From positions 111,972,001-112,036,000 of the forward strand of contig OX597816.1 of NCBI GenBank assembly GCA_951406725.2: a stretch of 64,000 nucleotides of DNA, written 5' to 3'. Position 1 is the stretch's first letter, and the number at the start of each line of letters is the position of its first letter. Shown one piece after another: positions 1 through 64,000 of this stretch. The stretch is from Octopus vulgaris (lineage: Eukaryota). Below the pieces are notes generated by a model. The model was given only the letters and a program-made list of their open reading frames with translations, searched no databases and was not told the origin of the DNA. Both the position numbers and the translations under genes were made by a program.

Positions 1-2415
1 TCGCAGCTTGTGCAAAGTCCTATCCAGACTTAGGGTGACATGATGATGGAATGATTCTGTAGACAAGGCCATTAGAGCAAAGAAACAAGCCTGGAAGGCC
101 TGGAAGAGTGAGAGTAGCAGGGAACTGTATCAGATAGCCAAAAGGGAAGCTAAGAGACAGGTATATCTAGCCAAAAGAGAGGAAGAAAAGAAATTTGCCA
201 ATGTTCAGCAACATGAGGGCCAAAGTATTGAAGTGTTTTGGATTGCAAGACAGTGTGTGAGAAAAATTGTGATGTCATAGGAGAGAAATGTGTCTGCACG
301 GATGATAGCGTACTTGCATTTAATGATTCAGCAAAGAAAGAGGCTTGGAAATACCATTATGAAAGACTGCTGAATGTGGAGAATGAATGGGAGAAGAGTC
401 TACCAATGTTGACCCAACTGAAAGACCAGCTACCCAAATTGGCAGTACCTTGGTAGATAAAGGTATTAAGGATATGAATACAAGAAAAGCACCTGGTCTA
501 TCAGGAATCACTAAGGTGGTTAAAATATCAGGCAGTGTGGGTTATGGTCTTGTCCCCCATATTGTACATCAAGTGGTTCATGAAGGAGTCATACCCAATG
601 ACTGGTGTAGCAGGACCATAGTCAACTGTTACAAGGGTAAAGGTTATGTCTTAGAAATAATTACAGAGGTGTAACATTGTTGGATCAGGTAAGGAAAATA
701 ATGGAGAGGGTCATAGCCCAACTAATAAGAGAGAGAGTTAGTCTAGATGAGATGTGGCTTGATTTTGTGCCAGGAAGAAGCACCACTGGTGCTATATTTC
801 TGGTAAGGCAGCTACAGGAGAAATATGTAGCCAAAGATAAACCTCTGTACTTAGAGAAAGCCTTTGACAGGGTCCCCCAATCCCTTATCTGGTGGTCAAT
901 GCAGAAACTAGGGATAGAGATAGATAGTGCTTGGTGAGAGCTGTACAAGCCATGTATAGGGATGCTACCAGTAAGGTGAGGGTCGATAATAAGAACAGCG
1001 AAGAATTCAGGGTACAAGTAGGGATTCACTGTGGATCGGGCCTCAGCCCCCCTCTTATTCATCATAGTTCTCCAGGCAATAACAGATTAATTTAAGACAG
1101 GCTGCCCTGAAAACTCCTCTATGCTGGTGATCTTGTTCTTAGAGATGAATCACTACCAGAACTAAAGAAGTTCCAGGTATGGAAGTGACGTCTAGAATTG
1201 AAGGTCCTTAGAGTTAACCTAGCAAAAACCAAAGTCTTAGTAAGTTGGAAGGCAGGCAAACCACAAATCCCTTCAAGTAGATGGTCCTGTTCAATCTGTA
1301 GAAAAGGCATAGGTAGAAACTCCATAAGAGGTACCCAGTGTAAGCTTTGGATACATAAGAAGTGCAGCAATATCAAAGGAAGGTTAACAGGGAAAATAGC
1401 TTTTGTGTGTGGAAGATGCACAGATACAATAAGCACTGAGAATGTACAGGGGGTAAGCTAGAGGTAGTAGATAGTTTCCGTTATCTAGATGACCAAGTTA
1501 GTAGCAGAGGAGAATGCTCCGAGAGGGTAGCTGTGAGAATAAGATTAGACTAGGCAAAGTTCAGAGAGCTCCTACCTCTGCAGGAAACAAACAGCCTCTC
1601 TTTCAGAGTGAAAGGCAGATTGCATGATTCCTGTGTGTGAACAGCTATGCTAAACAGCAGTGAAACAGTGGCTGTGATGGCCAAAGTCGTGTGTAGGCTT
1701 GAAAAAATGAGGCTAGTACGCTTTGCTGAATGTGAAATGTCAGTGTTGCATGTTCGACAGAAAGTAAGCATCTCGAGAGAAAAGTTGGACATAAGAGGCA
1801 TCAGCTGTGGTGTGCAAGAGAGATGAATGCGCTGCTATGGTCATGTGATGCAGTGGATGAGGACAGTGGTGTAAAGAAGTGCCGATCTCTAACTGTAGAG
1901 GGAACCTGTGGTACAGGTAGACCCAGGAAGACATGGGACAAGATGGTGAAGCATAGTCTTCAAAGTTTGGGCCTCATAGAGGCAATGACTAGTAACTGAG
2001 ACCAAGACCGAGACATGGTGTCATGTAACTGGCACATAAAAAGCATCTTTCAAGCTTTGGGCCTCACAAAAACAAAGTGGTTGAGCGCCTATCAAGTGTT
2101 GGGCCTCACCAAGACAATGACCAAGACCTTTAGTATTTTGTCGTGTTTGAGAAGACCTATCAAGCCAAGTAAAATCACAGTTGTGACAGATACCGGTGTC
2201 ACACAAATGGCACCCATGGCAATGGCATGTAAAAGCATCCATTACACTCTTGGAGTGGTTGGCGTTAGGAAGGGCATCCAGCCATAGAAATCTTGCCAAA
2301 TCAGACTGGAGTCTGGTGTAGCCTTCCAGCTTGCCAGCCCTGGTCAAACCATCCAACCCATGCCACCATAGACAACAGACACTAAATGATGGTGGTGATG
2401 ATGATGATGATGATG
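1..2415 (+). mobile_element. Decayed RTE-clade LINE (RT region, PHD-like finger, 3' UTR, (GAT)n tail); 5' end lies outside the window
   Basis: Fragmented RT motifs KAPGLSGIT, PNDWCSRTIVNCYKGKG, FVPGRSTTGAIFLVRQLQEKY, LEKAFDRVP, LLYAGDL (YADD-like) and LRVNLAKTKVL. Many stops and frameshifts. Ends ...ccaacccatgcc...actaaatgatggtggtgatgatgatg. Confidence 0.93.
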
Positions 2416-3636
2416 AACAGTTCTAATAAAATTGTCTAAAGTTGACAAAAACTTTAAAGAAAAACAGAAAGTTACAAATTATCTTAGTCATAATGGTATT
2501 TAAAATAAGAGAAAAGTCATAGTTTTTGAAGGCCCTTATAGATTGAGAATATATATAATTAAGTGATGTTAAAACAGCTATGTGATTTGAACTCTTCCAG
2601 AAGTCATGAGGAAATATATGTGAAACATTGTAATCAATTCCACTCATTCAAACCATTTTTAAACAGCATTCTTTTATGGGAAGAAATCATTACTCTGTCA
2701 CAGACTGAACAGATAATTCAGCAGGGAGCATAAAAGGGTAGACATAATGTTTGTACTATCTAGTTTGGTGCCCCATATTTCTAAACTGAAACCTTGCAAT
2801 AGTCTTTACTTTCTTTTTCATCTCTCCAAATGTTGATAAAACGGAATACCAACAACATTATATGGTTAAATCATTTTATTTATCCTTGCTTTTCATTCTC
2901 AAAAGGCTTGTCCTGAAGAAAGACATTATGTGTTGAACTGTCGGAGAATCTAGCACATCAGTTGAGTAGATAATGGGGTGAACTTATAACAGCCAGTTTA
3001 TGATTTCATCTTTGAATATCTGTCATTCATGTACCACTCTATAAAAATGAACGGCTATAACTTTTCTTGATCAATAAGACATTTGTTTATTCTGTTTTAT
3101 AGCTGTTCTATCTGTTATTGAACTGCAGAGTAGATTTCATCAGCTTTTGATTTGCTTGCTACAATTTTGTGTTCTTTTGTATCAAAGAACCCAAACTTGG
3201 TTCTCTTCTATTAATGTCAAGTCACATTTTACATCAGTCTAAATAGTTCAAAAGGGATCAACTTAATGAGAAGGTCGGTGGAATCTAGTTAATATCTCGT
3301 ATCATTTTGGCAAACCAAAGATGGTAAATCTCCTTAAGTGTTATGAGAAAAGGAAAATTAAATACACTAAGATTGAATGCATCTTCATTTATATAATCCA
3401 ACAAAATATAAATTGTTACCTATATGTCATTATCATCACTGACATCATTTTAAAATCTGTTATTCCAAGGTGCTTTCAAGTTGTTTAGTTCTGTAACACA
3501 GTATCATTCCATTTTACTTGATCCTGCATTATGTCATAGTTAAAGTCTAACATTCTTAGATTTGACCTAAATAAGTTCTTCTAAGCTTTATTTCTGCTCA
3601 CAGCATATTCTCACCCTATAATACATACATAGATGT

Positions 3637-3851
3637 AAGGCGGTGAGCTGGCAGAAATGTTAGCATGCCGGGTGAAATGCTTAGTGGTATTTTGTCTGTC
3701 TTTATGTTCTTAGTTTGAATTCTGCTGAGGTCGACTTTACCTTTTATCCTTTCAGGGTCGATAAATTAAGTACCAGTTGCATACTGGGGTTGATCTAATC
3801 AACTGGCCCCCTCTCCCAAAATTCCGGGCCTTGTGCCTAGAATAGAAAAGA
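3637..3851 (+). mobile_element. tRNA-derived SINE, family B (central gtcgactttgcctttcatcctttcggggtcgataaa domain)
   Basis: Head aaggcggtgagctggcagaaatgttagc plus a B-box-like segment. More than 10 related copies in the window (about 11550, 33832, 36860, 45864, 46345, 55055, 57105, 57700, 58235, 60672). Confidence 0.85.
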
Positions 3852-4332
3852 ATTCATATATTCGTGTGTGTGTGTGTGTGTGTGTGCACATGTGTACATG
3901 TGTGTCTGTGCGTGCATGTGTGTGCAACAAAACCTCCTAAAACTATAAACACCCTCAAAAAGTATAACCGTTACTAGAACTAGAATCTCAATGAATGAAA
4001 ATCAAGCAGTATCAAAGCATGGTAATAACATGGCAACAAAACCTCCATAAAATATAAAACTCCCTAAACAACTTTAACTCTTACCAGAATAAGAACCTCA
4101 AGGGAGGACAACTCTTTAATAATGAGAACACAAGAAACAAAAGATTTGCTGCCATCAGCACATACAAATAAATAAGCACATCAAATATATAAATCAAATA
4201 TATACATTGCCATTCCATCTGGCTGTGTCAGCAGCATCACAAGCATAAATGCTGAAATGCTGCCTGAGAATAAATAGACTAGAAAAAGGGGCCAAATATT
4301 AGCACTAAGTGTTCATCATGTCTACACCTATT

Positions 4333-4559
4333 TATTCTTTTACTTGCTTCAGTCATTTGACTGTGGCCAAGCTAGAGCACTACCTTAAAGAGTTTTTAGT
4401 TAAAGAAATTGACCCATGACTTATTCTTTGTGAGTCTCATACTTATTCTATTGGTTTCTTTTCCTGAACCACTCAGTTATGGGAACATAAACACACCAGC
4501 ATCAGATGTCAAATAATGGCAAGGGGACAAACACAAATACACACACACAAATACATACA

Positions 4560-4603
<44 letters not shown>

Positions 4604-5157
4604 TATATACATACGTATATGTACATACTTACATCTATACATATATATATATATATGCATATGTGGGCACAGGATGTCATGAAGTGTATACAATAAAAAA
4701 AAATACGAAGTATGAGTACATGGAACATGAACTATTTTTTTAACAACAAAAGATACAAATGGAAAACAAAACAAACAACATAAAGAACGACCCTTCATCA
4801 GTTGTTGGCTATTTTTCTATTTTTGTATTTCAAGCATTTAACAACAATATATGCTTTCAATAAAACAGTTGCTCCCATAAAGCAAAGTAAATAAAATTTG
4901 GGATTTTGTGGAGGGTCAAATTTGGTAACACAAACAGGATAGTGAAAACAAACAGGAAGGGCTGCTAAGCCTAAACGAGGTTGTGATGGTGAATAACAGG
5001 CTTCTTTCAGTTTCTATCAATCAAATCCACTCACAAGGCTTTGGTTAACCCAAGGCTATAGTAGAAGACATTTGACCAAGGTGCCACACAATGGGACTGA
5101 ACCTAGAACTATGTAGTTGGGAAGCAAGCATCTTACCATACAGTCACACCAATGCCT
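4333..5157 (-). mobile_element. tRNA-derived SINE, family A, interrupted by a ~340-bp unclassified insert (about 4655-4997) in its internal (TA)n
   Basis: Reverse complement of the family A tail (4333-4560) and head (4998-5157). Confidence 0.85.
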
Positions 5158-5421
5158 AAGAGTTACAAAGCACAAATAACAAATCTCAGATATAAATCAT
5201 TTAATATTTATTGCTACCAAGCATAGAAATTAAAAATTAAGTATTTAAAACAGTAATTTCACCAAAACATACACTACCATCTACAGAACTATAGAACTTG
5301 AAAACTATAAAATGTTAAAACCAACTAGCAAACTAGACATAATAAACAGAAGTTATTAAATATAATCAGAACAATGTAGTATAGCATGAACTTTCAATCA
5401 TTGTCACAATCTTTTCAAATA

Positions 5422-6034
5422 GGCGTAGGAGTGGGTATGTGGTAAGTAGCTTGCTTACGAACCACATGGTTCTGGGTTCAATCCCACTGCGTGGCACCTT
5501 GGGCAAGTGTCTTCTACTATAGCTTCGGGCCAACCAAAGCCTTGTGAGTGGATTTGGTAGACGGAAACTGAAAGAAGCCCATTGTATATATGTATGTATA
5601 TATGTCTGGCACCTGTGTCGGTGGCACATAAAATCACCCACTACACTCTCAGAGTGGTTGGCATTAGGAAGGGCATCCAGCTGTAGAAACACTGCCAAAT
5701 CTGACTGGTCTGGTGCAGCCTTCGGGCTTCCCAGACCCCAGTTGAACCGTCCAACCCATGCTAGCATGGAAAGCGGACGTTAAACGATGATGATGATGAT
5801 GATGATGTATATGTGTGTGTGTGTGTGTGTGTGTATGTTTGTGTGTCTGTGTTTGTCCCCCAACATCACTTGACAACTGATGCTGATGTGTTTACGTCCC
5901 TGTAACTTTGCAGTTCGGCAAAAGAGATTGATAGAATAAGTACTAGGCTTATAAAGAATAAGTCCTGGGGTCAATTTGCTCAACTAAAGGCGATGCTCCA
6001 GCATGGCCACAGTCAAATGACAAACAAGTAAAAG
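5422..6034 (+). mobile_element. SINE family A with an RTE 3'-end fragment (about 5606-5806) nested in its internal microsatellite
   Basis: Head ggcgtaggagtgggtatgtggtaagtagcttgcttacgaaccacatggttctgggttcaatccc, CORE-like ggcaccttgggcaagtgtctt, tail gctccagcatggccacagtcaaatgac. The nested piece ends in (GAT)n. Confidence 0.9.
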
Positions 6035-6166
6035 AATTTTTAAAAAAAGTAAATAACTGCAGCATTTCACGTGGAATTTTTGGTTCTCGGAACTTGTCTT
6101 GTAAAAGTCAAGCAGCAATTTGGCTGTAAACGGTGGACTGAATGCTAGAAAAAACAGTAAACTTAC

Positions 6167-6501
6167 ACAAAGATAAACACATATCAGCCAATAAAGGGCA
6201 ATTACCACCCATTAGAATGTTTCTCTTCTGCAGCCTGTGGTTGGGCCTGAAGTGAGATGGGCTCTGCCAGGTGTAATAAAATTCCAAAGTTTTACCAAGT
6301 TTCACAATGGAATTCCTTTGACCCCCATCAAGAAGTTGAGACTCAAAATAAGGCAGTTGGATTGCACATTGAACCATGTGGCTGAAAAAGAAATTTATTA
6401 ACCACGCATGAACTAAATTTTCTTCCAGCAACTTCAGACTTGAGATGGATTCACTACAGCTTGTAACATTGCTTCATTGTTATTCTTCTCTGTGGCATTG
6501 T
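6167..6501 (-). other. Candidate exon of a minus-strand, probably non-coding transcript
   Basis: Minus-strand acceptor aatttcag|ACAATG and donor TTTGT|gtaagt. Unique sequence with stops in all three frames. Confidence 0.35.
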
Positions 6502-8324
6502 CTGAAATTCCATTATTAAAGCGAGAGAGATGAGAATAAAGTCTCGATGACCAATTAGTTAAATTTTGCTTTCGGTAAGTCTAATACTACTACATTGATT
6601 GGAAAACTTGAAAAACCTCTCTTGACACAAACTTCAGAATGTGAGATGTTGGCAATTATATTTTCTAAATTGATAAAAGCATATATTCACTAAATTTGCT
6701 AAAATTACATCACAAAAATGTGTGTTCATGTTTGCGTATGTTATTTATATGTGTGCCTATGAGAATATATACACCAACCAGCCTGTGTTACAATAGATAT
6801 CAATAAATTATTCTGAATGTGTATGTTTGTGTGTACATGTTTGAGAGCGTTGGCTTTATTTTTATTTTTCTGAAACAAAAATAGCAGACCAATAGATCAA
6901 TCCAATCACCCTCTAAGGATTAAGATATGCAAAACATCTCTGAAGTTCACTTAATAATTAATCATTGCCAATATCAAGTCTACCACGAGACGAAAAATTG
7001 TAAGCCAGTGATTGGCATTTAGTGCTTTGAAGAAATAAAATAATCACACATACATAATATTCATAAGAATGGATAGAACTAATTTGAATAGTATAGATAC
7101 CTTCAAAAATTACCGTTCTCATCTGTCTCATCATTATTATCTATGTTCTAGCTTCCACTTTTCCTAGCTAGCATTTGTTAGAGAGTAAGTTTTCTTGTAC
7201 AGTATATTGTTAATTTCATCCTTTCATTTATAAGACTTAGTACCCTTAGATCTAATATTACCATTTCCTCTCTGCCTTTTCTACCTCTACTATAAAGGCT
7301 TCTGCTCATGCCATTTCCATTCAGGCTTTCCCATCTCTCCACTTCTATCACATTTGTTGTGTTCAACCACATGAGGCTCCATGTTGACCACTGCAACAAG
7401 TCTTTTCTCCTCATAACGTCATCCCACTGGAATTCTCTCACTCCTTGCTCATATCTTTGATCTGATATGTTGATCTACAAGGGTTGAAGCAGAACATTAA
7501 TGGCCTCAATCTCACTAGTCTTGGAGGGTTTGCAAAGACCATAAACCCCCGTTCACTTCTGGCAGATACCTAGGTGCTAGTGGGAGGCCTTTATTGGGAT
7601 GGCCATGTTAGGAAAGCCTTTACTCATAGGTCTACTTTAACAAAGCTAACTTGGTACTAAGCTCCAACAAGAACAACATTGTTTGATTGTTTTAAAGCAA
7701 CAAGTTGAAAATAATACTAATAATAACTAATCACATTCATTTACTATGCATCAGTCAATGCTGTCAAATTAAAGAGTCACCCAAACACTGCTGGCATTAA
7801 TTTATAACAAAATTAATTAGATTCAAAATAGCTGAGTGGCTAATTAACTTTCAGCTCATGAGCGACTATATATAGTATCAACCATCAGATTTTGCATGTA
7901 TATTATAGATGCAGGCATAGCTGTGTGTTTGAGAAGTTGCTTCAAAACCATGTGGTCTGGGGTTAGTGCCAGACCAATACAAGTTACGTAGGTCGATTTA
8001 GGAGACAGAAGCTGAAGTTGTGCATTACACACACACACATACATTCACACACGTGCACACACACCCTACACACACGCACGCACACACATGCATGTATCTG
8101 TGTGTGTGAATCTGTGTTTGTATGGCTAAGCAATGGTAGACTTACTATATAAAAAATTCAATATCATAATTTTTCTTGCCTCTCTTAACTCTCCTCCACT
8201 TTTTCAGTCACTTGCTTTTGCTTACCTGATTCCAATTTTTATTTGTTTGTCGCCTCTTCCATGTGTTATATGCATATATGTGTGTGCTTCGAGCAAGGTC
8301 GTTGCCAGTGCATAAGTTGCGAAT

Positions 8325-8474
8325 TAAAATCTTCCAACAAACCTTAGTCACAATTTATGTTCCTAACACTAGCTGAATGATAACTAAGTTGTTTTACTAA
8401 ATTTTTATTATATTTAAAGTAATTGAAAGAAACACTGAGCATCTCAAAATAGATACAGTAACGAAAGGGTTTAA
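8325..8474. mobile_element. One end of a piggyBac-like MITE
   Basis: Ends ...cagtaacgaaagggtttaa (TTAA-CCCTTT-type terminus). A degenerate related copy lies at about 55595-55798. Confidence 0.5.
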
Positions 8475-8527
8475 TCTCATACTCAACTTTAAAAACAAGG
8501 CTTGTGGTTCTAAAAGCCCCGCCTCAC

Positions 8528-8609
8528 CTGATGGAAAAGAGATCACTCTACACATCTCCTAAGGTCATTTATGGTTGTTGTTTTGAAGGCATAAATAAAT
8601 ACCTTGTAA
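8528..8609 (-). other. Candidate non-coding exon
   Basis: Acceptor ccctatatttttatag|TTACAAG and donor CATCAG|gtgagg. Stops in all frames. Confidence 0.3.
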
Positions 8610-9018
8610 CTATAAAAATATAGGGATAAATGCTTTCCTTCTTGCTCACTTTTGAATATATATCACAGGGAAAGATATGTTTTCTTAGGTCACATCTCAC
8701 CACCACATAAATCTTCTCTCTAATAGGGTATTCATGTCCAATCTCACATCTTTCTTTATTGTTAGCATCACTTGCAAAGCCATTGCCAATCTTGGTTGTG
8801 TAGTTGATAAAACAGCATTTTTGCTTGTTACAATGAATTTCTTTGCATCTTTTGGTAAAATATGACTATTTGTTGAATTTAGCCACATTATTAAAATTGT
8901 TTAATGCATATTTTTCATTGCCCATTCTTGCTAAATTTGAACACTTCTATCCATGTTCTCAAAGATATAACGAGTTTTTGTATCAAGAAAAGGAATTTTT
9001 GATATACTAAAATATACT

Positions 9019-9145
9019 GAATGATGATGATGATGATGATGATGACGACGATGACAATGATGAGGACAATGATGATGATGACGACAGTAACAGAGGTTTT
9101 GGTGGAGGTAACAAAAATGACGATGACGATGATAATGATGATAGA
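9019..9145. repeat. Degenerate (GAT/GAC)n microsatellite
   Basis: Direct reading. Confidence 0.85.
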
Positions 9146-9347
9146 TGCAATACACAAATTCAGGTGGGGAACTAACATGAATTTTGTTTGTGAAAAATGA
9201 GCTGAAGCAAACTTGACTTAAAGTGAGCAAACAAATATCATGTTAAGCAAATCAATAAAATAAGAGAATTGAACCAGACAAAATAAACAGCATAAGAAAT
9301 GCACAAATGAAAGGAAACAAGATAACAGGTATCAATAATCTAGCTGT

Positions 9348-9734
9348 TTAGGAGTGGCTGTGTGGTAAGTAGCTTGCTTATGAATCACATGGCTCCGGGT
9401 TCAGTCCCACTGCATGGCACCTTGGGCAAGTGTCTTCTATTATAGCCTCAGGGTGACCAAAGCCATGTGAGTGGATTTGGTAGATGGAAACTGAGAGAAG
9501 CCCCTCGTATATATATATATATATGTATATGTTTGTGTGTCTGTGTTTGTCCTCCCAGCATAGCTTGACAACTGATGCTGGTGTGTTTACGCCCCTGTAA
9601 CTTAGCAGTTCGGCAAAAGAGACCAATAGAATAAGTACTAGGCTTACAAAGAATAAGTCCTGGGGTTGATTTGCTCGACTAAATGTGGCGCTCCAGCATG
9701 GCCACAGTCAAATGACTGAAACAAGTAAAAGAGT
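9348..9734 (+). mobile_element. Near full-length SINE family A
   Basis: Full head, CORE-like segment, internal (TA)n, tail ...gtcaaatgactgaaacaagtaaaagag. Confidence 0.92.
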
Positions 9735-9739
9735 AGTAT

Positions 9740-10125
9740 GTAATAATTATTCTAAAGAAGGCACTGAATGAAGTAGCAATACAAGACAGGAAAAGAAGTA
9801 AGAAACTGAGGGCATTTAGAAAATAGTATTAAAACACATGAACCAAACTGTTTTGTGTCTTCAAAGAAGCCAACATAAAGTAGATGTTGAGGCAACAACT
9901 GGTTGTAAGACAGATGGATTGTAGAGTCAAGCGAAGCTAAAATTGGATTATAGAATGTTACATTTATATGTTGGCAAGAAAAGCTACTGCTTGGCTAAAC
10001 CTAATGCAACTAAGCTCAGTAGAAACAGCTACAGGAAAAAGGACAGTGCTGATTGGGAAACACAGAACTCAGGTCTGAAGCTGAAGATTTCTTGATTGCA
10101 GTACAATGCCAATACTTTTCACAAG
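9740..10125 (+). mobile_element. Highly decayed Dong/R4-like LINE fragment
   Basis: aactcaggtctgaagctgaagatttcttgattgcagtacaa resembles the GLKxETEGFLIAxQ motif seen in the copies at about 40460 and 59067. Confidence 0.5.
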
Positions 10126-10289
10126 GAACTATCAAATCATAAATGAGGAAATTTAATTGTAGAATACCTCAAGATCAGGAAGAAACAAACAAGTACATTC
10201 TTTCTAGCTAGTTTCCCTTTTCTTGTGGTAGACTTTTCTCCACTGCACCAACTCCAAGGCTTGTAGTCCTGTGGACTGCATGGTGACCT

Positions 10290-10482
10290 CAATAGTGCAG
10301 GTGGCAAGAAAAAAGCACCCAGCCCACACTGTAAACTGTTTGGCATTAAAAAGGGCATCCAGCCATAAAAATCATGTCAAATCAGACACTGGCACTTAAT
10401 GCAATACTTGAACACATCAGAATCTGTCAAACTGTCCAACCCATGCCAGCAAGAAATATAGACACTAAATGATGATGATGAT
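10290..10482 (+). mobile_element. RTE 3'-end fragment with (GAT)n tail
   Basis: Matches 2220-2415. Confidence 0.8.
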
Positions 10483-10865
10483 GTTATATAGTTGGTTGGT
10501 TGGCTGGGTAGCTGGCTGGTTAGTTGGTGGGTTAGTTAGGTAGCTATTTATTTACTTATTTGTGCTCTGAATATGTGACAAGATACCATAGAAGGTTAAG
10601 ACTTTATTTTCATTTGTGTTAAGCTACCATTCTGATGTTATCCAGTTTATGGAGTATCATTATGAGTTAGGGTAATTACATAGTAGCAAGAGTCATATGT
10701 AGTTTAAAAGTAGATAAAAAACAGAAAACAAATTACTGTTATTTCAAATCATTCATTACATACATGTCAATAATGAGTGATCAATAAGTAAATCATTTAC
10801 AAATAACATCATCAGATGACCAACCATATAGAATACACACACTTACACCCCCCCCACACACACAC

Positions 10866-10901
10866 AGACAGACAGACAGATAGACAGATAGACAGATAGA
10901 C

Positions 10902-10987
<86 letters not shown>
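10866..10987. repeat. (GACA)n/(GATA)n microsatellite
   Basis: Direct reading. Confidence 0.97.
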
Positions 10988-11151
10988 CAAGAGGAAGAAT
11001 GTGAAATCCAGCTAGATACTGAATTCTCTGAGTAAAATGCCAAAGCTGGTTCCATCAGATGGTGTGTTTTTTGGTAGTCTACCTTTAGCTTGGATCCGAT
11101 GTTCCAGTTTATTTCATAGCTGCTTAGAGTGTAAAGTACAATACTGAAAAT

Positions 11152-11899
11152 AAGGAGAATGAAGAATTTGAACATTCAAACTTTAAGTTTACTTCCAGTT
11201 AATCACACAAATCACATATTATTGCATATTCAATATGCAGTGATTTATGCATTATTGGTACAATCTCTTCAGGGCATATAAATATGACATTGTTTGAAAA
11301 GGAATTTTCCTCCTCAAATAATTTAAATTAGACTTGGAAGTAGTAGTAGTAAACTCTGAACATTCTACAATGAGATGTTTTTTTCTCAAGTGCTTGTTTA
11401 GGTGAAATTCAGTAGCATCAACAGCAGCGATTATTGAGGTTTGCAATGGTTCCTGGCTAGGCTGGGTGTGGCTAGTTATAGAAAACGTATTATTTTGAAT
11501 GATTTTTCATACTTTATAGTCACAAAGCACATACTTTTCTACTCTGAGCACACAGCCTGGAATTTTTGGGGAAGGGGCCAGTCGATTAAATCGACCCCAG
11601 TATGCAACTGGTACTTAAGTTATCAACCCCAAAAGGAGGAAAGGCAAAGTTGACCTCAGCAGAATTTAAACTCAGAACATAAAGATAGATGAAATGCTGT
11701 TACGCATTTTCCCCTGAAGAAATTCTTCTTCAAACACTGTCATATTTATATGTCCTGAAGAGATCATACTAATAATGCATAAATTATAGCATATGAATAT
11801 GCAACAATATGCAATTAGTGTGATCAAAACACATATTGGACTATTATACTAACTAAAAATAAACTTAAAGTTTGAATGTTCAAATTCTTCATTCTCCTT
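11152..11899. mobile_element. Inverted repeat pair (11152-11308 / 11719-11899), probable Penelope-like termini with a degenerate hammerhead-like motif; a family B SINE (about 11550-11712, minus) lies in the spacer
   Basis: aaggagaatgaagaatttgaacattcaaactttaagttta is the reverse complement of taaacttaaagtttgaatgttcaaattcttcattctcctt. The right arm contains gtc-ctgaaga-gatcatactaat...attagtgtgatc-aaaa-cacatattggac. Confidence 0.55.
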
Positions 11900-12123
11900 T
11901 CAATATATACATGTTTGAGCTCATCTTGTTATCTTTCATAAAGGGTGACTTTGGGTTACCTATGGTTACACTCTCGAGAACAAATCCACTCATAAGCCTT
12001 TGGTTAACCCAAGGTTATAGTAGAAAACATTTTCCCAAGGTGCTCTGCAATGGGACTGAACTTCTTACCATATATGTATTTATATGTGTGTGTGTGTGCA
12101 TGTATATATATATATGTATGTAT

Positions 12124-12348
12124 ATTTCGTTACTGCCCACAAGGGGCTAAACATAGAGGGGACAAACAAGGACAGACAAACGGATTAAGTTGATAACATC
12201 GATCCCAGTGCGTAACTGGTACTTTATTTATCGACCCCGAAAGGATGAAAGGCAAAGTCGACCTCAGGGGAATTTGAATTCAGAACGTAACGGCAGACGA
12301 AATACGGCTACGCATTTCGCCCGGCATGCTAACGTTTCTGCCAGCTCA

Positions 12349-12350
<2 letters not shown>
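12124..12350 (-). mobile_element. SINE family B variant with a Tx1/L1-like 3' tail
   Basis: Family B head and body. The tail ttgtcccctctatgtttagccccttgtgggcagtaacgaaat matches the 3' end of the LINE at 26386. Confidence 0.85.
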
Positions 12351-12406
<56 letters not shown>

Positions 12407-12443
12407 GTGTATATATATATGGATATATATACATATGTGTATG

Positions 12444-12497
<54 letters not shown>

Positions 12498-12545
12498 TAT
12501 GTATATATATGTGTGTGTGTGTGTGTGTATGTACATATGTATGTA
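12351..12545. repeat. Compound (TA)n/(TG)n microsatellite
   Basis: Direct reading. Confidence 0.97.
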
Positions 12546-13094
12546 TGGTAAATATGTACTCTACTAAAAACATTTGAGTAATCCTTCCACTCAACTTTAA
12601 ATTGTTTATATATAACATTTGACATAAAAGCAAACATATGTATTTATACATGTATGTATATATACATGTGTGTGTATGTTTTATGTGTTATATATATATG
12701 TTTGTGAGCGTGTATAAATATCAATATAAATAGATTAATACATAGTTATATATGTTATATAAATGTACAAATTAATATATACATAAGTATACATGTGTGT
12801 GTGTATGTGTGTATACATTATATATATATATGAGCATGGCAAAGCTGGTACTTTCATACTCTGGAAATTACACTTACATTATAAAACACCTGATATACCC
12901 ACAGAAATTTTTTTAAATTACATACAAGAATAAGCTGTAGGGAATGACAAAAGGACCACATGCTAGGATGGGACATGCGAATGCATACAGATAGGGAGAT
13001 TAAGAAATATCATTCAGATGTTATCATTAAGAGCCATAAGATAGAAAAATAAATTCCACTGAACAGTGCATCAATTTCAAGAGAATTTCTAAAC

Positions 13095-13500
13095 AACACG
13101 TAGAAACTATCCAAATATGAATATCTAGGAACTGAGATAACCATGATGTGGGGATTGAAAAATCTAAAATTTCCATAATAATAGGTGCACTGAGAATTAA
13201 AAAAAAAAAACTATTAACAATAATGATAATATGAAGAAGAAGAAGAAGAAGAAGAAGAAGAAGAAGAAGAAGAAGAAGAAGAAGAAGAAGAATATAAGCA
13301 TAAAAGTTATTTAAAAAATTACAAATATAAATCAAAATTTCAGGACTTTCATACATAACATGCACAAAATATCACTGTTGGGCACTGTATATTTATCATG
13401 TAGAGTACTCACTACATGATGGATAATGCAAAAACAGAACACAGCATGTACCTGGGGCACACAAAGCTGCACTCAGTTGTGCAGCGAAAACATGCAATAA
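13095..13500 (+). mobile_element. Decayed Dong/R4-like LINE 3' end with an internal (GAA)n at 13233-13291
   Basis: ataataggtgcactg and aacatgcacaaaatatcactgttgggcactg match the 3' end of the element at 59965-60414. Followed by (TAA)n-rich sequence. Confidence 0.6.
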
Positions 13501-15874
13501 ATATAAAGAGAAATAATAGAAACTTAATAACAATAATGATAATAATAATAATGATGATGATAATGCTAATTGTTTCTAAGCTTCTTAAAATTTTCAGCAT
13601 CAAGAATTGCACTTCATTATATTTTATTAAAGGTAAACATGTTTCAGTTTTGTTTCTATGTTCCCCTTTGAGCGTTCATCATTGTTGTTGTCATTATCCT
13701 CACCATCATCATCATCATCGTCACCATCACCATCATCATCATTGTCATCTTCGTTATCATTATCACTTTCATAATCATAAGGGGTTTTGATATAAGGTAA
13801 ACTGTAAATATACAAACAAAATAAATACTAAATGCTGGTTGATTGGATTTTCTCACATGAATTTAATTGGAAATATTGTTGTTGTTGAAATGATTTAAAA
13901 AATAACACTTGATGAAGAAATACTTTTATTTTGTTTTCAAATTAATTGAGAATAAATTACAGATGGAATTTATAATTTATTTTTTGTTCTATTTTATTAA
14001 TTTTTTTCAGATTCATTTCTTGAAGAGAAATAATGAAAATGATATTTTTTTAATAAATGAAAAACAAAAGTAAAATGATCAGTAATATTTGTTTAACACA
14101 ATCATCTTTTATTAATGAACTAGATTCTCTAGGAGGTCTACATAATTAATTGCATTAACATTACACTTTCTAATTAATTAAGCTTACATATTGACAAAAC
14201 TTATTTCTTAAGGTACAATATTTTCATTCTCAATGAATAGCATTTAAAAACTGTTTATTTATTTATTGAAGTTGTTTACATTGTTTCTCTTCTTTTTATT
14301 TCTACGTTAACATCAGTTTAATAGACCTTCAAATTTAGAGTGTTTTCTGAATTTTGAAGTTGTATTTTATAGCTACTGGTTCTTTATGATTAATTTATCA
14401 TTTTTCAATGCTCCACCATGGCCAGTTATATTTATTTTAGTGCAAGACATTGTAAGACATGTAGTTTTTAAATACCATACAGAAGAACCTAGATTTCAAT
14501 TTGTAACTCTCATACAATAAATAATATTACTCTAGTTACAGAAAATTATATATTTTCCACATAAATTATAATAATTCATTTCCAAACTTTTAGCAACACC
14601 ATTTTGAAAAAGTTCAGCATATGAGTAAGATTGATAAAATAAGGAGTGGGGTCAATAAGATCACATAAACCTCTGAAGTTAAAGCCCTAATCTGGTCACA
14701 TTCCACTCACTGAAAACAAAACACTAAAAGAATGACTGAACATAAATATGCATATATGTCTATGTTGGTGTGTGTGTGTACATGTAAATATATATATACA
14801 CACACACAAACTTGGAAACTGTATAAGGAAAGTGATTTATGCAAGTAATAGTAGTAGATGTGGAAAAGAAAATCAGGTAAAAATCAGAGTATTGTCATTC
14901 TTACATTTAAAATTTGAGGTTTAATGACAGAAAAATATCCAAGTGCAAAATAAGATACAGTTGATTTTGTAATAATAAAAGCAAGGAAGATAATTTTCAA
15001 GAATGCAAAAGAAAATAAACTAAATTTAATTTTTGAATTAAAAGTAACAAGAATTTAAATCATATATATATATATATATATATATTATTCCATGAAGACT
15101 ATATCTGTTGTTTTGTTTTTCTGGGGTTTATTTTTTAAAATTTCCATCTATCACAAATATTTCCATTAACTTAAAATAGCATAATAATTCTGCTGAAGGA
15201 TGAAGAAAAAAACAAAACATTATAAAATTCGAGTTGCTTCCATCCATTTTCTTCATGGGGAATCACTACTCACAAGAAATAAACCAGATTAAATTTAGTT
15301 TATTTCTGAGAGTCTTTTATGAAATGAAACTTTTAAAATTTCAGTTGAACAATGTTAATGGTTTTCACAGGAAATCATTGCATTGAAATATTAGCAATAA
15401 TTAGGTGTTAGAAAATAAGCAAGAAAAGTTTTGATTAAAATTAGATAATAGGAATAGGCATATGCCTCATTTGAGATGTTAGTATAAAGTTTCGTTTCTG
15501 AAGTCAAGTAAAATAATCTAGATATAGCTGCAAGAAATGAAAATAAAAACCTTAACCAAATTTCTCAACCAAATTTCTCATTATTGATTATTAGTGATTC
15601 AATCACTCCCAAAATAATTTAGAGAGAGGATCTTAATTATTTACAAAGCAAACATAGTTCAATATGGTCACTGACATTTGATTCTGAGGAGGGCATATAA
15701 TTCTGATTGCCTCTCTGACATTTCACAGGTTTCATGATTGGCTAGCTAATGGTCATATAGGTGTATACAACTGTAACAGTATTTACTCCAACAAAAATTA
15801 CCCACTGATGATACCGTTGAAAATGGGTGTTAAGAGGTCAAATAAAAAAGAAAAGAATTTATAACAAGTGGACT

Positions 15875-16688
15875 TGGAGGGATTGCAATCCCAGAGGCAC
15901 AATCAGTGCGAGACCTGGGTATTTACATGAGTGATGATGCAACCTTTCATGTGCATGTTGCTAAATTGGCAATGAAATGTAGGCGGCTGACCGGATAGAT
16001 TCTTAGAACATTTAGAACAAGAGACCAGGAAACCATGATGGTCCTCTGGAGGACACTTGTCCTAAGCCACTCTGACTATTGCTCTCAGCTATGGTCACCA
16101 TCCACTGTCAAGTTAATCACAGAACTTGAGGTGATCCAACGAAGCTACACGAAGAAGATAGCCTCTGTGCAGCATATAAGCTATTGGGAAAGACTCAAGA
16201 GATTGAGACTCTATTCCTTAGAGCGTAGGCGAGAAAGATATGCCATAATATACATCTGGAAGATCCTAGAAGGACTTGTCCCAAACTTTGCCATCGAGAG
16301 TTACACAAATGCCAGAACTGGGCGCCACTGCATAGTGCCAAGGACTCCAAATTTGCCATCAAGATGTAGGACAAGATACTGTGATAGCCTGGGCTTCCGA
16401 GGCCCACAGCTCTTCAATATCCTCCCAAAGAATCTAAGAGACCTGCATGGAGTGGATGCAGATGTCTTTGAAATGAAACTGGATCTCTTCTTGTTAGGTG
16501 TCCCAGATGAACCAACTTCACGACAGGAGGTGCAGATGAGGGCAGCTGCATCGAACTCTCTCATGCACCAGATGGCAATTGCTAAAAAGCATTCGTGAAG
16601 TAAAATCATGTAGCAACACAAAATGGCGGTGCCCCAGCATGGCCACAGCTTGTGAGCTGAAACTAAATAAATAAATAAAATAAATAAA
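15875..16688 (+). mobile_element. 5'-truncated CR1/L2-group LINE (ORF2 C-terminus and 3' tail)
   Basis: VRDLGIY motif, then ORF 16035-16598 with DYCSQLWSP, LEVIQRSYTK, YWERLKRLRLYSLERRRERY and GPQLFNILP. (TAAA)n tail. Confidence 0.9.
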
Positions 16689-17317
16689 GTGTCTTGGCAC
16701 TAAATAAAAATAATAATGTATAATCCAGATTTAAGCACCTGGTAAAATATTTATATTCTGTCAAGAAGTAAGGTTCTTCATAGTTACCAAGAACTGATAA
16801 CAAAATATAATTTTTGTCTAAAATGAAACCAACTAAGTAACACAATTTATGGAAGTCCAACACACCAAATATCAAAGGTTGATGAATAGTGATATAGATT
16901 GTCTAATCCATCTGTTGCTTACTGAGTTTTAATGAACTTTTAATGTTGATAAAACAGTTAAATGCTAGAATCTGGTCAGCAAAATATAGACAAAATAATT
17001 TACTATAATTTTAGTAAGGTACATCACTCTCCTTGGCTAAAATATTTAAGGGCTGAGACATCATTTCCTACTTTTAGGATGATGTAGTGCTAACTGTAAT
17101 ATACTGGGCTTCAGTTACATACATCTACTCCATAAAATAGATTTTGAGCTTAGCTGTAAGAAATCGATATTTAACTATGATGGGAAATAAAAAACCAAAT
17201 CTTTGTTGTACAATGACGATGAATTGAATTGAAAATGAAACTATATTTGACATGTTGAGTTTTATACATAATCCCCAAGTATTTCATATGCTGCTGTTAT
17301 GCAAAAAGCTTACTCAC

Positions 17318-17425
17318 CAGGACTAACTGAGATATTTGCAACAACAGTGACAATAACAAAATCTGTGGATCAACATACTTGTTCTCAAACTGTTTTCCGT
17401 GATATATTTGTAAGCCATTTTCTTG
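17318..17425 (-). other. Candidate 108-nt exon, open in phase 0 (QENGLQIYHGKQFENKYVDPQILLLSLLLQISQLVL)
   Basis: Acceptor tttttttctttgtgtgttgcaatttgacag|CAAG and donor GTCCTG|gtgagt. No homology recognised. Confidence 0.45.
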
Positions 17426-18335
17426 CTGTCAAATTGCAACACACAAAGAAAAAAAGTACAACTCAATGGTAAAAATCAGGCATTAAATACAAGAAATTTT
17501 AAAAAAAAAAAAAAAAGAGAAAAATTATCAAACAAAAATATAACCTAAAATTTGTACTGAATGGCTGTTACATTATAATTAAGTCAGTGAAATTTTAGTG
17601 CTGGCACATCAAATGTATCTAAATCATATCTGCTTTAAAGAAAATATTTTTTAAACTTCCCAATTGACAGGTACCCAATAAGCATTCCTGTTCACACCAG
17701 GTGTTGTAAACCTATAATTCTCCATTAAATTCCACTAGAAGTATAATTTATGATCAACTTTATAATAAAATATAGTTTACCAACGAGTGATTGCATGCAA
17801 AAACAACAACTAATAAAAAACTAAAGATTGTGTTCAAACAGAGAATCAATCATTGCTCTCTTACAAGATGTCAATAAACAAGAAAGATTCCACTGACTGT
17901 AATAACGTAAAAAAAAATATATTAGTAAAATGATTGAGCAGAACATTTTTTTTTTTCCTTTCTCCAAATTCTACACAAGAAGTCAAGTTACAACTGATAG
18001 CATTTACATCTAATGATGTTGGGGAAAAGAAATATGGATGATGGTGATCATGATGATGATAGGGATAAGTATAATAATGAGAAGAATGATGACAAAGAAA
18101 ATGTTGACTTTGACATTCGAAATATCTGCTTGTAATTGCTCAGCCAGAAGCTAAATGTTGAATCAAAGAAACTTCTTCCATCCTGGCATAATGCAGTAAC
18201 ACTTACTACTACAAGAAAAATGGTAAAAAAAGTATTTTGACTTTACTTACTGAATATGTAAAAAAAAATTCCTTCAAATCACACCCTACTATCTCTTAAA
18301 AAAAAAGAGAAAATGGAGGGACATACTGAATAATG

Positions 18336-19600
18336 TATTGGGTTGGAAGTTAAGTTCCCACTGTTTTTTTAAATTTAAATTTTTTTAAAGGTTTAATAAA
18401 AATAACTAATTACTCAATAATGTATTCACCCTTGTTGTTTACAACTTCTTCCCAATGTTCAACAAGATTTTCAATACCTCGTTGGTAGAAATCCCATGAT
18501 TTCAGCTCATAAAATTGATCCAACCAAGCTCTCAATTCTGCATTAGTATTGAACAAAACTGCACGCATAGCATTTGAAAGAGATCAAAGGAGGTGGAAAT
18601 CTGGTGGTGCCAAATCAGGAGAGTACGGCAGGTGTGGCAGCACTTCCCAGCCATGCTTTTGAATGGCTTCCTTGGTCATGTTGGCAATATGAAAGTGGGC
18701 GTTGTCGTGCAGCAGAACTCCATGCTGCTGATTAGGTCTTTTCTCTTGAATAGCCATATTGAGTCATCCCATCTGTTGAACATAGAGTTCCGTGTTGATT
18801 GTTTGGTTCCGTTCAAGCATTTCATAATGGATAATCCCTTTCCAGTCCTTCCATACGCAAAATATTGTTTTACATGGATGAAGATCTTGTTTCACACATG
18901 GTGTCATTTGCTTACCAGGGCTAAGCCATTCCATACGGTGCTTCATATTGAAGTACAGGCACCATTTTTCATCACCAGTAACGATTCGGTAAAAAAATCT
19001 TTGCCTGTGTCCATGAACTGAGCAGTGACAAGCAAGCAAACCAGCGGAGATTGTGGCTCGTTGAGTTTTGTTGTTGTCACTTAAAGCATGCGGAACCCAT
19101 GCTCCATACTTCTGAATCTTTCCCATCGAGTGAAAATGCTTCTCTATAGCAGTGTCTGACCATTCTCTTGTCATTTGATGAGAATTTTCCTGCAAATTTT
19201 GGTTTAAAAGCTCTTCATTGAACTCAACTGGATGGCCAAAACAAGGTGCATCTTTGAGGTCAAAATTACCATTTTTGAACTTGGCATACCAATCACGAGT
19301 GGTTCTTTCAGCTATGGCACCCTTTTCATACACAGCACAAGTGTCACAAGCAGCTTTGTGGCTTTAGAACCTTGATTAAAAGCCAAAAGAAGGAGGTGTT
19401 GAAAATGCTTGTTTTTCTTAACTTGACATTCCATTTTAATGATCAGAAAATAAACAAAAATTAGCTAAAATTAACTAGAAAAAAAAAAAACAAAATAGAT
19501 TCCAAAATGATTCAAAAATAGAATTCTTGTAAAAAATAGATTCCAAAATTTAAAAATGCAATAAATTCCAAAATTTAAAAAAACGGCGGTAACTTAAATT
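18336..19600 (-). mobile_element. Mariner (DD34D) DNA transposon, decayed, inserted in an older repeat
   Basis: TA-ttgggttggaagttaagttcccactgttttttt at the left end. Partial inverted copy aaaaaaacggcggtaacttaa at the right end. Confidence 0.92.
18410..19434 (-). pseudogene. Mariner transposase pseudogene
   Basis: MECQVKKNKHFQHLLL start, then WVPHAL, IVTGDEKW, LHDNA and YSPDLAPPDF motifs. Frameshifted. Confidence 0.9.
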
Positions 19601-19954
19601 ATTCATAAGGACAAGACAGGGTGGTCATGGCCAGAAATCCTTTGCTTATGGATCTCTTCAATCAACATTGGTCTAGAGTTAAACAGCATCATCATAGCGA
19701 TTATTAGTTCATTACTGACTCAAAACAAATACCATAATGGTAAATACGTCCTTCTAATTTTCAATTAGGGAAATGTGTGTAGTCTGAGGTAAAAAATTGA
19801 GAAACTACTGTATGGATAACACAAAGGTAGGGAAATCTCAATCAAATATACAGGCATAAATGGTCATATATTTACAAGCTACAGATTGCAAAAAGATTCT
19901 TGCATATGAATGTAGACAGTTATATACTAAAGTGCTGATCATTTAAGTGGATGA

Positions 19955-20310
19955 AACTTGTGGAAGAGGGTGACCCAGGAAGACATGGGACAAAGTATTG
20001 AAAGCTGATCTCAAAACACTGAGCCTGATGAAGGAGATGACTAAAGATCAAGATATCTGGCATATTGCTGTACTCAAGAAAACTTGTCTGCTACAGCAGA
20101 ATTGATACTAGTGCCAGTGTCACAAAAAAAGCACTTGTGCTGGTACAATATTAAAAGCACTCGGTACGCTTTATGGCATGGTTGGCATTAAGAGAAGCAT
20201 CCAGCTGGAGAAGCCTTGCCAGAACAACCAGTGCAGCCTGGTGTGGCCACAGGCCTTTTCAGCTCTGGCCAGGCCATCCAACCCATGCCAGCAAGAAAAA
20301 CTGATGCTGA

Positions 20311-20342
<32 letters not shown>
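19955..20342 (+). mobile_element. RTE 3'-end fragment
   Basis: gacccaggaagacatggga (RPRKTW) followed by the RTE 3' UTR and (GAT)n. Confidence 0.8.
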
Positions 20343-21060
20343 CAGAGGCACTTAAACAAATGTAGAAATATTTTGAATATATGCATTCCAAGGTAAGCTG
20401 TCTGAATATGTAAAGTAAGCAATACCTACCCAGACTAAAACAATAAATAGAAATATACATATACAATGCATATTGTATATGTAATACAGTTTATTCACAT
20501 CCATATGCAGGTACAATGTAATCAGCTTATTTTATTCCTATAGAGGTATATATGCATCACTTGCATTACAGAATACTTCATTCCTGAAAATCTTGCCATA
20601 ATGCTGAATATAGTAATGTGAAACGAATTTCCTCGTCGATTTCCATATTATAAATTTGGAAATATTCCAACGGAATTTTTTGGAAAAATCCCACACGTAA
20701 TGCAACAACTTTTATGCATGAAAATAAGAATTTTAAGTACAATGTGTAGCTGTCGCTACATGGTTAAGGATTTTGCTTTCCAACCATGTTGTTTTGAGTT
20801 CAGTCCCACAGTGTGGTACTTTGGGCAAGTGCCTTCTACTATAAGCCTAGGCTGATCAAAGTCTCGTGAGGAGATGTCATAGATGGAAACAGAAAGAAGT
20901 TCCATCATATAAACAGATATATATATATATATTTATATATATATATATATATATATATGTAGAGAGAGAGAGAGAAAGAGACAGAGTGAGAGAGAGACAC
21001 AAAGAGAGAGTGAGAGAGAGAGACAAAGAGACAGACACACAGACAGACAGACTAATAGAT

Positions 21061-21234
21061 AGGCTTGGGCATGCAATGTGATAAGAAGTTTCCTTCCTAA
21101 CCACATGGTTCTGGGTTCAGTCCCACTGCATGGTACCTTGGGCAAGTGTCTTCTACTATAGCTTTGGGCTGACCAAAGCCTTGTGAGCGAATGAGAACAT
21201 AGAAACTGTATGAATCTCACTGTATGTGTGTGTT

Positions 21235-21280
<46 letters not shown>

Positions 21281-21545
21281 AGTGAGTATATAAAGGCAAA
21301 ATAAGGTGGAAAAAATAGTACGCAAATATTGGAGGTAGAGTATTAGACTTTTTATATATATATTCATAATGCCTGTGTCTGTGCGTCGTTGGTTCTGTGT
21401 TTGCCCCTCATCACTGCTTGACAACTGGTATTGGTGTGTTTATGTCCCTGTAACTTGGCGGTTACAGGTGTCGAGTCTTTCAACTGTTTAAGGTAGTGCC
21501 CCTGCATAGGAGCAGTCTAATGCCCAAAACAAGTAAAAAATAAAA
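21061..21545 (+). mobile_element. SINE family A (diverged); a partial copy also lies at about 20745-20910
   Basis: Head, CORE-like segment, internal (TA)n and tail. Confidence 0.8.
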
Positions 21546-21608
21546 GATAAGATATATATATATATATACATATATACACATATTTACATACATAAATAGC
21601 TGTATATA

Positions 21609-21639
<31 letters not shown>

Positions 21640-22164
21640 ATGCATGTATAATAATTCTTACACCCTGCAGTGCTGTCAGCACAATGGGCAACAAACCTTC
21701 TCCAAACATCCTGACAGTTCATTTTCCTCTTACTTCCTCTCAGGCCAACTCCCATCCCTATCATATCATCCCAAAATATACTATGCAACACCTTCCTTGG
21801 TTTTCCCTTTTTCCTCCTTCAGGCATTCACTCCATCCCAAGTGTAACATGTTTCTCCTGCAGTAATCAAAGTACATGACCATTAAACTGTATCTGCCACT
21901 TAGTCACAATATCTTTCACATTTCCCATGCCAGCCCTTATCTCTTTATTGCTCACTAAGTAGCAGTAAGAGATGCCCAGGCTTGAATTTAGGTAGTATCA
22001 ATAAAACATGACCAGCAATCGAGAGATCCTCAGTCTTTTTCCAGGTTTCACAGACAACGATGGCTATTGCAAAAATCATATATATCTATATATATATATA
22101 TATATATACGTTTTTAAATGTTTGTTGTGCAAGATTTTTTATGTGAAGTCGTGTGTTGAAACAG

Positions 22165-23114
22165 ATATTGTTATATTTCGGAATGGTCATATTGCCAGTT
22201 TAGCCAATAAAAACACACGCACTATATATTTGGTGTTATTTTGCTTCATTGTTATTTATTTTTTACATTAATCTTAATCCTATTTCGGCCAGAGTTCTTT
22301 CGTCACACTCCTGTGACCGCATCAGTGGTTCTTTGTTTTCTTCTTTCTTATTTGTGTCTCTCCTTACTAACCATCAGCCATTTTGTATTTCTATTGTATG
22401 TCTTCATTTGTGCATGCTTATATCTCTATGTGCGTTTATGTTTATTTAGTGTGTGTATGTGGGGGATGCCTGTAATATTTGTATCTTCTGTTTATATATG
22501 TTCATGTAATTTGTATTTTGTATTTTGTTTTTGTTGTTTTTGTTTATTCTTATTTTGAGTTTACATCCACTTATTATTTTCATTACATATGCTTGTATGT
22601 ATAACAATACTAGTAATAATAATAATAGTTATATATTTTTTTTTTCGATTCGATTTATTATTATTATTACTAGTATTGTTGTTATACATACAAGCATATG
22701 TAATGAAAATAATAAGTGGATGTAAACACAAAATAAGAATAAACAAAAACAACAAAAACAAAATACAAAATACAAATTACATGAACATATATAAACAGAA
22801 GATACAAATATTACAGACATCGCCCCACATACACACACTAAATAAACATAAATGCACATAGAGATATAAGCATGCGCAAATGAAGACATACAATAGAAAT
22901 ACAAAATGGCTGACGGTTAGTAAGGAGAGACACAAATAAGAAAGAAGAAAACAAAGGACCACTGATGCGGTCACAGGAGTGTGACGAAAGAACTCTGGCC
23001 GAAATAAGATTAAGATTAATGTAAAAAATAAATAACAATGAAGCAAAATAACACCAAATATATAGTGCGTGTGTTTTTATTGGCTAAACTGGCAAAATGA
23101 CCATTCCGAAATAT

Positions 23115-23122
<8 letters not shown>
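22165..23122. repeat. ~960-bp palindrome: arms 22165-22627 and 22656-23122, ~28-nt spacer; probable inverted Penelope-like termini
   Basis: The arms are near-exact reverse complements (atattgttatatttcggaatgg ... ccattccgaaatataacaatat). The ORF track shows mirrored ORFs (22241+ / 22777-). Flanked by (TA)n. Confidence 0.95.
22956..23000 (+). ncRNA. Minimal type I hammerhead-ribozyme-like motif with a non-canonical core (mirror copy on minus strand at 22287-22331)
   Basis: GGACCA-CUGAUGC-G-GUCACA(GGAG)UGUGAC-GAAA-GAAC-UC-UGGCC: stem I, core, perfect 6-bp stem II, GAAA, 2-bp stem III. A9 is replaced by C. Confidence 0.5.
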
Positions 23123-23155
<33 letters not shown>

Positions 23156-23439
23156 AAATCGTGTCGTTTTTCTACTATATATATATATATATATATATAT
23201 AAATTATAATATTTTTTTAATTTACTTAATCTTTACTTTTTAATTGTTATTTTAATTTTAACTTTTCTATTATAAGTAATTTTCTAGATGGTGTAATTTA
23301 ATTATTCGTGTTGAATTGATAAAAGATGTTTTTTTTTCTAATATTTTATATATATATATTATATTGTGTGAAATTTGATTTAGTATTTCTAAATTGAATT
23401 CTTTTTCCTTGTAAGTTTAGATTTTATTCCCTCAAATAA

Positions 23440-23513
<74 letters not shown>

Positions 23514-23549
23514 CACAGGAGTTGCCGGGTGGTAAGTAGTTTGCTTACC

Positions 23550-25599
23550 TTTGTTGGAGACAGACGTGTTTTTTGGGCCGAAGAGTTCTTGCTGCTTGAT
23601 GTCACGTCTTTCGTCGTGAAATATTGAAATTTGAGGCTTGACTACAGGTAGGCGTTTGTTGTATTTTTTTTAGGGCTTAGTGGAGTTTGTTGCCCTGTAT
23701 TTAATATTTTAGTGAGCAACAGTCACCACTCTGCTCCGGACATTTGCCTGCCTGTGGTTGTGTGTAAAGACTCACTTTGCAGTGAGAATTGTGTTTTTGA
23801 GGAGGCGTAGCCCCTCCAAAAAAATTAATTTGTTTGCGAAAATTGTCTTTGTGAATTTCCACTGGATTACCAAGGAGTACCAAGGCAGTAAGAACTATTT
23901 TTGTGACTGGAGTACTTGTATTATTACAGAGTTGCGGAATTGTGTTGCCTTGTATTGAACTGTCTTCTTTCGTTCTTTTTTTCTGCTCTGTCTTTCCGTT
24001 CTTCTTTCGTGTTTATTACTGAACTTTTATTTAGAACATTTGAACTTTTGTTGAACTCTTTTTTGTTTCTTTGTGGTTTTAAATCCTGGCAACAAAGAAA
24101 ACCACTGTGCTGGAGTGGGAAATTATGCCCTCCAAGCAGTGGATAGAGGACCGGAAATGAGAGAATGGTGGTGTTGAGGACATACTCCAAGTCACTCGAC
24201 ACCATCACTGTGTTCTCTCAGGACGAAATTGAAAAAGAGTTGGCAGAATACCTACCAACTATCAAGTATATTGCAAGGGATGTCAAATTTGCAACAGTGT
24301 GGTTACTGTTTGACACCCCTAAAGAGGCTAGCTTGTTTACTAGTCAGCCCCTGGAAGGGGAAAAATTTTTGTTTCTCCCTACATATCGGGAAAGGAAATT
24401 GACAAGAGGCTGGGTGAGTGGGCTGCCACCCGGAATAGAGCCTGAGTGGATAGAAGATACTATCCGCTGGGGTCTGGGTGGCAGCGGAGCCAAGCTCTTG
24501 AAGGTTAGAATGCTTCCTGTGGCTGATTAGGTGGGGTCAAAAGCAATTTTGACCCTATGGACCCAATCAGCCAAAGATCTGGTCTTCCCAGACTTTCTAA
24601 AGATGGCAGGTTCTAGTTATCCGGTGACTCTTGAGGGATGCCCTTCGCCCAAGTGTCACCTGTGCCTGAAATCGTGTCACATCAAGAGGAAGTGCCCCAA
24701 CAACTATGCAAGGGCACTGTAAAAATTAAGAGAGGAGGATGTTTTTCCTCCAATGGAGCTTCCTGAGCATATAAAGGAGGAAGGTGTAGAAAAAGTCGAG
24801 GAGGAGGTAACCCCCTCAAAAGGAAAAAAAAGAAAGAAGGTGGACAACAATGGTTGTCCACCGATGGATCCTGTGAAGGCGGGAGGGAAGGAGGGACCTA
24901 CCAACAAACTGGAGGAACCTCACTCTCCCGACGCGAAAAAGGGGGAAAAAAAAGAAAAGAAAGAAAAATGGGGCATTGCCGGCAGTTGCTGGTGCACAGG
25001 TGGCATGTTCCGAAACCCCTTCAGTGGAACGTGAGCCACCGGAGGTGGGGAAGAAGAAGGCCCCTCCCAGTGGAAATGTTGATGAACATGTCATCTTCTA
25101 TCTCAGGGGAGGGGCTGTAGAGAACTATATAGAAAGTTCCTTTGATAGTCAGGACCTAATAGACTCGACTTGTCTTCCAGAGTGGCCTCCGCAGGTGGCT
25201 GCTTGGGTACTGGAAGAAAGAAACCTTTATCACATAATGGACTCCTTCTCAAAGGAAGAGTATAGATCATGTGTAAAGGACCCCCACTTGCGGTTGCTGG
25301 AATGCCTGCAGGAGGCAAAAAAGTTTATTAAAGACTCATTGATGTAATTGTTTTCAATTGTAATGGATATTTTTGCCCATAAAAGTGTGACATATTGTAA
25401 GAGGGTTAATACCTCAGTTAGTATTTATTTTTTTGAAAAAAAAAACAATGTTTTAGAGACGCAAAAGTTGGTGGGCGCTTTTTGTCTTCTCCCATCCTTA
25501 TAATCCTCATATCATTATCATTCACCTCATTAATGTCCTTGTCCAGCCTGCAAGCTACCATACACTATGTACTGCCTTTATGGCAAATTCGATAAAATA
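23550..25599 (+). mobile_element. ORF1-only (HAL1-like) non-autonomous L1/Tx1-type retroelement
   Basis: 16-bp TSD aagtagtttgcttacc (23534-23549) / aagtagcttgcttacc (25600-25615). ~600-bp 5' UTR, one gag-like ORF, 3' UTR ending gataaaata. No endonuclease or RT sequence. Confidence 0.75.
24165..25347 (+). pseudogene. ORF1/gag-like protein with a CCHC zinc knuckle, disrupted
   Basis: ORFs 24165, 24531 and 24753 are in one frame separated by single stops, with a frameshift into 24976-25347. Motifs VSGLPPGIEPEWI (RRM-like) and PKCHLCLKSCHIKRKCP (C-x2-C-x4-H-x4-C), then a Lys/Glu/Pro-rich linker. Confidence 0.8.
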
Positions 25600-26385
25600 A
25601 AGTAGCTTGCTTACCAACCACATGGTTCTGGGTCCATTCATTGGGCAAGTGTCTTCTACTATAGCCTCAGGCCAGCCAAAGCCTTGTGAGTGGATTTGGT
25701 AGGCAGAAACTGAAAGAAGCCCATCATATATATATGTATATATGTATGTATGTGTGTCAGTGTTTGTTCCCCCAACATCACTTGACAACCGATGATGGTG
25801 TGTTTACATCCCTGTAAGAGACCGATAGAATAAGTACTAGGTTTCAAAAGAATAAGTCAAATAACTGAAACAAGGCATTGGTGAATAAAGATTCTTTATT
25901 TGTATATTAAAGCTACCATTGGTTCCATGTTAAGAAAATATCTGAACTTTTTAAGCCTATCACATGGAGAAATTGGTGTTTAGCTCCATTTTGGATTAAT
26001 TTTGGGTTATGCTAAGAATTATTGCATGGTGCCAGAAGTTTTGACTTTAATCAAATGCAACTCCAAATCATTGCTAAAGTATTTGCATAAATAGAATCAG
26101 AACAGTTTATACTGGCATCAATTCAGACCCCGCTTTCTTTTTCCTTCTCTCTAGACATATCTATACTTCAAACTTAGTATCCAACTTACTGTCAAAGCAT
26201 ATATATTGAAATATTTCCAAATGCTTCATACTTTCAAACATTTCAACTGAGGAAGGTTTATGTAGTGGATACATTTTGTATTATATTATTCGAACCTGAA
26301 ACACACGTATTAAATGATTTCAAAATATCTGTTTATTTTGAGTTCATTATTAAACAGATAGATAGATAGATAGATAGGTAGATAT

Positions 26386-27415
26386 GTTTCTTTATTGGCC
26401 ACACAGGGCTGCACACAGATGGGACAGATTACAAAGTAGAGCTTTTCTTTTTGGGGGAAAGAAAAAAAAAGGCGGGTTAGGTTTTCGATCAAAAGGGATC
26501 ATAAAAGGGAAAGAAGAAAAAAAGGAAAAGAAACAAAAGAAAAAAAAAACGATCAATAGGGATCGTGTATCACAGTGTCATGATATAAAGTGTAAAGGCA
26601 GAAGCAGATAAGGTTTATCCGTGGGAAGAAAAGCCTACGGAAAAGACCACAGTAACCTCGGTCAATATTGTTACATGTTACCACATTTGCTTGCAAGTAG
26701 GTAACCCTCTGTTTTAAATTTCTGGGTTCAAGGTGGCTTCGTCATTCATACGTGCCATCCTTGCTACATTCACCCATCTTTTTTTGAAACATTCGCTAGA
26801 TAAAACTTGCCTCTCTACTCTCACTTTCCTTTTCAAGTGATACTTGAAGAAGTTGATGAGAGATTGACCAGAGAGGAAAGTGTTTGTCTCCAATCCTTTC
26901 AGGCGTGTCCATCAGATACATTCTTTCGCCATAGCCACAAGGATGATGAAAATAGCTCTTCCTTGCTGTTTGAAGGAAGGAGGCGTGATAATATTGACGA
27001 TAGACTCGGCTGATAAACCTACTCGTCCCACACGTGTCAGCAGTCATTCGACATATGCCCACAGCTCAGAAGTTGTTGGACACTGCACGAGTGCATGCAG
27101 AATAGCTTTGTCACTCTGACTGCATCTTGGGCAGGTCGGCCCCGTGTTTCTCGAGCTGTGTCCGTAGAGCTTATCCCGAATGGGTAGCGCTTCTCAGTAG
27201 CACTGCTAGGCCAGGGATCTCTGGAAGTTGTCCATGGGCCCTGGCCCAAACGTCATCCTGAACAGGCAAGTCAGGTATTCCTCATCGACATCCAGGTTCG
27301 CCCCAAGCTCATTGTCGTACCTCCCCTCCACTTATCCCCTATAGAATGCTTTGGTTGTGTTGAAGTCACTCAAGGTCGACCCAGGACAGCATAGTTGCTT
27401 GAGAGCAATGCGACG
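26386..27415 (-). mobile_element. 5'-truncated Tx1/L1-clade LINE (ORF2 C-terminal zinc finger and 3' UTR) inside a (GATA)n tract
   Basis: Minus-strand translation ...EALPIRDKLYGHSSRNTGPTCPRCSQSDKAILHALVQCPTTSELW..., stop at about 26714, aataaa near the 3' end. GATA repeats on both sides. Confidence 0.88.
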
Positions 27416-27553
<138 letters not shown>

Positions 27554-28202
27554 TGGGCACACACACACAATTTTTTTCTTCTACAAAACCTCTTTTGGTT
27601 ATGTCACAAAAATGTATTCACTAAAGCCTTTTTTCAATATGAAAGACATTGTCTCCTTTTTTTCTTGTACTTGTATGTTAATCTTTCTTTGTGCAAACAT
27701 ACACATATTTTTTCAGTAAAACTACAATACAAAAACATTTGTTGTGTAAAAACGTGCTTTTATATTTTTATTCTCATATATAATAATAAATATAGAGAAT
27801 ACAGCTATTTTGCCCCTTACATTACAAAATTACACTTGTCTTAATTAAACAAAAAATGTACATGCATATATTTAATGCATTTTCAGCCTTATCTCATTAT
27901 ATTTCCTATACACCCGCACACACACAAGCACACTAATATATATATATACACACACAATGTATGTTTGCATCAGTATTTTTGTGTTACTGTCTCTTAATTT
28001 TGGCATGACATGGTTTTTGTAAATCAGTGTCACCATCATGCAAATGATGTTATTTCATATTCCAGTCATCTGTGAAAACATACCTAGCCATTAGGAAATG
28101 TTACTTTGCATGGAAAGTGATGAGCATTGGTAACAGGAATGGCATCCAGCTATAGAAAATCTGCCTCAATAAAATCAATAAACTTTATCAATAAATTTTA
28201 TC

Positions 28203-28375
28203 AGCGTAGGAATGGCTGTATGGTAAGTAGCGTGCATACGATCCACACGGTTCTGGGTTCAGTCCCACTGCATGGCACCTTGGGCAAGTGTCTTCTACTA
28301 TAGCCTCGAACCAACCAAAGCCTTGTGAGTGTATTTGGTAGATGGAAACTGAAAGAAGCCCGTCATATATATGTA

Positions 28376-28434
<59 letters not shown>

Positions 28435-28662
28435 GTATGTATATGTGTATATGTTTGTGTGTCTGTGTTTGTCCCCCCAACATCACTTGACAAGCGTTGC
28501 TGGTGTGTTTATGCCCCCATAACTTAGCTGTTTGGCAAAAGATACCGATAGAATAAGTACTAGGCTTACAAAGAATAAGTTCTGGTGTTAATTTGCTTGA
28601 CTAAAGGTGGTGCTCCAACATGGCCACAGTCAAATGACTGAAACAAGTAAAAGAGTAAAAGA
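28203..28662 (+). mobile_element. Full-length SINE family A
   Basis: Head through tail ...gactgaaacaagtaaaagagtaaaagag. Confidence 0.92.
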
Positions 28663-28950
28663 GACCCATGTAGACACTGAAACAATGATGATAACGATGA
28701 CATGTAAGAGTATGTATACATAAAATATATTTAAAGAGAAATACTTAAAAAATATTTTTAAAATATAAAAAGGAATAGAGAAATATTATAGCAATTGACT
28801 GCTATGTTGTGGAAGGAGTTCTTTAGGAGACTATCAGTAGAAAAGAATTTATTTAAATTTATCCAAGTGTGGGAACTGAGCTCATTATGAACTTCTCTTG
28901 TAATTTTTGAGCTACATTCACAATTAGAATTGTTACTATCTCAGACTTAC

Positions 28951-29189
28951 TGACCTCCTTAACTAAGTGCCAAATCTTTAGTCATGTTCTTTGTAGTGAA
29001 CTGAAATAGAGTGAGTGGATCTTCTGTAACCATGTTTGGCACAGCAATTCACTGTTGTTCCAAAAGCATCACATCCTCATTAAATAAACTTTTTCTATAA
29101 AGCACTGCAGCTCAACATCATAATCTATGACTTTTGCAGACTCATAATGTCTTGCTGAACTTGATGTAGACTTTCTGGTCGTAGAAAAC
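28951..29189 (-). other. Candidate exon (non-coding or stop-containing)
   Basis: Acceptor tgattttacag|GTTTTC and donor GGTCA|gtaagt. Stops in all three frames. Confidence 0.4.
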
Positions 29190-29436
29190 CTGTAAAATCA
29201 CAGATATAATCTAGCTTTGTATTATACTCAAAAACCAATCCCATGATTCAATTAAATTATCCACAATATTCATAATGCTGAACCTTTTTTAATAATAGCC
29301 ACCTGTAGGTTTCTCTTCTTAATTTTTTTTTTGTATTGTTTTTTACTCAGATAATATGCCTGAAGTTAGCTCTTCCACCTTGATCCATTGGTTTTAGCAA
29401 AGAAGCTGTATCCTTGGGAATATATTCCACACTTAC

Positions 29437-29479
29437 ATTACAAGGTAATTTAAATTCACTGGATTGTTCGGAACCGCAT
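29437..29479 (-). other. Candidate 43-nt exon
   Basis: Branch-point and pyrimidine tract ctaataactcattctccttttag|ATGCGG, donor TAAT|gtaagt. Confidence 0.45.
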
Positions 29480-29904
29480 CTAAAAGGAGAATGAGTTATT
29501 AGAAACATTATTATGCCTGACCATTACTTTTTACAAAATTCCTTGTAAACCAGTCTTAGAAAGTCTCATAGATGTCCAAATACTTTTGTTTGAAGACCAA
29601 ATCACAGATTAAATTTAACCCTTGAAGTACCTTAAAGTTTTGGAATGACATGTAAATAAGGGTTTAAATTCCATTCTTTTCTCTTACAAGGAAACTTTTT
29701 AAGCTGGTACTGATTTTTCTTCCCAAGAACTGAAAGTCCTACTATGTGTATACTCCCAGAAAAGTTCAGTTAGACCAACATTTTACACTTGTTTCAGAAC
29801 GTAGCCCTTTTTAGCAATGATTTCAGCTCCTTAGGATAATTACCAGAAGCCCCTATGTTGGTACTAGCAGTTTCACTGTTCATTTTATAATAATGTTGCA
29901 CATA

Positions 29905-30308
29905 GGCGCAGGAGTGGCTGTGTAGTAAGTAGCTGGCTTACCAACCACATGGTTCCGGGTTCAGTCCCACTGCGTGGCATCTTGGCAAGTGTCTTCTGCT
30001 ATAGCCCCGGGCCGACCAATGCCTTGTGAGTGGATTTGGTAGACAGAAACTGAAAGAAGCCTGTCGTATATATGTATATATATATATATGTGTGTGTGTG
30101 TTTGTGTGTCTGTATTTATCCCCCTAGCATTGCTTGACAACCGATGCTGGTGTGTTTACGTGCCCGTAACTTAGCAGTTCAGCAAAAGAGACCAATAGAA
30201 TAAGTACTAGGCTTACAAAGAATAAGTCCTGGGGTCGAGTTGCTCAATTAAAAGGTGGTGCTCCAGCATGGCCGCAGTCAAATGACTGAAACAAGTAAAA
30301 GAGAGTAA
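29905..30308 (+). mobile_element. Full-length, CpG-rich (young) SINE family A
   Basis: ggcgcaggagtggctgtg...gttccgggttcagtccc...gccgcagtcaaatgactgaaacaagtaaaagag. Confidence 0.93.
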
Positions 30309-33300
30309 ATGAATGCACCACTTAAACCATTCAAACCAGACTTTATTAGCAAGAAAACGTTTTACATCAGAAGTTACAGGTTTATCTTTCTGCAAATTGT
30401 TATGCCAGCTTTTAGCTTACACCTTTGTTTGAATGACTATTTGTGTTCATCAGCAAATTATGTCCAGTTTGATCATTGATCTATGCACTCAGGAGCCATT
30501 CCATGTTAGACATCACATCAGATCTACGAAAAAACACTGCCTGGGTAGTTAACAGAATAACTACTTATTCTATTAACTATCCAGGCAGTGTTTGATCTAA
30601 TTTTGCTTTTATTATCAGGCATAGTTCTCATTGCAGAGATTGAAAACCTTAAGGCTTTTGTAAAATGGCTGAATTTTTCTCCTGCATTAAACTGTTGTGA
30701 AACATCAAGATTAACATCTAGCATTATCTCTCTGCTGTTCCTTGTGAAACTGCCACCTTCACTTTCATTTGATGGACTCTTTCTTTATCATCTTGAGTAA
30801 GAGTAATGCACTGTACTGTATAAAGTTTGAAGATATATCCTATTGCAGCAGTGGTAAATGTAAAATCCACACTTCATAGAAAAATAGAATCTAAGGAAAG
30901 TGGTGTTGTGTAATTTCAAATAAATTATAATAGTTTATTACTGCAAACTCAAGAATGAAATGAGAACATTAAAGGAATAAAAACAAAATAGAGAGACAAG
31001 GAAACCTTTTAGTGTAGGAAGATATATTTCAAGGTCTAAGCAAGTGACAAAACAAAGGCAAGAATGTTGAGAGCAAGGAAAAACAAAGTGAAATGAATTA
31101 ATGTTTACAAAAACAAGTTGGATGTTTAGAAGAGAATGGATAGCTGCAATCAAAAACAAGGTATAAGAGAGGAAGAGAGTGTAACATATGTGTTGACAAA
31201 AATATTGAGAACAATGAAAAATGTAAAGTTAATAGGTAAAAAAATAAATTTAAAGGACTGAATACTTGTAGGCACTAAGCAATAAAAATATATAGAAAAT
31301 GGAGCCAAAAATGACAGCAGGAATGGACAATACAATAAAGTATCACAACAAATATATATTATTTTTTAAAAATGAGTTTTCACACATGTGTGTGTGGGCA
31401 TGCACGTGTGTGTGTGTGTGTGTGTGTTAGTGTCCTGCTTTTAATTTTTAACATCGTTAAGTTGTTCTTAGTTTCTGTAATGGCAGAATCATAGGGTGTA
31501 TCTCAAAATTAGCGGACATTCCTAATAATTTTCACTCACACAGAATTTCATCACTTGGAGAATACTTGTAGATATGTAAGTGTGCACCAATAAAATGTGC
31601 TTATAAAAAAGTATCTATCCAGGACAGAAGATTGGCAGAACTGTAAAAAGGAAAAGGAAACTGGATGCTTCATGCATTTATTTTGGCTCTTTGTGCACTT
31701 GGGTTAAATTCTACCATAGCCTATTTAGGTGGAAGAGTTGATCTGTCACCCAGTTCAAAACCACCACCAGGCACCTAAGGAGCTTTTAGTAGATTTCACT
31801 GTAGGTTTCCAGTTTGAGGATGCCTTCCTCTCTTCCTCCCACCAGTCTTAGACACCCTATAAAAGAATCATGGGAGTTGTTTTCTCTCCTGAGTAAAAGA
31901 TAAAAATAGAAAGACCAGTCATGGTTCAATGACGGGTTGTTTGATGTCCTTGAATTTTATAATTTTTATTTACCTGCAATGGAGTTCCACTGTAGAAGCA
32001 ACACGTTTACTTTGAGCTATATTGTTTAGAACAATCTCTACTGTTGCACAGGTGAGTTATTATTGTTATCTAATCCATGGGCCAACAACGATCAGCCCAC
32101 TTATGACCAAAAGTGTTCTTACTCTAATCATCCCATCTTATATTCAAATAGTGTCTTGTTACATTATCCAAGTGATTTAATTATCTTTCACATTATCTTT
32201 TTTAAAACAGTAGAGTGAGAGTTGAAAGATATTTGATTTTTTTTAGCAGATAGAGTAGCTATGTAGGGACTCACTCACTATTTTAACAATGTGTTAGAAA
32301 GTGTCCCAAATATATGCTAAGTAAGCTTATTCCAGTATTTCTTTTAAAGCTGGTTAGACCATTTTAGATAATGCAGGGCAACAGATATAGTGCTTCTTAT
32401 ATACACATTCTTAATCACCTCTTCCAGTAGGTTGATGGCATAGAGGAATCATATATTCTTTTAATCCTTACCATCTGTATGAAGGTGAAAAACCATTGCA
32501 GTGAACCAATAACTGGTCTGTTGGAATCTTATTTATGTAGAAATATCCAACGATGTCATCCTTTATACATGCATGTAATATAACAAAACTTATTGACATT
32601 CCAACAATGTTATTGACTAAGTTGTTAGCATTGCCACTGTTATTATTGTTGTTTTGGTTGATTTCACTGTGATTTTATTGCTAATGCTGTTTCTAGAGTG
32701 ATTCATTTTGTTTTTGCAAATGCTGTTGACAGTGTATAGCTGATGCCAGCTTTTATGCTTTCGTTCCCTTTCTACATATTATTACAAGTAAAAACAGAAA
32801 TGTTATCATTCTCACTTTCTAGTTTCTCACAATCTACTGATACCATATGCTTAATCATTTTCTTTGCATGTTGATAGACATCTTGTCTTTAAGGTTCCGT
32901 CTTTCAATATCATCGAAGTTACAGCTTCTCCAAATCTTCTTTCATTCTGTGATAAATCTATCTACTAAATGAACAATAAAAAGTATCAACTCAGACATTT
33001 TCCAGGCAGAAAGTTATCTCCTATAAAAATACATATATTTTGTATTATATAATGTCACCTTCCAAACGGTTTAGGCAACAGAGATGTTTATCACTCTTAT
33101 CTAGGCAACATTTTGAACACAAATTTTTCCAGAATAATCCAGAAAGCAAAAAATGTATAGATATTTCACATACTTTCCAGTCTTTCAACAGGTAGAGGGA
33201 TTAGCTCATATTAGCCCTGAACTCACAGGTGCCAATAGAAGCTATCATCTGTTTTTAGTGTACTACTTATATCTTCAAATCAGTAGGATTATTTGATTAA

Positions 33301-33831
33301 AATTTTTAATAATCTTCCGTTTTGTCAACGTCTGTGGCCACAGTATGGCTGAACGCTTAGAAGCTTGTTTTGCAAATACAAGGTATCCTTTATGTTACAT
33401 TGGGTAAATGTCATTTTCAAAAGCCCCAGATCAATTCATACTAAGTGAGCAAACATGGTACATGAAAACTGGAATCCAACGGTTGGATTGTAACTGAAGT
33501 TTAAAATACAAAGTTTCATCACATGCCATGTTTGTAGATTCTATCTGAGATGTACATAATATGAGCATGTGTTTGTGAAATACTCATTCACTCACACATG
33601 CACCAACTTTGAAAATCAAGTGGAATGGCCATAACTTGAAAGTATTTGATTATCAGTCTGTTTAGTCATGACTGATCTGGAGTTAATAATTTTTTCTATG
33701 TTAGGCTCAAAACCAGCAATTTTGAGGAGTTAGTTATTATCAATGACTCAAGTACTTCTGTTATAGTTTATCAACCTCAAATTGACCTTAGCTAGATTTG
33801 AACTCTGAAATTAAAGAATTGGAAAAATATT

Positions 33832-34010
33832 GGTTTCAAGTTTTGGCACAAGGCCAGCAATTTCAGGGGAGGGGTAAGTCAATTACATCGACTCGTATTT
33901 ATTTTATTGACCCCCAAAAAGGATGAAAGGCAAAGTTAACCTCAGTGGAATTTGAACCCAGAACTTGAAGACAGATGAAATTATGCCTGGCATGCTAATG
34001 ATTCTGCCTT
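33832..34010 (-). mobile_element. SINE family B
   Basis: Reverse complement of the family B body (aaggatgaaaggcaaagttaacctc). Confidence 0.8.
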
Positions 34011-34950
34011 AGAGGTGAAAGAAATATTGCAATATATTTTGTCCAATGTTGTAATGATTCTGCAAATCCACTACCATAAAAGCTGAACAATAACAAATAG
34101 CAAATCTATACTTTCCACAAACTGTTCCCCCATTTTAGTTTCTTCTCATTTTCATTTCACTTAGATAACACCAATAAATTCATTGACCTGTTCTAAATAA
34201 ACCCCTCCCCAAAAATTTTAATTTCCCACAAGAGATTGTCAATGAGAATTCTTACTAAATTTTTTGTTCATATACGATGGTTTCAACATATATTTTTTTC
34301 ATTTTTAGCTATTTCTCTTCCTGTCTCTACTACATCTTTTATATTCCTAAATTTAACAGGAAATATTCAAAGGCTTACAATTTTCCAAAGTTCATTGTTC
34401 ATACAGCATATCATTTCTCACATCGCATTTAAAGCTCTTTCCTATTTCATCATTCCATACTCTTTTACTTCACAGTGAGTAAGCCTGCCAATCCATGTGT
34501 AAATTAATGTCTTTTTTCCTCAATTTACACCAAATGTGCTGTATCACAAATAATTACAATTTTTGTTTTTACTATTTGGTAATTTCTTTTGGATCCTTTT
34601 ATTTGTTCTAGTTATTTCTATCCCTTGAGAGAGTCTCTATTTGGTCCTTGGTCACTGAAGCTGGCATAAACATTAGCCACATTTTCCTTCCAAATCACTC
34701 TTTACTCTCTTAAAAAAAGAAAAGCCACATTTGATAATGTAGTTCTAATTATATTATGCCTGAAAAGAAGATGAACTGGAAAACATTTGATCATAGGTTT
34801 ACCAAATCAAGGCTGAATCGGGGTTAAATGACAACAACCATTTGCTTCTTTGCTTTCCTTTTTTTTCTTGCAATTTTCCCAAACTCCATAATGGCACTTC
34901 TGCTACATCTTTGGAAATTAATAATTCTTGTTTTTTGTAATGTCAATTTC

Positions 34951-36214
34951 TATTAGGTCATCCCAGAAATAATGTGGTCTTTCATACTTCTTTTATATCT
35001 CAAAATTAAGATAAACAAAGTTCTTTTTTAATCTAAAATATACTCTTTTTCATTTTCTACAATTCTCATCCATCTATCTGGTAGACTTGCAAGGCCCCTC
35101 TTCCAAAATTCACTTGTCTGTGATGAAAAATACTCCCCCAGTACTATTCTGACCTCGTCTACAGAATTCATATTTTTTTCATCCAAATGATTTTGAAGAC
35201 TGCAGAATAAATTATATTGAGATGGGGCAATGTCTAGCGAATATGGTAGGTGCGGCATTGTTTCCCATTCAAACTGTTCTAGCCTTTGGAATGTCATCCT
35301 TGCTGTATGAGGCCAAGCATTATCCTGATGGAAGAATACCTTTCATCTTGAAACCAAAGATGATTGTTTTTCTTCTAGCACTGACTTAAATCCCTCAAGC
35401 TACTCACAGTAGATCTCCTTTGTTATCATTTGGTTTGGGTTTAAATGTTCAAAGTGGACTAAACCTTTCAATACCTGACATAGGAGAAGATCTTTACCCA
35501 GGGTACTGGTGTTTCTCTTTTCCCTGCCCTCTGTCTTGGGTGCTTGACATTTTTACAGAGCACCCATTTCTTATCACCAGTCATTATTCAGTCCAAAACA
35601 GGTTCATTCGTGAGACCTGACAGCAAAGAAGAGTACACATTGACTCTCTGTGCATGATTAGACTCAGAAAGTTTGTGAGGAACCCATTGACCTAATTTGC
35701 TGACTTTCCTGATGGCACACGGGTATCAATGACTGGTTGAATAACCAAATCCAAGCTTCTCTGCTACTTCCTCAACAGTTACGATGGGATATTCTTCTGC
35801 CAGGGTTTGCAGGATGTCCTTGTCAAGCTCTACAGATCTTCCAGGACAAGGCTCATCTTCTAGGCTGTAGTTTCTGGCTCTGAATTTTTGGAACCACCAT
35901 TGACACTGGCTTATGCTTATTGTCCAATCCCCATATAATGCATTAATATTCTTCACACTTTCCATTGCGTTGTTGCCTTTATTGAACTCATAAAACAAAA
36001 TATGTAAAATATGTTCCTTTGTCACTTCAATTATAGCTTTGAAAAAATAACTTAAAATCGAACTGCACTCCTCAAAGCTTGCACCAAGAATAAGGAAAAC
36101 ATAAATTTACTACTTGCTTTCATAGCAAGTTGATGCAGGTAGCTTATCCCACCTCCCTCTGCCTTTTAGTTCATGCAATTGAAAAGCCTGCATCATTTAT
36201 GGGATGACCCAATA
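34951..36214 (-). mobile_element. Second mariner family, both TIRs present, transposase decayed
   Basis: TA-ttaggtcatcccagaaataatg / catcatttatgggatgacccaa-TA. ORF fragments include FQKFRARNYSLEDEPCPGRS and PHLPYSLDIAPSQYNLF. Confidence 0.93.
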
Positions 36215-36592
36215 TTTACTTTCCTTGGCTTTGAATGGTCAAGTCTTGCCAGCAGGATGAATATTATAAGCCACAAGTGAAATTTATATTTATTATTAAT
36301 TTACTTTGAAATTTTATTCTAGTATTTTCTAAAATATGTTGTAGTAATATCTTAAAAAACATTCTAACCTGATTTTTTAAAATTTTGAACCTTTAGTTAG
36401 TAGACTTATAAAAATAACTCTCTGGCCACTATTTCATAAGACATAGTGCCAGCTGAAAGATATGGAGTTTAACATCAACATAGAGTCACAAATGTGGCAG
36501 GTAGGAGTCTAGATATTCCAGTTAATGACTGGAACATAATTTATCAACACCCAAAATAATAAAAGATAAAGTCAGAATATAAAGGAATGAAA

Positions 36593-36797
36593 GTAAATAT
36601 CATAAGGAAAGAAATATCATAAAGAAAGGAAATATCATAAGGAAAGGAAATATCATAAGGAAAGGAAATATCATAAGGAAAGGAAGCATCATAAGGAAAG
36701 GAAACATCATAAGGTAAGGAAACACCATAAGGTAAGGAAACATCATATGGGAAGAAAATATCATAAGGACAGGAAATATCAAAAGGTAAGGAAATAT
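36593..36797. repeat. 18-bp minisatellite (aaggaaaggaaatatcat), about 11 units
   Basis: Direct reading. Confidence 0.92.
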
Positions 36798-37704
36798 CTA
36801 TCACCCTACCAATTCTTCTCTCTACTGTCTTTACTACTCTAAAAATAATTATGATTGTTTCTACCATAGGCACAAAACCTAAAAGTTCTGAGTAGAATTG
36901 GTCAATACCATTGACTCCAGCATTTGACAGGTACTTTATTACATTGACACTTAGTGTTTGAAAGGCAAAACTGATCTCACCAATATTTGAACTCAGAACA
37001 TAAAGTACTACAAAGCATTTTGTCCAACATTCTAATGACTCTGCCTAGTCATCACCACTTCTAATGTCAACAACGATGACAATACTTACGCCACCAACAA
37101 CTCCAGTGATTACAATATTAAGATGCAATAGATTAATTCTTAAAACTGCACTAAATGCAGAAAATAAGTTGATAGGCATCAATACTTGAGCTGTCCCAAT
37201 AATAAAGTACAATTATAATATTCCTTAATTGAATACAGAATGAACAAGACTTGATGGAAAAAATAAGAAAAATAATGACTACAGGAAGATTACCATAAAA
37301 ATTCATGTAATTTGTGCAGCTGTGTAATTTACGCAGGAGATTTTCAGGATAAAAATTGTTAAAAAAGTTTCTACTCATGTAAAATTTGCACCCAAAAGTT
37401 TTCAGAATTGCCAATATGGCTATGGGGAAATGGTTTTCAATTTAGTTGTATTTAGCACAATTTCACTTATGATTAGATTTTATTAAATTTTCATTAAATA
37501 AAAATATTTTCTGTTTAACAGGTATCACATTGAAAGCTGTTAAATTATGAAGTATTTGTGTTGTTTATAATAAACGTTATTTTACATTTCTTGCCCACAA
37601 GAGATTATGTCCAATCTTTAGCATATGTCTTCTCAAATCACGATCACAGGAAAAGTTGTTGATAAGTTTTATCAACAAAAGCAAAGCTGATAAATATGCA
37701 CAAG

Positions 37705-38420
37705 AAAGACCTGGGATGAGGTGGTGAAGCACGACCTTCAAACTTTAGGTCTCACTGAGGTAATGACCAGCGACCGAGACCTTTGGAAATATGCTGTGCG
37801 TGAGAAGACCAGGTAGGACAAGTGAGTCCAGCCCACTTATGCATGCCTTTCCTCCCTTGGACACACAAAGACCTGTTGAGGCAAGCGAAGTCGATATCAA
37901 ACCTCATCCGACGACAGGCACCTATGCCAACCCCCCTTTGCTTGCGAAGACCTGTTGGGGCAAGTGAAATCGGAATCGAAATTGAACTAATCCTATGACT
38001 GGCACCCGGCAGATGCCAGGACGCCTGGACTGGAGACACGTAAAAAGCACTATCCGAATCGTGGCCGATGCCAGCGCTGCCTCGACTGGCTTCCGTGTCG
38101 GTGGTACGTAAAAAGCACCATCTGAATCGTGGCCAAAGCCAGTGCTGCCTCAACTGGCTTCCGTGCCGGTGGCACGTAAAATGCACCAATCCGACCGTGG
38201 CCGATGCCAGCCTCGCCTGGCACCAGTGCAGGTGACACGTAAAAAGCACCCACTACACTCACGGAGTGGTTGGCATTAGGAAGGGCATCCAGCTGTAGAA
38301 ACATTGCCAGATAAGACCGGAGCCTGGTGCAGCCTTCTGGCTTCCCAGATCCCCGGTCGAACCGTCCAACCCATGCTAGCATGGAGAACGGACGTTAAAC
38401 GATGATGATGATGATGATGA
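37705..38420 (+). mobile_element. Young RTE 3' end with tandem ~68-bp 3' UTR repeats and (GAT)n tail
   Basis: KTWDEVVKHDLQTLGLTEVMTSDRDLWKYAVREKTR* followed by a CpG-rich UTR. Confidence 0.92.
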
Positions 38421-38941
38421 AGTTTTGCAAAATAAGTTTAATTACCAATCGGCTTGGATGACACTTTACTCAACCAACAGAGAAAGGTGACTGATCAAAC
38501 TGATTATGTAAAACAGAATTCTGATTGGATGAAAGTGTCTTGTCTCAAGCTCTGATTTTCTGCCTATTCTTGTCAGAATCTTTGATATGGAATATCGAAG
38601 TTTTAATCCCTTTCACACTTATAAAATGTCAAGCTAACTTAAAATTTGTCATTACCATTTTAGGAAACCCGCCTGATAGTTTGGCAATCCGCTAAAATAA
38701 ACATTAAAAATCGAAAGGATAAAATAAACAGCTTCGCAAGTTTATTGAACAAGAGAGGTGTGAAACTTAAGCGACTTGCTAGAGTATACACGTCTGTGAG
38801 GAGACATAAACAAGAATAGCAAAAATCTACTATACCAAAAGAACTGATAATACATACATTGCAAGTGTTCTATGAAGAGAACATAAGATTGCTGTATAAT
38901 TCAACATGAATATGAAACCATATTAAACATCGTATGAGGTA

Positions 38942-39214
38942 TCATCATCGTTTAACGTCCGTTCTCCATGCTAGCATGGGTTGGACAGTTCGACCGGGGA
39001 TCTGGGAAGCCAGAAGGCTGCACCAGGCTCCGGTCTTATCTGGCAATGTTTCTACAGCTGGATGCCCTTCCTAATGCCAACCACTCCGTGAGTGTAGTGG
39101 GTGCTTTTTACGTGCCACCTGCACTGGTGCCAGGCGAGGCTGGCATCGGCCTCGGTCGGATTGGTGCATTTTACGTGCCACCTGCACGGAAGCCAGTCGA
39201 GGCGGCACTGGCAT
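38942..39214 (-). mobile_element. Young RTE 3' end, inverted relative to 38145-38410
   Basis: Near-identical reverse complement. ORFs 38050- and 38968+ mirror each other. Confidence 0.92.
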
Positions 39215-39812
39215 TCTGTAGGAATGCTAAGTCATATTCATTTAGTGAGTTTACATGTGAAAGGATGAATTATGATGTTGTCATTGGCAATGTCAGTGGT
39301 GATGAATTTCATTGTCCTTGTCATGCATGGGAAATAAAATGTGGTTCACCTACCTTCTCTCGTCTGCGCCTGTTGAGTAGTAGTCACTCCAGCGATCCTG
39401 CCCTACCCTGTCACACAGTATAAGCAGCTGCTACCTGACCAACCCAGGAGCGAATTCCCTGATGTCCATTCACGATGCCTCAGTGGACAAGAATTAGTTG
39501 ACCCTGTCCTGTCTCCCCCACACTTCCCTTCTTACACTTCCTCTTCCAGTCAGTTCCTTGACCATTGACATCATGGCCCTCTTCTTTCAGCTCATCCCCA
39601 CAGTCCTAATGTGGAGAAAGTTAGCAATAGCTTCCTGGAGACAAACGCAAGCTAAATTTCTTAAACAAAGAAACACTGATCTATTTAAGGAAATTGCTGG
39701 GTTCCATTGCAATAGATAGAAACTCCAAGCAATGTAAAATAAGGCCCGGATTGTGATTACCAGCATGAACGTCAAACTTCAAAAAGTAGTTAACCTTTTA
39801 GTGGTTTTAGTA

Positions 39813-39933
39813 AATTTATCCAGCATAAATAAAAGTCAACTTCACTTTATTTCTCTGTAAAAACCTATTCTGAAATTTATCCAGCATAAATAAAAGTCAA
39901 CTTCACTTTATTTCTCTGTAAAAACCTATTCTG
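39813..39933. repeat. Exact tandem duplication of a ~60-bp unit
   Basis: aaatttatccagcataaataaaagtcaacttcactttatttctctgtaaaaacctattctg occurs twice. Confidence 0.9.
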
Positions 39934-40329
39934 ACATTAAATGAATCAACTTCCCATACGAATGTTTACATCTGCGCGTCATTTTCCAACAAAAAAATTT
40001 CTAAAATATTCTGGAAACAATCTTCTCATTTAATTTACGCACACCCTAAAGTTTATTTTTGTTTTTGCAAAAAAAAGTGTGTAAATTATATGGGTTTTTA
40101 TGGTATTTTTGCCAAGAATAGAGATTTAGGAGCCTTATGCAAATAGAAAACTACAGATATATCTTTGTAAATAATCATGAAGAGTTAATAACTACAAAAC
40201 AAATAACCACAAAACAAAATAGTTATTTTGTTTTCAGGGAAACTAACAAATACAAAGTAGAAGCTGAAATGACAGAAATTTATGAAGAAAAGAGGAGAAA
40301 GAGCAGAAATTGCAAAGAACTAAATTCTA

Positions 40330-40800
40330 AGATAGAAAGGTGATACTAAATGCTATAATGAAGTAGCAGCAAGAAAAGCCCCTAAATTTTTTTTTATGGC
40401 AATCCCTATAAAAGCTGAAAAGAGTGAGAATAGATTAGGAAAATTACAACGTTGGTTGAGAAACAGAGGGCTTAAAGCCAAAACTGAAGTATTCTTCATT
40501 GCAGCATAAGGCCAAAGTCTCCTCAGCAGAAATCATGAGAAAATATACCAAGAAACTGAATATGGTAAGAGCAGAATATATGGAGATAGTGATAAGAATA
40601 ATTCCCCACTGTGTTTATTGTTTCCTAGGCTTACCTGAGAAAGACTACATCCACACACTCGAAAGAGTCGAGATTACACAATTGGAAACTATGCAAGTGT
40701 AATGAAATATCAATGGAAATGATATGGTACACACCATAAAAAGCGAGTATATGACATGGAAAACACCCTATACAAAAGGAATGAAATGATTCAAACCAAC
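40330..40800 (+). mobile_element. Decayed Dong/R4-like LINE fragment
   Basis: WLRNRGLKAKTEVFFIAA motif, then attacacaattggaaactatgcaag (HW..C) and tggtac (WY). Confidence 0.65.
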
Positions 40801-41117
40801 AGATCCAGGATTACCTTCGCTATCAAGTTTCTGTGTTGGGCCTTATTCACAACACACCCATCTTTCAGTACATGTAGTGGAAGACATCACCACATCTCTG
40901 CATGTATTTTGAAAGAGTTGATGACAGCTAGTCCACTTTACAATGTCTTTTACAATAGTTACCAAACAAATGAAAACTACCTGCCCTTTTTCATTTTCAC
41001 TTGACCAAGCTCCATCAAAGAAACAATTTGAGGAGCAATATATCTATTATTAATATCTCCATGCTGAATTACAAAAATAACCACAAACTACTAGTAAAAA
41101 CGATAAACGTCACCTTT

Positions 41118-41410
41118 TTTCAAGCCTAGCCAGGCTCATGGGCCCAGTTTCCCGGTTTCTGTGGTGTATGTGTTCCCCCCAGCTGGATGGGATGCCAGTC
41201 CATTGCAGCATTACTCAAGAAACAGGAAGAGAGTGAGAGAAAGTTGTGGCGAAAGAGAACAGGGGTCACCACCACCTCCTGCTGGAGCCTCGTGGAGCTT
41301 TTAGGTGTTTGCGCTCAATAAACACACACAGCGCCTGGTCTGGGAATCGAAACTACGATCCTCCGATCACGAGTCTGCTGCCCTAACCACTGGGCCATTG
41401 CACCTCCACA
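41118..41410 (-). mobile_element. tRNA-derived SINE, family C (V-domain-like)
   Basis: Head ggaggtgcaatggcccagtggttagggcagcagactcgtgatcggaggatcgtagtttcgattccc. Body gctgcaatggactggcatcccatccagctgggg. Confidence 0.85.
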
Positions 41411-42404
41411 AGCTACTAGTAAAGCTTATAATCTTCATTGTGTTTCTAAAGTTTTATAAGTATAAACCTACTAGCTGAGTCACTAAACCAAACAAGAGCC
41501 AAAAAAGGAGCTTCGTCTACAAAATCGTTCTAGCTACAAGAAATAACAGCCAAATCTGTTTCAGATCACACTAACTTGAAATAAAACACTTTGATACAAT
41601 GTCTGTAAAAACACTTAGATACAAAATGTCTCTAAAAAATGGATGATCGTGACTGGCCTACCTTTGATATAATGTATCATCAGGACTGATAAGGAGTTAA
41701 ATAGCAATTAACAGCATCAATAACTACTAAAGCAAACTGTTAAAATTCAATGAAATTGTAAACATTATTTAGACAGAGAGACAAGTGTTCTCCATTGTAT
41801 TAGATCAATAGTAGGCTTCACTTAAGTCAAACTTGTTTATTTCAACACAAACAACATACTTAATTTCAAAGGTTACCTTGACATATAAAGGAATATAAAG
41901 GAATAAATTCTTAAATACATTTCATTCTAGTTAACATAGATCTTCTAAATACATATTTCTCATATATCAAAACTTGCCTGTACATAGGTACATCAACAGT
42001 AAATTAAACCTCCAATATGATTCCAATATATAGGAATAATAGACTTCCTCCATTGCTTGGTTTGGCATGACAGTTTCTTTTCTGACCTGCTCAGACCAGA
42101 GAAATGAACCAAATGTTTGCAACAAGTGGGCTAACAGCATGGATCTACAATTCTGAGGGGACCTACTCTCCTTGTTAGAGGTAGAGGAAGACCTTTTCAA
42201 TAAATGATTATCTATCTCTCTCTTCTGCTATTTGTAATTCTATCATAAACAGTTTATGGTATATATCTGAAACCCAAAGATAAGATACATGTATCTAATA
42301 CTGATTTCTGAAATATTTCATGAATAGGTTGAAAGGGGATTTGCATTTCACATATAACTTGGACCTGTTACTTCTTAAAATAGAACTTAAATTTTACATC
42401 TGGG

Positions 42405-42700
42405 TTTGGGCTAAATTCACTTCAACATTTAAATATTTTCGTCGCTTTGAGACCACGACCTGTTCACTGACAAAATTCTGTGCAGCACAGAATTTGTGTG
42501 TTTCTTAAATGGCTTATAAACACCTTCCATGCTGCAATTGTTTTCGTTCCAGCTCACAATCTCAGATCATGTCACTTGTTATGCAAATACATCTACTTTT
42601 AGAAAGTCTTTTGAGAATTTGAGATCTGTTTTAACTACTGTGCAAACAGATTTTGTATGTTTCTTAAATGGCTTATAAACACCTTCCACGCTGCAATTCA
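42405..42700. mobile_element. Rearranged Penelope-like terminal repeat with a partial G3-C8 hammerhead (minus strand, 42431-42475)
   Basis: 42405-42478 matches 54630-54708 directly. 42495-42600 matches 54520-54630 in inverted orientation. Confidence 0.6.
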
Positions 42701-42861
42701 TTTCTAAAAGTCGTTGAAAGCTTCTGTTACTTATACAACCTAAAATTAGCAATGGCGTAGTGTGTTCTTAAAGCAGAGTTGTCAGAGCAAGAATCAAGTG
42801 GAAAATTCAAGAAGCTCTATAAGGATGTACTTCACTCTCAAAGGGAAGAGCAGACTGTATG

Positions 42862-42932
<71 letters not shown>

Positions 42933-44794
42933 CGTGTGTGATTTCACATTTTACATTTCACATGAAAAAAAAGAAGTATCAATCTAAAAAATGATGAAGT
43001 TTGTTGACATGTTGACATTCCCTGTAAGGAAAATTGTCCTCTAGCTCTTTGAAAAGCAAATTAAATAATGAATTCTTCACTTGAAAAAGCATATAAAGAT
43101 TTGTGCCAAAAAGGACTTCCACCTGTAAAACAATGCCTTGATAATATATATTCATCCAATCAATGCTAGCATGGAAAACACTTATAAAGAAGTGAATAAT
43201 AAATGAATGAAAAACATAGATACATATATTTCCCAGAGGTAAGCTTCTTCTCTATAAAACTGCTTCACTTTTGCATGATCCTACATTTATTACCTATAGT
43301 ATATGTTTTTAAAAAATCTATTTTGCAATTCAATTTCATCAAAAGCTGCCACCAGTTCTTCAGAGGACCCTTTGCAAACAAATAAACAAATCTATTCTGT
43401 CATCTTTTAACAAATATTTCAGCAAAATTGTATTTGTATACTTTTCAATATTTGCTGACATATGGAAATATATAATTCATAACTTATAGATGAACCTATA
43501 CACATATTTCTGAATTTGAGCAGCTATATGTATGTTGTTTGTGTTTATGGCAAGAGGAAGTGAGTAAGAGAGAGACAGACAGAAGGTGAGAGAGAAAAAG
43601 AGAGAGATAGGACAGAAGAGAGAGATTTAGTTTGTGCATATACAGTTTGATATATGCACTGATACATAAACTTAAAATTCTGTTGTTATTAAACCCTTCT
43701 TTGTCTCACTTAGGATTATATTCATTTCAATCCTATTAGAACTATGGTAAATAGCAGTATATATTCTATATATATTTTATTATTGTTATTCTTGGAAGAT
43801 ATCAAAACAATTGAAAATGTCATATTCTAGCTAAGTTTTATAACTACTCTATATTACACCTTTATCTACTTAAAATATAATCTATTCTGACAAAATATTT
43901 TGTAATGCTTTCATTGATATCAACCAAATATTGAACATAGTTGAAATATCACAAAAATGAAAACAGATCTATTACTTTTCTAGAATGCTTTATGAGAAAG
44001 AAAATATTTTGATCTACATGACGTGTGTCAAATGGAAAAAAAAAATAATAATTCCAGTCAGATAATAAAAGTGCATACCTTGGGACTGAAGTAGATCTAG
44101 TAGAGAGGATGAGGAAGAGGTTTGATAAAGTAGAGGTGTTTTATATTTGATCATAGAAACAAGACTCACTGATAACTGATAAAAAGATTCAACAGATATA
44201 TAAACATGAGATATTCTACAGACTTGATATAAATCCATTGCAGCACATAGTACTAAAATAAAATAGATACATCACAATGATGATGAAATTGTGACTGTTG
44301 CTCATAGTTATTACTTTTTTCGCAATTCCTTCACTTCACTGGTCGTCTCTCCCTCTCAGCCTCTCTTTCCCTCTCACTTCTCTCTCCACCTTTCTCCCCC
44401 ACTTTATCTGTTTCATTCGAGATTTTCGTTTTGGTAAGACTTAACAAATATTATTTCAAGGGAAAAAGCTAATCATACTCTTTTAAAATGTTTTCCATCC
44501 TTGAAATATCAGAGGTAAAAAATATATTTATTTCTTTTATCTCAAGGCTCTCAAATAACCTCATTTTAAAGTTCAATTTTCATTCAGGAAATGCTACAAT
44601 TCCTTTCATCAACAGCATCCTCCTTAGACATAAGCAGTCTGAAAAGTTAAAATTGTATGGAATACTTTTATATGACCCCGTTAATCTATTGTTTACTTCT
44701 AATTAACTTTGATTAAGCAAATCTATGACCAAAAGCATTCCAACTGTAACCATTCTGTCTTTTTTTTATGGATATCAAGCACTTCTCTTTCTCT

Positions 44795-45535
44795 TGTGAC
44801 ATGGCATATTTATGCCATTGACAAATTATGGCTTGTTCTCCTTCCATTTATTTCTGTCTCTCGTAACATCACCTAGGTCTTTCTCACTCTGCACATTCAT
44901 TCTCTTCTTCATCCAGTTGAACATCTTCATTCTCTACCTTCCTCTCGCTCTCCTTCCAACCAGCTCAGTCTCCACCATATAATGCTCCATTCCATCATCC
45001 TCTCTGAGAAAATGACCAACAAATCTCCACTGTCTCTCTTTGATAGTATCCATCAACTATCTCTTCATTTTCATTGTCTTCAACACTTCCACATTCGTCA
45101 CCCACTGTAGCCACAAAATTCTAAGCATTTTTCTATAAAACCACATTTCTGTAGCTTTGAGTCTCTTCTCTATAACTTTGCTAATTGTCCAAGACTCACA
45201 TCCATATGTTAGCACCGACCAGATGTAGCATTTCAGTAGTCTTTTCGTGACTTCCATTCCAATTCTCTTTGCACAAAAAAATGCTCCTCATATCCATAAA
45301 ATTCTTCTTTGCTAATCCAATTCTGCACTTGATGTCCTTATCTGACCTTCTATCTGATGTTATCCTCCTTCCCAGATATATGAAACTGTCCTTCTCTATC
45401 CCAGTTCCATTCACCATCAAGCGACATGTGGGCACCTGTGCTTTCTCGGTACAGCCCATTGAGAAGGTTTTCTGCAGTTAATCATCAATACAAGCTTTCC
45501 ACTCTCCTCAGTCACGATATTAATCAATCCCTGAA
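44795..45535 (-). mobile_element. RTE (BovB-like) LINE 3' fragment
   Basis: FIYLGRRITSDRRSDKDIKCRIGLAK and KRLLKCYIWSVLTYGCESWT...EMWFYRKMLRI. Confidence 0.9.
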
Positions 45536-45863
45536 GCACTATGTTACCGTATTTGTTTAAGACAATGGAGTTTGGTATGAGAGAGATTTAGCTACTACGC
45601 CTAGCAGGACAAACTGTCATATAGAGACTACCTCACACTCTTATCACATCAGCCTTTAAGGTTTTATATTATATAAAACATATAAGGAGCTCCAGCCAGT
45701 AACTACTGCTTCTACAATATTGAGCTTTGTCCACATGGTTAGATAGGTGTCTCAAATGTCTTGTTTACTCAATATTCACTTAAGCTGTCTTTGATGTAGA
45801 TTTTTTTACTCAGTAATTTTAGTTAGCAACCATGTCTAGTTATTGTTATTATTAGTTAGCTCC

Positions 45864-46325
45864 AGGCGGCAAGCTGGCAGAATCATTAACGTGCTGGGCG
45901 AAATATTTAGCAGTATTCTGTCTGCCATTATGTTCTGAATTCAAATTCTTATTTCTTTACTGCCCACAAGGAGCTACAGACAGAGGAGACAAACAAAGAC
46001 AGACAAACGGTTTAAGTCGATTATATTGACCCCAGTGCATAACTGGTACTTATTTAATCGACCCCGAAAGGATGAAAGGCAAAGTCAACCTCGGCAGAAT
46101 CTGAACTCAGAACGTAGTAGCAGACGAAATACTGCTAAGCATTTTGCCCGGCATGCTAACGTTTCTGCCAGCTTACCACCTTCTGAATTCAAATTCTGCC
46201 AAGGTCAACTTTGCCTTTCTTCCTTTCAGGGTGGATAAGATTAGTATCAGTTATGCACTGGAGTCGATGCAATCAACTTAATCCCTTCCCCCAAATTTGA
46301 GGTCTTGTGTTTCCAGTAGAAAGGA
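45864..46325 (+). mobile_element. SINE family B interrupted at its B-box by an inverted Tx1-tailed SINE
   Basis: 17-bp TSD ttctgaattcaaattct at 45933-45949 and 46181-46197. Confidence 0.88.
45950..46180 (-). mobile_element. SINE family B variant with a Tx1/L1-like tail (second copy)
   Basis: Colinear with 12124-12350. Confidence 0.88.
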
Positions 46326-47576
46326 TTATTATTTAGCTCCAGAAGATGGCAAGCCCACAGAATCATTAGCAGTAGCATGCTACACAAAACGCTTAGAGGC
46401 ATTTCATGTCTTTACAGTCTGAGTTAAAATTCCACCTAGGTCAACTTTGCTTTTCATTCTTTTAGGTTTGATAAATTAAGTACCAGTCAAGCACTGGGGT
46501 TCGATGCAATCGACTACCCCCACCTCCCACAAAATTTCAGGCCTTGTGCCTGAAATAGAAATGATTATTTAGCTCCAGATCAAATCTGTGATCAAAAGCC
46601 TTTCATCCATAATTTTTCCAATTTTTACTCAGGCACAGTGCACCCAGGACTACAATATACAATGTCTCCTTTCTGAACTCAGTAAGATATATTGTGAGAT
46701 TGACTTGGTTACAGTTTCAAGCAATTATAGCTACAACATAGAGGCTCGGTCATTAACTCACCAATCATTTGGAAGTTTGTGCTGTAAAAGAAAAAAAAAA
46801 AACATCTATTTGATAACTTATCAAATTACTTCTTGAATAATTATGTGACTAACCTTTATATGTCTAAAAGAATATAAATGTTTCATGTTTATCAAGGAGA
46901 GTTTAATACACTCTGACACCTAAGAGTATTAAAACCAAATAAATCACCTTAACCAGTTTTATGATAGGCTGAGAATTAGATTTAGGATTGTAATCAAGCT
47001 ACTTCAGAGTAGTATAAGCCATTGCAGTAATGTACAAGAAACAAACAACATATCTGTGAGTCTGGGAGTTATTGTTGTAGTAAACCTCAATTCAGTCTGT
47101 AACTTTTTACATAGTCTCCAAGACTAGTAGAAGGGCGGGAGAAAGGGATATTCAAACTGAAGACTTGGCCAGAATGTTTGTAACGGAATGATACCCTGGG
47201 TGCCAGCTATTTATGTCAAACTAGATGACTGATTAAGTATTCTACCCAAATAAGCCATAGCAGAGTTTGAACTCAGAATGTAAAGAAGTGGAACAAACAT
47301 CACAACACACTTGGTCCAATGTTCTTACAATTCCAACAATTCATTTTGATTGATGGGTTTTTTTTCTTATGGCTGGGTTCCAACCCAGGCTGCATTAACA
47401 AAGTCAACCCTCCACACGTCTTGGCCCAACATCACTACCTCAAGGTCCTGGATACATTCCAGGCCAGTATTTGTGATCAAGGGTTGTTGATGCAAGTATG
47501 ATGTTTTCTTCTTACATCACCATGAAGTGGGTTCCACAAGACTAATTTGGATGCCTCTAGTTCAGGGTGGCTACAG

Positions 47577-47860
47577 TGGAGGCACATGGCCTAGTGGTTA
47601 GAGCAGCAGACTTGCGGTCGAGGGATCATGGGTTCGAATCTCAGACTTGGAGATGTGTATGTTTATGAGTGAAACACCTAAGCTCTAGCAGAAAGTAATG
47701 GTGAACTTCTGCTGACTCTTTTGCAACGACTTTCTTTCACTCTTTCCTCCTACATCTTGCAGCTCACCTCCGACAGACCGACGTCCCGTCCAGGTGGGGA
47801 ACCTATACGCCAAGGAAACCAGCCCTTATGAGCCAGGCATGGCTCAAGAAGGAACAAACA
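47577..47860 (+). mobile_element. SINE family C
   Basis: tRNA-like head ggaggcacatggcctagtggttagagcagcagacttgcggtcgagggatcatgggttcgaatc. The sequence cagggtggctacag is repeated on both flanks (TSD-like). Confidence 0.85.
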
Positions 47861-47929
47861 GGGTGGCTACAGATAACAGTGACAAAGACCTTGGTTTTAC
47901 CATTGACCAGTAAAGACTACCAGCAGTAA

Positions 47930-48350
47930 CCATCACAGACTTGGACTTTGTAGATGATGTTGCATGCATATTTGATGAAGTAGATCAAGTACAGCAGAGT
48001 AGAAACATCAGCTTCCAAAACTGGACTGCATACTATGTCACACAAATGTCAAGAAAACCAAATACATATCTTTCAAGCAATCGAGTTATGTTGACCAGTT
48101 TGCTTTGAGTGATTCCAAATTAAATGTTGCTGAAGATTTCAAGTACTTAGGTGAGTGAGAGCAGTTTGGAAGCAGGTTTCAAGATTAGGAAGGCACAATC
48201 ATGGACAGCCCATCACAAACTAAAGAAGGTCTGGGTATGGAACTCCAAACTGCCCAGGTGGATCAAAATCAAGCTGTTCATTGCAACTGCCAAATTGGTG
48301 CTATCATAAGGCTGTGAAACATGGAGACTGACAAAGAAATTGCCACAGAT
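47930..48350 (+). mobile_element. Decayed RTE RT fragment
   Basis: ITDLDFVDDV, DFKYLG and GCETWRLTK motifs. Confidence 0.75.
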
Positions 48351-48351
48351 C

Positions 48352-48757
48352 TCTTTTACTTGTTTCAGTTATTTGAATGTGGCCATGCTGGAGCACTGCC
48401 TTTAGTCGAGCAAATCGACCCCAGGACTTATTTTTTTTGTAAGCCTAGTACTTATTCTATCGATCACTTTTGCTGAACTGTTAAGTTATGGAGACGTAAA
48501 CACATCAGCATCAGTTGTCAAGCAGTATTGAGGGGACAAACACAGACACACACACACACATATATATATATATACACACATATACACATATATACGATGG
48601 GCTTCTTTTGGTTTCCGTCTACCAAATCCACTCACAAGGTTTTAGTCAGCCCGAGGCTATAGTAGAAGACACTTGCCCAAAGTGCCACACAGTGGGACTG
48701 AACCTGGAACCATGTGGTTGGTAAGCAAGCTACTTACCACACAGCCACTCCTATACC
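48352..48757 (-). mobile_element. Full-length SINE family A
   Basis: Reverse complement of head to tail. acagat flanks both sides. Confidence 0.92.
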
Positions 48758-49838
48758 TACAGATAGCTGCTTATTTCTAATTAACCCTAAAAGATTGAAA
48801 AGTAAAATTGAGTTCTGTAAGATTTGAACTCAGATAGCAAGCAATCAGAACAAATAACTACAAAGAATTCCATCTGATACTCTAACAACTCACCCAATAC
48901 AGCCATGACCATCTTGTCTTCTTAAACATAGCATAGCTAGAATTACATTATCCAAATGTGCCTTTCCAATTCTGAAATTGACTGGATGTAATTTGAGAGA
49001 AATTTAGATGCTGTTTCAGAAAGTTGGGCAACCCTAGGCACAGAGTAAAAAGAAGTTTATGTTAAGTCAAATTGACATTTGTTTTTTATGTTGCCTAAGA
49101 TATGATGATTGTGTCTATTATAACACTGTTTTCCTTTATATATGTGAGTTGTACTCCTATGTAGAGCTTCCTTGATGTTTGTAAACAGACAGAAATTGAT
49201 CAGGACTTAAGTATTTCATGGCTCTGAAATAGTTTTAATTCACAGATTTGGCAAAGTTATATAAAGATGATAAGATAAAACCTTTACATGGACACTGGAT
49301 CTGCTAGAAATAACAGCCAAATCTCTCTCAAATCACATGCAACAATCTTAGAAAATAATGAAAGTGGTTCTGGGTTCCTGCACATAGAAAAAAGACAGAG
49401 TAGCCATTGCTTGATTTCCTTTGATCATTGGTCTGCTTTAGAATGGTCAACCAGGGGCTGAACAACAAAAGAGATTGGAAGTCCTGTTTGTAATGGCAGT
49501 GATGATATCGGTTCTATATATTGATCATGCATAACAAAAATGTAATGCAGGTCTGTTGTTGTTGAAGAAAGTGGGTACATCAGAACCTATAGTGCATAGG
49601 TCAGAGAGAACTGCCATCAACGAATGCTGTAAAGAGGTAGAAAAGATTTTACCGGAAACTTCTGATCTGAGAGATTAAAGATGATGAAAGGCAAAAGTAA
49701 GCAACTGCACTAAGGGGTTCACATTGCGAGACACATTTGAAGTCTTTGATGAGGAGAGTAAGACTCCAGAAGACAATGGTGTGTGTGTGTGAGTGTGTGT
49801 GTATTTATATAATATAGTTATAACAGCTAGCACCTCAC

Positions 49839-49901
49839 ATCTCGTAATTTCACGTTACTGATCATCTGGCTGGAGTCAAAGTGCACTTCATTAGGTGCAA
49901 C
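49839..49901 (-). other. Candidate 63-nt exon, open in phase 0 (VAPNEVHFDSSQMISNVKLRD)
   Basis: Acceptor ttatttatgattataacag|GTTG and a weak donor GAT|gtgagg. Confidence 0.25.
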
Positions 49902-50190
49902 CTGTTATAATCATAAATAACTTTTGTCTTTTGACACCGAGTACAGTTTTAGACTTTTTAACTGTACCTGCATACACTCTATGCATATGTTGTGTGTGTG
50001 TATGTGTGCATGTGTGTATATGTGTATATGTGTGTATATGTGTGTGTGTGTGTTTTGTCAAGATGCACAAATGTGTGTGTGTTTTAGATATAACATGCAA
50101 AGCATATTGCTTGCAAAATTTTGAAAAGGGCATTTTACATCAAAATGTCAACTACCAATTATAATTTAATAAACGCAGGAGTGGCTTTAT

Positions 50191-50364
50191 AGGCACAGGA
50201 GTGGGCGTGTGGTAAGTAGTTTGCTTACCAACCACATGGTTCTGGGTTCAGTCCCACTGCATGGCACCTTGGGCAAGTGTCTTCTCCTATAGCCTCAGGC
50301 CAACCAAAGCATTGTGAATGGATTTGGTAGACAGAAATTGAAACTGAAAGAAGCCCATCGTATA

Positions 50365-50441
<77 letters not shown>

Positions 50442-50662
50442 AATGTGTGTGTATATGTTTCTGTGTCTGTGTTTGTCCCCCCAACATTACTTGACAAACA
50501 ATGTTGGTGTATTTATGTCCCCCGTAACTTAGCGGTTCAGCAAAAGAGACCAATAGAATAAGTACTAGACTTACAAAGAATAAGTCCTGGGGTCGATTTG
50601 CTCGACTAAAGGCGGTGCTCCAGGATGGCCACAGTTAAATGACTGAAACAAGTAAAAGAGTA
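50191..50662 (+). mobile_element. Full-length SINE family A
   Basis: Head to tail, with a long internal (TA)n. Confidence 0.92.
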
Positions 50663-51574
50663 AACAAATTATTAGAGAAAATTTAGTGATATAAATTACA
50701 AAAACTGCACTGTATAGCTCATTCTTAATTCATTTAACTTACCTAAACATTACTTCTAATTTGATCCATATGTTTTAATTTAACTAAATGCATTCATTTA
50801 GTCAGATGAGGAAAACAGACTTTAGGTAAAAGCAGAAGAAAACAAATCCTGCTAGTATTATATCAACAGACCTTGAGATTCCAGCAATTTATCAATTTAC
50901 ACAGGAAAGGGGAGTTATTAACTTGCAATAGAATTTTCAAATGGAAATCTGTGCAGGTATTTCATCCCATGAAAGCTTACCAATTGAAGAAAACATTATA
51001 GTTAACCAATGGACTCATCAATAGAGAGAAATCTTAAGAACATGTGAAGTCTTGTAATAACGTTCCTTTTCCTTTGTAAAGGTATTACATATTGTGAAGC
51101 ACCAGTTATAATCTGGTTAAATAATTTGTTACAGAGAATGAGTGATATAAATTGCATAACTTGTGCTGTATGGCTTTAGTAATTCATTTAACACACACAC
51201 AGATTAGTATATAAATAAATGTGTAGATAGATAGTGGCATGCATATATACACACGTATATATACTCATACATACACCCATATATATACATATGTTCATAT
51301 ATAAATATATATATACACACACTCACAAACACACACACTCATACACACCCACAAATGCACACACACCTACACAATCACACACACGTATATAGTTTGATAT
51401 TACTAGTTGGGAACAAAGTAGAAATCCATGAAGTTCAACAGAGCAATTGTAACATGATGACTGCAATGGGTGTACATTGTTTCACCTCCTACAAAGATAC
51501 TCGAAGTGCATGTATTATTGTGTGTCAATTTGTGCGTATCTATGCACATGTTTTTGCATGTAAGCATACACTTA

Positions 51575-52013
51575 CATGTATATATACATGTATATGTATG
51601 TGTGTAAATATATATATACATCTATATCTATCTATCTATCTATATATATATGTATATATATACACATATATATACATATATATATGCACATATATATACA
51701 TATATATATATACACATATATATATACATATACACATATATACACATATACATATACACATATATACATATACACATATATATATGCACATATATATACA
51801 TATATATATATACACATATATATATACATATACACATATATACACATATACATATACACATATATACATATACACATATATATATGCACATATATATACA
51901 TATATATATATACACATATATATATACATATACACATATATACATATACACATATACACATATATACATATACATATACATATATACATATACATATATA
52001 CATATATATATAC

Positions 52014-52094
<81 letters not shown>

Positions 52095-52183
52095 TACATA
52101 TATATATATACATATATATATATATGCATACATATATATATACATATATATATATATGCATACATATATATATACATATATAT

Positions 52184-52253
<70 letters not shown>

Positions 52254-52270
52254 CATAAATATATATATAT
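51575..52270. repeat. ~700-bp compound (TA)n/(CA)n microsatellite
   Basis: Direct reading. Source of the spurious YIYI ORFs. Confidence 0.98.
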
Positions 52271-52874
52271 TTATTTACTTCTCTGTGGGTGTGTGAGTGT
52301 GTATTCATGCACATGCATTTTGTATGTATATTGCACCTCATTGAACTAACTGCTCTATTCAAGAAGAATTCTTTGTGAATAAATTAGATATAGAAAATTA
52401 AAACCAGCATATATAATTCCTTCTATTGATTTCTCAACCTATTTCAGCTTTGAAATATCCTGTATCACACAGCATAGGAAACCATTCTTGTGTTATAATA
52501 AATAAACTCCTCACCATGTTTGTATCATAGTTTCCTTTAACAGATCTTTTGATGGACACTTTATTGAAAATAGTTATTGTTTGATTATCTTCATGCTATC
52601 ATTATCAACGGCAACATAATTTAGCATCTACTTTCTAATGCTATTTTTGTTTGCACCTGATTTGGATCAACTAAATTGCTTTCCTCTATTCATCCCCAAT
52701 GCTTTTAGTGGTTCTGAACACATATTTAGACATTCTTCATCTTTTATTATCATCACATGGTTACTGTATTTTTCATTCTACTTAGGCTTTGTCTTTTCAG
52801 AATAAATATGTAACTGTAATTCCCATTCATATATACTTTATTCATTTGGACTCCAGCACTTACATTCTTTTATA

Positions 52875-53540
52875 TTTTTACTTGTTTCGGTCATTTGATT
52901 GTGGCCATGTTTCAGCAGTGCCCTAAAGGGTTTTAGTTGAAGAAATCAACCCCAGCACTTATTCTTTGTAAACCTAATACTTATTTTATCAGTCTCTTTT
53001 TGTTGATCCACTAAGTTACAAGGAGATAGAGATACCAGTATTGGTTGTCAAGCGATGATGAAGGGACAAACACAGACACAAAGGCACACACACACATATA
53101 TATATGATAGTGGAGGCGTGTGGCTTAGTGGTTAGGGTGTCAGCATCATGATCGTAAGATTGTGGTTTCGATTCCTGGACCAGGCAACGCATTGTGTTCT
53201 TAAGGAAAACACTTCATTTCATGTTGCTCCAGTCCACTCAGCTGGCAAACATGAGTAACACTCTGATGGACTGGCGTCCCGTCCAGCTGGGGAATAAATA
53301 CGCCATAGAAACTTGGAAACCAGGCCCATGAGCCTGGCTAGGCTTTAAAAGGGTGCTTTTATTTATTATTTTATTATATATATGATAGGGTCTTTCAGTT
53401 TCCATCTACCAACTACCAATTTACTCACAAGGTTTTGTTCAGCCCAAGGCCATAGTAAGAGACACCTACCTAAGATGCCATGCAGTGAGATTGAACCCTG
53501 TACCATTTAGTTTTGAAGTTAGCTTTTTACTACACAGCCA
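52875..53540 (-). mobile_element. SINE family A interrupted by a family C SINE (53111-53358, plus strand)
   Basis: Tail part 52875-53100, head part 53385-53540. atatatatgatag is repeated around the insert. Confidence 0.85.
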
Positions 53541-53566
53541 TATATGTGTATGTGCATATCTATCTA

Positions 53567-53597
<31 letters not shown>

Positions 53598-53599
<2 letters not shown>

Positions 53600-53792
53600 C
53601 ATCATCATCATCATCATCGTTTAATGTCCGCTTTCCATGCTAGCATGGGTTGGACGGTTCAACTGGGGTCTGGGAAGCCCGAAGGCTGCACCAGGCCAGT
53701 CAGATCTGGCAGTGTTTCTACAGCTGGATGCCCTTCCTAACGCCAACCATTCCGAGAGTGTAGTGGGTGATTTTATGTGCCACCGGCACTGG
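53598..53792 (-). mobile_element. RTE 3'-end fragment
   Basis: Reverse complement of 5606-5806. Confidence 0.9.
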
Positions 53793-54156
53793 TTACCACA
53801 AAACTACAAATTCCATTAATGTTCATCGAGTTTGCTTTTGATTTTGTCCATATATATATATATATATATATATATAGTAAGAATAACAATAGTCCTTGGA
53901 TGGAATTTATAAACATTTAATGCATTGCTATGGGTATTTCCGCAAATCACATGTCTCTTATGATCGCAGTCCGTGTTTCTGTGATGATTACAATGTAGCC
54001 CATAGTATCCACGGTCATTGAGTACATCATCTTCATGGTTTGCCAGTCAGCATCATTTGACTGTGGCCAGGATAATGGAATGGGAACTTTATTTGTACGT
54101 TCAAAACATTTCTCGTCAACAAATTTAAAAGATGTGTGTGCGCACGCGCGCGTAAG

Positions 54157-54449
54157 AGAGCACATGGCTTAGTGGTTAAGGTGTTGTACTCATGATCGTG
54201 AGATCGTGGTTTCAATTCCTACACTGGGTGGTGTGTTGTGGCTCTTGAGCAAAACACTTCATCTCATGTTTCTCTGCAATCCCCTCAACACCTGACACAG
54301 AGCACACAGTGCACCTGTTCAGACAACGTTGATTTGATGGAGAGAGTGAGCTAATGTGGAGCACAAACATTTGATCACTATAAACAAATCATTTATGCTG
54401 ATCGTTTGGCAATAGCTGAACACTTACGTGTCATCTTTGACAGAGACCC

Positions 54450-54450
<1 letters not shown>
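54157..54450 (+). mobile_element. tRNA-derived SINE (family C-type head, different body)
   Basis: gagcacatggcttagtggttaaggtgttgtactcatgatcgtgagatcgtggtttcaattcc. Confidence 0.75.
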
Positions 54451-54521
<71 letters not shown>

Positions 54522-54656
54522 CGGAGATGTACTTGCATAGCAAGTGACCTGACCTGAGATCGTGTGCTGGAACAAAAACAATTGTAGCATGGAAGGTGTT
54601 TATAAGCCTTTTAAGAAATGCACAAAAACCGTTAGATTCACTTCATTTAAATTTTA

Positions 54657-54707
54657 TTTGTCAAAATATTTTCTTCGCTTTGAGACCACGACCTGTTCAC
54701 TGACAAA
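54657..54707 (-). ncRNA. Minimal type I hammerhead ribozyme motif, G3-C8 core variant, within a Penelope-like repeat (54520-54709)
   Basis: UUUGUCA-GUGAACA-G-GUCGU(GGUCUCAAA)GCGAA-GAAA-AUAU-UU-UGACAAA: perfect 7-bp stem I and palindromic stem III AAUAUU. This copy has C11.1 changed to A. Confidence 0.65.
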
Positions 54708-54889
54708 ACTTCTCGTCAACAAATTTAAAAGATGTGTGTGTATGTGTATGCATGTGTGTGTATGTGTATGTGTGTGCATGTGTATGTGTGTGTGCATGTG
54801 TGTGTGTGCATGTGTGTGTGTGCATGTGTGTGTGTGTGGTGTATGTGTAAGAGGGCACATGGCTTAGTAGTTAAGGTGTTGTACTCATG

Positions 54890-54931
<42 letters not shown>

Positions 54932-56989
54932 ATATATATATGTATATATATATATAATTTTTCAATATTCATTTTAACACAAGCATCTTGTAATGACCAT
55001 TGCAACTAAACAACTGTTACATTATTTTTTACGCAATTAACAGAGCTAACGTTGATTTCAAATTTTGACACAAGGCCAGCAACTTGGGGGTAAGGGCTAA
55101 GTAGATTGCATCGACCCTAGTGTTCAATTGGTACTTATTTTCTTGGTTCCAAAAGGATGAAAGGCAAAGCCAACCTCAGGAGAATTTGAACTTAGGGCAT
55201 AAAGACAGACAAAATCTGCTAAGCATTTGGCTTAGCATACCAATGATTCTGACAGTTCATCACCTTAAATTCAGTTAACATTGAAAAATGAAATAGAAAT
55301 AATTATATCGTAAGATACAATGACCCATGTTATTGCTATTTTTCAGAGAACTCCAGATTTGTTTTGGTATTATTATGATCTCATCAGTGAACTGTAGCCT
55401 TCGCCCTACTCTCCTATAATAAGAATGAAAAAAATCTCTGAATAAATGAAAAATTATACATTGGCTGATATAGGAAAATAGAATTGTTTAAAGAATAGTT
55501 TTACTTGCTCAACTCATTTGTATATCTACATTTATAATTGGAAGCTTATTGAAGCAATATTCATCATCATCTATTTTTCCATGTGATATAAAAATAAATC
55601 TTTATTGTTACCATTTTTTTCCTACTGAAATTACACTGTGTTTCAATTCATTTTGAAAATGATGAAGAATTTAGTGAAGTACCTTTGTCATTATTCAACT
55701 GGTGTTTTGAGCATTAACAAGATATTTTGATTGGAGATTTTATATAGATCAATTTTAAACTTGCACAATTTCAGACAGGTTGATATTGAAAGGATTAATG
55801 GATCTCTTCCATCATACTTTTTATCATACCTTTTACTTTGTATTCCCTTTTCATTCTCCAGTACCATTGAATAAATTTCAAGTTTTTATAGGCATTAAAG
55901 ATTTGAGAAATTTATGTGTGGATAAAAATTTTAAAAAGCCAGAAAATGTAAGGTATTAAACTTTGGTAAGACCTCCAAGAAACAATAACATTTGAGTACA
56001 TAGTGTAGTTTAAGATGACAATAATTTATTGTGTTGATAATACAAATAATGAAAACATTGAAAGCTCTGAGGAAATTTTAACACTGTACGCATACTATTA
56101 GCTATAAAACAAGCAGCAGTAAAACCATTCATGAACTGAAGACTGTTGTCTGCTAAGATGGTTCACTTGAGGTAACAGACGTGAAGTTTTGTCACTTATG
56201 TGTCCTAATTAAATATAAGATACAAAATGACATGAAGTTTTGGATATAGCTGCCATTGTTGACAATAAAAGAGATAACTAATTATCTTGTTGTTCAATGA
56301 TGCATGTATTGGAATATTGCCAAAGGTAAAAGTTTGGATATTGGGTTAAATAGAAACTATGTAGACACCTGTCAAACAACCACCATAAATCCAGATAGGC
56401 TACTGACCTGAATCTAAGCCAACATATAGAAATAAAGGAACACAAAAAAAATAATAAAAGGAACATAACAGGGATTTTATAGTTTATATAATGTACACAT
56501 GTTTCAGCAAGCCAATTGATGTTAGTAAATATATAAGCTGATTGGCCTTATTATGCAATACAATCAACTCAATTATTCAACATTATCTGCAAAAATACAA
56601 CTAAAGGTAATTGCAAGCCCTTATATACACCAGTATGCAAATTAAGTACTATCTGGTTAACATAGCCGTAGAGTTGGGAGGAAGGAATTGAGAGGAAGAG
56701 TGTGTAAGAGAGGGATGTGATGGGTGATGGGGTGGAGATAGAAATGCTAACATGGCTGTGTCTACATCCATACACACTGCAATAACCTCCACACAATCAT
56801 GCTTGCTAACATAGATGCACACACACATGGACGTGCACGTGTGCATGCACATGCATATATATATATGGTAGGGAAGAAAGAAAGAAATGGACTTCAGACA
56901 ATGTAGTATCAATATTAAGAACAATAGTAACAAATAACAATAATATTAATAAAATTATAAAGCTGTATTGACAATAATTTTACTAACAA

Positions 56990-57304
56990 ACCAATAATGA
57001 TAACAGGATCAATAACAGCCACAATAATAACAACAATGATGACAACGATGACAATGATGATGATGATAATGATGATGATGGTAATGATGATAAAAACAAT
57101 AATTCTTTTTAATTTTGGCGATAGGTCAGCAATATTAAGGGGAGGGCAAAGTCAATTACATTAACCTAAGTGCTTAATTGCTGCTTATTTTATCAACCCT
57201 GAAAGGATGAAAGGCAGAGTTGGTTTCAAATGCATTTGAGCTCAGAAGGTAAAGAGCCAGAAACATTTTGTCTGACATGATAACAACTCTGCCAGCTCTC
57301 TGCC

Positions 57305-57368
<64 letters not shown>

Positions 57369-57639
57369 TAATTATAATGATAATGATAATAATAAGGAAG
57401 GCACTCTAGATGCCAAAATATCGTTCAACTAATTTCACATGACAACTGTGGCACTCTTCTATTTATTTCTGTATAACTTCTAGAGGAGTTACCTCAGTCC
57501 TATATAATCTTAACAAAAAAGAAAATAATGAAGTAGACTGACATGTAATTTTGATACCTGTGGAAGGCACGCTAGATGCTGAAATATCATTCAACCAATT
57601 TCACATGATTACTATGGCAATCTTATATTCATTTCTTAA

Positions 57640-57670
<31 letters not shown>

Positions 57671-57700
57671 AATTATTATTATTATTAATAATAATAATGG
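56990..57700. repeat. (TAA)n/(GAT)n microsatellite field with family B SINEs and a ~75-bp direct repeat (57397-57470 / 57562-57637)
   Basis: Direct reading. ggaaggcac(t/g)ctagatgc...aatttcacatga occurs twice. Confidence 0.85.
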
Positions 57701-58456
57701 TTTCAAATCTTGACACAAGGCCAGTAATTTTGAAAAAGGGTGCAAGTCAATTACAACCACAATGCTCAGCTAGTACTTATTTTATCAACTCTGAAAGCTT
57801 GAAACACAAAGACGACCTTAGTGGAATTTGAACACAGAATGTAAAGACAGATGAAATGCCACTAAGCATTTTGCCTGGCATGTTAATAATTCTGTCCACT
57901 TAGTGCCTTAAGAATAATTAATAATTCAAATTATGATAAATGTAAGCAATCCAAGTTTGCTTTTAGAAGCACTGAAAGTTATTGAAAGATACAGATAAGG
58001 AAATAATTTATTCTAAAGCTAGATTTAAAAGTTCAAAAATTGTGGGCAGTTTAGTTTAATGGTAAAGCACTTGACCAGGGATATGAGTTCAAGTCACATG
58101 GCTGGCCACGGACAAATTTTTCCGCAAAATATGAATATTTTATCCTGCTTTTGCTGTTCTGTCAGCATTATTCTGCATTTAAGAATAAATTATTTCCTTA
58201 TCTGTATCTATAATAATAATAATAACAACAATAATGCTTTCTACAATAGGTGCAAGGCTTGAAATTTAGAGGAGAGTACATCAACCCTAGTACTCAACTG
58301 GTTCTTATTTTATCAAACCTCAAAGGATGAAAGGCAAAGTTGACCTCAATGGAATTTGAATTCAGAACGTTAAGATGGACGAAATACTGATAAGCATTTT
58401 TCCCAACATGCCAATGATTCTGCACACTCACTGCCTCAACAACAACAATAATAATA

Positions 58457-58900
58457 TGACAAAGTTGTAGGGCAGATATACTGGGAAGTGTGCAGTGAGT
58501 GTTGGGTAGAATGTTGCAACATGTGGTATGAGCACCAGCCTTTGCCAGTAGCAGAAAATGATCAGGTGAAGCTCACATGGAATATGCCAATCCACACTGA
58601 TAAGAAATTGCAGCAGAACCAACTAGATATCACTCTCCTACTGAAGAAGTCCAAATAATGGGCTTCATCAACATAGCAAAACTTGCAGACCAGAATATTG
58701 TGCAGGCAGAGCAGGAGAAAGTTGAAAAGTACCAAGACCTACCACTGGATGTGAAACACATCCGTAGAACCTTAACAGCGAAAGTGCTACCTATTGTGAT
58801 TGGCACACTATCTAAAAGACTGCAATATCCTGGTATCAAAAGCTGTGAATACCAAACTTTATAGGAAGTATATAGTGGGCAGCATTTCTTGAATCAGAAC
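58457..58900 (+). mobile_element. Dong/R4-like LINE 3' fragment (REL endonuclease)
   Basis: QIYWEVC..WYEHQP..ENDQVKLTWNMPIHTDKK...EKVEKYQDL...VLPIVIGTL. Confidence 0.8.
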
Positions 58901-58991
58901 ATGAGTTGAGAAAAGTTTTGCTTCTCTAAGCTTTGAGAAAGAGCTGAGACATGACATGGATAACTGAGGAGAAAAAAGGAAAATAGAAAGA

Positions 58992-59022
<31 letters not shown>

Positions 59023-59062
59023 TGATGATGATGAATATGATGATGATGATGAATATGATGAT

Positions 59063-59870
59063 GACAAACTGAAAGCAGAGACTGAAAGTTTCATATTGGC
59101 GGCACTAGTTCAATGCTTGCTTACCAAAAACTACCAGGCTAACATTCTTCAAATCAGATCTGACCCTAAATGCAGATTTTGTGACACAGTTGACAACACA
59201 ATAGACCAATTAATCTTGGCATGTCCTGTGCTGACACCAAATGAGTACAAATATCACCACAATAGTGTAGGACAGTATTTACATTGGGAAATATGTAAAC
59301 ACTACAAAAACAGCAGTCATTGAAGGTAAAAACGTCAGTATCCTCTGAGATTTTCCAATCAACACTGACAGAACATTCCAAGATAATCTACCAGACATAA
59401 TCATTAAAGAGAGGGATGAAAATACTTGTAGACTAATAGATGTAAGTGTTCCCACTGATAAAAATATATCTGTAAAAGAATTGGACAAATTAAGTAAATA
59501 TAAGGACCTGAAAATAGAAATACAAAAGATGTGGCATCTTGAAGCAAGAACTGTTCCTCTTATGGTAGGTGACCTAGGTATGATAAAAAAAAAAGGGATG
59601 TCTGATACATCTAGATAATATCCCAGGAGAACCATGTCTCAGAGAAATGCTAACAGTTTGTGCTAACAAGTACTGCCCACATCATGAGAAAAGCCCTATC
59701 CATTTAAATGTCTGTGTTCTATTACATGAAGATATTTCACTACTGCCCCTGTCACTTGCCCACTCCAAGATTTCTGTCATACTGTAACATCTCTTATCCT
59801 TCAATCATCCTAGGACTCTGCGTGTGTCTTGGCAAGGGATTGTAACAAACATGCAGATTAAAAGTAAAAA
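59063..59870 (+). mobile_element. Dong/R4-like LINE 3' fragment (CCHC finger and PD-(D/E)xK REL domain) flanked by (TAA)n
   Basis: LKAETESFILAA, KCRFCDTVDNTIDQLILACPVL, YLHWEICK, PDIIIK...LIDVSVP...KLSKYKDLKIEI. Confidence 0.9.
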
Positions 59871-59891
59871 GTAATAATAGAAATAATAATG

Positions 59892-59964
<73 letters not shown>

Positions 59965-59966
<2 letters not shown>

Positions 59967-60414
59967 TCAATACACACAGACAGAGAAATTAAGGCCAACA
60001 GACCAGATATAGTTGTCAGAGATCATGAAGAAAAAATGCTTTCTAATTGATGTATCAATACCAGCAGATGACAACGTGTCTCTAAAAGAAATGGAGAAAC
60101 TTTCAAAATACAAAGACCTGGAAATAGAGGTAACTAGAATGTGGAATCTAAAAAAAAAGAAACAATTCCTATCATAGTAGGTGTATTAGGCATGATAAAA
60201 AATATTCAGACAAATGCATAACAAAAACACCAGGGCTTACAAACACATATAACATACAGAAAATTGCACTACTAGGCACTGCACACATCCTACGCAGAAC
60301 ACTTTCAATACAGTAACCATCAGAGCATCACAACAAATCACAGCACATACCTAAGGCACACAGAGCTGCGCTCGGTAGTGAAGTGAAAGCACGCTATAAA
60401 AATAAAACTACTGA
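59965..60414 (+). mobile_element. Dong/R4-like LINE 3' fragment between (TAA)n tracts
   Basis: HTDREIKANRPDIVVRD...LIDVSIPADDNVSLKEMEKLSKYKDLEIEV...QKIALLGTAHILRRTL. Confidence 0.92.
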
Positions 60415-61294
60415 ATAATAATAATGATAATAATAATAATAGAAATTGACATGACAGTAGAGCATACCAAAAAATACTGCGCTGTTGTCATTGGTGCTTG
60501 GATGTTAAGTAGATTCCACAATAAGTTCCCATCCAGATGCCAGTGCTTATTATCTGTGGAAAGAGACCCTGTGAGACTTCTGACAACAGGTTTCTGTCCA
60601 CTCCCGTAGAATCAACCAGAGCAAGTAAGACTGAGAGTTCTGAGAAGTAATATAACAACAACAATAATAATGATTTCAAATTTTAGCCCAAGACCATCAA
60701 TCTTGGTGGAGCAGGTATGTTGATTACATCAACCCCAGTGCTTGACTGATGCTTATTTTATCGACCCCAAAAAAGATAAAAGGCAAAGTCAACCTTAGCA
60801 GAATTTAAACTCAGATTGTAGTGAGGGACAACTTGCTGTTAAGCGGTTTGCTTGGCATGCTAATGATTCAGCCATCTTGCAGCCTTACCAAAATAGTAAT
60901 ACTAATAACTACAGCACCTGAAAATTGCAAGGATTTGGAACATGAAGTATGTAAAGACTATGCCAGTGATAACTGGTGCATTAGGGACTGTGAGAAAGGA
61001 TAAGACAAATGGTAAAAAGGGCTTGTAATGGAATATCTTATAGAGCTTCTACTGAAGGCTTACCTCTTATGAACAGGGAAGATCATCAGAAGAATTTTGA
61101 ACAATTGATAGCTCTTACTGAAATCATGTGGATGATAACTAAGGTTACATACAGGTAATAATCTACAAACCATATAGATCCTATGAGAAATAGGATCAAT
61201 CCCAAATGAAATATAGCAGTGATTGGTCAATTCAAAACAGCTTCAAAACAAAGGAAAAACAAACCATCCATCAGGCATACACACACATATACAC

Positions 61295-61540
61295 CACCAC
61301 CACCACCATCATCATCATTTAATATCCATTGTCCATACTGGCAGGGGTTGGATGGTTTTGACCAGAGCTGGCTAGTTAGGGAGCTGCACCAGACTCTACC
61401 CTAATTTGATATGGTTACTATGGCTGAGTGCCCTTTCTAATGCCAACCACTTCACAGATTGAGCTGGGTGCTTTTTACATGGCCCTGAATGGGCACTTTC
61501 ATGTGGCATCGCACAGGCACTTTTATGTGACACCACATGG
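61295..61540 (-). mobile_element. Diverged RTE 3'-end fragment
   Basis: (CAT)n followed by the reverse complement of the RTE tail. Confidence 0.75.
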
Positions 61541-61974
61541 TCACTTTGACATACATATACAAATCCATTTACATGTGCTCATATAGAGACAGAGGTCCAA
61601 ATACAAATACACTCTCACACATGTCTGCTCACATCCATGGAGGTATGTTGGATTGTTGATATGGCTGTTTTTGTGTATGTGGAATACTATTATAACACAT
61701 CCTTTTGATATACATGCCCACACACAAAATTGTACATGTATAGGCCGTCATATCATTTAGTCAAGCAACAGCTCCAGATAACATCAAATACACATCTAAA
61801 ATTCTGTCATATTGCTATGTAGGTGAAGTCAACATGTAGAACAGTAAGTCTTCCAAGTTAATCATTTCCAAAAACTTATTTCTGAATTATTATCTATTTT
61901 ATTACATCCAATTGTTGGTTTTTTGGCCTGTACATTAAGTAACATATTACTTTAAATCATATGTCCCTCTTCAA

Positions 61975-62336
61975 CAATATTTCTCAACCTTTTTACCCTT
62001 GCATAACCCTTAACATAAATTACATGTCTCAAGTAACCCCTGCACAAAAAAGAGAATTATGTATCATATCTTTCTCATATTTTTTCATTGTATTCGGTTG
62101 TCAACTAAGCACTTCCCAGCCATGTGTTTGAATGGCTTCCTTGGTTATATTGGCGATATGAGGGTGGGCATTGTCGTGTAGCAGAACTCCATGTTGTTGA
62201 TTAGCTCTTTTCTCTTGAATAGCCATGTTGAGTCATTCCATCTGTTGAACACAGAGTTCCACATTGTGGATATTCCACATATTGTGGATAATGTCATTCA
62301 ATGATGATTAAGTTGCTATCTCTTAAACCTATCTAT

Positions 62337-62384
<48 letters not shown>

Positions 62385-62588
62385 GGTTGCTATATTTTTT
62401 GATAACATAATAGGTTTAGATAGGTTGATGTTTATATTACAAAATTACAATAACCAATATGTTGTGCATGTATAGTAATATTACGATCATGAAACTAGCA
62501 TTAGCTTACCTCACTCTTTCTCACAGAACCCCTAGGAACCTTTTGCCAGAACCCTAGGGTTCCAGGGAACCCCGGTTGAGAAACGTTG
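61975..62588. mobile_element. hAT (Charlie-like) MITE containing a mariner fragment (about 62110-62268) and (TA)n
   Basis: TIRs caatatttctcaacc / ggttgagaaacgttg. The right flank ctctagag fits an NTCTAGAN target. The inner fragment matches 18640-18800. Confidence 0.7.
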
Positions 62589-62675
62589 CTCTAGAGATAT
62601 ATCGTTTGATAGTTTATAAGTAATAAGCATTTATAATATAATCCCATTTTTATTGTTGTTGACGTCATTGCTTGT

Positions 62676-62930
62676 GGAGGTGTGTGACTTGGTGACTAGG
62701 GTGTTGGACTCATGATCATAAGATTGTGGTTTCAATTCCTGGATCAGGCAATGTGTTGTGTTCTTGAGTAAAACACTTCATTTCATGTTGCTCCAGTCCA
62801 CTCAGCTGGCAAAAAAGAGTAATCCTGCAACAGACTGACGTCCCATCCAGGCGAGGAATATATACACCATAGAACCAGGAAACCAGCCCTCATGAATCAG
62901 TACGACTCGAGAAGGTAACTTTACTTTTAC
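62676..62930 (+). mobile_element. SINE family C
   Basis: Colinear with 53111-53358. Confidence 0.85.
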
Positions 62931-63919
62931 TATGTTATTACTTAACTTTGACTCAACTCTGATTGAGCAGACCAACAATCAAATGTCTTCTAAACATGAC
63001 CATCCCATCTTAAATCCAGGGTTAGTGCATTCAAACATAATGCATCCAAGACCACATTAGTCTATGAGTACTTAGCTTTTTAAAATTGTAGGCAGGATAT
63101 GAGGGAAGTTTGACTGGTATTTCAAGTTTGGAAATTGGTATGTTTTTGAACTGAAAATATCCAAACTGTGAAAGTTGCTTAAATGCTGAATGTGCCAGAA
63201 TGCATTTATGTCATGCCAATCACTTGCTATGCTAATTATGCCTTATCAGATTATAGTATCTCTAGTGATTAGCATAGTGGCATAAGTATCAACTTCTGAT
63301 ATGGTTATCACAAAGCTACTTGTTTACATTGAAAATTGAGAACTTGAGAGTCTGTCATTAATGATTTGGTGCTTAGAAGGCAAGTACTTAGCAAAGCTAA
63401 ATGTTGTATAACAAACCAATGTAAATCTTCTGTGAGAGTTATGGCAAAAGTGACTAAAGAAGCTATAATGGAATCAAGCCAATGATATCACTAAAAATAG
63501 AGTGTAAATTTCCCTCAAAATCATGTGCATCTGCATTAACATGTTGCAAAAACATGTAAATGTGACTGCATGGAGGCTGTAATGCATGGTAAGTCCACTG
63601 GAGCCTTAATAAGAAAAAATATAAAAAAAAAGCAAAGAAAAATAACATATATGAAATTGATCATTTTTAATTTCTATCTCAACTTTTAAACGACTTTAGA
63701 TGGACTAACTTTAAAACCTTGTGTTAAGTTGTGCTGATGAATCTTAACAAAGGCAAAATGAAGCCATACATGGTTACTGTATTAATAATAAAAAAAATTG
63801 TGTGAAGAAACATGTATGTTCTTTCCTCTTTCCATTTTCACTATCTGACAAGAAAACAAGAAAGAAAAAAATTTAGAAGTAATTCTCTCCCCTTAAGCAC
63901 ATACACTCTTCCTTCTACA

Positions 63920-63992
63920 CTCACTTCCTCTCTCTCTTTCTCTCTCTCTCTCTTGCTCTCTCTCTCTCTCTCGCTCTCTCTCTTGCTCTCTC
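63920..63992. repeat. (CT)n microsatellite
   Basis: Direct reading. Confidence 0.95.
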
Positions 63993-64000
63993 TGTCACTG

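Follow-up and report, generated by a model that had tools for sequence, protein, structure and literature searches.

A family of LINE-derived elements that encode ORF1 and lack ORF2 inserts strictly at a single position within the tRNA-derived head of an abundant SINE of Octopus vulgaris, and a 5.45-kb partner LINE of the L1 group, probably of the Tx1 clade, is likely to supply the endonuclease and reverse transcriptase that copy it there. The copy described here occupies positions 23550–25599 of the window, i.e. the whole stretch of 64,000 nucleotides that was analysed (contig OX597816.1, positions 111,972,001 to 112,036,000), and is a decayed member of this family.

The insert between the two target repeats measures 2050 bp (Table 1). 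An empty SINE aligns to the locus with its positions 6–38 to the left and 23–300 to the right of the insert, both in register, and the initial annotation of a self-contained unit, exactly after which the SINE resumes, is thereby borne out. Its statement that endonuclease and reverse transcriptase are missing holds as well, since no ORF2 match is found inside the element, the sole nearby one belonging to a separate fragment at about 26760–27410. The ORF1 frame lacks an ATG where its relatives begin, is shifted near 24130–24150 and 24920–24970 and is interrupted by stop codons at 24528–24530 and 24720–24722. Pfam reports no domain at the curated cut-off for the ORF pieces of the window or for two relatives. 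Rfam gives only chance or simple-repeat matches and no tRNA on the locus and the SINE copies, and ARAGORN finds no tRNA gene; the host SINE is too diverged for detection by either program. The short A-rich end noted earlier is seen as the terminal AAATA, a poly(A) tract being absent, and the last bases of the element together with the right repeat form an AATAAA at 25596–25601.

Table 1. Features of the window copy and its host SINE (positions in the window).
Feature	Position	Strand	Remarks
SINE head, 5′ part	23512..23533	+	degenerate A-box-like motif; aligns with empty SINE
Left repeat AAGTAGTTTGCTTACC	23534..23549	+	15/16 identical to right repeat
5′ UTR	23550..24085	+	first 25–29 nt 90–92% to two older autonomous copies, L228 and L230
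Broken ORF1, ~410 codons	24086..25347 (about)	+	two predicted RRMs, CCHC knuckle, basic disordered linker, variable C-terminal part
Zinc knuckle CX2CX4HX4C	24654..24695	+	read from sequence and ORF
3′ UTR	25348..25599	+	last bases AAATA, without poly(A)
9-nt reverse complement of target	25550..25558	+	lead only; shuffle P 0.002
3′ motif common to autonomous partners	25565..25599	+	80–89% over 35 nt; small hairpin 25573–25585
Right repeat AAGTAGCTTGCTTACC	25600..25615	+	second target copy
Remaining host SINE	25616..25874	+	B-box-like motif near 25631–25640; body with internal deletions

Several neighbouring features were recorded in the window. Upstream of the SINE, a 960-bp near-perfect palindrome (22165–23122, 95% self-complementary, 31-nt loop) is possibly a foldback or MITE-like element. 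On the minus strand a 5′-truncated L1-group/Tx1-like LINE fragment (26376–27415) has an ORF2 C-terminus about 50% identical to that of the partner; it is flanked by (TATC)n on both sides and looks like a member of a microsatellite-targeting family. Six more heads of the same SINE, all empty, are located at 9356, 28214, 29916 and 50203 on the plus strand and at 48746 and 5145 on the minus strand.

When the 2.8-Gb genome was searched at the DNA level with the insert as sole query, 3026 candidates were obtained, 40 of which were scored, with 64 matches; at the protein level the ORF1 core as query gave 12,174 candidates, of which 150 were scored, every one at 81% or more and many with whole 416–422-codon frames. 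Twenty copies spread down the list of these 150 matches were fetched. None has an ORF2 match, and 18 terminate at the target, 1.45–1.95 kb past the start of the ORF1 core; copies with both ends are mostly 1.9–2.3 kb long. These observations support the ORF1-only state as a property of the family and not a one-off deletion, in agreement with the HAL1-like family proposed initially. Intact 414-aa ORF1 frames are found in relatives, and one young ORF1-only subfamily comprises many near-identical copies with complete frames of 416–422 codons. Among sequencing runs with other organism labels, the window copy is covered completely (30 of 30 bins) by contigs of two labels and in 13 of 30 bins by those of a third. 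Contigs spanning the element body are also present in three of four runs whose RNA nature is a guess, and they are not counted as evidence.

The host SINE is indeed abundant, as had been supposed, two of its 27-mers being present in 34,108 and 31,728 exact copies. Among the best 30 loci of the insert-only search the 3′ end is included in 22, and the target follows in all 22; at the 5′ end the target is found in 29 of the 30 (exception L020), two of the 29 (L008, L021) being stacked behind the end of another element. A 20-mer specific for the element has 541 matches, and in 26 of the first 30 the target comes next (at most 3 mismatches of 14), while of the other four three continue as SINE and one lacks it. 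Genome-wide, element 3′ ends of the common form are followed by exactly AAGWAG in 374 of 438 cases, the other 64 being without this exact 6-mer, and ends 1–2 nt longer than the common form in 80 of 107. Insertion flanks are thus not random. Three copies (L110, L147, L148) have no SINE at their 3′ end. In ten 5′-truncated copies of 51–676 nt the element sequence begins directly after the SINE head; their apparent duplications measure 6 to about 16 bp, and each copy hence represents a separate insertion. A 27-mer spanning the filled junction occurs 333 times, the matching empty site 34,108 times; about 1% of this SINE variant is occupied, and each insertion separates the A box from the B box.

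The SINE head is tRNA-like, with A and B boxes, and among 30 tRNA loci its best alignments are with those of tRNA-Lys(TTT) (z 6.8 versus shuffles). On this alignment the target repeat spans the D-loop, the D-stem and the sequence up to the anticodon loop, so that the anticodon-arm placement of the initial annotation applies to the far end of a site that begins in the D-loop. The more general targeting of tRNA-like sequences proposed there finds no support in the loci compared: the motif is absent from the homologous place in all of 30 true tRNA loci of six isotypes (63 of 656,489 candidates scored). The target is, as a refinement, probably the SINE itself and not tRNA-like sequence generally. 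None of 12 host SINE copies inspected visually has a Tx1-like tail at its 3′ end. OK and OR1 are published octopus SINEs. A further one, OR2, is named as a CORE SINE (PMC4758252).

Reading upstream of filled junctions led to a 5.45-kb element with two ORFs, namely an ORF1 with zf-CCHC above the cut-off and homology to the two-RRM core described below, and an ORF2 of the order APE-RT-zf-RVT. The best PDB match of ORF2 is L1 ORF2p (E 1.3e-66; R2 1e-19), and by its sequence the partner belongs to the L1 group. It is young: about 80 matches have an identity of at least 95%, and whole frames of 1140–1150 codons are retained in several of them. Among the 20 best-matching copies, 19 terminate at the target and 18 are preceded by the SINE head at the 5′ end. 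Of 18 more diverged partner-like copies six end at the target; the six of these 18 with 61–67% endonuclease identity end at other sequences. Two of the latter, from a more distant Tx1-like family (L214 on C32 and L219 on C20, 62–65% endonuclease identity), share the same non-SINE flank, a second target sequence. The three copies at L231/L232 (C9:2663500-2683000) are autonomous and lie head to tail with a spacing of 5455 bp and the target motif between each.

The partner and the short family have only the last ~35 nt in common (80–89%), including the small hairpin, the rest of their 3′ UTRs being dissimilar. This stretch is a likely recognition signal for ORF2p. With it, an autonomous element sharing the 3′ end, as anticipated from the window copy, was found. 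A target preference with target site duplication and an RRM/CCHC ORF1 are Tx1-type features, and from architecture and targeting the partner is probably of the Tx1 clade; the database searches with it returned no named Tx1 reference. The shared target and 3′ motif together point to mobilisation in trans by the ORF2p of the partner, which is therefore the likely helper supplying endonuclease and reverse transcriptase.

The designation of the window ORF as RRM-like rests on the predicted fold of an intact relative, because Pfam is silent on the window pieces themselves. This relative, P0002 (414 aa), was modelled from a 37-row alignment and is confident for residues 11–210 and disordered beyond. 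Residues 14–103 superpose on the La RRM (Z 9.2, rmsd 2.7, 83 residues) and residues 104–182 on 4n0t_A (Z 8.3, rmsd 2.3, 71 residues), and the top Foldseek matches of the model are tandem-RRM proteins with E about 1e-5. ORF1 is accordingly predicted to comprise two RRMs and a CCHC knuckle, which places it in type I of a classification whose type II denotes coiled coil, single RRM and CTD (PMC5203782). Of the gag-like ORF annotated initially, the knuckle is retained and the single RRM-like segment is replaced by two.

In comparison with the P0002 gene, dN/dS of the ORF1 core is 0.06–0.27 in the 32 computable of 34 comparisons, and it is low in a young ORF1-only subfamily even at dS 0.1–0.3, with the reservation that dS is near saturation and that the alignment filter can depress dN; for the window copy itself 193 codons give a dN of 0.165 and a dS of 1.41. 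Inside the window's own subfamily the ratio is 0.21–0.93 (15 pairs), as expected because post-insertion decay is mixed in. Judged from these ratios, ORF1 is under purifying selection between subfamilies and its coding capacity is maintained. The ORF1 of the helper is only ~28% identical to that of the ORF1-only family. In a 41-row tree, midpoint-rooted and built from query-anchored fragments, the 17 ORF1-only rows group with an Octopus sinensis protein in a single clade (100/100, stem 1.36), from which all 12 autonomous ORF1 rows are absent. Such a separate clade and so low an identity argue against a recent deletion of the helper; of the Tx1 derivative suggested initially, an L1-group partner with the same target and 3′ end stands, and an ORF1 left over from deletion of the present partner does not. 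The closest database ORF1 protein is annotated as Octopus sinensis, and among ten more distant relatives eight belong to Octopus or Argonauta. The 5′ ends shared with L228 and L230 (Table 1) suggest exchange or a common origin of 5′ ends. In L137 and L145, compared to L120, the N-terminal core of ORF1 is distant (dS about 2) and the C-terminal part close (dS about 0.12), a contrast that suggests recombination between ORF1-only subfamilies.

The two repeats flanking young elements are not equivalent. A set of 27 young full-length copies (16 autonomous, 11 ORF1-only) was scored after removal of identical flanks, with a pattern that missed some copies. The left repeat reads TAAC in all 27, and the right repeat differs in eight of them, two of which (L061, L062) had been selected with a pattern that itself contained this right-hand variant; the reverse discordance does not occur. 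Variants at repeat positions 7–8 are common to both repeats in L268 and L196. From the one-way discordance and the shared variants it follows that the early bases are duplicated target and that the final bases follow the element. The 16-bp target site duplication annotated initially therefore persists as a repeat identical at 15 of 16 positions, though not as a plain duplication in young families, and the terminal bases of the left repeat at 23534–23549 may likewise be element-derived. A target-like leader on the RNA, annealing at the 5′ junction, would account for this pattern.

Stacked insertions are seen at L269 (before an autonomous copy), L231/L232, L008, L021 and L230. One extra base at left-repeat positions 9–11 is present in L061, L062, L127, L193, L208 and L232 and perhaps marks the junction of genomic and cDNA strands. 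An RNA-templated right repeat, considered since young copies have TAAC there, was rejected, as TAAC and TTAC are equally common in empty SINEs. The 3′ UTR stretch complementary to the target measures 9 nt in the window copy (P 0.002) and in L195, and 6 nt in L120 and L228 (P 0.15). Covariation of this stretch with the target is unsupported: on AAGAAG sites it is changed in one of three copies and not in the other two, and one copy with the changed complement sits on AAGTAG.

In the mechanism proposed, the RNA of the ORF1-only element would be coated in cis by its own ORF1p and would recruit the ORF2p of the partner via the shared ~35-nt 3′ motif. ORF2p would nick the bottom strand in the D-loop of the SINE and prime reverse transcription there, the top strand being cut about 15–16 nt downstream. 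For full-length copies the RNA would begin with the target-like leader, and the cDNA end would anneal to the overhang and overwrite its last bases, by which a usable site would be renewed and stacking allowed. A transcript that extends past the element into the target is suggested by the AATAAA made at the junction and by the absence of poly(A), and such read-through may set the point of priming.

The short elements might have arisen otherwise, namely if autonomous LINEs with this type of ORF1 had undergone recurrent internal deletions, each independent of the others, so that the selection dates from those ancestors and the short elements need no ORF1. Since only 40 of 3026 and 150 of 12,174 candidates were scored, a rare autonomous element with such an ORF1 may exist, and the 5′ ends in common with autonomous copies show that the groups exchange or share parts. 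This origin is nonetheless unlikely in view of the ORF1-only clade free of autonomous ORF1s, the many near-identical copies with whole frames in the young subfamily and the low dN/dS at small dS. Even less probable is a helper other than the 5.45-kb partner, or a true tRNA or other RNA gene as the actual target with the SINE as a look-alike. It is favoured by the restricted tRNA comparison (six types, 63 of 656,489 candidates), by the further Tx1-like families in the genome and by published Tx1 families aimed at small RNA genes (PMC4494074). Yet the motif is missing from the 30 tRNA loci, no flank read in the fetched element copies was noted to continue as a tRNA gene, and the distant families with 61–67% endonuclease identity end elsewhere.

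The most improbable explanation is that head, insert and SINE body move as one composite, with the position inherited from a single founder. Element subfamilies do follow SINE subfamilies, as one end type is found on AAGAAG sites in 9 of 9 and another in 0 of 54 cases among the 100 rows listed. The composite is, however, largely refuted by copies that are 5′-truncated at many points with the head still adjoining upstream, by right flanks that within one subfamily are different SINE variants or other elements, and by the 5.45-kb element of unrelated body at the same base. Insertion of the ORF1-only family at the fixed SINE base by the machinery of the partner is hence preferred. For a wider reading we see about even chances: the family would be an old, self-standing lineage of protein-coding passengers, selected across octopods and not derived from the helper, that swaps 5′ ends, borrows a SINE-specific endonuclease and renews its site by the leader, with the SINE as a safe harbour, and it would be the first ORF1-only passenger of the Tx1 group.

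The system joins two separately known things, ORF1-only LINE passengers and Tx1-type LINEs aimed at repeats, and adds a SINE as target class. The divergent, selected ORF1 beside a young and intact helper is a natural test of why a passenger needs its own ORF1p, and the many dated insertions at one base are a genomic read-out of 5′-junction formation in target-primed reverse transcription; a new site-specific endonuclease would also be on offer. The present analysis adds evidence for the age and selection of the ORF1-only lineage and for its distinctness from the helper, together with the one-way left-repeat count. For O. vulgaris, 13 recently active L1-Tx1 families have been described in a paper whose main text does not contain the words 'target' or 'nested' (PMC13282606). 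Neither a SINE-targeting LINE nor a Tx1-derived ORF1-only family was found in the literature searched; Repbase or supplements may hold them.

Non-autonomous LINEs with ORF1 are known for L1 (HAL1), Jockey (HeT-A) and CR1 (Ag-Sponge) (PMC5786205), none of them from the Tx1 group, and the long-kept coding capacity of ORF1 has been taken to imply ORF1p acting in cis and ORF2p in trans (PMC3627910, PMC5753468). Like these, the octopus family has ORF1 alone between UTRs and has long kept its coding capacity, and the features of the HAL1-like class, i.e. multi-copy ORF1 without ORF2, a maintained ORF1 and a 3′ end in common with an autonomous LINE, are all present. Contrary to HAL1, HeT-A and Ag-Sponge it has no poly(A), uses one fixed target base and carries an ORF1 only ~28% identical to that of its likely helper. 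As mammalian HAL1 encodes a coiled-coil type II ORF1p and the octopus protein is predicted to be type I (RRMs and CCHC), the family is not a HAL1 in the strict sense.

Tx1 families target DNA transposons, LTR elements, U2 genes and microsatellites (PMC4494074). Those residing in transposons comprise Xenopus Tx1 in Tx1D, crocodilian Tx1-Mar in Mariner-N4_AMi with the passenger SINEU, and Tx1-8_Crp, Tx1-4_AMi and Tx1-9_AMi (PMC4494074). They resemble the octopus system in that a LINE is aimed at another repeat and is accompanied by non-autonomous passengers with the same target, while the octopus LINE is aimed at a SINE head and has a passenger that encodes a protein. Dada DNA transposons target tRNA genes at the A box and the anticodon arm (PMC8869645). 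They also insert within a tRNA-type Pol III unit and replace flanking target bases at some sites, but Dada is a DDE DNA transposon on true genes, whereas the octopus family is a retroelement on a SINE.
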